Of a DNA stretch of 46,097 bases, positions 1 to 46,097 are shown in pieces. Below the pieces are notes generated by a model, which worked only from the letters and a program-made list of their open reading frames with translations, was not told where the DNA came from and did not search any database. Source of the stretch: Methanobacteriota archaeon. Its GTDB lineage: Archaea; Thermoplasmatota; Thermoplasmata; RBG-16-68-12; EA-27. Position 1 is the stretch's first letter, and every line of letters starts with the position of its first letter. A program made the translations under genes and the position numbers. The stretch spans positions 1 through 46,097 of the forward strand of contig JACQPO010000140.1 in assembly GCA_016207545.1 (NCBI GenBank). The letters are read 5' to 3'.

Positions 1-2
1 CG

Positions 3-236
3 GGCTTCCGCGCGTTCGGGGCGTTCGTCTATCCGCAGGGCAACACGATCGTCCACGACCCGGGCCTCGGCGCGAAGACGTACCTCGCGCCTCTCCCGGA
101 GACCGCGAACGTCGCCCCGTCGATCGTCGCGGCGCTCCAAGTGGCGGTCGTGGCCGTGGCCTTGATCCCCGCCCTGCTCCTGCGGCGCCGGGCGCGCGGG
201 GGGGCGGGGATGCCTCCCCGCCTCTCTCCGAGGTGA
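3..236 (+). CDS. C-terminal fragment of a membrane-anchored (probably cell-surface) protein; 5' end lies outside the window
   Basis: The frame is open from the window edge to TGA at 234-236. The translation ends ...APSIVAALQVAVVAVALIPALLLRRRARGG..., a hydrophobic helix followed by an Arg cluster. This is the same C-terminal anchor style as the 7250-9385 product. No family recognised. Confidence 0.4.
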   Translation, partial: GFRAFGAFVYPQGNTIVHDPGLGAKTYLAPLPETANVAPSIVAALQVAVVAVALIPALLLRRRARGGAGMPPRLSPR

Positions 237-335
237 GGAGGTGGAGGTACGAGTATCGGTCATGGCGAAGCGCCCGTCCGTATGGACGGAACTTCGCGAG
301 CTGCTCGCCCATCGCGAGCATCGGGAGGAGACAAA

Positions 336-1709
336 ATGCGAACGTTGTGGATCGCGTGCGCGCTGACGCTGGGGTTGGCGCTCGCGCTGACGACCGGGCT
401 CGGGGCGATGACGCAGGTCGCGCCCGTCGCTCCCGAACGCCCGGGGACCCAGGACTTGGGAACGGACACCGGAACGGACGCGGGGACGGACGCCGGAACG
501 GATACGGGCCCTGGCACGGACCCGGGCGTACTTGACGACGGGGTCGAGGACGAGCCAGAGGTCGTCACGATCGGCGTCGCGGTCCGCTGGGGGTACTTGG
601 ACGGCCCTGCGTACGCGGTGCTCGAGGGACGCTGGCGGTTCAACGAGACCCGCACGGGCGGGATGTTCCTCGGCCGGTGGCACATCGTCGACGGGGAGGC
701 GAGCGGCTTCTTCGGCGGCCACTTCACAATCCCGGACGACGGCCACGGGCGGTTCCGCGGCCGGTGGAACTTCACGGACAGCGAGAACGGCGGCTTCCTT
801 GCGGGCGCATGGGTGCGGGTCGACCGCGGCCACGGCTTCTTCAAGGGCCGGTGGAACTTCTCGGACGGGACCGAAGGCGGCGTGCTCGCCGGGATGTGGG
901 CCGCGCTCTCCGAAGACGGCGGCGGACTCCGCGGCCGGGCGATCGCGGCGTCGAGCCTCGACGCCGTGAGCTGGGACGGCTCCCTGTCCGTCTCGAACGG
1001 GACCGTTGAGGTTGTCCGCACGATCCGCTGGGAGACCGGCGGCGACCGAGAGCACGGGACCGCGGACGAAGTGCTGCCGCAGGAGGAACGGAACACGGTC
1101 GCGTGGCGGTCCACGACGACCGTGAACTGGGACGGGCTCCTGTTGGCGATCCGCATGCCCAAGTTGGACCCCACGGCGACCGTCACGCTTCACACGGAGC
1201 AGGGGAGCTTCGAGTGGGCGGCGTCGACGCTGCCGGGGTTGCACGTGCGCGAGGTTGTCGACGAGTTCGGCCATGCGATTGAAATCCGCGCGTTCCTGGT
1301 GGAGCGGTTCGAAGGCCACGAGTTCGCGGCGTTCGGCGTCGGGCTCCGGTGGGGCACGCTCGACGCGAGCGGACGGGACGAGCCGGGCGAGGGCGTCACG
1401 TGGGAAGGCCGGGCGACCGTCTCGGCGGGCGGCCTGAAGGTCGTGTTCCCCGTCTCCTTCGAACGGGGCGACCAGATCGTGCCGCGGGAAGACCGGACGT
1501 TCGTCGCGTGGAGCACGACGACCACGACGGGCTGGGACGGCCTTGTGCTCGTCGCGTTCGTGCCGCTCGACGTGCTCGCGGAGGCGACGTTCTCCGTTCA
1601 TCTCGGCGATTTCGCGCAGACGTGGACGTTCGAGGACCTCGTCGGGTACCACCGGATCCCGTTGGACGACGCGGGCCACGAGCTTGAGGTGCACGCGGTG
1701 CGTCTGTAG
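336..1709 (+). CDS. Secreted repeat protein of unknown function (signal peptide, GTD-rich linker, about seven 14-15 aa G-x-W repeats, two duplicated C-terminal modules)
   Basis: ATG at 336 is preceded by GGGAGGAG (323-330). The N-terminus MRTLWIACALTLGLALALTTGLGA looks like a signal peptide. The linker reads GTDTGTDAGTDAGTDTGPGTD. Repeats of the type FLGRWxxxD...GG span about 615-941. Two modules both contain R(N/T)xVAW(R/S)TTTTxxWDGL. The ORF-track start at 282 is probably too far upstream. Confidence 0.7.
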   Translation: MRTLWIACALTLGLALALTTGLGAMTQVAPVAPERPGTQDLGTDTGTDAGTDAGTDTGPGTDPGVLDDGVEDEPEVVTIGVAVRWGYLDGPAYAVLEGRWRFNETRTGGMFLGRWHIVDGEASGFFGGHFTIPDDGHGRFRGRWNFTDSENGGFLAGAWVRVDRGHGFFKGRWNFSDGTEGGVLAGMWAALSEDGGGLRGRAIAASSLDAVSWDGSLSVSNGTVEVVRTIRWETGGDREHGTADEVLPQEERNTVAWRSTTTVNWDGLLLAIRMPKLDPTATVTLHTEQGSFEWAASTLPGLHVREVVDEFGHAIEIRAFLVERFEGHEFAAFGVGLRWGTLDASGRDEPGEGVTWEGRATVSAGGLKVVFPVSFERGDQIVPREDRTFVAWSTTTTTGWDGLVLVAFVPLDVLAEATFSVHLGDFAQTWTFEDLVGYHRIPLDDAGHELEVHAVRL

Positions 1710-1806
1710 GACGGACGGCGGCGGGCCTCGGCCGCGCCGCCCTTTCCCCTTTTGCATCCATCTACGAACGATGAAATAGGAACCGCCGGATACGGCCGGC
1801 AACCCC

Positions 1807-2154
1807 ATGGCGGAGCTGAGCGCGGAGTGGACCGCGGAGCTGAAGAAGGGCTCGATCCAGCTGTGTCTGCTCGCGCTGTTGGCGGGACCGCCGAAGTACG
1901 GATTCCAGATGATCAAGGAGCTTCGGGAGCTGTCCCACGAGTTCTTCGACCTCAAAGAGGGGACGTTGTACCCCGCGCTGCGCCGGCTCGAGGAGCGGGA
2001 GTTCGTGAAGGGCGAGTGGATCGAGCGCGAGGCGGGGGTCCCGAGGAAGTACTACACGCTCACCGCGCGCGGCAGGCGGGCGCTCGAGGAGGCGCGCGCG
2101 GTGTGGTCCGAGATGGCCCACAGCGTGGACCGCGTGTTGCGGGGGTCGCGATGA
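1807..2154 (+). CDS. padR: PadR-family winged-helix transcriptional regulator
   Basis: 115 aa. Typical PadR signature ...LCLLALLAGPPKYGFQMIKELRE...LKEGTLYPALRRLEEREFVKGEW...RKYYTLTARGRRAL. Confidence 0.9.
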   Translation: MAELSAEWTAELKKGSIQLCLLALLAGPPKYGFQMIKELRELSHEFFDLKEGTLYPALRRLEEREFVKGEWIEREAGVPRKYYTLTARGRRALEEARAVWSEMAHSVDRVLRGSR

Positions 2155-2714
2155 CCGGCATGGACGCGTACCTCCAGGAGGTCCGCCGGAAGATGGTCGG
2201 CATGGAGCCCCACGTGCGGGAGGATGTCCTGCGGGAGCTGCGATCCCACCTCGCGGACGCGATCGCGGACGGGGGGGAGCAGGCGGTCCTTTCGGCCCTC
2301 GAGCCCTCGGCCTCTGTGGCCGCCCGGTACAAAGACGTCTATGGTTATGGCCTCCCGTTCCAAGCGATGTTCGTCGCCGCCGCCATGGCCCTGGCGGTGC
2401 TCACGGTCCCCGTCCTCGGACTCGCGGAACCGCTCGCGTCGATCGCCTCCGTCGGCCTCCTCACGCTCCTCGTGTCCTACTTGCTCGCGTTGGCGGTGAA
2501 GGCGGGAGCGGTCGTCGGGCTCGCCGCGGGCGTCGCGGCGTGCATCGCGCGCGTCGGGACCGTCGTGACCCTGCAGGTGATCGTTGCCCTCGCACCCGTG
2601 ACGGATGCGCGAGGTTGGCTGCTGTTCGCAATCGCCTCCCTCCTCCTCATCCCCATCGGCTACCTGCCCGGCCGCGCGAAGGAGAAGTGGACGCGGCGCG
2701 ACGTCACGCTCTGA
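2151..2714 (+). CDS. PadR-associated membrane protein (DUF1700/HAAS-like: N-terminal helical domain plus about 4 TM helices)
   Basis: ATG 2151 overlaps the padR stop (ATGA). The N-terminus MTGMDAYLQEVRRKMVGMEPHVREDVLRELRSHLADAI resembles DUF1700-type partners of PadR. Hydrophobic helices follow. Confidence 0.7.
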   Translation: MTGMDAYLQEVRRKMVGMEPHVREDVLRELRSHLADAIADGGEQAVLSALEPSASVAARYKDVYGYGLPFQAMFVAAAMALAVLTVPVLGLAEPLASIASVGLLTLLVSYLLALAVKAGAVVGLAAGVAACIARVGTVVTLQVIVALAPVTDARGWLLFAIASLLLIPIGYLPGRAKEKWTRRDVTL

Positions 2715-3108
2715 GCCGCCTGCGGTAGTCCGCCACGATCGTGGCGTGGTCGAACGCGAGCCGGGGGACGCGGTTCATCGGGACGAGGCGGACCGCGGCG
2801 GCATCCGTCGATGCCGCCAAGCGGCCTCCGTAGGCCTTGAGCTCGTACGCGACGGAAATCGTGTGGCCCCTCGGATCCCGCTTCGGATTCCCGTACACGC
2901 CGACGAGGCGGGTCACCTCCGCATGGAGCCCGGTCTCCTCCTGCACCTCGCGCTCCACGGCCTCCTCGAGCCGCTCCCCGAACTCCACGAACCCGCCCGG
3001 GAGCGCGTACATGCCGAAGAACGGCTCCTTCCCGCGGCGGACGAGGACGAGCTTCCCTCGGTGCAGGACGAGGGCGTCCACGGTGATGCGCAGGGCGTCC
3101 CACGCCAC
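2704..3108 (-). CDS. NUDIX hydrolase
   Basis: 134 aa with a clear Nudix box GGFVEFGERLEEAVEREVQEETGL. Confidence 0.9.
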   Translation of the reverse strand: MAWDALRITVDALVLHRGKLVLVRRGKEPFFGMYALPGGFVEFGERLEEAVEREVQEETGLHAEVTRLVGVYGNPKRDPRGHTISVAYELKAYGGRLAASTDAAAVRLVPMNRVPRLAFDHATIVADYRRRLRA

Positions 3109-3112
3109 GGGC

Positions 3113-4801
3113 TCACTCCAGGCTCGGCATCTTGAGGCCCGTCTTCTGCGCGAACGCGACCGCTTCCTCGTACCCCGCGTCCGCGTGGCGGACGACGCCC
3201 AAGCCGGGGTCCGTCGTCAGCACGCGTTCGATCCGCGCGGCCGCCTGGCGGGTGCCGTCGCACACGAGCAGGGCGCCCGCATGCGTCGAATACCCGATGC
3301 CGACGCCGCCGCCGTTGTGCACGGCGATGAGGTCCGCGCCCGCGGCCGTGTTGAGGAGCGCGTTCAGGATCGGCCAGTCCGCGATCGCGTCGCTCCCGTC
3401 CTTCATCCCCTCCGTCTCCCGGTACGGGGACGCGACGGACCCCGCGTCGAGGTGGTCCCGCGTGATGACGATCGGGCCGCTCAGCTTCCCGGAGCCGACC
3501 ATCCTGTTGATGACCTTCCCGAAACGTGCGCGCTCTCCATAGCCGAGCCAACACACGCGCGACGGCAGGCCTTCCCACGGGAGGTGCGCCTCCGCCATCT
3601 CAATCCAGTTCACGAGTTGGCGATTGCTCGCGAATTCCTTCCGGACGACCTGGTCCGTCTTCAGGATGTCCTCCGGGTCGCCCGTGACCGCGACCCATCG
3701 GAACGGTCCGCGGCCCTCGCAGAACATGGGTCGGATGTACAGCGGGACGAACCCCTTGAACGCGAACGCGTTCTGTACGCCCGCCTCGAGCGCCTGTGCG
3801 CGGATCCCGTTCCCGTACTCGAACACGACCGCGCCGCGCTTCTGGAACTCGAGCATCGCGCGGACGTGGATGCCGATCGACTCGAGGGAGCGGCGCTTGT
3901 ACGCCTTGGGGTCCGTCTCCCGAAGCTCCGCCGCCTCCTGCACGGAGAGACCCCGCGGGATGTAGCCGCCGATCGGGTCGTGGGCGCTCGTCTGGTCCGT
4001 GACGACGTCCGGCGTGATCCGCCGATTCAGGATCTCCGGATGGACCTCCGCACAGTTCCCGAGGTAGGCGACGGTCTCCGCGCGTCCCTCCCGCTTCGCG
4101 TCCTTCGCGATCACGAGCGCCTCCTCGAGGTCGTGGACGAGGTGGTCCACGTACTTCTTCGCGAGCCGTCGCGCAATCCGCGACTCGTCGACCTCGACCG
4201 CGAGGCACACGCCGCCGTTCATCTTCACCGCCAACGGCTGCGCGCCGCCCATCCCGCCGAGCCCGCCCGTGAGGACGAGCCGTCCCTTCAGGGCGCCGCC
4301 GAAGTGCTGGCGCGCGCATGCCGCGAACGTCTCGTACGTCCCTTGGATGATCCCCTGGGACCCGATGTAGGACCAGCCGCCAGCGGTCATCTGCCCGAAC
4401 ATGGTGAGGCCCAGCTTCTCGAGCTCGTAGAACGTCTCCCACGTGGACCAGCGGGGGACCAGGTTCGCGTTCGCGATGAGCACGCGGGGCGCGTTCGCGT
4501 GCGTGCGGAACACGGCCACGGGCTTCCCGGACTGGACGAGCAACGTTTCGTCGTCCTCGAGTTCCTTGAGCGCCTTCACGATGCGGTGGAACGCGTCCCA
4601 ACTCCGCGCGGCCTTGCCCGTGCCGCCGTATACGATGAGCTCCTCCGGCTTCTCCGCGTTCTCGAGGTTGTTCTCCAACATTCGGAGGATTGCTTCCTGC
4701 CGCCAGCCTTTGCACCGGACGTGCGGGCCCCGCGCGGCGAGGATGCGCTCCACGGCAGCACCATGCCCCCCGCGCCCTAAAGGGTTTCCCTCGTCCTCCA
4801 T
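3113..4801 (-). CDS. hutU: Urocanate hydratase
   Basis: Full-length match by eye to HutU (…[19 protein letters not shown]…[10 protein letters not shown]…ADAGYEEA…). The start is set at the ATG encoding MEDEGNP (4801), giving about 562 aa. The ORF-track start at 4858 adds 19 unconserved residues. Confidence 0.93.
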
Positions 4802-4884
4802 CGAGTCGCGTTCCGCTCGCGACCGTGTGCGAAATTCACTAATATGCACGAAGCACATGCCTCACGGGGGAGGAGGGGGAGTCG

Positions 4885-5535
4885 TTGGAGGACCGAGACG
4901 GTGCGGTCTCGCCGAAGTCGAGGCTACTAGGGGTGCATGCTTCGGGACGGGTTTCGGCGAGGTGGCGCGGGAAGGCTTCGCGGCCGCCTTGGTTCGGCCG
5001 ACGGATCTTCCACGCGTTCCTCCTCGCGGGGGTGGCCCTCCTGTTCCTGGGTCTCGGATGGACCTGGGGCGCGTTCAACGCGACCCAGGAGAGCACGTTC
5101 ACGCTCCCCGCGGGCGAGGGATGGCACGCCGTCCTCGAGTTGAACGTCGCCGACGGGGCTCGGCTTTCGGGCAAGTTCACCGTGACGTCCGGCATCGTGG
5201 ACCTGTTCCTCTTCACGGAGGACCAGTACGCCGCGTTCTGGAACGGGGACCCGTTTCGAATCCTGCTTGCCGTGACCTCGGAACGGAGCAGCTTCTCCCT
5301 CGCCCTCCCCGAACCGGGGAAGCACTTCCTCCTGATCGACCACGGGGCGGGGTTCGAATGGGTGACGCAGCAGGTCCGCTTGGAATGGCAAACCGTCGAC
5401 CTGCATCCCCCGTTGCTCGCCGTGGGCTTCGCCGCAGTCGTCGTCGGCGTCGAGCTGGTCATCGGCGGCTTCAAGGTCAAGGGGAAGGCGAAGCGCCTCC
5501 GGTTCGCCGGCGCGCTCGCGCCCCGATCCCCGTAG
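4885..5535 (+). CDS. Hypothetical bitopic membrane protein (N-terminal TM, extracytoplasmic domain, C-terminal TM)
   Basis: TTG 4885 is preceded by GGGGGAGGAGGGGGA (4868-4882), a Shine-Dalgarno-like sequence. TM segments are IFHAFLLAGVALLFLGLGW and LLAVGFAAVVVGVELVIGGF. No family recognised. It sits inside the hut gene set. Confidence 0.5.
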   Translation: MEDRDGAVSPKSRLLGVHASGRVSARWRGKASRPPWFGRRIFHAFLLAGVALLFLGLGWTWGAFNATQESTFTLPAGEGWHAVLELNVADGARLSGKFTVTSGIVDLFLFTEDQYAAFWNGDPFRILLAVTSERSSFSLALPEPGKHFLLIDHGAGFEWVTQQVRLEWQTVDLHPPLLAVGFAAVVVGVELVIGGFKVKGKAKRLRFAGALAPRSP

Positions 5536-5583
5536 GCCGAGGCCGTCCGAGGGACATCCTCGGCGTCCGAGCGCAGAGGAGCC

Positions 5584-6201
5584 TCACAGGCGGGACTGGA
5601 CGATGTCGTCGACCCCGTGGGCAACTTCCCCCGCGCGCCGGAGGAGCGTTTCGAGTTCCTCTTCCCGCGTGGCCCGCCACCCCTGATCCGCAATCGACGC
5701 GAGGTTGACCCGCGCGTTCAGGGCGGCTCCGCGCATCGCCGCCTGCGCGACCAGGGCCGCCACCCCCGCATCCGTGATCGCGCTCCGATTCCCCTTCTCG
5801 GCGGCCTCCGTCGCAAGCTCGAGGGCCTCCAGGCAGGCCCGCATGGTCTGGAGGGGCACCTCCGTAGCGCGCCTGTATGCGGCCTGCATCGCCTCCTTCC
5901 GCGCGGCGCGCTGCCCGTCCGTCCCTCTTGCCATGCGCATGGCGGCCACGACCTCGTCGTATGCCCTGGCGTCCTCGTCCGCGAGGAAAAGAAACCGGGC
6001 CTGCAACGTCTTGCCCCGTGCCTCGATCACCGCCAAGTCGGACTGAACGCCCTCGTATCCTTGCTTTCCCGCCGCCAAATTGGCGACCATGCGGGAGAGG
6101 GCCGCGCTCATCGCCCCGCAGATTGCGCTGACGGACCCGCCGCCAGGCGTCGGCGACGCAGAGGCGACGCGTTCGAGAAAGTCCTCGAGGGATTCCGGCA
6201 C
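5584..6201 (-). CDS. Formimidoyltetrahydrofolate cyclodeaminase (FTCD C-terminal-domain family)
   Basis: 205 aa. The N-terminal signature FLERVASASPTPGGGSVSAICGAMSAALSRMVANL is typical of the cyclodeaminase/cyclohydrolase family. GTG start at 6201. Confidence 0.85.
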   Translation of the reverse strand: MPESLEDFLERVASASPTPGGGSVSAICGAMSAALSRMVANLAAGKQGYEGVQSDLAVIEARGKTLQARFLFLADEDARAYDEVVAAMRMARGTDGQRAARKEAMQAAYRRATEVPLQTMRACLEALELATEAAEKGNRSAITDAGVAALVAQAAMRGAALNARVNLASIADQGWRATREEELETLLRRAGEVAHGVDDIVQSRL

Positions 6202-6244
6202 GTCCGCGGCAATTATCGAGGGACGGAAATAGTCTCCGGACGCC

Positions 6245-7144
6245 TCATTCGCGGAGGCGGTTCTCCAGGATCTGCCGCGGGTCGAAGTTCTCGAGCTTCA
6301 GGCGGTTCACCGGGTCCGGCGGGAGCGAATCCTCGGGCACGAGGCCTACGATCTCCGACGCGACGACGGGAATCCCGAGCTTGCTTGCGTGCTCCGAGAC
6401 CGCATCGAACGCTTTCGTGATTGAGGTCACCTTGTAGTTCACGAGGTTCATGCTCACCTGCACGAGCCCCCGGTCCTTCAGCGCGAACCCCAGCGCGCGC
6501 ACCGCGGGCAGGCCGCCGTCCTTCTCCCGCACGAGCTTCGCAATCTTCTTCGCGCCGGACACGTCCGCAGTGCCGAGGTTCACGTTGTAGGCGATGAGCG
6601 GCGGCCGCGCGCCGACGACGGTCGCGCCCGCGGTCGGGTGGAGCTCCCGCTTCCCGAAGTCGGGTGCGCGGTCCGGGTTCGTCCGGATTTCCTCGCGCAA
6701 GCCCTCGAACTCTCCCTTGCGGATGTTGGGCAAGTTCTTCCGGTCGGGCCGCGTGGCGGCGGCCTCGTAGAGGTACACGGGCACACCGAGTTCGTCCGCA
6801 ATGCGCATCCCGACCTCCCGCGCGAGCCGCACGCTGTCCTCCATCGTCACGCCGCGAATCGGGATGAACGGGAGGACGTCGAGCGCCCCGATCCGCGGAT
6901 GCTCGCCACGGTGAACATTGAGGTCGATGAGTCCGACCGCCTTTTTCGCCATCCGGAACGCGGCCTCTTTCGCCGCCTCCGGCTCGCCGACGAACGAAAT
7001 CACGCACCGGTTATGGTTCGCGTCCATCTCCACGTCGAGCAGCCGGACGCCGCGCACCGCGCGCGCTTCGTTCGCAATCGCGTCCACGATGTCCTTGCGG
7101 CGGCCTTCCGAGAAGTTCGGGACGCACTCGACGATGCGCTCCAC
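6245..7144 (-). CDS. ftcD: Glutamate formimidoyltransferase (FTCD N-terminal-domain family)
   Basis: The conserved N-terminus (V)ERIVECVPNFSEGRRKDIVDAI begins at GTG 7144, giving 299 aa. The ORF-track start at 8233 is an unconserved upstream extension that runs antisense into the neighbouring gene. Confidence 0.9.
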   Translation of the reverse strand: MERIVECVPNFSEGRRKDIVDAIANEARAVRGVRLLDVEMDANHNRCVISFVGEPEAAKEAAFRMAKKAVGLIDLNVHRGEHPRIGALDVLPFIPIRGVTMEDSVRLAREVGMRIADELGVPVYLYEAAATRPDRKNLPNIRKGEFEGLREEIRTNPDRAPDFGKRELHPTAGATVVGARPPLIAYNVNLGTADVSGAKKIAKLVREKDGGLPAVRALGFALKDRGLVQVSMNLVNYKVTSITKAFDAVSEHASKLGIPVVASEIVGLVPEDSLPPDPVNRLKLENFDPRQILENRLRE

Positions 7145-7249
7145 GGGAGGCGGGAGACCTCTCGCGCACAAATGCCTTTCCGTGCGCGACTCGATGGGAA
7201 AACGTACATATAGCGAACCACACGTAGCCGCGCGAACCGGAGATTCGCG

Positions 7250-9385
7250 GTGCGATACGTCGTTTTGACCGTGGCCGTCGTCCTCCTCATTGGCGGTGCG
7301 CTGCTGAGTCTCCCCCCCGCGAACGCCGGGCCCCCGCAACCGTACAACCTCTACGGCCGGGCGTTCGAAGCCGACGGAATCACGCCGCTCCCGGTGGGGA
7401 CGCAGATCACGACGTGGATTGACGGGGTCCCGTACGGCAACGTGTCCGCCATTTTCACCGCATCGGGCGACTACGACGTAGACATCTTCGGCAACTGGGT
7501 CACGGATGTCGTGAGTCCGAACACGCCTGAGATCAAGGAAGGCGGCGATGTCGGCGACCTCATCCTCGTCGCGGCCGGCGACTTCGCGACCACCGCGCAG
7601 GTGTTCACCGCCAACAAAACTTGGTCTCCGGGCGACCTCGTGAACGAGAACCTCCAGCTTGCGCCTCTCGCGGTTCAGCCGCCTCTCCTCAAGATCGCGC
7701 GAATCGTGACGCGACCTGCGGACGGGCTCCCGCAATACATGTACGTGTGCAATCCGACGACGGACTTCATCAACGCGAACCAGTTCTACCTGCAGAAGGA
7801 CCTCAGCGGTCGGTACGACGGGCCCATCCACTCCCTCACCGGACTGGGCACGGTCCCCCCCGGAGGCCTCGCCTACGTGAACTTCACCGCCACGCTGACG
7901 CTGACGCCCACGGGGGACAACCTGAAGCTCGTCTGGGTGAACCCCGGGCCCGCGTTTGACGGCGCGGACGTCATCGTGGATCGCGTGGAGTTCAACGAGA
8001 CCGGAGGGACGGGCACGCTGTTCTGGGAACCGGGAAACACGATCGCGTCCGACGCGCCCGCACCCGACGTCGGCGAGGAGACCCGGCGGGACGGCACCTG
8101 CACGGACACGAACGACAGCGCCGCGGACTTCACGATTGCGGCGGAGAGCGGGAGGCCTGTCGGTGGCCTCGGGCCCACGGTCGAGCTCGTCACCCCGAAC
8201 GGCGGAGAGGATTGGACCGGCGGTACCATGCACACGATCATCTGGAACATGGCGGACTCGCAGGACTCCGCGCTCGACTACACGATCGAGCTCGACCTCA
8301 ACGGGGGAGCGGACGGCTATCCGATCTTCGTCGATTCCGGAAACCTCGGGACCGGGGCCGGACGGACGTTCGCTTGGATCGTGCCGCGGGAGAACTCGAC
8401 GACCGCCCGCATCCGCGTATGCGTGGTGAACACGTTTGGCTTCACTTCCTGCGACGCGAGCGCCGCGAACTTCATCATCGATTCCGCGGCGCCGAGCGTG
8501 ACGGCGATCGTGCCGGCGGACGCCGCCGCGGACGTCGACGTCCTCGCGGATTTCGTGATCACATTCGACGAGGCGATGAATCGCGTCACGACGCAGTCGG
8601 CGGTGACCCTCACGCCTGCCGCAGGAACCTTCTCATTCTCTTGGGACCCGGGGAGCACGGTCCTCACAATCTCCCATGTGCCCTTGCGCGTGAGCACGTC
8701 GTACACGTTGACGATCGGGACCACCGCCACGGACGGGTCGCTCCCCGGGAACACGCTGTCCGCCCCCGTCACGGTCGACTTCGCGACGTCGAGCGTCATC
8801 CCCGTCACCGCGGAGGCCGGGCCGGACCAGACGGCGCGGGTTGGCGAGACCGTCCAGTTCGACGGCGCCGGATCCACGGGGCCGGTCGACAACTACACGT
8901 GGGAAATCCGGGCGCCCGGCGGCGCAACGATCCTCCTGTACGGGCCCCAGCCCACGTTCCGACCCACGGTCGCGGGCGTCTTCAACGTGACCCTCACGGT
9001 GCGCGACGCGGGCGGCAACGAGGACCAGGATTTCGCGACGCTCACCGTCACCGGTTCGCTCCTCGATGCGCTGGCGAACTTCGCGTGGCTCATCCTGATC
9101 GTGGTCGCAGGGCTCGCGTTCCTCCTGATCCTGCTGTTCCGCCGCCGGCGCAGGGCGGAGCAGCCTCCACCCACGACACGGCCGCGGGGGGTGGAAGGGC
9201 CGAAACCCATCCCACCGGAGCGGGTCGAGGTCACGCCGGTCGCGCCGCCACCGCGAATGGAAGTGCCCCCCGCGACCGCGGGGCCCGCGCCAGGTCCGCG
9301 TCCGGGGACGAAGATGTGCCCGGCGTGCGGGACGATTGTCGACGCGGGCGACCCGGCGTGCTTCATGTGCGGGGCGAAGTTCTAG
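7250..9385 (+). CDS. Large cell-surface protein: signal peptide, lamin-tail-like domain, Ig-like (SbsA/Big_5-like) domain, PKD domain, TM anchor, Pro-rich cytoplasmic tail ending in a zinc ribbon
   Basis: N-terminus MRYVVLTVAVVLLIGGALLSLPPANA. The PKD-like segment is AEAGPDQTARVGETVQFDGAGS...FNVTLTVRDAGGNEDQDFATLTV. The TM is FAWLILIVVAGLAFLLILLFRRRRR. The C-terminus is MCPACGTIVDAGDPACFMCGAKF. Domain names are assigned by eye. Confidence 0.8.
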   Translation: MRYVVLTVAVVLLIGGALLSLPPANAGPPQPYNLYGRAFEADGITPLPVGTQITTWIDGVPYGNVSAIFTASGDYDVDIFGNWVTDVVSPNTPEIKEGGDVGDLILVAAGDFATTAQVFTANKTWSPGDLVNENLQLAPLAVQPPLLKIARIVTRPADGLPQYMYVCNPTTDFINANQFYLQKDLSGRYDGPIHSLTGLGTVPPGGLAYVNFTATLTLTPTGDNLKLVWVNPGPAFDGADVIVDRVEFNETGGTGTLFWEPGNTIASDAPAPDVGEETRRDGTCTDTNDSAADFTIAAESGRPVGGLGPTVELVTPNGGEDWTGGTMHTIIWNMADSQDSALDYTIELDLNGGADGYPIFVDSGNLGTGAGRTFAWIVPRENSTTARIRVCVVNTFGFTSCDASAANFIIDSAAPSVTAIVPADAAADVDVLADFVITFDEAMNRVTTQSAVTLTPAAGTFSFSWDPGSTVLTISHVPLRVSTSYTLTIGTTATDGSLPGNTLSAPVTVDFATSSVIPVTAEAGPDQTARVGETVQFDGAGSTGPVDNYTWEIRAPGGATILLYGPQPTFRPTVAGVFNVTLTVRDAGGNEDQDFATLTVTGSLLDALANFAWLILIVVAGLAFLLILLFRRRRRAEQPPPTTRPRGVEGPKPIPPERVEVTPVAPPPRMEVPPATAGPAPGPRPGTKMCPACGTIVDAGDPACFMCGAKF

Positions 9386-9628
9386 AATCGACTTGCCTGG
9401 CACAGTGAGGAGCCCATTCAGTAGTTTCAGAGCCAGCGAGAGAGACACTCGCAGAGGGACGACATAGATCTTCACTGCTCCCCGGGGCCCGGAGTGAGGG
9501 GCGATCGTCATCCAAGTGGGGCCCTAGCTCTGCGAATTGCGGGGATGTTACATGTACGCCCAAACCTAATGCCCTGCGGCGCGAACACCCCTCTCCACCT
9601 GCCATCAAGGCAGCGGAGAACCAAGAAC

Positions 9629-10003
9629 ATGGCTATGACGGAAACCCAGACGTTCGGCTTCGGCCAAAACGTCCTGCGGCTCCTCGAGAAGGAGAAGGAC
9701 GCCCTGAAGAAGGGCGGGATGGACGTAGACGCCGTGATCGCGGCGCAGCGTTCTCTCCTTGAGGCCGCCACGACCGCGAACGCCCAGCAGGCGGAGCTGC
9801 GGCGGCAGGCGAAAGCGGCGACCGCGCATTCGGACGCGATGACCCGCCGCCTGTACGTCGCCTCCTCCGGCTTCCTTGACATGGCGATCGCGGCCGTGCA
9901 GAAGGACAGCGACGCCGCGAAGGACTTCCGGCGCCTGCGAAGCCGGGTCGAACGGCCACCGAAGGGGGAGCTCCCCGCCGAGGAATCACCCGCAGAGGCG
10001 TAG
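9629..10003 (+). CDS. Hypothetical alpha-helical protein
   Basis: ATG 9629 (MAMTETQTFGFGQNVLRLLEKEKDALKK...). 124 aa, charged and helical composition, no family recognised. A stem-loop CCCAGCG-N9-CGCTGGG at 10023-10045 follows the stop codon. Confidence 0.45.
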   Translation: MAMTETQTFGFGQNVLRLLEKEKDALKKGGMDVDAVIAAQRSLLEAATTANAQQAELRRQAKAATAHSDAMTRRLYVASSGFLDMAIAAVQKDSDAAKDFRRLRSRVERPPKGELPAEESPAEA

Positions 10004-10130
10004 ATCGTCACCCACCCGCGTTCCCAGCGTTCCTGCGACGCTGGGCCTCCTTCCCTCCGGTCCGTGCGGGACCGCTTGAGGGCATGGGCTCTGAACCTGG
10101 TACCGCGGCTGTCCTTTGGAAACCGTACGC

Positions 10131-10500
10131 AGGCTTTCTTCGCATCCGAGCCAGCTTCCCTCGATTCCGAGGGAGTTTCCTGCAATTTTGGCGGGAGTTT
10201 TCGTCGAATTCGAAGGAGTTCCCCGCGGCCTCCGAAAGAGTGTTCGAACCCGAGAGAAGTACTCCCCACGTTCGCGGCAGACCCCCTCGACCTCGCGGGA
10301 ATTCCCCTCCCGATGGAAGGAACGTCCTACGGCTCCGAGGGAATCCCCCGCCGGTCTGCGGAATCTTTCCGCGCGTTCGAACCCATTTTCTACGATCGGA
10401 GGATTGTCCCCTGACTTGGAAGGAAATTCCTGCGCTCCCGCGGGACGTTCCTTCACGTCCGCGGCAAGGTTCTTCGGACGCGAGGAAACTTGCTTTTCGC
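10131..10500. repeat. Array A: about 17-18 degenerate tandem units of ~21 bp with short GGAA/TTCC-type dyads
   Basis: GGA-type cores start at 10172, 10194, 10215, 10237, 10256, 10276, 10298, 10319, 10340, 10360, 10378, 10401, 10422, 10443, 10463 and 10484 (spacing 18-23 bp). The loose consensus is GGAAtTCCCC-N5-7-TCCGAG. Perfect dyads include GGGAATTCCC at 10297-10306 and AGGAAATTCCT at 10421-10431. Confidence 0.7.
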
Positions 10501-10545
10501 GCCGCCAAAAGCTATTTCCCCGCCTCCGCCATCGCACGGCCCTCC

Positions 10546-11943
10546 ATGGTCTCCAAGTCCGACGACTTCAGCGAGTGGTACAACGAGGTCATCGACAAGG
10601 CGGGCTTGCGGGACAAGCGGTACCCCGTGAAGGGGATGGACGTGTGGACGCCCTACGGATGGTCGGCGATGACGCTCATCGACAACCTCATGCGCCGCGA
10701 GATGGCCCGCACGGGACATGGAGAGGTGAACTTCCCCCTCCTCATCCCGGAGACGGAGTTCCGCAAGGAGGCGGAGCACATCCGTGGGTTCGAGGACGAG
10801 GTGTACTGGGTCACCCACGCGGGGAAGAACCCGCTCGACATCCGCCTCTGCTTGCGCCCGACGAGCGAGACCGCGATGTATCCCGTCTTCGCGCTGTGGA
10901 TCCGCAGCCACGCGGACCTCCCGCTCAAGGTCTTCCAGATCGTGTCCACGTTCCGGTACGACACGAAACAGACGCGCACGTTCCTCCGCGTGCGGGAGAT
11001 CCACTTCTTCGAGTCCCACACCGCCCACGTGGACGCGGACGACGCGGAGCGGCAGATCCACGAGGACCTCGAGATCATGGAGCGGCTCGGCCGCGAGCTG
11101 TGCGTCCCGTACCTGCTCATGCGCCGCCCGGAGTGGGACAAGTTCCCCGGCGCGTTTTACTCCTTGGCGGCGGATGCGTACGCTCCGACGGGCCGGACGT
11201 TACAACTCGCGACGATGCACCACTACCGGGACAACTTCGCGAAGGCGTACGACATCACGTACGAGGCGCCGGACGGCTCCCGCCAATTTGCGCACCAGAC
11301 CACGTACGGGATGTCGGAACGGCTCCTCGGCGCGCTCGTCGCGGTCCACGGGGACGACAAAGGCATCGTGATCCCGCCTGCGGTCGCGCCGATCCAGATC
11401 GTCGTCGTCCCGATCCCGGAGAAGGGGCGCCAGGACGTCATCCTCGACGAGGCACGGAAGTTGGCGGCGGAGCTCGGGGAACACGTGCGGGTGAAGTACG
11501 ACGACCGCGACCTGCGTCCGGGCGCGAAGTTCTACGAGTGGGAGGCGAAGGGCGTGCCCCTCCGCGCGGAACTCGGCCCGCGCGACCTGGCGGACGGCGT
11601 CGTCACCCTCGCGCGGCGGGACGCGGACGGACGCTCGACGGTGCCCCGGTCGGGGGTCGTCGACGCGGTGCGTTCCCTGTTGAACGAAATCCAGAAGGAC
11701 CTGTACGCTCGGGCGGAGCGGGAGCTGCGCACGCACATCTTCGACATCGCGGCCCCGGAGGAGGCGCGGGAGGCGATCAACCGGTTCGGCTGGTGCGGGA
11801 GCGAGTCGTGCGGCTTGCAGGTCGAGGCGGACACAGGGATGTCCCTCCTCGGAACGCCGTTCCTGAAGGAACCGTACTCGGGGTCGTGCATCGTGTGCGG
11901 GAAACCGACGGACACCCCCGCGTACCTCGCGCGAACGTACTGA
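10546..11943 (+). CDS. proS: Prolyl-tRNA synthetase, archaeal/eukaryotic type
   Basis: The conserved N-terminus MVSKSDDFSEWYNEVIDKAGLRDKRYPVKGM begins at ATG 10546. The class II core and the C-terminal Zn-binding tail ...CIVCGKPTDTPAYLARTY are present. The ORF-track start at 10084 runs through repeat array A. Confidence 0.93.
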   Translation: MVSKSDDFSEWYNEVIDKAGLRDKRYPVKGMDVWTPYGWSAMTLIDNLMRREMARTGHGEVNFPLLIPETEFRKEAEHIRGFEDEVYWVTHAGKNPLDIRLCLRPTSETAMYPVFALWIRSHADLPLKVFQIVSTFRYDTKQTRTFLRVREIHFFESHTAHVDADDAERQIHEDLEIMERLGRELCVPYLLMRRPEWDKFPGAFYSLAADAYAPTGRTLQLATMHHYRDNFAKAYDITYEAPDGSRQFAHQTTYGMSERLLGALVAVHGDDKGIVIPPAVAPIQIVVVPIPEKGRQDVILDEARKLAAELGEHVRVKYDDRDLRPGAKFYEWEAKGVPLRAELGPRDLADGVVTLARRDADGRSTVPRSGVVDAVRSLLNEIQKDLYARAERELRTHIFDIAAPEEAREAINRFGWCGSESCGLQVEADTGMSLLGTPFLKEPYSGSCIVCGKPTDTPAYLARTY

Positions 11944-11946
11944 CGT

Positions 11947-12168
11947 CTACGTCGATTCTTTCGCGGGCTTCCGGTACAGGAGGTACCCGGTGACGCCGAA
12001 CCCGACCGTGATGATCGTGAGCGCGTAGACGCCCACGTTCTCCGGGTCGAACAAGTTCCACGTGTCGTACAGGATCCCCCTCGCGACGTAGAAGAAGATC
12101 CCGAGCAGGATTAGGAAGAAGTAGGAGGCCGCGGCGATTCGTCGCGGGAACGCAGGCTCTTGGACCAT
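11947..12168 (-). CDS. Small 2-TM membrane protein (last gene of the GTPase operon)
   Basis: 73 aa with two hydrophobic helices (AAASYFFLILLGIFFYVA and VYALTIITVGFGVTGYLLY). It lies 23 nt downstream of the preceding gene on the same strand. Confidence 0.5.
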   Translation of the reverse strand: MVQEPAFPRRIAAASYFFLILLGIFFYVARGILYDTWNLFDPENVGVYALTIITVGFGVTGYLLYRKPAKEST

Positions 12169-12191
12169 CCGCGGCGCGTAGCGGGAGGCGG

Positions 12192-13055
12192 CTATAAAGG
12201 TTTACTTCGGCGCGGCCGCGCGAGCCCTGTGCGCGCCTTCGCCGCCATCCACGACTTCGCCAGGCGCGGGAACTTCCCGGGGTTCTCCTCCGCGTAGAAG
12301 AGGAGGCCGAACACGAGGGACGCGCCCATCACGCCGCCGACCGCCACGAACGGCCATAACGGCATGCGGTCCTTCACGCTGAACCCCGTCTCCGTCGTGA
12401 GGCCGTCGGAGTGGTTGAGCCCGTAGAGGGAGCCGAGGTACGTGAGGTTCAGGATTCCTTCGTAGTAGACCCACGTCGGGCAGGGATCGCCGCATGGCTG
12501 TTGCGCGCGGACGAACTGCTCGTTCGTGAAGAATCCGTACGACATCATGACGGAACGGTTCGTCGTCGTCCCGTCCGTCAGGTCGAACTCGAGCCACGTG
12601 CGGACGAAGTAGGAGCCTTGGTCCGTGAGGCTCCCGTGGGGCGCCTCCGCGTCCGTCGCGATCGTCACGGTCACGTTCACCGTTTCCCGGGGGTCTAGGG
12701 GCGGGATGAGCGGCTCGTACGCGAGGCCGCGGTCGATCCCCGAACTGTCCACGAACGCGGGGCGCGTGTACGGCCACGTGCTTGCGTTCACCTCGCGCAC
12801 GACCCTGATTTGGCGGTACAGGTAGATCTCGAGGCGAAGGTCGATCGACTCCATCCGCCACGGGTATGGATTTGTGAACACGAACCGAAACTCCCCGCTC
12901 TCCCCCGGCGCGAGGTCCGGCGTCTCGAAGTTCGCGAGCAGGCTGGTCACGTACGCGGGGTTGCCCACGGAGAAATCGCCGACGGGATGGGCGCGCGCGG
13001 TCGCCGCCACTAGCAGGAGGGGGAGGAGCAGGGCGAGCCCGCGGTGCATCCGCAT
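12192..13055 (-). CDS. Secreted, C-terminally anchored protein with multiple N-glycosylation sequons (unknown function)
   Basis: The signal peptide is MRMHRGLALLLPLLLVAATARA. Sequons NAS, NVT, NRS, NLT and NHS are present. The C-terminal TM is LWPFVAVGGVMGASLVFGLLFY, followed by a basic tail. Confidence 0.65.
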   Translation of the reverse strand: MRMHRGLALLLPLLLVAATARAHPVGDFSVGNPAYVTSLLANFETPDLAPGESGEFRFVFTNPYPWRMESIDLRLEIYLYRQIRVVREVNASTWPYTRPAFVDSSGIDRGLAYEPLIPPLDPRETVNVTVTIATDAEAPHGSLTDQGSYFVRTWLEFDLTDGTTTNRSVMMSYGFFTNEQFVRAQQPCGDPCPTWVYYEGILNLTYLGSLYGLNHSDGLTTETGFSVKDRMPLWPFVAVGGVMGASLVFGLLFYAEENPGKFPRLAKSWMAAKARTGLARPRRSKPL

Positions 13056-13086
13056 CGGCGTAGTCTCCCCCCCGTAATAAGCTTGG

Positions 13087-13914
13087 CTACGTGGGTTCCT
13101 CGACGACGAATTCGTCCCGCTCCGGCTTCGTCGCGGACGCCTCGCCGAGCGGCGTGAGGATGATCCGGAAGTTGCCGGGACCGATCTCTTCCTTCACGAC
13201 GTAGCCGAGCTGGTGCAACGCGTCGACCTCCGCCATGATCGTCCCGTAGTCCGTGCCCTTGAACGCGAGGAGGAGCTCGTTCTTCGTGACCCCGACGGTT
13301 CCGCGCTTCAACGCAAAGACGAGCATCCGTTCCGCGAGCACGTTGAGATGACGCCGCGCACGGGACCGCTCGAGCACGCGATCGACGACCCGCTCGATGA
13401 GGGCGTCGAACGCGGCCCCGACGCCCATCCCCGTCTTCGCGCTCGCGAGCGCGTACGGCACCTCCGGGAACTTCGACAGGAGCCAGTGCGTCTCCCGCGG
13501 CCCGATTGCGCTGTTCGGGACGAGGTCGGCCTTGTTCAGGATGAGGGTGTACGGGACCTCCTCCGCCACGGAGTGGACGGCCTCGACCCACAACGGCAGC
13601 TGGTACAGCGTGTCCGAGCGGGTCAGGTCCGCGACCGCGAGGAAGCCGTGCGCGCCCCAGAAAATCGCGTCCCGAAACGCGTCCCGCGGTGCGTGCTCGC
13701 CCATGAGGTCGAACAGGGCGACCTGCGCCTCGACGATCTGGTCCGCGGTCACGTACTTCGAAAACGACAGCAGGTGGAGCTTGCTGCCGAGGGTCCCGCG
13801 GTACGTGTCGTCGAACGTGTTGAACAAATACCGGTGGATGAGGGACGTCTTGCCGACCGCACGTTCGCCCACGAGGACGATCTTGATTTTCATCTTGCGA
13901 ATTTGGCGGGGCAT
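13087..13914 (-). CDS. Ras/Rab-like small GTPase fused to a C-terminal winged-helix (wHTH)-like domain
   Basis: G1 is GERAVGKT, the switch I region is YRGTLG, G3 is DLMG, G4 is NKAD and G5 is SAK. The C-terminal ~90 aa (...LVFALKRGTVGVTKNELLLAFKGTDYGTIMAEVDALHQLGYVVKEE...RIILTPLG) look like a MarR/ArsR-type wHTH. An alternative start is M8 at 13893. Confidence 0.8.
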   Translation of the reverse strand: MPRQIRKMKIKIVLVGERAVGKTSLIHRYLFNTFDDTYRGTLGSKLHLLSFSKYVTADQIVEAQVALFDLMGEHAPRDAFRDAIFWGAHGFLAVADLTRSDTLYQLPLWVEAVHSVAEEVPYTLILNKADLVPNSAIGPRETHWLLSKFPEVPYALASAKTGMGVGAAFDALIERVVDRVLERSRARRHLNVLAERMLVFALKRGTVGVTKNELLLAFKGTDYGTIMAEVDALHQLGYVVKEEIGPGNFRIILTPLGEASATKPERDEFVVEEPT

Positions 13915-13952
13915 CGGGGGGGCCGGTAGGTCAGCGTGCCAGGGGGATTTTA

Positions 13953-14810
13953 ATGTATAGGGGTGGGTATCGCGGCGACGTGTCGAGGGCCCAGGCCCCG
14001 CCTGACCCTTATGAAGGGGTCGGGAGGAGGCTGCCGGCGGAGCTGAGGCCGTGGGTGCCCCGCCGGTACGAGCGTCTTGGGGGCGTCCTCCTCCTGAAGC
14101 TGCCCCGGGAGCTCGGGGAGCGCCGTCGCGAGGTCGCCGCGGCGTACGCGAGCGTCCTCCGGGCGAGGACGGTCGTCGCGGACCACGGAATCCGCGGACC
14201 GTGGCGGGAGCCGGACGTGGAGCTTCTGTACGGACACTCCACGGAGACGGTCCACACGGAGGACGGCGTCCGCTTCCGCCTCGACGTCGCGAAGGTCATG
14301 TTCTCGTCGGGGAACCTCGCGGAGCGGATGCGGATGGGTCGCGCCGTGCGGCCGGACGAGACCGTCGTCGACCTGTTCGCGGGCATCGGGTACTTCGCGC
14401 TCCCGATGGCGGTGCACGGGCGCCCGAAGCGGGTCGTCGCGATCGAGGTGAACCCGACCGCGTACGCGTATCTCGAGGCCAATGTTCGGCTCAACCGGGC
14501 ATGGTGCGTCGAGCCCCGATTCGGGGACTGCCGCGCGGTCGCGCCCGACGCGGTCGCGGACCGGATCGTGATGGGCTACTTGCACGCGGACGAGCACCTC
14601 GACGTCGCGATGCGCGCCGCGGGCGATGCGTGCGTGTTGCATTACCACGAAAACGTCCCCGCCGAGGAGGTGCCCGCCCGACCCTGGTCTCGCGTGGAGT
14701 CCGCGGCCCAACGTGCGGGCTTCCGGGCGGACCTGTTGGCGGTGCACCGGATCAAGTCGTACGCGCCCCGCATCCGGCACGTCGTGCTCGACGTGCGGTT
14801 GACCCGATGA
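13953..14810 (+). CDS. trm5: tRNA (guanine37-N1)-methyltransferase Trm5/Taw22-like (Met-10+ family)
   Basis: Conserved segments are ...LGGVLLLKLPREL..., FRLDVAKVMFSSGNLAERMRM, the SAM motif VVDLFAGIGYFALPMA, and VAIEVNPTAYAYL. The exact start is uncertain. Confidence 0.8.
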   Translation: MYRGGYRGDVSRAQAPPDPYEGVGRRLPAELRPWVPRRYERLGGVLLLKLPRELGERRREVAAAYASVLRARTVVADHGIRGPWREPDVELLYGHSTETVHTEDGVRFRLDVAKVMFSSGNLAERMRMGRAVRPDETVVDLFAGIGYFALPMAVHGRPKRVVAIEVNPTAYAYLEANVRLNRAWCVEPRFGDCRAVAPDAVADRIVMGYLHADEHLDVAMRAAGDACVLHYHENVPAEEVPARPWSRVESAAQRAGFRADLLAVHRIKSYAPRIRHVVLDVRLTR

Positions 14811-14840
14811 TTAAATAGCCGCGCGGGCCTTCGCGCCCGC

Positions 14841-15881
14841 GTGAGCCTCGAGGCGAAGGTCGATCTCGTCCGACGTGGCGCCGTCGAGCTCGTCGCGGAG
14901 GACGAACTGCGCGCACTCCTCCACCGCCAAGGTCGGCCGAAGGCGTACGTGGGCTTCGAGCCTTCCGGGATGATGCAGATCGGTCAAGGGTTCGTCATCG
15001 CCTCCAAGGTCCGAGACCTCCTCGAGGGCGGCTTCGACTTCACGTTCCTGCTCGCGGACTGGCACGCATTCATCAACGACAAGTTCGGCGGCGACCTGGA
15101 GAAAATCCGCGCATGCGGTCGATACTTCGAGGACTGCTTCCGCGCGCTCGGCGTCCCCGATTCTGTGCGGTACGTCACGGCGACGGACCTCGCCGCCGCG
15201 CCGGGTTACTGGATGAATGTCGTCCGCGTGAGCAAGGCCGCAAGCGTCGCCCGGATCAAACGCGCGCTCACGATCATGGGCCGGAAGGAAGAAGAGGCGG
15301 ACCTCGACGCTTCCAAGCTGATCTACCCCGCGATGCAAGTGACGGACATCCACACGTTGGACCTCGACCTCGCGCTCGGCGGCATCGACCAGCGCCATGC
15401 GCACATGCTGTACCGGGACCTCGCGCCGAGGCTCCAGTGGAAGCAAGTCGTCGCGCTCCACACGCCCCTCCTGACGTCCCTCGAGGGCGGCGGGCGGATG
15501 GACCCGGTCGAGAGCAAGATGAGCAAGTCGAAACCCGACACCGCGATCCTCCTTCCGGAGACGCGCGCGGAGGTGGAGCGCAAGATTGGGAAGGCGTTCT
15601 GCCCGCCACGCGAGGTCGAGGGCAACCCGATCCTCGAAATCGCGCGGTACATCCTGCTCCCGCGGTCCGAGGCCCTCCGGGTGGAGCGGGACGCGAAGTA
15701 CGGAGGCGACGCGGAGTTCCGGACGTTCGAAGACCTCGCGTCCGCCTACGCGTCCGGTGCCTTGCACCCGAAGGACTTGAAGGACGCGGTCGCGCGCGCG
15801 CTCAACGAAACCCTCCAACCGGTTCGAAAATACTTCGACGCCCATCCGGAGAATTACCGGACCGTGTTTGGCGGTGGATGA
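14841..15881 (+). CDS. tyrS: Tyrosyl-tRNA synthetase, archaeal type
   Basis: Colinear by eye with the M. jannaschii TyrRS as I remember it (AY(I/V)GFEPSG..., ADLHA/ADWHA, YPxMQVxDIH, GGxDQR, KMSKS at KMSKSKP, HPxDLKxAV). GTG start. The HIGH position reads QIGQ (see findings). Confidence 0.9.
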   Translation: MSLEAKVDLVRRGAVELVAEDELRALLHRQGRPKAYVGFEPSGMMQIGQGFVIASKVRDLLEGGFDFTFLLADWHAFINDKFGGDLEKIRACGRYFEDCFRALGVPDSVRYVTATDLAAAPGYWMNVVRVSKAASVARIKRALTIMGRKEEEADLDASKLIYPAMQVTDIHTLDLDLALGGIDQRHAHMLYRDLAPRLQWKQVVALHTPLLTSLEGGGRMDPVESKMSKSKPDTAILLPETRAEVERKIGKAFCPPREVEGNPILEIARYILLPRSEALRVERDAKYGGDAEFRTFEDLASAYASGALHPKDLKDAVARALNETLQPVRKYFDAHPENYRTVFGGG

Positions 15882-16309
15882 TGGCGAGGCGCCGTCTCAC
15901 GGACAACGAGAAGGCGACCATCCTGGCCGCCGTCTCCGGAATCCTCCTCCTCCTGTCCGGGGTCACGGGCGCCTCCCAGTGGCGGCGCACGTTCGCGTTC
16001 CTCGAGATCGTGCTCGGGCCGAGCGTCGTGCTGTTCGTCGTGCGCGTCATCTTCGTCGCCCTCGGCTCCGTCGGCGGCATCTTCGTCCTGCTCGGCGCGT
16101 ACGCGTTCCGCGAGAAGAGGATCCGCTTGGGGAAGGTGCTCATCCTGCTCGGGACCGGCTTCACCCTCGTGAGCCTCATCCTGTACGTAATCCTCCAGCT
16201 CCAGCACGGGGACCTTCCGTTCGTCGGGGCCGGCGCGTTGGGAGCCACCGGCGTCGTCCTGTCGATCGTCGCGCGCTACAAGGCGAAACCCCGACCCCTC
16301 CTACGATGA
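15878..16309 (+). CDS. Hypothetical 4-TM membrane protein
   Basis: ATG 15878 overlaps the tyrS stop (ATGA). The 143 aa product is strongly hydrophobic (ATILAAVSGILLLLSGV..., VVLFVVRVIFVALGSVGGIFVLLGAYAF...). Confidence 0.55.
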   Translation: MMARRRLTDNEKATILAAVSGILLLLSGVTGASQWRRTFAFLEIVLGPSVVLFVVRVIFVALGSVGGIFVLLGAYAFREKRIRLGKVLILLGTGFTLVSLILYVILQLQHGDLPFVGAGALGATGVVLSIVARYKAKPRPLLR

Positions 16310-16761
16310 CCCGCGTGTGGACGGTCGGCCACAGCACGCGATCTGCGTTGGACTTCCTGGCCCTCCTGCGGGAACACGAGATTGAGGTGCTCGCGGACAT
16401 CCGTCGGTTCCCCACCTCGCGGTGGGAGCAGTTCAAGCAGCCGAACCTGAAGGCCCACCTCGCGTCCGGTGGCATCGAGTACGTCCACCTCGCGCAGCTT
16501 GGCGGCTATCGGACCGGCGGATACGAGGCGTTTGTGGGCACGCGGGAGTTCGAGGCGGGCATCGAGCGCCTCCTCGCGTTGGCGGCGACTCGGCGCGTCG
16601 CAATCATGTGCGCGGAGGCCGTCTTCTTCCGATGCCATCGGCGATTCGTGGCCGAGGCCCTCGTCCGGCGTGGCGTGGAGGTCACCCACATCATGGGGCC
16701 GGGCAAGGTCTATCGCCACGTCGTGCGGGAGCGACTCGAAGATCGACCGGACGGGACTTGA
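16306..16761 (+). CDS. DUF488-family protein
   Basis: MTRVWTVGHSTRSALDFLALLREHEIEVLADIRRFPTSR...MCAEAVFFRCHRRFVAEAL matches the DUF488 pattern (GHS, DVR/DIR, C-x3-CHR). The ATG overlaps the upstream stop (ATGA). Confidence 0.8.
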   Translation: MTRVWTVGHSTRSALDFLALLREHEIEVLADIRRFPTSRWEQFKQPNLKAHLASGGIEYVHLAQLGGYRTGGYEAFVGTREFEAGIERLLALAATRRVAIMCAEAVFFRCHRRFVAEALVRRGVEVTHIMGPGKVYRHVVRERLEDRPDGT

Positions 16762-16762
16762 T

Positions 16763-17947
16763 TCACGGCACGGGCTTCACGGGCATCCGCGTTCCTGCCG
16801 CCGCCCGAACCTCGCGCAGCGCGAACAGGTAGGCGAACGTCGCGAGCGCGATCGCGGAGAGGACGACGAACGGGGCGGCGGGATCTGCAGTCGCGGCCGC
16901 CAACCAGCCGCTCGCGGAGGCGGCGAGCGCGCCGCCCACAAGCTGGAAGCCGAAGATCGTCCCGAACGCGACGCCCTGCGCCCGCACGTCCGCGAGGTCG
17001 GAGATGAACGAGAACAGCGCCGGGTACGTGATGAACAGGAGGGCGACGAACGCGCCGAGCCCGAGGGCGACGACCGCGAAGCTCGAGGCGGTGGCGACGA
17101 GGATGCCTCCGACCGCGACCGCGAGGAATGCGTACTCGAGGGACCGGAATCGGCCGAACCGTCGGGAGATGCGGCCGAAGGAGAACGCCGCCAACGCCCC
17201 CGTGACGATCCACAGGGCGATCGTCGCGTCCGCCAGCGCGGGGGAGAGGTCGAGGCGGTCCGTGACGAACAGCGGCCCGAAGGCGACGACGATCGTGAAC
17301 ACGCCTCCGCCGGCGGCGAGGGGCACGATCCACGGGGCGACGCCACGGAGGACTTTGAGGGGGGACGCGCGAGGATTCGCGGCCGTGCGCACCTCCGCGG
17401 TCCCCGCGGTCACCGCGAAGCCGGCGGCCGCCGCCGCCACGTTCAGGCCGCCCCAGAAGAGGAACACGCCTTGCCACCCCCAGTACCCGGCCAGGAACCC
17501 CGCGGGCAGGAGACCGAGGAGGACGCCGAGGTCCCCGAAGCTGCTCTGTACGCCCATCGCGCGGTCCACGCCCGCGCCGCGGAACTCCCGCGAAATCCAA
17601 GAAATCCCTGCGGGATGGTACGCGCCCGCGCCCACGCGGGCGAGCGCCACGAACAGGAACAGGGCCCCGAAGGTCGTGGCGGTCGTCATGAGGACCATCC
17701 CCACCCCGAGCCACGCGATGCCGGCGGGGAGGAGGGCGCGGGACCCGTAGCGGTCCGCGAGATGACCGAACGCGAGTTGGAAGGCGACGGTCACGACGAG
17801 CCCCGTCGCGGTGAGGAGTCCCACCTCCGCGTATCCGAAGCCGATCGCCTCCCGGAGCACCGGGTACAGCGCGGGCAGGGCGGTGACTGCCCCGTCGTTC
17901 GTCAGGTGGTACAAGCTGCTCGCGAGGAGCACCCGCCGGTCCGGCAC
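16763..17947 (-). CDS. MFS transporter
   Basis: 394 aa with about 12 hydrophobic segments. The MFS loop motif is GHLADRYGSR. Confidence 0.85.
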   Translation of the reverse strand: MPDRRVLLASSLYHLTNDGAVTALPALYPVLREAIGFGYAEVGLLTATGLVVTVAFQLAFGHLADRYGSRALLPAGIAWLGVGMVLMTTATTFGALFLFVALARVGAGAYHPAGISWISREFRGAGVDRAMGVQSSFGDLGVLLGLLPAGFLAGYWGWQGVFLFWGGLNVAAAAAGFAVTAGTAEVRTAANPRASPLKVLRGVAPWIVPLAAGGGVFTIVVAFGPLFVTDRLDLSPALADATIALWIVTGALAAFSFGRISRRFGRFRSLEYAFLAVAVGGILVATASSFAVVALGLGAFVALLFITYPALFSFISDLADVRAQGVAFGTIFGFQLVGGALAASASGWLAAATADPAAPFVVLSAIALATFAYLFALREVRAAAGTRMPVKPVP

Positions 17948-18235
17948 GGGCTCCCGGCACCGCCGACCCGGGGATAAGCCCTGCGCCCGCCGGCGTTCGG
18001 CGGGTGGAATCGCCCGCGAACGTTCGGGCGGCGATCCGTCGCCCCCGCCATCGTCGTCCCCTCCCCCGCGCGCGTCGCCGTAGCCCGCATCCTGACGCGT
18101 GCGACCGACCTCGAAGCCCGTACCTCGCGAACCCCGAGGTCAGGGCCGCGGTCGAGGCGGCGCGGGCCCTCGCGGCCTCCCTATGGGACGGACAAGAACC
18201 AAGGTTTTATGAAGGGCAGACGCCATAAGGGCCTT

Positions 18236-18255
18236 TGTCGGACAGAAGTCCGACA
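18236..18255. promoter_or_regulatory. Perfect 8-bp inverted repeat TGTCGGAC-agaa-GTCCGACA between a TATA-like box and the downstream ATG (candidate operator or 5' hairpin)
   Basis: 18236-18243 and 18248-18255 are exact reverse complements. A TTTTAT box lies at 18205-18210 and the ATG at 18259. Confidence 0.3.
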
Positions 18256-18258
18256 GGG

Positions 18259-19179
18259 ATGGGCGTGCGTCTGTTGCGGCGCCGGGAACCCGAGGCGGAC
18301 GCCTCCGCCGGCCTCCAGGTCGCCTCGGTCGCCCCCGACGCGGAGCTGGGCCACTTCCGACACGGGCCGTACTCCATGTGGAGCGCCGTGCGCTACATCC
18401 TGATCCTTTCCATCCTGCTGTGGTGGCTCCCCACGTTCGGCCAGATGATCGCGGGGTACATCGGCGGCCGCCGGGCGGGAGGCCCGTGGCGCGGCGTCAC
18501 CGCCGCCCTGCTCCCCGTCGCGATCATCGTCGGCATCGCGTGGGGCTCGGAGCACGGCACCTTTTCCGGATGGTTCGGCGCGATCGCCGCCATCCCGGCG
18601 GGACTCGGCGCCGTGGTGAGCGCCGCGATCCCGCCCGCGACCCCGTACGTGGACTTCGTCCTCGCGTACCTGGGGGCGTTCGTGAACTCCCTGCGCGGGA
18701 CCCTGAGCACGGGGTCGAACGGGTACCTCGTCACGATCGTGTTCGCGTACATCGGCGGCATCCTCGCGGACCAGGCCCGGCGAGAGGCCTCGGTGGGCCG
18801 CGGGACCTCCGTCGGCATCTCGATCTCCCAACCCTTCTTCGCGCCGCTGCGGAATCCCAGCCCGCCCTCCTGGGACGCCCACAAGGCCGCCCGATTCGAA
18901 GACTTGCGGAAAATCCCCGTGAGCTACGCCCGGGTCGCGCCGGCGCGCGGGCATGCCCCAAAGGTTCATGGGGCGCAAGCCGATTCCGGGGACGAGGAGG
19001 GTCCCGGGCCGCACCGGGAGGCCCACCGGGAGCCGAAGGGGAAGCCGGGGCGCAAGCCCGAATCTTCCGCGGAGGCGAAACCCGAGCCGAAGGGTCTCGA
19101 TCCCCATGCCAAAGAGATCGCGACGCGGAAGTGGGTCGAGAGGGCGCTCCGCCAGTACGAGACGGCGCACCGCCGTTAA
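18259..19179 (+). CDS. Hypothetical polytopic membrane protein with a Lys/Glu/Pro-rich C-terminal tail
   Basis: About 4 TM helices (YILILSILLWWLPTFGQMIAGYIGG, AALLPVAIIVGIAWG, FGAIAAIPAGLGAVVSAAI, YLVTIVFAYIGGILA). The tail reads ...EPKGKPGRKPESSAEAKPEPKG.... The start is ambiguous: TTG 18235, ATG 18259, or a later ATG. Confidence 0.5.
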   Translation: MGVRLLRRREPEADASAGLQVASVAPDAELGHFRHGPYSMWSAVRYILILSILLWWLPTFGQMIAGYIGGRRAGGPWRGVTAALLPVAIIVGIAWGSEHGTFSGWFGAIAAIPAGLGAVVSAAIPPATPYVDFVLAYLGAFVNSLRGTLSTGSNGYLVTIVFAYIGGILADQARREASVGRGTSVGISISQPFFAPLRNPSPPSWDAHKAARFEDLRKIPVSYARVAPARGHAPKVHGAQADSGDEEGPGPHREAHREPKGKPGRKPESSAEAKPEPKGLDPHAKEIATRKWVERALRQYETAHRR

Positions 19180-19342
19180 GGCAAAGGCCCGTCGCCCGCG
19201 TCCCCGCGTACGGTCGGCGCCGACGCCGCGCGCGAAACCCGGTGCACGTCTTGCGAAGCGCGTCGCCCGCTCGGAGAAACGCGCCGCGCAGCGGGCGGGA
19301 CGGAAGGTATTAACGGGAGGGCCAGTTCCGGCGGCCTCACAC

Positions 19343-19654
19343 ATGTTCTGCCCGAACTGCGGGTCACTCCTTTTCCCCCAGGAGGGCCGCTTTGCCTGCC
19401 AAAAGTGCGGCTACGAGCGGGACATCACCTCGAAGGACGCGCGGGTCGCCCGCGTCGTCCGGCGGGAGGAACGCCCCGCGGAGACGCTCGTGCTCGACGA
19501 CGTGATCGAGACGTTGCCGCGCACCCGCGCGGACTGCCCGAAGTGCGGGAACGGCGAGGCGTTCTGGGTCATGCGCCAGACGCGCGCCGCGGACGAGCCG
19601 ACGACGCGGATCTACCGGTGCACGCGGTGCTCGTACACGTGGCGTGAGTACTGA
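19343..19654 (+). CDS. tfs: Transcription factor S (TFS / RNA polymerase subunit M-like)
   Basis: 103 aa with two zinc ribbons, CPNCGSLL...CQKCG and CPKCGNGEAFWVMRQTRAADEPTTRIYRCTRCSYTW. The latter is the TFIIS C-terminal ribbon with the acidic DE loop. Confidence 0.9.
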   Translation: MFCPNCGSLLFPQEGRFACQKCGYERDITSKDARVARVVRREERPAETLVLDDVIETLPRTRADCPKCGNGEAFWVMRQTRAADEPTTRIYRCTRCSYTWREY

Positions 19655-19687
19655 GTCGCGGGCGCGAAGGCGCGCGTGCCGCTCATC

Positions 19688-19694
19688 TTTATAT
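19688..19694 (+). promoter_or_regulatory. TATA box candidate for pcn
   Basis: TTTATAT lies about 38 nt upstream of the preferred pcn ATG (19732). It overlaps the ORF-track ATG at 19693, which argues against that start. Confidence 0.45.
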
Positions 19695-19731
19695 GGGCAC
19701 GGGGATTACCCGTGGAAATCTGGGGGACGTT

Positions 19732-20469
19732 ATGTTCGAGGCTAAGGTCAAGTCCGACGTTCTAAAGGAGGTCGTCGACGTCATCTCGACCCTCGTCGAC
19801 GAGGCCAAGTTCAACGCGGGGAAGGACGCGCTCGTCGTGAAGGCGGTCGATCCCGCGCACGTGGCGATGGTCGACCTGTCCCTCGACCGGAGCGCGTTCG
19901 ACGGGTACAAGGCGGACGACGTGGAGCTGGGCCTCGACATGGACAAGATGAAGGAGGTCCTCAAGCTGTCCCGGGCGGGCGAGCTGCTGCACCTCGTCCA
20001 CGAGGAGGACAAAAACCGCCTCGTCGTCCAGGTCGGGAACATCACGCGGCGGATGAGCCTGGTCGACACCGCGGGGATGAGCGACCCCAAGGTCCCCAAC
20101 CTGAACCTGCCCGCGAAGGTCCGCGTGCGGACGGATGAGCTCCGCCAGGGCATCCGTGCGAGCGAGAGCGTGAGCGACCACATCGCCCTCATCGCGACCC
20201 CCGACGGCTTCGAAATCGTGAGCGAGGGGGACACGGACAGCGTGAGCCTGAAGCTGCCGAAGGACATGCTCGACGAGCTCGCGTGCAAAGAGAAGGTCCG
20301 CTCCCTGTTCCCCCTCGACTACTTCTCGAACATGGTGAAGGCGATCAGCACCGCCCCGACAGTCACGATGAACATGGGGAACGACTACCCCGTCAAGATG
20401 GAGTTCGAGATCGCGGGCGGAAAGGGCCAGGTCCGGTATTTGCTTGCGCCGCGAATCGAATCCGAATGA
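19732..20469 (+). CDS. pcn: DNA polymerase sliding clamp PCNA
   Basis: MFEAKVKSDVLKEVVDVISTLVDEAKFN... is a typical archaeal PCNA N-terminus. About 245 aa, with C-terminus ...YLLAPRIESE. Confidence 0.92.
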   Translation: MFEAKVKSDVLKEVVDVISTLVDEAKFNAGKDALVVKAVDPAHVAMVDLSLDRSAFDGYKADDVELGLDMDKMKEVLKLSRAGELLHLVHEEDKNRLVVQVGNITRRMSLVDTAGMSDPKVPNLNLPAKVRVRTDELRQGIRASESVSDHIALIATPDGFEIVSEGDTDSVSLKLPKDMLDELACKEKVRSLFPLDYFSNMVKAISTAPTVTMNMGNDYPVKMEFEIAGGKGQVRYLLAPRIESE

Positions 20470-20559
20470 GGTCGGGTGAAGGCCTAGCGTCCGCCTCCGA
20501 TCCCCAATGGACGAAGCTTGCCGACCCTCGGACTCCCTCGGACGAGGCGTCCCCGATCC

Positions 20560-20745
20560 TTAGGGAAGGTTGCACACCCCTTTCTCCGTCTGACGGAACC
20601 CCCTTCTCCATGGAGATGAACCCCTTCTCGCGGGGAAAAGCCCTTCGACACGGAGACGGAGTCCTTCTCGGTGGAGAAGAAGTCCATTCCCGCGGGGCGT
20701 GGCCCCGCTTCGGGAAAGACCCTTGCAATTCCAGTCAAGGTCTCG
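20560..20745. repeat. Array B: about 8 degenerate ~21-bp tandem units with internal dyads, related in style to array A
   Basis: The units read GGAACCCCCTTCTCCATGGAG / ATGAACCCCTTCTCGCGGGGA / AAAGCCCTTCGACACGGAG / ACGGAGTCCTTCTCGGTGGAG / AAGAAGTCCATTCCCGCGGGG .... The perfect palindrome TCTCCATGGAGA lies at 20605-20616. CTTCTC-ggtg-GAGAAG lies at 20664-20679. Confidence 0.6.
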
Positions 20746-20762
20746 GGCGGCAGACCGGCGGG

Positions 20763-21761
20763 TCAGCGAATCCCGAAGAATCCAAACGCCGCCATGACGA
20801 GGTAGGCGAAGACAATCGACGCGGGCAGCGTCAGGATCCAGGCCCAGACGATCCGGCGTGCGACGCCCCACCGCACCGCAGACAGCCGTTGGGTCGCCCC
20901 GGTTCCCATGATCGCCATGTTGATCGCGTGGGTCGTGCTGACCGGGAAACCGACGCTCGCGGTCGCGAGGAGAATCAGGGCGCCGCCCGTCTCTGCGGAG
21001 AACCCCTGGTAGGCCCGCAGCTTCGTGATTTTCAAGGCCATCGTCTTCACGATCCGCCAGCCGCCGAGGAGGGTGCCGAAGGACAGGGCGATCTGGACCC
21101 CGAGGATGATCCAAAAGGGGACGGGCTGGCCCCCTGCGTACAGTCCCTCGAACGCGAGGATTCCCAGGATGATCCCGACGACCTTCTGGCCGTCCTGGGC
21201 CCCGTGGGAGAACGAGAAGACGAACGAGGACACCATCTGCATCCGGCGGAACTGCTTGTTGATCCGCGTCGCCGGGTAGCGCCGGAACAGGGCGATGATG
21301 AGGGCCGTGAACAGGAACGCGAAGCCGAACGCGAGGAACGGCGAGTAGATCATCGGGAGGATGACCTTCCGGACGACCGAGCCGAACTGGACCGCGGCCA
21401 GGCCGCCGGCGAAGAGGCCCGCGCCCACGAGGGAGCCGATGAGGACGTGGGTCTCCGAGACGGGGAGGCCGAAGTACCAGGTGATGACGTCCCAGACCAA
21501 CCCGCCGAGGATGGCGGCGATCACAAGGCCCGCGAAGACGAGGTTCTCCTGGATGAGCCCCCGCCAAATCGTCTCCGCGACGGCCCCGCCGAAGTACAGG
21601 CCGAGGAAGTTCCCAAAGGCGCTCAGGCCGACCGCCTGGTAGGGTGCGAGGGTCCGCGTCGCGACGATCGTCGCGATCGCGTTCGCGGCGTCCGTGAACC
21701 CGTTCCAGAACGCGAAGAACAGGGACACCGCGACGCCCGCGATGAGGAGCTCAAGGGCCAC
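20763..21761 (-). CDS. pit: Inorganic phosphate transporter, PiT (PHO4) family
   Basis: 332 aa. The N-terminal motif FAFWNGFTDAANAIATIV and the second repeat GAQDGQK...ST(T)HA are typical of PiT. Confidence 0.9.
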   Translation of the reverse strand: MALELLIAGVAVSLFFAFWNGFTDAANAIATIVATRTLAPYQAVGLSAFGNFLGLYFGGAVAETIWRGLIQENLVFAGLVIAAILGGLVWDVITWYFGLPVSETHVLIGSLVGAGLFAGGLAAVQFGSVVRKVILPMIYSPFLAFGFAFLFTALIIALFRRYPATRINKQFRRMQMVSSFVFSFSHGAQDGQKVVGIILGILAFEGLYAGGQPVPFWIILGVQIALSFGTLLGGWRIVKTMALKITKLRAYQGFSAETGGALILLATASVGFPVSTTHAINMAIMGTGATQRLSAVRWGVARRIVWAWILTLPASIVFAYLVMAAFGFFGIR

Positions 21762-21767
21762 GGTCCG

Positions 21768-22397
21768 TCACCGGTTTTTCGCCACGATGTCGCTCAGGAT
21801 GTTCGCCACGTCCTCCGCGTGGTCCGTGGCGGCCTCCATGTTCTCGTAGATCTCCTTGAGCTTGATGATCGCGATGGAATCGTTCGTCTTGAACAATTCC
21901 GCGACCGCGTTGTTGAGCAGGTCGTCCGCGACGTTCTCCAGCTCGTTGATCTCCACCGCCAACTTCTCGACCCGGTCGCCGTTCTTCATGTTCCGAATCA
22001 GGCCCACGGCCGTATCGATCTTCTCGCACGCCGTGCGGATCACGTCCGCGAGGTCAACCATCGGCTTCGTCGGCGCCTTGACCTCGTACAGGTCCATGCG
22101 CAAGGCGGACGCGTAAATCAGGTCGAGCACGTTGTCCATCTGGCTCGCGAGGGCGACGATGTCCTCCCGATCGATCGGGGTGATGAACGTCCGGTTCAGG
22201 GCCTCGTACACCTCGTGGACCGCCTCGTCCCCGTTGTGTTCAATCTCCTTGAGCCGCTTCCGCTTCGCCGTGATGTCCCGGTAGTCGTCCACGAGGCTGC
22301 ACAGCGACGCGGCGCCCGCGACGAGGTTATCCCCGATCGCCTCCAGGAGGTCGAAGAACACCTTCTCCTGGGGGATAATCCATTCCTTTACCCCCAT
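21768..22397 (-). CDS. DUF47 / PhoU-like phosphate-transport regulator (Pit accessory protein)
   Basis: 209 aa, helical. The pattern FFDLLEA...EIEHNGDEAVHEVYEALNRTFITPIDREDI...EIYENMEAATDHAEDVANIL is the DUF47 pattern. It lies immediately upstream of pit. Confidence 0.85.
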   Translation of the reverse strand: MGVKEWIIPQEKVFFDLLEAIGDNLVAGAASLCSLVDDYRDITAKRKRLKEIEHNGDEAVHEVYEALNRTFITPIDREDIVALASQMDNVLDLIYASALRMDLYEVKAPTKPMVDLADVIRTACEKIDTAVGLIRNMKNGDRVEKLAVEINELENVADDLLNNAVAELFKTNDSIAIIKLKEIYENMEAATDHAEDVANILSDIVAKNR

Positions 22398-22448
22398 GCA
22401 CTCACCGGCGCGGCGAACGGACCCGCCACTAAATAGTTTCCGACGCGC

Positions 22449-23795
22449 CTACGCAGGGAGCTCGAAGCCGCCGCTCTGAAGCTGCTTCATGAGCTGCTTC
22501 CGCATCTTCCGGTTCCCCGCAATCCCCTTGATCGCCTTCCGGCTCATGTTGTAGTGGCGCAAGAGCTCCTTGATGTCCTTCGGGTGCGTGCCGCTCCCGC
22601 GTGCGATCCGCAGGATCCGCGAGGCCTTGATAAGCTTCGGGTCCGCCTTCTCCTCCGCGGTCATCGACTGCAGGATGACCTTGAACTTCTTCAGGCGCTC
22701 CTGGGTCGCCCCGAGGTCCTCCTCCTTCATCCGCCCCGCCATCCCGGGGAACGCGGACAGGAGGCGGTCGAGGCTGCCCATCTTCCCGAGCATCCCGAGC
22801 TGCTTCTCGAACAGGTTGAGGTCGAACTTCCCGGACAGGAGGTCCTTCGTGAGCGCCTCCGCTTCCGCCTCGTCCAGGGTCTCCTGGGCCTTCTCGAGCA
22901 GGGATTCGAGGTCCCCCATGCCGAGGAGCCGAGACAGGAACCGCGGCGGCTCGAACTTCTCGAGGTCGTCGAGGTGCTCGCCGACCCCGAGGAACACGAT
23001 CGGCGCCCCCGTCTCCGCGACCGCGCTGAGCGCGCCCCCGCCCTTCGCGGTGCCGTCGAGCTTCGTGACGATGACGGAGGTGACCCCGACCGCGTCGTGG
23101 AACGCCTTCGCCTGCGGCCCCGCCTGCTGCCCGGTCGACGCGTCGAGGACGAGGACCGTCTCGTCCGGTTTCACGAGTTTCGCGATCTGCTTGATCTCCC
23201 GGATCAGGTCGTCCTCGAGCGCATGGCGGCCCGCGGAGTCGACGACGAGGACGTCTTTGTCCCGAAACTCGTCGAGCCCGCGGCGGACAACGGCCTCCGC
23301 ATTTCGCTCGCCGGGGACGCCGAACACGGGGATCTGGATTTGCTGGCCGATTTGCGACAGCTGGTCGAACGCCGCCGGGCGGTGGACGTCCCCCGCGACG
23401 AGGCCGACGGACAGCCCGCGCTTGTGAAGGTACTGCGCGAGCTTCCCGATCGTCGTCGTCTTCCCCTGCCCGTACAGGCCGACCATGAGGATGCGTTGGG
23501 GCGTGAGCAGGAATTCCTTCGGCTTCCCGAGGATCTTGACGAGCTCCTCGTAGATGATCCGGATGACGTGCTCCCGTGGGCTCATGCCGGCCGGGGGCTT
23601 CTCCGCAAGCGCGCGGCGCTCGACCTCCCGGGTCAGGGTGAGCGCGAGTTGGACGTCCACGTCCGCTTGGAGGAGCGCGCGCTGGATGTCCCGGACGACC
23701 TCCTTGACGAGGGCGGGGTCGACGTGGGACGCGCCCGCAATCTTTCGGAGCGCATTCCGAAGGGACGCGCCGAGGGCCTCGAGGACCATGGACAC
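22449..23795 (-). CDS. srp54: Signal recognition particle protein SRP54
   Basis: 448 aa. The N/G domain has GLYGQGKTTTIGKLA, DVHRPAA and TKLDGTAKGGGALS. The M domain is Met-rich at the C-terminus. A TATA-like ATATAA lies about 20 nt upstream, suggesting a near-leaderless transcript. Confidence 0.95.
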   Translation of the reverse strand: MSMVLEALGASLRNALRKIAGASHVDPALVKEVVRDIQRALLQADVDVQLALTLTREVERRALAEKPPAGMSPREHVIRIIYEELVKILGKPKEFLLTPQRILMVGLYGQGKTTTIGKLAQYLHKRGLSVGLVAGDVHRPAAFDQLSQIGQQIQIPVFGVPGERNAEAVVRRGLDEFRDKDVLVVDSAGRHALEDDLIREIKQIAKLVKPDETVLVLDASTGQQAGPQAKAFHDAVGVTSVIVTKLDGTAKGGGALSAVAETGAPIVFLGVGEHLDDLEKFEPPRFLSRLLGMGDLESLLEKAQETLDEAEAEALTKDLLSGKFDLNLFEKQLGMLGKMGSLDRLLSAFPGMAGRMKEEDLGATQERLKKFKVILQSMTAEEKADPKLIKASRILRIARGSGTHPKDIKELLRHYNMSRKAIKGIAGNRKMRKQLMKQLQSGGFELPA

Positions 23796-23858
23796 ACGCC
23801 CATGTGGGCGCCGTTATATGAACGCTCCCGCGTGAGGAGCACGTCCGTTAACGAATTG

Positions 23859-23928
23859 AAAAAGAGAAGGGAGGGCTAGCCTGTCAGAAGGGATGGGATG
23901 CACTCTAACGTACTAGCCCAAAATTCCC
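23859..23928 (-). ncRNA. Candidate small RNA (unknown class) bounded by a TATA box and a T5 run
   Basis: The minus strand has TATATATA (23952-23960), then about 25 nt later a 47-nt hairpin with a 7-bp stem GGGCTAG/CTAGCCC (23873-23919), then TCTCTTTTTC (T5 at 23859-23863). There are no C/D or H/ACA boxes. The element could instead simply be the operon terminator. Confidence 0.2.
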
Positions 23929-23999
23929 CCGTGCGCGTAATCCGAAGCACGATATATATACATTTCGTCCAGACGAGTGTCAAGTCGAAACGAGGGTCG

Positions 24000-24356
24000 T
24001 CAGAGGGTCAAAATCAGGAGCAGGACGGTCAGAGCGGGGAGGGCGAAGGCCACGTTCGCGAGTGGATCCGCCTTCGGGGGAAGTCCCGCGGTCCCCGCCG
24101 CGGCGACGATCGAGCCCAGGACCGGGGGCGGTAAGAGCATCGGCAGCCCCGCGCCAATGGCGAGGAGGGCCCCGAGGGCCTGGGCGGGCATCGGCCGGTT
24201 CGCAACGGCGACCGCCAGGAGCCCGGCGAGCAGGACCGCGACGGACGGGAAAGGCCAGCGCAGGGCCACTCCGACGACCCCGTGGAGGGCCATCGCGACG
24301 AGGGCCGCGGTCAGCGGGTTGCGCACGCCCCCCGTCACGACGCGGGGGCGCGTCAC
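24000..24356 (-). CDS. Small hydrophobic membrane protein downstream of the TctA-like gene (possible small-subunit analogue)
   Basis: The C-terminal ~110 aa of ORF 24000-24692 are hydrophobic (LTAALVAMALHGVVGVAL..., VAVLLAGLLAVAVA..., ALGALLAIGAGLPMLL..., AFALPALTVLLLILTL). GTG starts are possible at 24356, 24338 or 24326. Confidence 0.4.
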   Translation of the reverse strand: MTRPRVVTGGVRNPLTAALVAMALHGVVGVALRWPFPSVAVLLAGLLAVAVANRPMPAQALGALLAIGAGLPMLLPPPVLGSIVAAAGTAGLPPKADPLANVAFALPALTVLLLILTL

Positions 24357-24370
24357 GGTTTCGCGTACAG

Positions 24371-25726
24371 TCAGCCGATCCACCCGAGGACAAGCGGGAC
24401 GAGCAGGGCACCCATGAGGTGTACGCGGCGAATCCCCACGAGGGGCGGGATCAACCCGATTGCGGCGGCGGTACCCAGGACAAGGAGGCCGAGCGGTCCG
24501 GTCGCAAGGAAGACGCCCACGGTCAGCGCGATCGCGACCGCCCGCACGAGCCGCGCGTACCGGACCCGGCCCGCGAGAAGCGCGAACGGCCGCACGAGCC
24601 GGGACGTGCAGCCATAGGCGAGCGCCGCCGAGACGAGAAGGGCGAGCAGGACCGCCGCGAACAGAGCCGGCACGTTGCCCGCGGGCTGCCACACGGGCAG
24701 GGGGTCAGCGACCGCCTCCACGGCCGCTGCGACCCCGCTCCGCGCACGAAGCACGACGAACAGGGTCGCGAACGTGAACACGGTCGTGGCGGTATTCGCC
24801 GCCCCCGCCGCGAAGAGGAACTCCCGGTCGGCCTCGGGATCCCCCTCGCGCGGCTCCCCACCCGCGAGCATCTGGGCGACAACGGTTGCGCTCGCGCCGC
24901 CGAGCCCGGGGAACCAGCTGACCGTCGCCCCGGCCAGCGTGCCGGAGACGAGCCCCCGGGTTCGCCGCCACGGCGGGAGCGGCTCCGCGGGCCCGAGGTC
25001 CTGGGGCGGCAACCGCCCGCGGTGGTTCGCGCCCAAGAGGAGGGTCGGCAGGCCGAAGAGCCCCGTAAACAACGGGAAGAGGACGAGGGATGCCGTCGGT
25101 ACCGAAACGGGCCGCCAGGAATCGGTCAGGAAGCCCGCGCGGAGGACGACCGCGCCGAGGACGCCAGAGAGGAGGAGGACCACGACGGCCCAGGCCCGCT
25201 TCCGCCCGTCCGGCCGGCTGCCGCGGCGCTCCGTCACGAGGAGGAGGGCGACAAGGAGGAGCAGGAGGAAGGGGACGAGCGCGCGGAGCCGCTCGTAGCC
25301 CTCCACGGGATCGCCCAGCAGGAGCCGGAAGGGGAGCAGGAAGGGGATCGCGAGCAAGGCGGCAAGGAAGGCCCCCCGCACGCCGAGAAGGACGGCTTCC
25401 ATCCCTCGACCCTGGGCGAGGAGGCGATGCCCGGGCAGCACGCTGAGCGCGGTGTCCGCGTCCGGGGCGCCGAGGAACACGGAGGGAAGGAGGGCGGCCA
25501 TGCTGTGCGCGACCGCCGCGGCCGCGAGGAACGAGGCGAGGGCAACCGCCTCCTGACCGGGCCCGACGAGGCCCACCAGCCCGGCCGCGATCACGGGCTC
25601 GGCCGCGAGGACTGCGAGGGCGACGTTGTTCACGTGGATGCCGGGAAGGAGCCCCGTGGCGAGGCCGGCGCCGACGCCCAGGACCGCGAACAGGAGGACG
25701 AGGAGCCAGGAGAGGCCGACGTCCAC
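24371..25726 (-). CDS. TctA/DUF112-family integral membrane protein (putative transporter)
   Basis: About 451 aa and highly hydrophobic. The N-terminus ...GLATGLLPGIHVNNVALAVLA resembles archaeal TctA-like (COG1784-type) proteins, judged from memory. The start is set at GTG 25726 so that it does not run into hyuB. Confidence 0.55.
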   Translation of the reverse strand: MDVGLSWLLVLLFAVLGVGAGLATGLLPGIHVNNVALAVLAAEPVIAAGLVGLVGPGQEAVALASFLAAAAVAHSMAALLPSVFLGAPDADTALSVLPGHRLLAQGRGMEAVLLGVRGAFLAALLAIPFLLPFRLLLGDPVEGYERLRALVPFLLLLLVALLLVTERRGSRPDGRKRAWAVVVLLLSGVLGAVVLRAGFLTDSWRPVSVPTASLVLFPLFTGLFGLPTLLLGANHRGRLPPQDLGPAEPLPPWRRTRGLVSGTLAGATVSWFPGLGGASATVVAQMLAGGEPREGDPEADREFLFAAGAANTATTVFTFATLFVVLRARSGVAAAVEAVADPLPVWQPAGNVPALFAAVLLALLVSAALAYGCTSRLVRPFALLAGRVRYARLVRAVAIALTVGVFLATGPLGLLVLGTAAAIGLIPPLVGIRRVHLMGALLVPLVLGWIG

Positions 25727-25763
25727 GTCCGGGAATCCGCGCGGAACGGGTTGAGCCCGCGCG

Positions 25764-27317
25764 TTACCTGTACGGTGCGGGACCCCATCCACCCCCGCCC
25801 GGCGTCTCGACGACGAGCAAGTCGCCCCGCCGCACCTCGCGGGTGACCTTCGAGGGAAGCGGGCGTTCCTGACCGTCCCGGACGAGGAGGTTTCTTCCGG
25901 GTCGCCCATCCGCCCCTCCGGCGAGGCCTTTCGGGGCGTGACGCCGTCGGTCGGACACGATCGTCAGCGTGCCCTCGTCCCCGAGGAACCGGACCGCGCG
26001 TCGGACGCCGTCGCCGCCAGGGAATCGACCCGCTCCGCCGGAACCGGGGATGAGGCGGTACTCCTCGACTCGGAGCGGGTACGCGAGCTCGAGCGCCTCC
26101 ACGGGCGTGTTCTTCGTGTTCGTCATGTGCGTGTGGACACCGGACATGCCCGGTCGGTAGGGCAGCGCGCCTTCCCCGCCCGCGATCGTCTCGTAGTACG
26201 CGAACGTGGGCGCCCCGAGGAGGAGGTTGTTCATCGTCCCCTGGGACTGCGCGGGGACCCGGTCCGGCCATGCCCCGGCGAGCGCGAGGAACAACGTGTC
26301 CACGATCCGCTGGGAGGTCTCCACGTTCCCCGCGGCGACCGCGGCCGGAGGGCGGGGGTTCAGAAGGCTTCCGGGCGGCGCCTCGACGAGGACCGGTGCA
26401 TAGCATCCGGCGTTCGGCGGCGCCTCCGGGTCCGTGAGGCAGCGGATCACGTAGTACGTCGCGGACCGGGTGACCGCGAGCGGGGCGTTCACGTTTCCCG
26501 CGACCTGATCGTCCGTGCCCGCGAAATCGACGCGGACGTCCGCGCCCAGGGTGACCGCACACCGGATCCGCAGCGGCGCGTCGCGGACCCCGTCGTCGTC
26601 CAAGGCATCCTCGGCTCGGTACGTCCCCGCCGGCGCGGCGGTCAGCGCCGCACGGACGCGCCGCTCGCTGTACGCCAGAATCTCATCCGCAAACGCGTCG
26701 AAGGTCGCGCCGCCATATTTGTCGTAGAGCTCCCGCAACCGCCGCGCCCCGAGCTCGTTCGCGGCCACCTGTGCGCGCAGGTCCCCGAGCCGCTCACGGG
26801 GGTTCCGCATCCCCTCGAGGATCCGCCGCCGGAGTTCCGGGTTCTCCTCGCCGCCGCGCAACCACTTGGCTGGCTCGAGCACGACGCCTTCGTCCTCGAG
26901 GGTCACGCGTCCGACGGGGAACGATCCGGGCGCCTGACCCCCTACGTCCGCGTGGTGGGCGCGGTTCACGACGAACCCGACGAGGCGGCCATCGTGGAAC
27001 ACGGGCTTCGCCAGCGTGATGTCCGGGAGGTGCGAGCCGCCGCGGTACGGGTCGTTCGTGATGAGCTGGTCCCCGTCCACCAGCTCGCCCCCGAACGTCG
27101 CCAGCAGGAACTCGACGGTCAGCGGCATGCCGCCGAGGTGGACGGGGATGTGCTCCGCCTGCGCGATCATCCGTCCCCGTCCGTCGAACAGGGCGCAACT
27201 CGCGTCCATCCGCTCTTTGATATTCGGGGAGTACGCGGTCCGCTTGAGAGCTACGCCCATTTCCTCCGGCACGAACGCGAAGCCGGTTCGAAGGATCTCG
27301 AGCTCCGCGGGGTTCAC
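25764..27317 (-). CDS. hyuB: Hydantoinase/oxoprolinase family, B subunit
   Basis: (V)NPAELEILRTGFAFVPEEMGVALKRTAYSPNIKERMDASCALFD...PVHLGGMP... is HyuB-like over about 517 aa. GTG 27317 overlaps the hyuA stop (GTGA). The ORF-track start at 28802 is an out-of-context extension. Confidence 0.85.
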   Translation of the reverse strand: MNPAELEILRTGFAFVPEEMGVALKRTAYSPNIKERMDASCALFDGRGRMIAQAEHIPVHLGGMPLTVEFLLATFGGELVDGDQLITNDPYRGGSHLPDITLAKPVFHDGRLVGFVVNRAHHADVGGQAPGSFPVGRVTLEDEGVVLEPAKWLRGGEENPELRRRILEGMRNPRERLGDLRAQVAANELGARRLRELYDKYGGATFDAFADEILAYSERRVRAALTAAPAGTYRAEDALDDDGVRDAPLRIRCAVTLGADVRVDFAGTDDQVAGNVNAPLAVTRSATYYVIRCLTDPEAPPNAGCYAPVLVEAPPGSLLNPRPPAAVAAGNVETSQRIVDTLFLALAGAWPDRVPAQSQGTMNNLLLGAPTFAYYETIAGGEGALPYRPGMSGVHTHMTNTKNTPVEALELAYPLRVEEYRLIPGSGGAGRFPGGDGVRRAVRFLGDEGTLTIVSDRRRHAPKGLAGGADGRPGRNLLVRDGQERPLPSKVTREVRRGDLLVVETPGGGGWGPAPYR

Positions 27318-29233
27318 GCGCCCACCTCCACCGCCAAGACGCCGTGGCGGTCGACACGGAATCGCGCGCCGGGCGGAACAACGGTCGTCGCGTGATCCTC
27401 CTCGACGACGGCAGGGCCTTCCGCTTCGAACCCGACGGGCAAGGCGACGCGCGCGTAGGCAGTGGCCGTCTCGCGGCCCTCGGGGAACACGACGCTTCGG
27501 GTCCCCTTGACGGGCTCTCCGTGAGGCTCGACCGGCGGGACCGGGTGGGGCCGGGGAATGGTCGCGGTCAGCCGCACGGTCACGACCTCGACCGGCTCGT
27601 CCCGCGCCGCGTATCCGTATATCGCCTCGTGGCGGCGATGGAACTCCGCCGGAAGGTCGCCCCCCACGGCCACGTTCACTTCGTAACTCTGACCGACGTA
27701 CCGCAGATCGACGGAGGGCGCGAGGAGCGGCTCCTCCCGGAAGCCTTGCCTCTCGAACGCGCGTCGCGCGCGGTCCGAGAACTCCGCCAGGATGTCCTCG
27801 ACGACGGGCCCCGCGTCCGCGAGCGGCGTCACCTGCGTCCGGCCGAAGTCGTGGCGTAGGTCGCTCACAAGGATTCCGTACGCGGAGAACGCGCCCGGCA
27901 GGAACGGGACGAGGATCCGCGGGATGCCGATGTCGCGCGCCAGGTAGGCGGCGTGCATCGCACCCGCACCGCCAAACGCGAGGAGCGCGAAGTCCCGTGG
28001 GTCGAGGCCTCGCTTCGAGAGGGCCAGGCGCACGGCGGAACCCATGTTCGCGCGGACGACGGACTGGACCGCGACGATCGCCTCGTCGTACGTGCCGAAA
28101 TGCGAGATGAGCGCCTTGGCACCCCGCTTCGCGGCGTGGACTTGGAGCGGCATCGTACCGCCAAGCAGTGCTGTCGGCAGCGCCCCGCCGAGGAGGTCCG
28201 CGTCCGCGACCGTGAACTCCGTGCCGCCACGGCCGTAGCACATCGGCCCCGGCTCGGCCCCCGCACTCCGCGGGCCCACGCGAAGGGCGCCGCCCGCGTC
28301 GAACCACGCCACGCTGCCACCGCCCGCGCCCACGGAAGTGATGTCCACGACCGGCGACGCAATCGGATGCCCCGCCAACGTCGCTTCGATCGTCCACGCC
28401 GCCTGACCGTCCGCGATGACGGACACGTCCGCGCTCGTCCCGCCCATGTCGAACGTGATGACGTTTCGCTCTCCCACGAGGTCCGCGACGACGCGCGCGG
28501 CCGCGACGCCACCCGCGGGCCCGGACAAGAGGAGGTCGAGGGGCCGCGCCCGCACGGCGGGGGACCGAACGACTCCGCCGGAGGACCGCATGACGAGAAA
28601 CGGCGCACCCAAGGAGGCCTCGAGGTCCGCGAGGTACCGGTCCACGAGGGGCTTCACATACGCGTCGAGCACGGTTGTCGACGTGCGCTCGAACTCCCGG
28701 AACTCGGGCAGCACCTCGCTCGAGAGGGACACGGGCAGGTCGGCGAGGGCGTCCCGCACCAAGCGTTCGTGCTCCGGCTTGAGGAACGAGAACAGGAGGC
28801 ACACGGCCACGGACTCCGCCCCGGAGGCGCGCATCTGGGCGGCGATCGCCGCGAGCGCTTCCGGGTCCGGCGCGCGGAGGACGGTGCCGTCCGAGGCTAC
28901 CCGCTCCGCAAGGCCAAACCGTCGTTCCGCGGGCACGAGCGGGTCGGGCCGCGTGACCCGGAAGTCGTAGAGGCTCGGCCGATGCTGGCGGCCGATCGCG
29001 AGGACATCCTCGAACCCCTCCGTCGTCACGAGCGCGGTTCGGGCTCCGCGGCCCTCGAGGACCGCGTTCGTCGCGACCGTGGTCCCGTGCGCCATCGCGG
29101 TGCCGCGGAGCGCGCGCAGGCCGGCAAGGACGGCCGCACCGGGATTCCGCGGCGTCGACGGTACCTTGTGGATCCGCAGGTCCTCGTCCACGAAGTCCGT
29201 GAACGTGCCGCCTACGTCAACGCCGACGAGCAC
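27314..29233 (-). CDS. hyuA: Hydantoinase/oxoprolinase family, A subunit
   Basis: (M)LVGVDVGGTFTDFV...TTVATNAVLE...FDMGGTSADVS... is the typical HyuA pattern. 639 aa. Confidence 0.9.
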   Translation of the reverse strand: MLVGVDVGGTFTDFVDEDLRIHKVPSTPRNPGAAVLAGLRALRGTAMAHGTTVATNAVLEGRGARTALVTTEGFEDVLAIGRQHRPSLYDFRVTRPDPLVPAERRFGLAERVASDGTVLRAPDPEALAAIAAQMRASGAESVAVCLLFSFLKPEHERLVRDALADLPVSLSSEVLPEFREFERTSTTVLDAYVKPLVDRYLADLEASLGAPFLVMRSSGGVVRSPAVRARPLDLLLSGPAGGVAAARVVADLVGERNVITFDMGGTSADVSVIADGQAAWTIEATLAGHPIASPVVDITSVGAGGGSVAWFDAGGALRVGPRSAGAEPGPMCYGRGGTEFTVADADLLGGALPTALLGGTMPLQVHAAKRGAKALISHFGTYDEAIVAVQSVVRANMGSAVRLALSKRGLDPRDFALLAFGGAGAMHAAYLARDIGIPRILVPFLPGAFSAYGILVSDLRHDFGRTQVTPLADAGPVVEDILAEFSDRARRAFERQGFREEPLLAPSVDLRYVGQSYEVNVAVGGDLPAEFHRRHEAIYGYAARDEPVEVVTVRLTATIPRPHPVPPVEPHGEPVKGTRSVVFPEGRETATAYARVALPVGFEAEGPAVVEEDHATTVVPPGARFRVDRHGVLAVEVGA

Positions 29234-29389
29234 GCGCCCTCATCGCACGTCGCCCCTTAAGCGCGTAGAAAACGGGGAGCGACCGCGGCAACCGCGGGAC
29301 GCTCCCAATGGCTGGATTCCAGGAACGACGCCGGCGCGGGCGGGACCGTCCGCGTCGGCCCGATCCTGGGACGAGAAAGCGGCGCGCAG

Positions 29390-29395
29390 TATATA
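29390..29395 (+). promoter_or_regulatory. TATA box candidate for the ACT-domain regulator gene
   Basis: TATATA sits in a locally AT-rich stretch (gcagTATATAgcaattc), 60-95 nt upstream of the two candidate ATGs (29455 and 29485). Confidence 0.35.
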
Positions 29396-29484
29396 GCAAT
29401 TCTGTCGTTCAAGGTCTGAAAATAGACATCTATCGACAGAAAGCTCATACGTCAATGGACACTTCTCGGCATCGAGGTCGTCTC

Positions 29485-29985
29485 ATGTGGGCGAAACTGA
29501 AGCCGTACTTCAAGGGGTTCCCCGCGCAGGAGAAAATCGCCCAGCTGATGGTGAACTACGGACTCCGGGTCAAGGAAGACCGCGTCTACGCGGGGGAAAT
29601 CGAGCTCACGGACAGCGCGGTCGCGCGCGCGGCGGGCGTGGACCGACGGGTCGTGACCGCGACCGTGGAGACGATCCGGAAAACGCCGATCCTTGCAGAG
29701 TTCTTCGGGAAGCTGTGGCCCGTGTGCCACCTGGGGAACGTTGCGCCCCTCATGGGCTGGGGGGCGATTGAAATCCTCCCGACGAACGCGTCGAAGCCCG
29801 GGATTTTGGCGGGGACGTCCTCGATCATCGCGGAGGCGGGGATCAGCGTGCGGCAGGTCATCGTGGACGACCCGGAGGTCTTCGAAGATCCACGGGCGAT
29901 GTTGATTACGGAAAAGCCCGTGCCGGAACGACTGCTGCCGAAGCTCCGGAATCTGGACGGGGTCCGCGGGGTCGTCCTTCGCTAG
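29485..29985 (+). CDS. Archaeal ACT-domain regulator of amino-acid metabolism (COG2150-like)
   Basis: MWAKLKPYFKGFPAQEKIAQLMVNYGLRVKEDRVYAGEIELTDSAVARAAGVDRRVV... has an N-terminal HTH-like part. The C-terminal ACT-like part is ...EILPTNASKPGILAGTSSIIAEAGISVRQVIVDDPE.... An alternative ATG lies at 29455. Confidence 0.7.
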   Translation: MWAKLKPYFKGFPAQEKIAQLMVNYGLRVKEDRVYAGEIELTDSAVARAAGVDRRVVTATVETIRKTPILAEFFGKLWPVCHLGNVAPLMGWGAIEILPTNASKPGILAGTSSIIAEAGISVRQVIVDDPEVFEDPRAMLITEKPVPERLLPKLRNLDGVRGVVLR

Positions 29986-30566
29986 GGCGTCGCGGTCCGC
30001 GCCACGGTCCGGGCGACGTTCGGGACGAGGATTCGGCGCGCAAGGTCCTCGAACGCCCGCGTCACGTTGTCCCCCCGCTTCGCGCTCGTGAACAGGTACG
30101 GGGAATCGTACGCTTGGCTGAACGCGCGGACGTGGTCCTCCTGCTCTTCGAAGGACTCTACGAGGTCGACCTTGTTCACGAGGATGTGAACGGGGACGTC
30201 TCCCGACACGTCCCACGCCCGGTCGATCCATCCGTCGAGGGACTCGAGGCTCTCCCGGACCGTAACGTCCGCGACCGCCAGGATGGCCTGGCAACCGTAG
30301 AAGTACGATTCCTTGAGGAGCTCGCGGAAGCCCGCGGTGCCCATGACGTCCCAGATCGTCATCACGGCCTCGATCGGCGGGGTGAGCTCCGTGGCGTTCA
30401 GGACGACGGTCTTCTTCGTGACCTTCGCGCCGAGGGTCTGGATGTACGCGTCGTCGAACAGGTCGAGCACGTACCGTCGGATGAGGCTCGTCTTGCCGAC
30501 GCCCGTGTCGCCCACGAGGCACAGCTTCAGCTTGACCCGCGAGCGCGGACGCTCCGCGCGAAGCAC
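29982..30566 (-). CDS. Ras/Rab-like small GTPase (stand-alone paralogue of the 13087-13914 product)
   Basis: G1 is GDTGVGKT, switch I is YIQTLG, G3 is DVMG, G4 is NKVD and G5 is SAK. The N-terminal 40 aa are closely similar to the other GTPase. GTG start at 30566. Confidence 0.8.
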   Translation of the reverse strand: MLRAERPRSRVKLKLCLVGDTGVGKTSLIRRYVLDLFDDAYIQTLGAKVTKKTVVLNATELTPPIEAVMTIWDVMGTAGFRELLKESYFYGCQAILAVADVTVRESLESLDGWIDRAWDVSGDVPVHILVNKVDLVESFEEQEDHVRAFSQAYDSPYLFTSAKRGDNVTRAFEDLARRILVPNVARTVARTATP

Positions 30567-30660
30567 CGTCTCCCCCCGTTTGGTTCTCTACGACGTTCAA
30601 GGAAAGGTTCGCTCATAACCGTGCGCGCGTGGGAATCACGGATGATTCTTACGCGCCGAA

Positions 30661-31095
30661 TTACCCGATCCGGAGGCGATGTTCTGTCCGCAAGCACCGG
30701 TCCATCACCACCTGCATCCCCGCGGCCCGCGCCTTTCGGGCGGCCGCCTCGTTCGCAATCCCTAGCTGCATCCAGAGGACCTTTGCCCTCCCCAAGCGGA
30801 TCGCGTCGTCCACGATCGGCTCCACCTGGTCGGAGGGTCGGAAGATGTTCACGACCTCGTACGGCTCCGGGACCGCGCCGAGGTTCGGGTACGCCTTCTC
30901 CCCGAGAATCTCCGTCGCGGTGGGGTTCACCGGGATGACCCGGTACCCCTTGGACTGCATGTACGCGGGCACCGTGTGGGCGTCCTTGCTCGGGTCTTTC
31001 GAGCAGCCGACGACGGCGATCGTGCGATACCGCCGAAGGATGTCCGTGAGGTCTGGCTCCTCGCCCGCCAACGCTCCCCCTGCGTCCGGCGACAC
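30661..31095 (-). CDS. CoA-binding domain protein (YccU/COG1832-like)
   Basis: 144 aa. ...ILRRYRTIAVVGCSKDPSKDAHTVPAYMQSKGYRVIPVNP...VVNIFRP... is the typical CoA_binding_2 pattern. Confidence 0.8.
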   Translation of the reverse strand: MSPDAGGALAGEEPDLTDILRRYRTIAVVGCSKDPSKDAHTVPAYMQSKGYRVIPVNPTATEILGEKAYPNLGAVPEPYEVVNIFRPSDQVEPIVDDAIRLGRAKVLWMQLGIANEAAARKARAAGMQVVMDRCLRTEHRLRIG

Positions 31096-31160
31096 GGCGG
31101 TCCCGCGACTTATACGTTGGGGCGAAACCGTCTTAGCGGACGGCTGGCTGGCTGGGGTCG

Positions 31161-32615
31161 ATGTGGGAGCTCGCGCGCCGCATGGCGGAACGGCTGCGCC
31201 GCACCTCCCGCGTCCGCGTGTACGGACACATCGACAGCGACGGGATCACGGGCGCGGCGATCGCGTCGGAGGCCCTCGCGCGGGCCGGCGTCGAGCACGA
31301 CGTCACGTTTCTGAAGCGGCTCGACGAGGCGGCGCTCGCCGTCGTGAAGGACGAGAACCCGCAGCTCGCCTGGTTCGTCGACTTCGGGGCGGGCGTGTAC
31401 GACAAGATGGACGGCCTCGACGCCGTGATCACGGACCACCACGTGCCCTCAGAGCGCGAAATCCCGCGAGAACATCGTAAAGACCTCGTCTCCTTCGCGC
31501 GCGCGGAAGACCGCGTGCTCATGTTGAACCCGCACCTGCTCGGGGAGGGGAGCGACGCCGCGAGCGGCGCGGGGACGACGTACCTCGTCGCGAAGGCGAT
31601 GGACCTGCGGAACACGGACTTGGCGGCGATCGCAATCGTGGGCGCCGTCGCGGACATGCAGGAGCGGGAGTGGCGGCGCGTGACGGGGTTCAACCGCCAA
31701 ATCCTGCAGGACGGAGTCGAGGCTCGCGTGCTCGACGCGAAGACCGACCTGCGCTTGTTCGGGCGGGAGACGCGGCCGATCCACAAGATGCTCCAGTACG
31801 CGAGCGACCCGTGGATCCCGCGCCTGTCCGGGAACGGCGAGGCGTGCATCGCGTTCCTCCTGGAGCTCGGGCTCGAGCCGAAACAGGAAGGGCGGTGGAT
31901 TGCGTGGAACGAGCTGCCGTGGAGCCAGAAGCGGCTCGTCGCGTCCGAACTCGTCCGCCACATGCTTGACCGCGGCGTCGGATGGAAGGAGGTCGAGCGG
32001 CTCGTCGGGGAGACGTACACGCTCCTTCGGGAGGAATCCGGCAGCCCACTGCGGGACGCGAAGGAGTTCGGCACGCTGATCAACGCGTGCGGCCGGTACG
32101 ACCGCGCGGACGTCGGATACCGGGTGTGTCGCGGGGACCGTGACGAGGCCCTCGCGGAGTCGCTCGCCCTGCTCCGGGGCCACCGCGAGACGATCGTCCG
32201 CTCCCTCGACTTCATCGACGAGATCGGAATTCAGCAGCTCACGGCGATTCAGTACTTCCACGCGCAGGACCGGATTCGGGACACGGTCGTGGGCATCGCC
32301 GCCAGCATGGCGCTCCAAGGCCCGGGGGCGAACCTCGCCCTTCCGATCGTCGCGTTCGCGCTCGCGGACGACGGCGTCAAGGTCAGCTGCCGCGGGACCC
32401 GGGAGCTCCTCGCACAGGGACTCGACTTGGCGGCGATCATGCAGCAAGCGTCGCGCGCGGTGGGCGGCGAAGGCGGGGGACACAAGGTCGCCGCGGGCGC
32501 GACAATCCCGCCGGGGACGGAACAGGAGTTCCTCGCGATCGTCGATCGCATGGTCGGCGAACAGTTGGGCCGCGCGTCCGGGTTCTCGACCGCGGACGGC
32601 CTTACCTTTATGTGA
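31161..32615 (+). CDS. recJ: Archaeal RecJ/GAN-like DHH-family nuclease (Cdc45/RecJ homologue)
   Basis: DHH motifs are GHIDSDGITG, FVDFG and ITDHHVP. The DHHA1 motif is GGEGGGHKVAAGATIP. 484 aa. Confidence 0.8.
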   Translation: MWELARRMAERLRRTSRVRVYGHIDSDGITGAAIASEALARAGVEHDVTFLKRLDEAALAVVKDENPQLAWFVDFGAGVYDKMDGLDAVITDHHVPSEREIPREHRKDLVSFARAEDRVLMLNPHLLGEGSDAASGAGTTYLVAKAMDLRNTDLAAIAIVGAVADMQEREWRRVTGFNRQILQDGVEARVLDAKTDLRLFGRETRPIHKMLQYASDPWIPRLSGNGEACIAFLLELGLEPKQEGRWIAWNELPWSQKRLVASELVRHMLDRGVGWKEVERLVGETYTLLREESGSPLRDAKEFGTLINACGRYDRADVGYRVCRGDRDEALAESLALLRGHRETIVRSLDFIDEIGIQQLTAIQYFHAQDRIRDTVVGIAASMALQGPGANLALPIVAFALADDGVKVSCRGTRELLAQGLDLAAIMQQASRAVGGEGGGHKVAAGATIPPGTEQEFLAIVDRMVGEQLGRASGFSTADGLTFM

Positions 32616-32639
32616 GCGCCATCCCTTCGAGGGCCGCCC

Positions 32640-35384
32640 ATGCCGGAATCGGAATACGAGGTTGAACTGTTCCGCCGCGACGGCTTCCTTCGCCGCCAGT
32701 GCCCGACGTGTGATTCCTGGTTTTGGAGCCTCGTGGAAACGGCGACGTGCGGCGAACCGCCGTGCAAGGAGTACGACTTCCTCGGTCGATCCCCGATGAA
32801 AAAGGCCCTCACCCCGCGCGCGATGCGGGAGGAGTTCCTCTGCTTCCACGAGGCGAACGGCCACACGCGGGTGAAGCGCTACCCGATCGTCGCGCGGTGG
32901 CGGGACGACGTGTTCTTTACGCAAGCGTCCGTCTACCCGTTCCAGCCGTGGGTCATCGACGGCATCGCGGAACCGCCGGCGAACCCCCTCGCAATCTCCC
33001 AGCCGTGCGTGCGGTTCAACGACATCGACAACGTGGGCAAGACGGGCCGCCACTTCACGATGTTCGAGATGATGGCCCACCACGCGTTCAACCGGAAGAA
33101 CAGAGAGATCTACTGGAAGGACCGGACCGTGGAGCTGTGCCACTCGTTCCTCGTCGAACGTCTCGGCGTCGACCCGAAGCTCATCACGTACAAGGAGTCG
33201 TGGTGGGCGGGCGGCGGCAATTCCGGGCCGTGCATGGAGGTCATCCTCGGCGGCGCGGAGCTCGCGACGCTCGTCTTCATGCAGTACAAAGACTCGAACG
33301 GCAACCGCATCCCGATGGAGACGAAGGTCGTTGACCCGGGATACGGCCTCGAGCGGCTCGCGTGGGTCTCGCAGGGCGTGCCGAGCGCGTACGAGGCCGT
33401 GTTCGGCGACATGCTCCAGTACATGAAACGGGCGACGGGCGCGACGAAGGTGGACGATCGCCTGCTGATGGAGTACAGCAAGGTGGCGGGGATGACAGCG
33501 GTCGAGTCCTTCGCGGACATCCGCGCGATCCGCCAGCAGACCGCGGACCGTCTCGGGATCACGGTCGACGAATTGATGAAGGAGGTCACGCCGCTCGAGC
33601 ACATCTACGCGGTGCTCGACCATGCCCGGGCGCTCATGTTCGTGCTCGCCGACGGCGTGGTACCGAGCAACAGCCGCGAGGGGTACTTCGCTCGCCTGCT
33701 CGTGCGCCGTGGCATGCGGGCGTTTCGAGCCCTGGACCTCGACATGAAGCTCACGGACCTCGTCATCCTGTTCGTGCAACACTACATGGAGGACTTCCCC
33801 GAAGTGTTCGCGAACCGCACGGACATCCTCCGGATGCTCGAAATTGAGCAGAAGAGGTACGCGGAGACGCTCACGAAGGGACGGGACATCGTCCGCCGCG
33901 TCGAGGCGGACCTGCGGGCGGAGGGTGCCGCCAAGTTTGACCCCGATCACCTCGTGCACCTGTACGACTCCCACGGGCTGACGCCGGAGGTTGTGAAGGA
34001 GTTCGCCGAGCTGCCCGTCGAGGTCCCCGACGACTTTTTCGCCCGCGTCGCGGCGCGGCACGAGGCGGCGGCGCCGAAGGAGGCGAAGCTGCATACGTGG
34101 CCTGGCACGCCGCCGGCAAGCCGGTTGCGTGTGTACGAGAACCCGGACAAGCAGAAGTTCCTCGCGAAGGTCGCCGCGATCGAGAACAACGCGGTCGTGC
34201 TCGACCAGACGTACTTCTATCCGGAAGGCGGCGGGCAGGAGGCGGACCACGGCACGATCCGCGGGTACGACGTCGTGGACGTGCAGCAGATTGGCGATTC
34301 CGTGGTCCACTTCCTGAAGGTGAAGCCGGACGCCCTCGTCGTCGGGAAGCGGGTCACGTGCATCATCGACTGGGAGCGCCGATCGAGGCTCAAGCGACAC
34401 CACACCGCGACGCACATCACCCTCGGCGCGGCGCGGAAGGTGCTCGGGAACCACGTGTGGCAGACGGGCGCGCACAAGGCGGAGGACCTCGCGCGGCTCG
34501 ACATCACACACTTCGACAGCCTGTCAGACGATGAAGTTCGGAAAATCGAGAAGGTCGCGAACGACATCGTCCTCTCGGACAAGCGGGTGACGACGAAGTT
34601 CCTCGCGCGCGACGTGGCGGAGCGGAAGTACGGGTTCCGGCTGTACCAAGGGGGCTCCGTCCCGGGCGCGAAGCTCCGGGTTGTCGAGGTTCCGGACTGG
34701 GACATCGAGGCTTGTGGTGGGACGCACTGCACGCGCACGAGCCAGGTCGGACTCATCAAACTCCTGAGGACCACGCGAATCCAGGACGGGGTCGTCCGGT
34801 TGGAGTACGTCGCAGGACCTGCGGCGGTCGAGTTCGTCCAGAAGCAGTCGCAGGCGATGGAGGCCGTGCGGGAGCGGCTCGGCGTGCCGATGGACCACGT
34901 CGCGGAGGCCGTGGCGCGACTACAAGACGAGGTGAAGGACCTCCGCAAGCGCATCGAGGCGCTCGAACGGGGCAGCATCCGTGCGGCGGTGACGGAAGCG
35001 GTCGCGGAGGAGACGACCCGCCAAGTTCAGCTGGCAGATCGCGCGGTCGAAGTGCGCGTCGCTCCCCTCGGCCCCTTGCGTCTCTGGCAGGCGGTCGTGA
35101 ACCCGGGCACGACGGACGACTTGAAGCGCCTCGCGGTCCCCATCATCCGGGAGTCGGGCAACGTCGTCGCGTTCGTGGCGAGGAATACGTCCGCGAGCAT
35201 CCTCGTGGCCCGCAGCGCGGACGTAACGTTGGATTGCCTAAGCGTTGCCCGCGGAGCGGCGGCCCTCCTTGGCGGCGCTGCCGGCGGCACCTCCGATTTC
35301 GCGCAGGGCGGCGGCGCGAAGGTCGACGAGATCGAAGCGGCGCTCGCCTCCGCGATTTCCGCGATTCGTGAATCCTTGGGATAA
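32640..35384 (+). CDS. alaS: Alanyl-tRNA synthetase, archaeal type
   Basis: 914 aa. The N-terminal Zn-ribbon-like CPTCDSWFWS...CGEPPC, the class II core, the editing-domain HxxxH (HHTATH) and the C-terminal DHHA1-like GG(G)AKV are present. Confidence 0.93.
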   Translation: MPESEYEVELFRRDGFLRRQCPTCDSWFWSLVETATCGEPPCKEYDFLGRSPMKKALTPRAMREEFLCFHEANGHTRVKRYPIVARWRDDVFFTQASVYPFQPWVIDGIAEPPANPLAISQPCVRFNDIDNVGKTGRHFTMFEMMAHHAFNRKNREIYWKDRTVELCHSFLVERLGVDPKLITYKESWWAGGGNSGPCMEVILGGAELATLVFMQYKDSNGNRIPMETKVVDPGYGLERLAWVSQGVPSAYEAVFGDMLQYMKRATGATKVDDRLLMEYSKVAGMTAVESFADIRAIRQQTADRLGITVDELMKEVTPLEHIYAVLDHARALMFVLADGVVPSNSREGYFARLLVRRGMRAFRALDLDMKLTDLVILFVQHYMEDFPEVFANRTDILRMLEIEQKRYAETLTKGRDIVRRVEADLRAEGAAKFDPDHLVHLYDSHGLTPEVVKEFAELPVEVPDDFFARVAARHEAAAPKEAKLHTWPGTPPASRLRVYENPDKQKFLAKVAAIENNAVVLDQTYFYPEGGGQEADHGTIRGYDVVDVQQIGDSVVHFLKVKPDALVVGKRVTCIIDWERRSRLKRHHTATHITLGAARKVLGNHVWQTGAHKAEDLARLDITHFDSLSDDEVRKIEKVANDIVLSDKRVTTKFLARDVAERKYGFRLYQGGSVPGAKLRVVEVPDWDIEACGGTHCTRTSQVGLIKLLRTTRIQDGVVRLEYVAGPAAVEFVQKQSQAMEAVRERLGVPMDHVAEAVARLQDEVKDLRKRIEALERGSIRAAVTEAVAEETTRQVQLADRAVEVRVAPLGPLRLWQAVVNPGTTDDLKRLAVPIIRESGNVVAFVARNTSASILVARSADVTLDCLSVARGAAALLGGAAGGTSDFAQGGGAKVDEIEAALASAISAIRESLG

Positions 35385-35420
35385 ACCCTCAAATACAACC
35401 GTCCGTTAAGCGGCGCGAAG

Positions 35421-36914
35421 ATGTTCTCCGACTTGGGCGCGGAGATTGAATCCGTGCGCGCGGCGGTCTCCGCGCGCTTTCCCGTCTACGACACCCGCGT
35501 CACGCCACAGGCCGTCGCGTTCCTCGTGAACGTCGACCCCGCCACGATGGAGAAGAAGTTCGACGACCTGCGCCTCGAGCTCGTGCCGAAGGACTACATC
35601 CCGTCCCTCACGAAACAAGGCGGGGAATACACCGTCCTCGTGCAGCGTCGGCCGTCACAACGGTTCGTCGGCTCCCACGTGAACCTCCTCCTCCTCATCG
35701 CGACGATCATCACGACGACGTTCGCGGGCGCCCTGAACTGGGCAGGGTACGACGACATCGACTGGCTATCCCTCGATGCGTTCGCGAAGGGATCCTTGTT
35801 CTTCACCCTGCCCCTCATGGCGATCCTCGGCATCCACGAGATGGGACACTACGTGATCGCGCAGCGCTACCGCGTCCACGCGTCCCTCCCGTTCTTCATC
35901 CCGGCTCCCGCGACGTTCCTCGGCACGTTCGGCGCGATGATCAGCATGCGCGACCCGATCCCGAGCCGGAAGGCGCTCATCGACATCGGCGCCGCGGGCC
36001 CGATCCTCGGCCTCATCACCGCGATCCCCGTGACGATCCTCGGGTTGGTCCTCATGCAAGTCGACCCGCGGCCTGCGCCGCTCAACTCGGGCGGGGGCTT
36101 GGAGGTCGAACTTCCGTTCCTCTACCAGCTCCTGTCCTATTTCGTGCCCATCCCGAACAACGTCATCCTCCATCCGACGGCCTTTGCCGGCTGGGTCGGC
36201 CTGTTCGTGACGGCCCTCAACCTGATGCCCGCGGGACAGCTCGACGGGGGACACGTCGCCCGCGCGGTGCTCGGGGAAAACAGCCGGTACCTGAGCTACG
36301 CGGCGATCTTCGGCATGATCCTGCTCGGCTTCTGGTACTTCGGCTGGTTCATCATCGCGGTGTTCATCATGTTCATGGGCGCGCGGCATCCGCCGCCGCT
36401 CAACGACTTGACGAGACTCGACGGGAAGCGCCACGCGGTCGGCGCCCTCGCACTCGCCGTCCTCCTCCTTTCGTTCGTCGCCATCCCCGTGAACCTCATC
36501 GAGCCCATTGCGGACATCCAGTTCGAGTCCGAGAATGCCCCCGCCATCCCGGTGACGGAACTCAATGTGACGGCCGCCGTCGGCACTGCAACGAGCTACA
36601 CGTTCCGGATTGTCAACCTGGGGAACGTGGAAACCTGGATCAGCCTCAACCTGTCCACACCCAACTTCCCCGGCAATCTCAGCGTGGCGTTCGCCAACTT
36701 GTCGGTGGGCAATCGGTCAATCCAGGTCGGGGCGTCGGACGTGAACTTCACGCTTAATGCTACGGAGTCTGCGAACGTGACCTTGTCCGTTGACGCGACG
36801 AACTACTCCCTCGCCCCCGACGACAAGGTGTTCTTCGTCAAGGCGCGCGTGAAGGGGGAGGGCCTTCGGGCGTTCGACCAACCAGAACTGACGTTCCACC
36901 TGCACGTCGAATGA
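35421..36914 (+). CDS. M50-family site-2 protease with a C-terminal extracytoplasmic beta-sandwich-like, sequon-rich domain
   Basis: The HExxH motif is IHEMGHYVIAQ. The second motif is NLMPAGQLDGGHV. Multiple TM helices are present. The C-terminal ~150 aa carry many N-x-S/T sequons (NVT, NLS, NFT, NAT, NYS). Confidence 0.85.
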   Translation: MFSDLGAEIESVRAAVSARFPVYDTRVTPQAVAFLVNVDPATMEKKFDDLRLELVPKDYIPSLTKQGGEYTVLVQRRPSQRFVGSHVNLLLLIATIITTTFAGALNWAGYDDIDWLSLDAFAKGSLFFTLPLMAILGIHEMGHYVIAQRYRVHASLPFFIPAPATFLGTFGAMISMRDPIPSRKALIDIGAAGPILGLITAIPVTILGLVLMQVDPRPAPLNSGGGLEVELPFLYQLLSYFVPIPNNVILHPTAFAGWVGLFVTALNLMPAGQLDGGHVARAVLGENSRYLSYAAIFGMILLGFWYFGWFIIAVFIMFMGARHPPPLNDLTRLDGKRHAVGALALAVLLLSFVAIPVNLIEPIADIQFESENAPAIPVTELNVTAAVGTATSYTFRIVNLGNVETWISLNLSTPNFPGNLSVAFANLSVGNRSIQVGASDVNFTLNATESANVTLSVDATNYSLAPDDKVFFVKARVKGEGLRAFDQPELTFHLHVE

Positions 36915-37878
36915 CGACGAACGTGCGGGTCAGGCTCTTGTGGACGCGCAGCGAGTAGGACTCCACGAGTTCGAGGCCCTCCGTTGACTTCACCAGCTTG
37001 GGGTCGGGAACGATCATCGAGAGAAAGCGTCCGGGCTTCAGGACATCGCGTGCAACGGCCAAGGCGCGTGCGAACAGCGAACCGAGCGGCTCGCCCTTGG
37101 TCGTAGTCGCCCGTCCGTAGGGCGGGTCCGTGACGACCGCGTCCACGCGACCCACGTATTCGGGGACTTTGCCGATATCCATCGCCGCCAAGTCTGCAGT
37201 GAGTCCCCATCGTCCGAGGACCTCGCGACAGCCTTCAACCATATCCTCCCGGATGTCGCTGCCAATCACGCGCGCCCCGATGAGGCCTGCCTCCAGGAGG
37301 ACGCCGCCGGTTCCACAGAACGGGTCGAGTACGACGTCCCCCTCGCGCACCCGGCCGAGGTTCACGAGCGCACGGGCGAGCCGCGGGTGGAGGGAAATCG
37401 GGTAGAAGAAGGACCGCTCCTCCACCTTCCTCGACTCGTAGGCGCTCCGATCAATCGCCGCCAAGCGTCGGCATAAGTAATGCTGTTCGCCCTCGATGAG
37501 CCGGACCTCCTCGTCCGGATTTCGGAGATTGACCTCCCGTGCGACGATGAGATCGCCGATCTGTCGTTCGAGCTCCTGCTTGTTGTGGCACCCCTTGAAC
37601 GAGTTCACCCGGACGCGAAAAGTGCGGTCGGGGAACGAGAGGCCGCGCGCTGCAACGAGGACGGCGTCCAGAGGGCCCCATGCGAGGAGCTCGTCGACGT
37701 AGTGCGCGAGACCGAGGCGGCGGGCGAGCCATCCGGCGTCGACGTCCGTCTCCGCCGCGAGCAGGCGGTCTTCCGCGAGGAGGACCCGAAAAGGGCGACC
37801 GGACGCCTCGAGCGCCGCCAACGCCTCCGCGCGCGCGAGGGACGTCTGTTCCCCCGACAACTCGATCAGGATGCGCAC
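36838..37878 (-). CDS. THUMP-domain tRNA (guanine-N2)-methyltransferase, archaeal Trm-G10/Trm11-like
   Basis: (V)RILIELSGEQTSLARAEALAALEA... forms the N-terminal and THUMP part. SAM motif I is VLDPFCGTGGVLLEAG. The catalytic motif is VVTDPPYG. The start is set at GTG 37878. The 3' end overlaps the convergent M50 gene by 77 nt. Confidence 0.8.
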   Translation of the reverse strand: MRILIELSGEQTSLARAEALAALEASGRPFRVLLAEDRLLAAETDVDAGWLARRLGLAHYVDELLAWGPLDAVLVAARGLSFPDRTFRVRVNSFKGCHNKQELERQIGDLIVAREVNLRNPDEEVRLIEGEQHYLCRRLAAIDRSAYESRKVEERSFFYPISLHPRLARALVNLGRVREGDVVLDPFCGTGGVLLEAGLIGARVIGSDIREDMVEGCREVLGRWGLTADLAAMDIGKVPEYVGRVDAVVTDPPYGRATTTKGEPLGSLFARALAVARDVLKPGRFLSMIVPDPKLVKSTEGLELVESYSLRVHKSLTRTFVVIRRAGGTSVLVGRTPEGPPPSRAP

Positions 37879-37987
37879 GGGCGGCCATCGAGGCGGGAGG
37901 CTTTGATGGTTCCCTTCCGAGACGCCGAGGCGCCGCCCTTGATGACCACCGTTACACCTATAAAGTCTGCACTGCGTTGCGCGCACC

Positions 37988-38425
37988 GTGCTCCGGGTGC
38001 GACCATTCGCGCCGAACGACTTGGGCGCGGTCGTCGCAATCGTGAAAGAGGCGCTTCGCGAGAACTATCCGACGAGCTTGTACCTCGACATCCACAAGTG
38101 GTGGCGGGACGGATTCCTCGTCGCGGAGAACATGGGCACGGTCGTCGGCTTCTTGGCGTCGGTCATGATGGCGCCGGAGCAGTCCCGGATCCTCATGTTG
38201 GCGGTGTATCAGGCGTGGCGGCGGAGGGGTGTGGGCTCTGCGCTCATGGACGCGTTCCTTAACGAGTGTGCACTGCGCGGCGTGAAGTCCGTGGAGCTCG
38301 AGGTCCGCCGGAGAAACCAGGAAGCGATTCGGTTCTACACGCGGTACGGGTTCCAGATTGCGCACGTGCTTCCCAAGTTCTACACGGACGGGGAAGACGG
38401 GTTCAAGATGCGGCGGTTTCTCTAG
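37988..38425 (+). CDS. GNAT-family N-acetyltransferase (RimI-like)
   Basis: 145 aa. The acetyl-CoA motif is QAWRRRGVGSALM and the C-terminal part is ...NQEAIRFYTRYGFQ.... Confidence 0.85.
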   Translation: MLRVRPFAPNDLGAVVAIVKEALRENYPTSLYLDIHKWWRDGFLVAENMGTVVGFLASVMMAPEQSRILMLAVYQAWRRRGVGSALMDAFLNECALRGVKSVELEVRRRNQEAIRFYTRYGFQIAHVLPKFYTDGEDGFKMRRFL

Positions 38426-38447
38426 GTGACGCACACCGTATGGGCGC

Positions 38448-39188
38448 TCATACGCCGCCAAGGAGGAATGCGGCAACGGCGGTGGAGACCAACTGAATAG
38501 TCGAGTTGTCGAGCCCGCGCGGAGAGACCGCCTCGACGATCGTCACTCCGGCGGCGGTCGCCGCAGACGGAACGAGCGCGGCATTCCAAGGGAGGGACAG
38601 CGCAAAAACTGCCGCCACATGAACCGCGACGAAAGACACGAGGAGGATCGCGATGCTTCCCTCGACGGTGCGTCGCGCCGCGCCGAACAAACCTGCGACT
38701 CGGTACGGGTGCCGCCCAAATCGCACACCTACCGGTTCGCCGATTGCATCTCCCCATCCCGCCACGACGTAACCGACGACGGCGAGCGGGCCAAACCATA
38801 CGTTCCCAAGCAGGCCTCCGACTGCGGTCGCGAGGAACGGAATGAGAATGTAGAGCGAACGATGCGGCGCATCGTCCTCGCGGGCGACCCCTTCATACAG
38901 AACGTTGCCGCCATCCAACAAGATCGCGACGAGGACGTACAAGGTGGCGACGCCGCCGTAGACAAGCACAGCCTCGAGGCCGCCGAGGAACGCGGCCACG
39001 CCGGCGAACGTGAAGACAAGGAGGTGAAACAGCTTTCGCGTGTAATTCGTCTTGACTCTGAAACGAAGTTTCACGAACCCAGCAAGGAGCCCCGCCCCGA
39101 AGGCAACCGCGAATCCGAAGGCGGCGAACGGGAGAGCGAGCGAAGGATCGAACAACCGCTCGATCGAGACCACGGGCCCGAAGTCCAC
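38448..39188 (-). CDS. Polytopic membrane protein, dolichol/phytol kinase-like (CTP-dependent polyprenol kinase family)
   Basis: 246 aa with about 7 TM helices. The motif YTRKLFHLLVF and the C-terminal ...AGWGDAIGEPVGVRFGRH... resemble the COG0170 (SEC59) family. Judged from memory only. Confidence 0.5.
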   Translation of the reverse strand: MDFGPVVSIERLFDPSLALPFAAFGFAVAFGAGLLAGFVKLRFRVKTNYTRKLFHLLVFTFAGVAAFLGGLEAVLVYGGVATLYVLVAILLDGGNVLYEGVAREDDAPHRSLYILIPFLATAVGGLLGNVWFGPLAVVGYVVAGWGDAIGEPVGVRFGRHPYRVAGLFGAARRTVEGSIAILLVSFVAVHVAAVFALSLPWNAALVPSAATAAGVTIVEAVSPRGLDNSTIQLVSTAVAAFLLGGV

Positions 39189-39215
39189 TTCCGACTCAAG
39201 AATGCGACGCCCGGG

Positions 39216-40745
39216 TCACTGGTACCCGCGGCGGTCGTCGTACGGATGGTAGTTCCAGTAGTGGTACGGGGACATGCTCTTCTGGGACTCCGTGATGTCC
39301 GCGGCCTGGCCCGCGTAGTACGACCCGTACCGTTCCTTGATCTGCTGCTCCGCGCTCTTCGCGAGCCGAATTGCCTTCCGGATGTGGGATTCCTCGATCG
39401 CGGGGCTGGCCTCGATCACCGCCAAATCGCCCGCAGCGCGGATGAGGCCGCCGAGCTCCCGAAGCCGGAGCGTGAGGGCGTGGTCCTTGTTGTCGATGTC
39501 CTTCGCCCGCCGCCGAGCCTCCTCGATGATCGCCTTCACGGCCTCGCGGCTCGCATGCGGGATCCGCTTGTCTGTCGCGATCTCCTGCGCGACGAACTGG
39601 ACCATCCTCGCGCGGTTCCGGTCGCTGTCCTCCATCGTCGTCTCGACGAGAACCTCGTAACCGGAGCCGGTGATCCGCGAGCGGAGCGGGGACAAGATGT
39701 GCGGCAGGTCCTGGATGTTGCACGCGCCGACGAAGATGAAGTCGCACGGCACGCTGTCGACGCGCACCGCGGCGCCCGCGCTCTGTGGGTTTCGTCCGCT
39801 GATCGGGAACCGCTTCTCCTGCATCGCGGTCAAGATGTACCGCTGGAGGACGCCGAGCTGCGGAAGCTCGTCGATGAACAACACGCCCTGGTGGGCCTCG
39901 TGAATCGCGCCGGGCACGACGCGCTCGTACGGCGGCGTGCCGAGTTGCGGATGGCCCCCGTACGGGTCGTGCTTGACGTCCCCGAGCAGTTCCGTCTCGC
40001 TCGCGCCCGTCGCGAGGACGAACGGGTTCCGGTTGATCGGCACGAGCACCTTGCGCGGAGAGTCCTTTTCCATATCACGGCGCTTTTCGAGCGCCTTCTG
40101 GTCGAGGACTTTGATCATCTCCCCCGCCCGCTCGTAGACGACGACCTCCTCTTGGCCAAACCGCTTCCGCGTCGTCGTCACGCGGTTCCGCCCGCCGAGC
40201 TCGCCCATCGTGATCTCGAAGAACCCGCCGAGGAGGTCCCCGAACGGATTCCCGAGCGGTTGCTGCGCGGACGACTTCGGCCGCCCGCACTTCGGGCACA
40301 TCCGTTCCTTCGGCGACGAGTAGATGCCGCAGTGGACGCACTTGTACCCGAGCCGCTCTGCGACGTTGATCGGCGCCTCCCGCGGGTCGATCAGCTCCCC
40401 CTCCGCGCCCTCCCGCTCGATGCTTTCCTTGAGCACGTCGTCGCGTACCTTGACCTCGATCAGGGGCCGCTCCGGGTTCTCCGGGTTGTGGACGACGCGA
40501 ATCTCCTCGCTTGGCGGCGGCGAGTGGAGCGCGAGCGCCTGCGCGATCATGGACTTCCCCGTCCCGGGCGGACCCACGAGGAGGAAGTGGCGGCGCTGGG
40601 ACGCCGCGATCCGCGCGAGGTTGACGGCCTCGTCCTGTCCGACGACGCGCGCGAGGGGATCCGCTGGAATCGCGACGTCCGCCGTCGACTCGAGCTCCTC
40701 GAGCCCGAACCCCTTGTCCGCCTTGAGCAGTTCCTTCTCGCCGAT
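39216..40745 (-). CDS. LonB-like AAA+ ATPase lacking a protease domain, with a zinc-ribbon insertion; start codon unresolved
   Basis: Colinear with the LonB AAA+ module: VVGQDEAVNLARIAASQRRHFLLVGPPGTGKSM, GVLFIDELPQL, MQEKRFPISG, VPCDFIFVGACN, RSRITGSGYEVLV, LTLRLRELGGLIRAAGDLAV. CVHCG...CPKCG lies at about 40287-40340. The protein ends about 60 aa after the AAA+ lid. The 5' end is placed at ATC 40745 only as a placeholder (see findings). Confidence 0.75.
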   Translation of the reverse strand: MGEKELLKADKGFGLEELESTADVAIPADPLARVVGQDEAVNLARIAASQRRHFLLVGPPGTGKSMIAQALALHSPPPSEEIRVVHNPENPERPLIEVKVRDDVLKESIEREGAEGELIDPREAPINVAERLGYKCVHCGIYSSPKERMCPKCGRPKSSAQQPLGNPFGDLLGGFFEITMGELGGRNRVTTTRKRFGQEEVVVYERAGEMIKVLDQKALEKRRDMEKDSPRKVLVPINRNPFVLATGASETELLGDVKHDPYGGHPQLGTPPYERVVPGAIHEAHQGVLFIDELPQLGVLQRYILTAMQEKRFPISGRNPQSAGAAVRVDSVPCDFIFVGACNIQDLPHILSPLRSRITGSGYEVLVETTMEDSDRNRARMVQFVAQEIATDKRIPHASREAVKAIIEEARRRAKDIDNKDHALTLRLRELGGLIRAAGDLAVIEASPAIEESHIRKAIRLAKSAEQQIKERYGSYYAGQAADITESQKSMSPYHYWNYHPYDDRRGYQ

Positions 40746-40755
40746 GGTCGGTCCC

Positions 40756-42030
40756 TCACGCGAAGTCGTCGCGGGTCAGCACCTCGATGCCCGCGGGCTG
40801 TTTCGTCACGGTGCCCATCTTCGTCCCGATCACGGAGCGAATGCCGAGCTCCGACGCAATGTCGAGGATTCGTTGGGTGATGATGCCGTCGAACACGATC
40901 GCCTTCGCGCCCTTTCCGTTGTCCTTCAGGGTCTCGACGAGCTCCCGCACGGGGACCTCCGCGACCACGGCGTCGTCACCGCCGAGGATCTTCGCCTTCG
41001 AGGTGCCCCCAAGCCCGAGCAAGATGTCCCGGTACTTCTCGAGCTGGGGCGTCACAGGCCTCGGCGCACGGGCGGGCTCCGGCCGCGGCGCCATCCGCGC
41101 GGGCTCCATCGGCTCCGCCGCTTCGGACGCAGGTCGGGCCGGCGCCTCTGGCATTGGACCGCCGGGCGCCTCCTTCTCCGGGTGCTTGTACATCGCACCG
41201 AGTCCGTACATCTCCACATACTGCTCCGCGGGAATCTTGTTCCGCAAAGCCTTCATGATCTGCTTCTGCGTGAGCTCCTCGACCTCGCGCCCGCGCGGCG
41301 CGCGCGCGATGAAGTCGACTTCCGCGACCTGGAGCAACTCCTTGAGGATCAGGTCTCCGCCTCGGTCTCCGTCGAGGAACACGGTCACGACCTTCTCGCG
41401 GCTCAGATCCTGAATTGACTTCGGGACGTTCGTCCCCTCGACCGCGACCGCGTTCTTGATCCCGGACCGGAGGAGCGTGAGCACGTCCTGGCGGCCTTCC
41501 ACGATCACGATCGCGTCGCTGTCCTCCACGTTCGGGCCCGCGGGCAGGCGCTCGGAGCCGAAGCTCACGATCTCGGACACCTGGACGGAGGCGCGCACCT
41601 CGTCGAGGAGGTCCGTGCCCGTCGCCTTGGAACCCTCGAGCATCTGGCCGAGGAGCTGCTTCGCGCGCTCGATGATCTTGTTCCGCTTCGTCACCCGGAC
41701 GTCCTCGACCTTTTCGACCTTGATCTGGGCCTTGCACGGCCCGACGCGGTCGATCGTTTCGAGCGCGGCCGCGAGGATCGAGGTCTCGACTTGGTCGAGG
41801 CTCGACGGGATGAAAATCGCCCCACTGCTGCGGCCCTTCTTGCTGTCTACCTCAACTTCGATTCGGCCGATCCGTCCGCTCTTCTGCAAGTCCCGGAGGT
41901 CGAGCTCCTCGCCGAGCAGACCCTCCGTCTGCCCGAAGATTGCGCCGACAACGTCCGGCTTTTCCACGATCCCGTCCGCTTCGAGACGGGCTTGTATCAA
42001 GTACTTCATCGCACTCGGGTCAATGGTCAT
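40756..42030 (-). CDS. dnaG: Archaeal DnaG-type primase (Toprim), exosome-associated family
   Basis: MTIDPSAMKYLIQARLEADGIVEKPDVVGAIFGQTEGLLGEELDLRDLQKSGRIGRIEV is the typical archaeal DnaG N-terminus. The Toprim segment reads IVIVEGRQDVLTLL...FLDGDRGGDLI. The start is set at ATG 42030, giving 424 aa. The ORF-track start at 42837 is an extension. Confidence 0.9.
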   Translation of the reverse strand: MTIDPSAMKYLIQARLEADGIVEKPDVVGAIFGQTEGLLGEELDLRDLQKSGRIGRIEVEVDSKKGRSSGAIFIPSSLDQVETSILAAALETIDRVGPCKAQIKVEKVEDVRVTKRNKIIERAKQLLGQMLEGSKATGTDLLDEVRASVQVSEIVSFGSERLPAGPNVEDSDAIVIVEGRQDVLTLLRSGIKNAVAVEGTNVPKSIQDLSREKVVTVFLDGDRGGDLILKELLQVAEVDFIARAPRGREVEELTQKQIMKALRNKIPAEQYVEMYGLGAMYKHPEKEAPGGPMPEAPARPASEAAEPMEPARMAPRPEPARAPRPVTPQLEKYRDILLGLGGTSKAKILGGDDAVVAEVPVRELVETLKDNGKGAKAIVFDGIITQRILDIASELGIRSVIGTKMGTVTKQPAGIEVLTRDDFA

Positions 42031-42182
42031 ACGATCGCCTCGGAAACCGCCTAGGACCCGCGCCCCTTCCAGGGGCCCACCGCCGAGGACGCGTCCGCGG
42101 GACACCCCCGGAACGGCTGATCGGAAGGACAGGAAATGGTGAGGGCGAAGGCTGCTTTCCGCGTGTGCACACCGGTCGACTC

Positions 42183-42190
42183 TATATAAA
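42183..42190 (-). promoter_or_regulatory. Consensus archaeal TATA box (TTTATATA on the minus strand), about 150 nt upstream of the dnaG ATG
   Basis: Plus-strand TATATAAA at 42183-42190 reads cggaaccTTTATATAgag on the minus strand. It is the only AT-rich element between the Toprim gene and dnaG. Confidence 0.45.
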
Positions 42191-42227
42191 GGTTCCGTGG
42201 TCGTTCGCGTGCGACGACGTAACGCGG

Positions 42228-42701
42228 CTACCGCCGGCGGCTCCGGTCCGCGTACCACGCGCGGTTCGCCCGCACCCGGCGTCGCCCGTCGTCCCCGCGG
42301 GGCCGCAGGTTCTCCATGTACCGATGCAAGTCTTCGACGGCCTTGATTTCCTTGCCGCACAAGAACGCAATCTGTGCGCGCAAGTCGTCGTCGTACCGCA
42401 CGCCGTTCGCCGCCAGGCCGTCCCGCAGCTGCCGCGCGAGCTTGCCGCCACGCGCGTCCCAATCCGTGAGGATGAGGACCTCGCGGTGCTCCGCCGCCAA
42501 CCGCTCGCACAGGTGGAAGACGCTCACCCCCCGGTGGACGGTCACGATCGTCCCCGTGAGTCCCAGCGTGCGCAACGCGCGGACGTCCCGCTCCCCTTCC
42601 ACGACGACGGGCACCTCCTCGTTCTTTTCCGCGAGGCGGGCGACGACGCGCCGCAGTTCCTCGTACCGCTCCTCCGGGTTCATCGGCCGCCTTCGGCGCA
42701 A
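42228..42701 (-). CDS. Small Toprim-domain protein (primase-like / RNase M5-like, COG1658-type)
   Basis: ...VPVVVEGERDVRALRTLGL...LILTDWDARGGKLARQL shows the Toprim E and DxD motifs. An alternative start is ATG 42683 (MNPEERYEEL). Confidence 0.75.
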   Translation of the reverse strand: MRRRRPMNPEERYEELRRVVARLAEKNEEVPVVVEGERDVRALRTLGLTGTIVTVHRGVSVFHLCERLAAEHREVLILTDWDARGGKLARQLRDGLAANGVRYDDDLRAQIAFLCGKEIKAVEDLHRYMENLRPRGDDGRRRVRANRAWYADRSRRR

Positions 42702-42769
42702 GGAGCCGTGCCGCTTCCATAAACGTTTCTTTGGGCAATGTCAAATAACGGCGGGCGGATACCGTCGCG

Positions 42770-43381
42770 ATGGCGAGGGAGGAGGACGTCTCCTTCGAAC
42801 GAATCACGCGCGTGTACCGCGACGAGAGCCAACGCAAGACCCTCGCCCCGCTCGAGCCCGATTTCTATGAGAAGGTGAACCGCTACCTCACGCGCCTCGA
42901 GGCGGATTTGGCCGCGGAACGGGGGAAGGACCCGAACGCGAAGGGCGCGGTGCTTCTCCAGGACGAGCTGCGCAAGGCGCTCCAGAAGCGCGAGCAGGTC
43001 CTCCACTACCGGGAGCGGAAGATCGCGCTCCTCGCAATCCAGCAGGCGGGCGGTGGGGAGGCCGACGTCCGCGGGCTCGCACGCCCCGAGCAGGAGCTCC
43101 TGCGGCGCCTCGTCGACGTCCTGCGCGCGCACCGCGCGGAGGCGACGGGGCTCGCACCGGATCCGACGCAGGCGGCCGCGCCCGCAACGTCCGCGGCGGA
43201 ACCCCCCGCGGCAGCGGCGCCGAAGGGCGTGCTTCTCCATATCCTCGAGGACGTCCCCCCGTTCGCGGGGCCCGACGGCACGTACCGGTTGCGCAAGGAG
43301 GACCTCGTCACCTTGCCGCCGCCGCTCGCGAAGGTCCTCGTCGAGCGCGGCAAGGCGCGGGTCGTAAACGCGACGCCCTGA
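42770..43381 (+). CDS. gins51: GINS complex subunit, Gins51 (Sld5/Psf1-like) type
   Basis: The N-terminal A-domain pattern is ...LEPDFYEKVNRYL...LQDELRKALQKREQVLHYRERKIALLA. An Ala/Pro linker follows. The C-terminal B-domain is ...YRLRKEDLVTLPPPLAKVLVERGKARVV. It compares well with Thermococcus Gins51 as I remember it. Confidence 0.75.
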   Translation: MAREEDVSFERITRVYRDESQRKTLAPLEPDFYEKVNRYLTRLEADLAAERGKDPNAKGAVLLQDELRKALQKREQVLHYRERKIALLAIQQAGGGEADVRGLARPEQELLRRLVDVLRAHRAEATGLAPDPTQAAAPATSAAEPPAAAAPKGVLLHILEDVPPFAGPDGTYRLRKEDLVTLPPPLAKVLVERGKARVVNATP

Positions 43382-43704
43382 GTCCCGCGGAAGGCTTTTC
43401 TCATCCACGGACCATCAACCCAGGGAAGCACGGTAATAGTACCGACCCCCATAGGACTCGAGCACTGGCGGCGACATGCCTGGCACGCCGAAATCGCGGG
43501 GGTCGTCCTCCTGTTCGTCGGATCCGCACTCGGTTTCGGGATGAGGGCATCGCTCAGAGTTCTCGGGGGACTCGTGACCATGTCCCTCATTTCGCGGGCC
43601 TCATTCTCATTTCCGCGGCCCTCGTGGGCTTCTTCGTCCACGGCTGGTACCGTCGCGCCTACGCATGAAGTCGGGTTACGTCCACGGGAAGCGGAAAAGC
43701 AACG

Positions 43705-43712
43705 ATTAAATA
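43705..43712 (+). promoter_or_regulatory. TATA-like box (ATTAAATA), candidate 23S rRNA promoter
   Basis: This is the only AT-rich box in the ~530-bp spacer upstream of the 23S 5' end, about 200 nt upstream of mature-like sequence. Confidence 0.3.
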
Positions 43713-43911
43713 GCGAGGCGCGGTATGGCATAAGGCTCTCCCGGACCGAGGGCAATGCACCAATGCGTGCGGCATCCCATTTTCGTCCGGAGGGCGTCGT
43801 GCACCCGCGGGCGATTCGCGAGACGCGCGCGGGGTAGAGGTCGAGGTCGCTGGAGGAGCCTCGCTCCGCGGACAGCGTCCGTTGACACCGAATCATATGC
43901 TAGCCTGGACG

Positions 43912-45899
<1,988 letters not shown>

Positions 45900-46097
45900 T
45901 CGATTCGCGAGCCTTAATAAAAATCGGCCATTTGCGGGGAAGTCCGTCGTATCCTGCGCTACTCGCCGCCAGATTGGCGGCAGTAACAACGCGCTAGGTG
46001 CGGATCATCCGCAGGGAAGGCCGACGTTGAATCGTCGGAACCCTCAGAGACTGTATGCCGATCACCGCGCACCAGCGGTGAAGATATAGTCCGACCC
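45900..46097 (+). ncRNA. Group I intron (5' ~200 nt; truncated by the window end) inserted in the 23S rRNA gene
   Basis: P1 pairs exon UUAAGGU (45893-45899) with GCCUUAA (45911-45917), with U45899-G45911 at the splice site. P3 pairs AUCGGC (45923-45928) with GCCGAU (46057-46062). P7 5' is GAGACU (46047-46052). The P8 hairpin is CACCGC-gcacca-GCGGUG (46063-46080). J8/7-P7 is AAGAUAUAGUC (46081-46091), matching the Tetrahymena intron core. Confidence 0.8.

Follow-up and report, generated by a model that had tools for sequence, protein, structure and literature searches.

The centromeres read by ParR and TubR (R1 parC, pSK41 parC and tubC) consist of short tandem iterons of 11–20 bp on which a small dimeric protein binds cooperatively, producing a continuous nucleoprotein superstructure. 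The iterons of replication control, exemplified by P1 incA downstream of repA and by the 22-bp repeats of R6K, are repeats of ~19–22 bp spaced about two helical turns apart, sometimes forming a control array downstream of the initiator gene; typically they are asymmetric and bound by monomers, with an AT-rich region and the gene of a winged-helix Rep protein beside them. In iterons and plasmid centromeres alike a unit of ~20 bp is repeated in tandem, often with the gene for the cognate binding protein as a neighbour. The ARG boxes of ArgR are imperfect palindromes placed 21 bp centre to centre, a spacing that puts the bound oligomers on the same face of the DNA. In the F plasmid, sopC spans ~516 bp and comprises 12 repeats of 43 bp, every one of which contains an inverted repeat of 16 bp (PMC3177203), and KfrA is reported to be an alpha-helical oligomerising protein that binds a repetitive operator as dimers (PMC7783346). 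For the gene-plus-array module analyzed here, searches of the literature returned no described equivalent and yielded only comparators such as sopC, ParR and TubR (PMC2241845, PMC6009700), and KfrA.

The present study analyzes a tandem array and the small gene beside it in the window, by which we mean the whole 46,097-nucleotide contig JACQPO010000140.1 from an uncultured archaeon of the Thermoplasmata. In architecture, the module resembles F-plasmid sopB-sopC but falls outside the definitions of partition systems, iterons, ORB elements, CRISPR, and type III toxin-antitoxin systems. As in sopB-sopC, a type Ia partition locus, a direct-repeat array with inverted-repeat motifs lies directly downstream of the gene of its (here putative) binder, but the module has no ParB/SopB-type domain, ParA/SopA ATPase gene or plasmid context, its unit is half as long, and it is chromosomal with several paralogues per genome. 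Of the features of a partition centromere, clustered inverted-repeat sites are present, and a ParB/HTH, ribbon-helix-helix or winged-helix protein and a linked ParA, ParM or TubZ are absent. Short tandem repeats accompanied by a small protein gene, whose product is here a putative binder, are shared with type II/III centromeres; ParR and TubR, however, are ribbon-helix-helix or winged-helix proteins with ParM/TubZ filaments, whereas the protein here is unrelated and all-helical with no linked motor gene. Direct repeats of ~21 bp, two-turn phasing and an array downstream of a gene recall the iterons of theta plasmids, although the sites of the module are dyads and neither a Rep gene nor an AT-rich region accompanies them. 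Operators of the ArgR type have 2–4 sites inside a promoter, in contrast to 12–19 sites outside any promoter in the module. KfrA likewise pairs an alpha-helical protein with repetitive sites (binding again putative here), but it targets its own promoter, has IncC/KorB segrosome partners, and has no sequence or fold match to the module protein. A tandem array beside a small gene with a terminator between them is also seen with toxI and CRISPR arrays, but toxI consists of near-identical 34–40-nt RNA units with an endoRNase toxin, whereas module units are degenerate and the all-helical protein has no ToxN/AbiQ match; and CRISPR has spacers and cas genes, whereas the linkers of the module are 7–9 bp long and degenerate versions of a consensus, orthologous arrays are collinear, and no cas gene is nearby.

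Between the small gene and proS (10004–10545), autocorrelation at lag 21 was 0.42, with z = 8.0 against 500 dinucleotide-preserving shuffles in which the 99th percentile of the per-shuffle maximum z was 3.8, and harmonics were seen at lags 42–43 and 63–64. Tandem Repeats Finder reported nothing at this locus, even at a score of 30, because the units are too degenerate. Iterative position-weight-matrix refinement resolved 17–18 units from 10124 to ~10497, with spacings in order of 19, 21, 22, 21, 22 and 19 bp, then mostly 21. The unit core is dyad-symmetric and close to CGAGGGAA.TTCCCTCG, the dyad symmetry of the consensus having a column-permutation p < 0.003, and besides the best-preserved core (Table 1) there are further dyads, GCGGAAtctTTCCGC at 10358–10372 and AGGAAATTCCT at 10421–10431. 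The contrast of lag 21 minus lag 18/24 reached 0.20 at the array, the strongest 21-bp-specific periodicity in the 46-kb window; three weaker signals occur elsewhere in it (contrast 0.15–0.17), at least two of them within coding sequence. The array is non-coding and has no spacers. The original prediction of a 21-bp array is therefore borne out by the autocorrelation: its core starts agree with the unit positions from the position-weight matrix, every dyad it named was found in the sequence as written, and its view that this is not a CRISPR array fits units that abut at a 21-bp period, with neither spacers between them nor cas genes nearby. The extent then given, 10046–10545, holds for 10124–10497 and fails at both ends, where 10046–10123 is the pyrimidine tail of a terminator plus a second hairpin and 10502–10545 is the promoter and leader of proS.

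Table 1. Features of the module and of the adjoining proS gene in the window
Feature	Position	Strand	Description
Whole module	9386..10501	.	Insertion of ~1.1 kb; the closest relative has ~8–10 bp at the orthologous site
Leader of the small gene	9386..9628	+	Presumed promoter and 5′ UTR; lower G+C, 0.52–0.68
P0121	9629..10003	+	124-aa all-helical protein of an uncharacterised family; GC3 0.87, homologues, AlphaFold2 model
Terminator-like hairpin	10023..10058	+	CCCAGCG-(9 nt)-CGCTGGG at 10023–10045, then pyrimidine run CCTCCTTCCCTCC
Array	10124..10497	.	~18 degenerate 21-bp units; right end is the right edge of the insertion
Best-preserved core GGGAATTCCC	10297..10306	.	Perfect palindrome
Native proS promoter and leader	10502..10545	+	CCGCCAAAAGCTATTT...CATCG.ACGGCCCTCC; conserved in module-free relatives
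proS	10546..11943	+	Archaeal-type prolyl-tRNA synthetase, 465 aa; neighbour of the module, not part of it

Comparison with related genomes showed that the array is part of an insertion. In three relatives (L001, L002 and L003) only 49–52 bp separate the stop codon of a Big_5/PKD/zinc-ribbon gene from the proS ATG, with no module between them, and in L001, whose ProRS is 95% identical to that of the window, BLAST homology stops at window position 9383 and restarts at 10498, in agreement with the junction alignment. The inserted DNA contains the gene for the 124-aa protein (9629–10003), a hairpin terminator in which the T-run has decayed to a C/T run, and the array, and its neighbours in the window are the PKD-domain protein and ProRS. 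No terminal inverted repeats or target-site duplication were seen at the junctions; a 6-bp direct repeat there, ACTTGC, is regarded as chance. Insertion of this 1.1-kb segment between the stop of the preceding gene and an intact proS promoter accounts for the position of the array upstream of proS. The association with proS that the original prediction had noted is thus incidental, since the module is absent from L001–L003 and the array pairs instead with the gene ending at 10003.

The pairing of gene and array recurs across uncultured Thermoplasmata, as expected from the earlier suggestion of a lineage-specific repeat family. Counts were limited to non-redundant loci with enough flanking sequence (40 downstream, 41 upstream). 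In 32 of the 40, a period of 21 or 42 bp was the strongest one (z ≥ 4) over 500 bp of downstream sequence, and upstream of family genes the same signal was found in only 3 of 41. Three further loci had lag 21 as the top lag but weakly (z 3.5–3.9), and five had no downstream 21-bp signal, two of which have an array upstream of the gene. Pairing persists in distant relatives: a member with ~26% identity to P0121 (L070) is still accompanied by 15 units of CGGGCAnnTGCCCG. The order is reversed in L042/L044 and L050/L051, where the array lies upstream, so that adjacency of gene and array matters and their order does not. Within 422 kb of fetched DNA, nearly all strong 21-bp-specific arrays had a family gene close by, either lying within ~260 bp downstream of it or preceding it by no more than 552 bp; one in L014 (3358–3725) lies 657 bp downstream and continues a gene-adjacent array, and one in L058 (280–789) is an orphan with no family gene detectable nearby. 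A module defined as a family gene adjoined by at least about 10 units with an exact 21-bp period and a dyad core was recognised both in the window and in the family. In nearly all of 29 loci inspected, the stop codon is followed, typically within ~20–40 nt, by a hairpin rich in G+C and a run of pyrimidines or mostly of T; this conserved hairpin with its T-run intervenes, and the array lies outside the mRNA of the gene. Arrays also lie outside any promoter, and often a convergent gene ends beside them. When the flanking ORFs of ~60 loci were clustered all against all in search of motor, integrase and nuclease genes, no neighbour besides the small protein proved conserved; the large clusters consisted of ORFs antisense to the small gene or of ORFs reading through arrays. 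Modules are multi-copy per genome and, in several lineages, vertically inherited in a stable chromosomal context. The source genome itself encodes a paralogue of the small protein, P0122, in a second module. No database record matched exactly the sequence of P0122 or that of the ProRS of the window, taken either as 465 or as 619 aa.

The small protein belongs to a family of 196 clusters at 50% identity, as collected by profile search, and shares the start motif M-x-L-S-E-T-Q with 27 homologues at 54–78% identity to P0121. The AlphaFold2 model of P0121 (pLDDT 88) has helices at residues 5–21, 23–28, 33–89 and 95–106, and an arginine-rich C-terminal helix, FRRLRSR, is conserved. Searches of Pfam, PHROG and NCBIfam gave no match, the best being PQLLE_fam at E = 0.015, far below the cut-off; no PDB match was obtained by sequence profile, Foldseek returned nothing at E < 1, and BFVD was empty. 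Neither the model nor the structure searches gave a recognisable DNA-binding fold such as a helix-turn-helix or ribbon-helix-helix. Isoelectric points across the family range from 5.1 to 10.5, and the family is therefore not uniformly basic. It had no match in PLSDB (72,556 plasmids), INPHARED (50,697 phage records) or IMG/VR viral contigs. The leader of the small gene in the window has no nucleotide similarity to the leaders of other family members, and a scan of the small gene's own promoter for cognate sites gave no clear site (Kolmogorov-Smirnov p = 0.07).

Arrays in the family have 12–19 units of 21 bp over ~250–490 bp, with dyads of 12–16 bp. The step between adjacent units is exactly 21 bp in 391 of 429 spacings (91%), with units only ~45–60% alike and an information content of 11–19 of 42 possible bits per unit, and the consensus is significantly dyad-symmetric in most arrays. 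The palindromic core varies between lineages and also between paralogous modules of one genome. A single MAG carries four modules, with cores centred on GCATGC (L009) and ACATGT (L012), a third core of GTCCCGaCCGGGAC (L014), and a fourth, weaker consensus in L015, where the array has 5 units and dyad symmetry is not significant. Since four cores coexist in this MAG and the small protein is the sole module-specific gene, no single shared host factor reads them all. Between orthologous arrays the substitution rate was 0.076 in high-information columns vs 0.19 in low-information columns, a rate 2.5 times lower in the cores than in the linkers that shows selection on the cores; taken as a whole, the array diverges about as fast as the spacer beside it. 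In an exploratory regression, confounded by shared ancestry, protein segments 1–15 and 46–60 tracked array similarity with the rest of the protein regressed out (partial r 0.46–0.56); the variable tail and residues 19–33 and 67–87 did not, in the same regression with the same confounding. Going by the helix boundaries of the model, the two tracking segments could pack together in a helical hairpin.

These patterns are most consistent with operators arrayed in phase on double-stranded DNA, for which dimers of the adjacent 124-aa protein are the most likely binder, an explanation to which we give about an even chance and which develops the original suggestion of a phased array of protein-binding sites, the reading that the evidence favours. 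The ~18 dyad-symmetric putative protein-binding sites would be exactly two helical turns apart, and therefore all on one face of the helix; dimers of the small protein would recognise the palindromic cores and may assemble cooperatively along that face, with an extended nucleoprotein complex of ~380 bp as the outcome. Such a complex might provide a centromere-like handle or a site for anchoring or bridging, or it might act as a roadblock or titrate the protein as a sink. Because each lineage and each paralogous module has its own core, modules look like orthogonal pairs of reader and array. Weighing against binding by the adjacent protein are its variable isoelectric point and lack of a known DNA-binding fold, the orphan array in L058, the lack of a clear cognate site in the gene's own promoter, and the loci with no downstream signal or a weak one. 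The same variability, missing fold and orphan array could mean that the operator array is bound by a protein encoded elsewhere, with the small helical protein as an adaptor or regulator of the complex, and all of the DNA-level evidence for an operator array fits that alternative just as well. We nonetheless consider it rather unlikely, because with four cores in one genome and no other conserved neighbour it would need one unlinked reader per module, and protein segments 1–15 and 46–60 track array similarity.

The array might also be transcribed to a repeat RNA of short hairpins that binds, sequesters or is processed by the small protein, in the style of a sponge or type III antitoxin, and several features are compatible with this: palindromic cores could give stems of 5–6 bp with tetraloops, folding of the array is more stable than that of shuffles (z = −3.2), the conserved C-terminal helix of the protein is rich in arginine, and a terminator separates gene and array as in toxIN loci, although there the order is reversed. 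We regard this as unlikely, since half-sites showed no significant compensatory covariation (z = 0.8; 1971 Watson-Crick pairs vs 1934 ± 18 in shuffles, with the excess of G-T over A-C fully explained by composition), and the folding z is identical on both strands (−3.2 and −3.2), as expected of DNA palindromes, with no strand asymmetry of arrays beyond composition. Furthermore, no conserved TATA-like box precedes arrays, the TTTAAA of L012 giving way in its close relatives to CTCAAA or CCCAAA; some loci have gene and array in the opposite order; the units have degenerated far beyond what would suit a processed repeat RNA; and Rfam gave no match below E = 0.08, all hits scoring far under gathering scores. 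Improbable in our judgement is that the module is what remains of an integrated plasmid-like element, or its minimal replicon or maintenance cassette, with the array as iteron origin, copy-control locus or centromere. Presence and absence of the module between close relatives, several copies per genome, circularly permuted gene-array order in some loci, and the resemblance to the ~20-bp tandem repeats of iterons and plasmid centromeres, often beside the gene of a binding protein, would all suit such an origin, but no conserved Rep, ParA, ParM, TubZ or integrase gene is nearby, G+C does not fall below 0.50 in any 60 bp of 9200–10800 as an AT-rich unwinding region would require, the family is absent from the plasmid, phage and IMG/VR collections searched, and inheritance is vertical in a stable chromosomal context in several lineages. 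The same minimum of G+C argues against an Orc1/Cdc6 replication origin built of ORB or mini-ORB elements, since ORB elements usually stand inverted about an AT-rich stretch and beside orc1/cdc6. The original prediction raised a mini-ORB-like array as a candidate, and the recurrence of TTCC...GGA motifs in the units of the window is the favourable sign; a mini-ORB-like pattern occurs at chance (2 matches vs 1.1 expected), no orc1/cdc6 gene adjoins, the module is missing from the closest relatives, other lineages carry unrelated cores, and several modules with different cores occur in one genome, so that we consider an origin very improbable.

Equally improbable is a neutral minisatellite decaying after replication slippage and without function. 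Its degenerate units and overall rate close to that of the neighbouring spacer are what such a history would leave, but it would not account for gene-array pairing kept down to ~26% protein identity, core columns 2.5 times slower than linkers, an exact 21-bp step in 91% of spacings despite heavy substitution, or dyad symmetry recurring with different sequences in independent lineages. Least credible of all is that the array is translated, whether it adds heptad repeats to the N-terminus of ProRS or encodes a repeat protein of its own, or that it is a decayed coding sequence. The period does equal 7 codons and arrays are generally stop-depleted, although of the at least four open frames that had been claimed over 10046–10545 only the proS frame and one minus-strand frame are stop-free, two more having one stop each. 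The G+C of the codon phases in the window array, however, is flat (0.50–0.75 in 120-bp sub-windows, 0.56–0.62 overall), compared with a GC3 of 0.87–0.95 in flanking genes and 0.93–0.95 in proS, and across 41 arrays the mean phase spread was 0.12, compared with 0.46 for GC3 minus GC2 in the genes beside them. The depletion of stops in arrays extends to both strands and every frame, unlike in real genes (1/248/29 across the three frames), spacings of 19, 20 and 22 bp break the frame, and the array is separated from the ATG by the conserved promoter of proS. All but one of the 17 closest ProRS homologues have 465 aa and the same start methionine, and together with the flat codon-phase G+C this excludes the ProRS extension or decayed coding sequence that had been named as a possible refutation of a repeat array. 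The minisatellite and coding readings are both already contradicted by the data at hand.

Arrays poor in stop codons call for caution in annotation, and in the window a mechanical ORF of 619 aa runs through the array into proS. Several homologues in the database are over-long as well, at 571–633 aa.

If the adjacent protein does bind the array, nature would offer here a compact system in which proteins and DNA sites are specifically paired, forming ~380-bp assemblies on phased palindromes, in which the recognition sequence has been repeatedly diversified and several non-identical pairs are present in one cell. It would represent a new DNA-binding fold and a new way to mark chromosomal loci in archaea without a cultured representative. 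It is possible, though we regard this as less likely than the operator reading, that chromosomes of Thermoplasmata carry undescribed orthogonal modules in which dimers of a 125-aa protein with a new fold polymerise on their own ~18-site array phased at 21 bp. Such modules would form sequence-addressed nucleoprotein filaments, with several non-cross-reacting paralogous pairs per genome, and may serve chromosome organisation, segregation, anchoring or selfish maintenance without a ParA, ParM or TubZ motor. Synthetic biology could draw on them for orthogonal pairs of operator and reader, the natural counterparts of lacO/tetO arrays. The modules would then constitute a novel type of DNA-organising system in prokaryotes, and their study could expose a mechanism of genome organisation, segregation or selfish maintenance in Thermoplasmata.

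The 21-bp repeat array upstream of proS, the prolyl-tRNA synthetase (ProRS) gene, belongs to a module consisting of the preceding small gene and its adjoining array, inserted ahead of an intact proS promoter, rather than to proS itself, with which the original prediction had placed it. In each of three relatives of this uncultured Thermoplasmata archaeon, whose ProRS proteins are 95%, 80% and 80% identical to that of the window, a Big_5/PKD/zinc-ribbon gene is followed by proS after just 49-52 bp. Homology with the comparison locus L001 runs as far as the PKD-domain gene's stop codon (9383-9385) and restarts at 10502 with the conserved proS promoter CCGCCAAAAGCTATTT, so that 9386-10501 is an insertion of about 1.1 kb; its junctions showed neither inverted repeats nor a target duplication.

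Components of the insert in the window, and array cores of the window and of comparison loci (L numbers)
Feature	Position in window	Length or sequence
Insert leader	left part of 9386-10501	243 bp
Small gene ORF	9629-10003	124 aa
Hairpin and pyrimidine run	10023-10058	
Array	reaches right edge of insert (9386-10501)	
Array core, window		CGAGGGAA.TTCCCTCG
Array core, L028		CAGCGGGAA.TCCGCTG
Array core, L009, L024 and L027		CGyTGCATGCrGCG
Array core, L010/L012/L026 group		CCGCaACATGTTtCG
Array core, L055 and L056		CTCCACATGTGGAG
Array core, L014, L058 and L061		CCGTCCCGaCCGGGACGG
Array core, L042 and L044		CATCCCCgcGGGGACA

Autocorrelation of 10004-10545 against 500 dinucleotide-preserving shuffles gave a lag-21 identity fraction of 0.42 (z = 8.0, with the 99th percentile of the per-shuffle maximum at 3.8) and harmonics at lags 42-43 and 63-64, which places the predicted 21-bp periodicity above shuffled controls. 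The units are so degenerate that Tandem Repeats Finder missed the array even at score 30. Iterative position-weight-matrix refinement resolved 17-18 units between 10124 and about 10497, the number originally counted by eye, with spacings of 19, 21, 22, 21, 22, 19 and thereafter mostly 21 bp. Dyad symmetry of the unit consensus, tcCGagGGAa.TTcCctCG, is significant, and the individual dyads first quoted occur in the window exactly as given. The rest of the 46-kb window holds three weaker signals and no 21-bp-specific array of comparable strength. Some 12-bp and 24-bp tandem repeats (458-527, unit GGAACGGACGCC) lie inside a predicted ORF at 237-1709 and are presumably a coding peptide repeat. Other features of the window include an archaeal LSU rRNA gene (43926-46097) that runs past the window end and contains an Rfam group I intron match at 45870-46097, cut by the window end and right at the gathering score with 50.4 bits, and a 402-aa ORF with a Ras/Roc small-GTPase domain (13087-14295, minus strand), the synteny of which is kept in relatives at a length of 274-275 aa.

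The small protein has 27 close homologues with 54-78% identity, among them another copy from the same MAG, and profile search extends the family to 196 clusters (50% identity), almost all with proteins close to 125 aa long. About 65 loci were fetched, forming 47 clusters at 95% protein identity, 40 of them with at least 300 bp downstream. The top periodicity downstream was 21 or 42 bp with z of at least 4 in 32 of these 40 non-redundant loci, compared with 3/41 upstream; the 21-bp signal downstream was weak in three (z 3.5-3.9) and absent from five, two of which have an array upstream. When coding periodicity is cancelled out by subtracting the identity at lags 18 and 24 from that at lag 21, nearly all strong arrays in 422 kb adjoin a family gene. 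The array of L014 (3358-3725) continues 657 bp downstream of its family gene, and P0240 (in L070), with about 26% identity to the window protein, is followed directly after its stop by 15 units of CGGGCAnnTGCCCG. Arrays lie upstream of the family gene in L042/L044 and L050/L051, indicating that adjacency of gene and array is conserved and order is not. No conserved neighbour gene other than the small gene was found among module loci, and the family had no match in phage, plasmid or IMG/VR collections.

Several loci depart from this arrangement. An orphan array at 280-789 of L058 has no detectable small-gene homologue within the 1.5 kb searched (1-1500); a normal module follows 3.2 kb downstream on the same contig. 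In L052 (Ga0209751_10025258, 1-1516) a truncated small gene (residues 1-62) stands between 162-bp direct repeats (1-162 and 1355-1516, 96% identical) that contain the proS 5′ end in opposite orientation, which could be a rearrangement at proS or a contig-end assembly artefact. Distant relatives on marine metagenome contigs (L073-L075; P0218, P0223, P0233, P0250) are proteins that arose by tandem duplication and have about 230 aa; P0233, which has a DksA-like neighbour, lacks an array, as the next gene is just 160 bp away.

Unit number in the 40 non-redundant arrays is 5-19 (median 14) and total span 142-489 bp (median 336), and spacing is exactly 21 bp in 391 of 429 adjacent unit pairs (91%), the remainder being mostly 20 bp (17), 22 bp (12) or 19 bp (5). 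Most unit consensuses show significant dyad symmetry, with core sequences that depend on lineage; MAG OBJ1_062018_150_24 has four modules, each with a different core, and MAG bin_16 has two modules. In orthologous arrays, substitution was 0.076 per site in columns of at least 1 bit versus 0.19 in columns below 0.5 bit (pooled Spearman rho = -0.35, p = 4e-6), and the slower change of high-information columns indicates purifying selection on the cores. Spacing is probably constrained as well, since indels are nearly absent although units diverge by about 50%.

A G+C-rich hairpin follows the small-gene stop, mostly at a distance of no more than about 20-40 nt, in nearly all of 29 loci inspected, with a T-rich or pyrimidine run after it and the array starting roughly 50-250 bp past the tract, so that the array falls outside the small-gene mRNA; no conserved TATA-like box was found ahead of arrays. 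The hairpin and T-run have the shape of a bacterial-style intrinsic terminator, here in archaea, and the stem GGCCCCCTCGCGGGGGCC is almost unchanged across many diverged loci. That the array instead yields a repeat RNA is unlikely, since compensatory covariation between half-sites was not significant (overall z 0.8) and the folding z-score is the same, -3.2, on each strand. Watson-Crick pairs between half-sites numbered 1971 against 1934 +/- 18 in shuffles, and composition accounts for all of the excess of G-T over A-C. Lack of covariation and equal folding of the strands indicate that the symmetry resides in the consensus, which is what a dimer on duplex DNA would predict and a hairpin would not. 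Rfam matched no family in the array, no tRNA was found there, and, as originally noted, it has no spacers and is not CRISPR.

Neutral, coding and origin (ORB) readings are each of negligible probability. G+C of the three codon phases in the array is 0.50-0.75, as against GC3 values of 0.87 for the upstream gene and 0.93-0.95 for proS, and the mean between-phase spread is 0.12 in 41 arrays, with a GC3-GC2 difference of 0.46 in adjoining genes. The closest ProRS homologues, of 465 aa, start at the same methionine as the window ProRS, which together with the flat phases excludes the translated ProRS extension or decayed coding sequence that had been allowed for. At least four open frames had been claimed for 10046-10545; two are stop-free, and two others hold a single stop. 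Stop triplets are depleted in arrays on both strands and in all frames (1/248/29 across the three frames of real genes), to about 35% below dinucleotide-composition expectation in arrays of 40 loci including 10124-10497, leaving each strand of most arrays with at least one open frame and inviting false long ORF calls, such as a mechanical 619-aa ORF running through the array into proS. Among Thermoplasmata-like ProRS entries (P0062 and P0089 are examples), some have 571-588 aa with an extra Mrr_cat (PF04471) match and others 577-633 aa without a further domain, lengths that might reflect gene fusion or read-through in ORF calling. The suggested Orc1/Cdc6 mini-ORB array fails in that mini-ORB-like patterns occur at chance frequency and every 60-bp window of the region has at least 50% G+C, in keeping with the initial description of it as not AT-rich.

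Phasing, dyads, core selection and absent covariation favour the binding-site array among the roles originally proposed, and a protein-binding DNA array of some kind is quite probable; that the adjoining small protein is its binder has about an even chance. Its AlphaFold2 model is confident (pLDDT 88) and all helical (5-21, 23-28, 33-89, 95-106) with a disordered Pro/Glu-rich tail. Foldseek against PDB and BFVD found nothing, nor did profile searches of PDB sequences, Pfam, PHROGs and NCBIfam. Residues Q54, T65, S80, D84, K92 and R104 are near-invariant among 78 diverse members, a basic helix FRRLRSR is conserved, and isoelectric points range from 5.1 to 10.5. In an exploratory analysis, array similarity tracked identity in residues 1-15 and 46-60 (partial r 0.46-0.56, rest of protein regressed out) and not in residues 19-33, 67-87 or the hypervariable tail, a covariation that is a lead only, as shared ancestry confounds the test. 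The helix boundaries would allow the two tracking segments to lie side by side as a helical hairpin.

A binder encoded by an unlinked gene is unlikely, the small protein being the only module-specific gene while cores differ within one cell; the same two facts make it the most economical proposal that each small protein, as a dimer, would read its own array. Besides F-plasmid sopB-sopC, comparisons are offered by the centromeres of ParR and TubR, control arrays of iterons, ARG boxes phased at 21 bp and helical operator binders of the KfrA type, and at least one defining feature of each was tested for and is lacking here. A ParB, ribbon-helix-helix or winged-helix protein is absent from the module, as are a motor or Rep gene, an AT-rich region and a plasmid context. 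That the module is what remains of an integrated element, with the array as its iterons or centromere, is highly improbable. Closest in architecture is sopB-sopC, in which 12 repeats of 43 bp, each with an inverted repeat of 16 bp, immediately follow the gene of the binding protein (PMC3177203). Because of the missing features the module is not placed in any such family, and is best described as resembling a centromere or operator array in its working.

Sequence comparison, the source of all the evidence, establishes the array with its phasing and dyads, the link with the small gene, selection on the cores, the absence of covariation and the insertion; from it we infer that a protein binds, which protein this is and that it binds cooperatively. 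The array would be a platform of about 18 dyad operators, two helical turns apart on one face of the duplex, on which dimers may assemble cooperatively into an extended complex. No description of such a module was found in curated libraries or literature searches. It is probably a tandem operator array with its cognate gene, and might, tentatively, represent a new class of chromosomal system made up of orthogonal readers and arrays and working without a motor.
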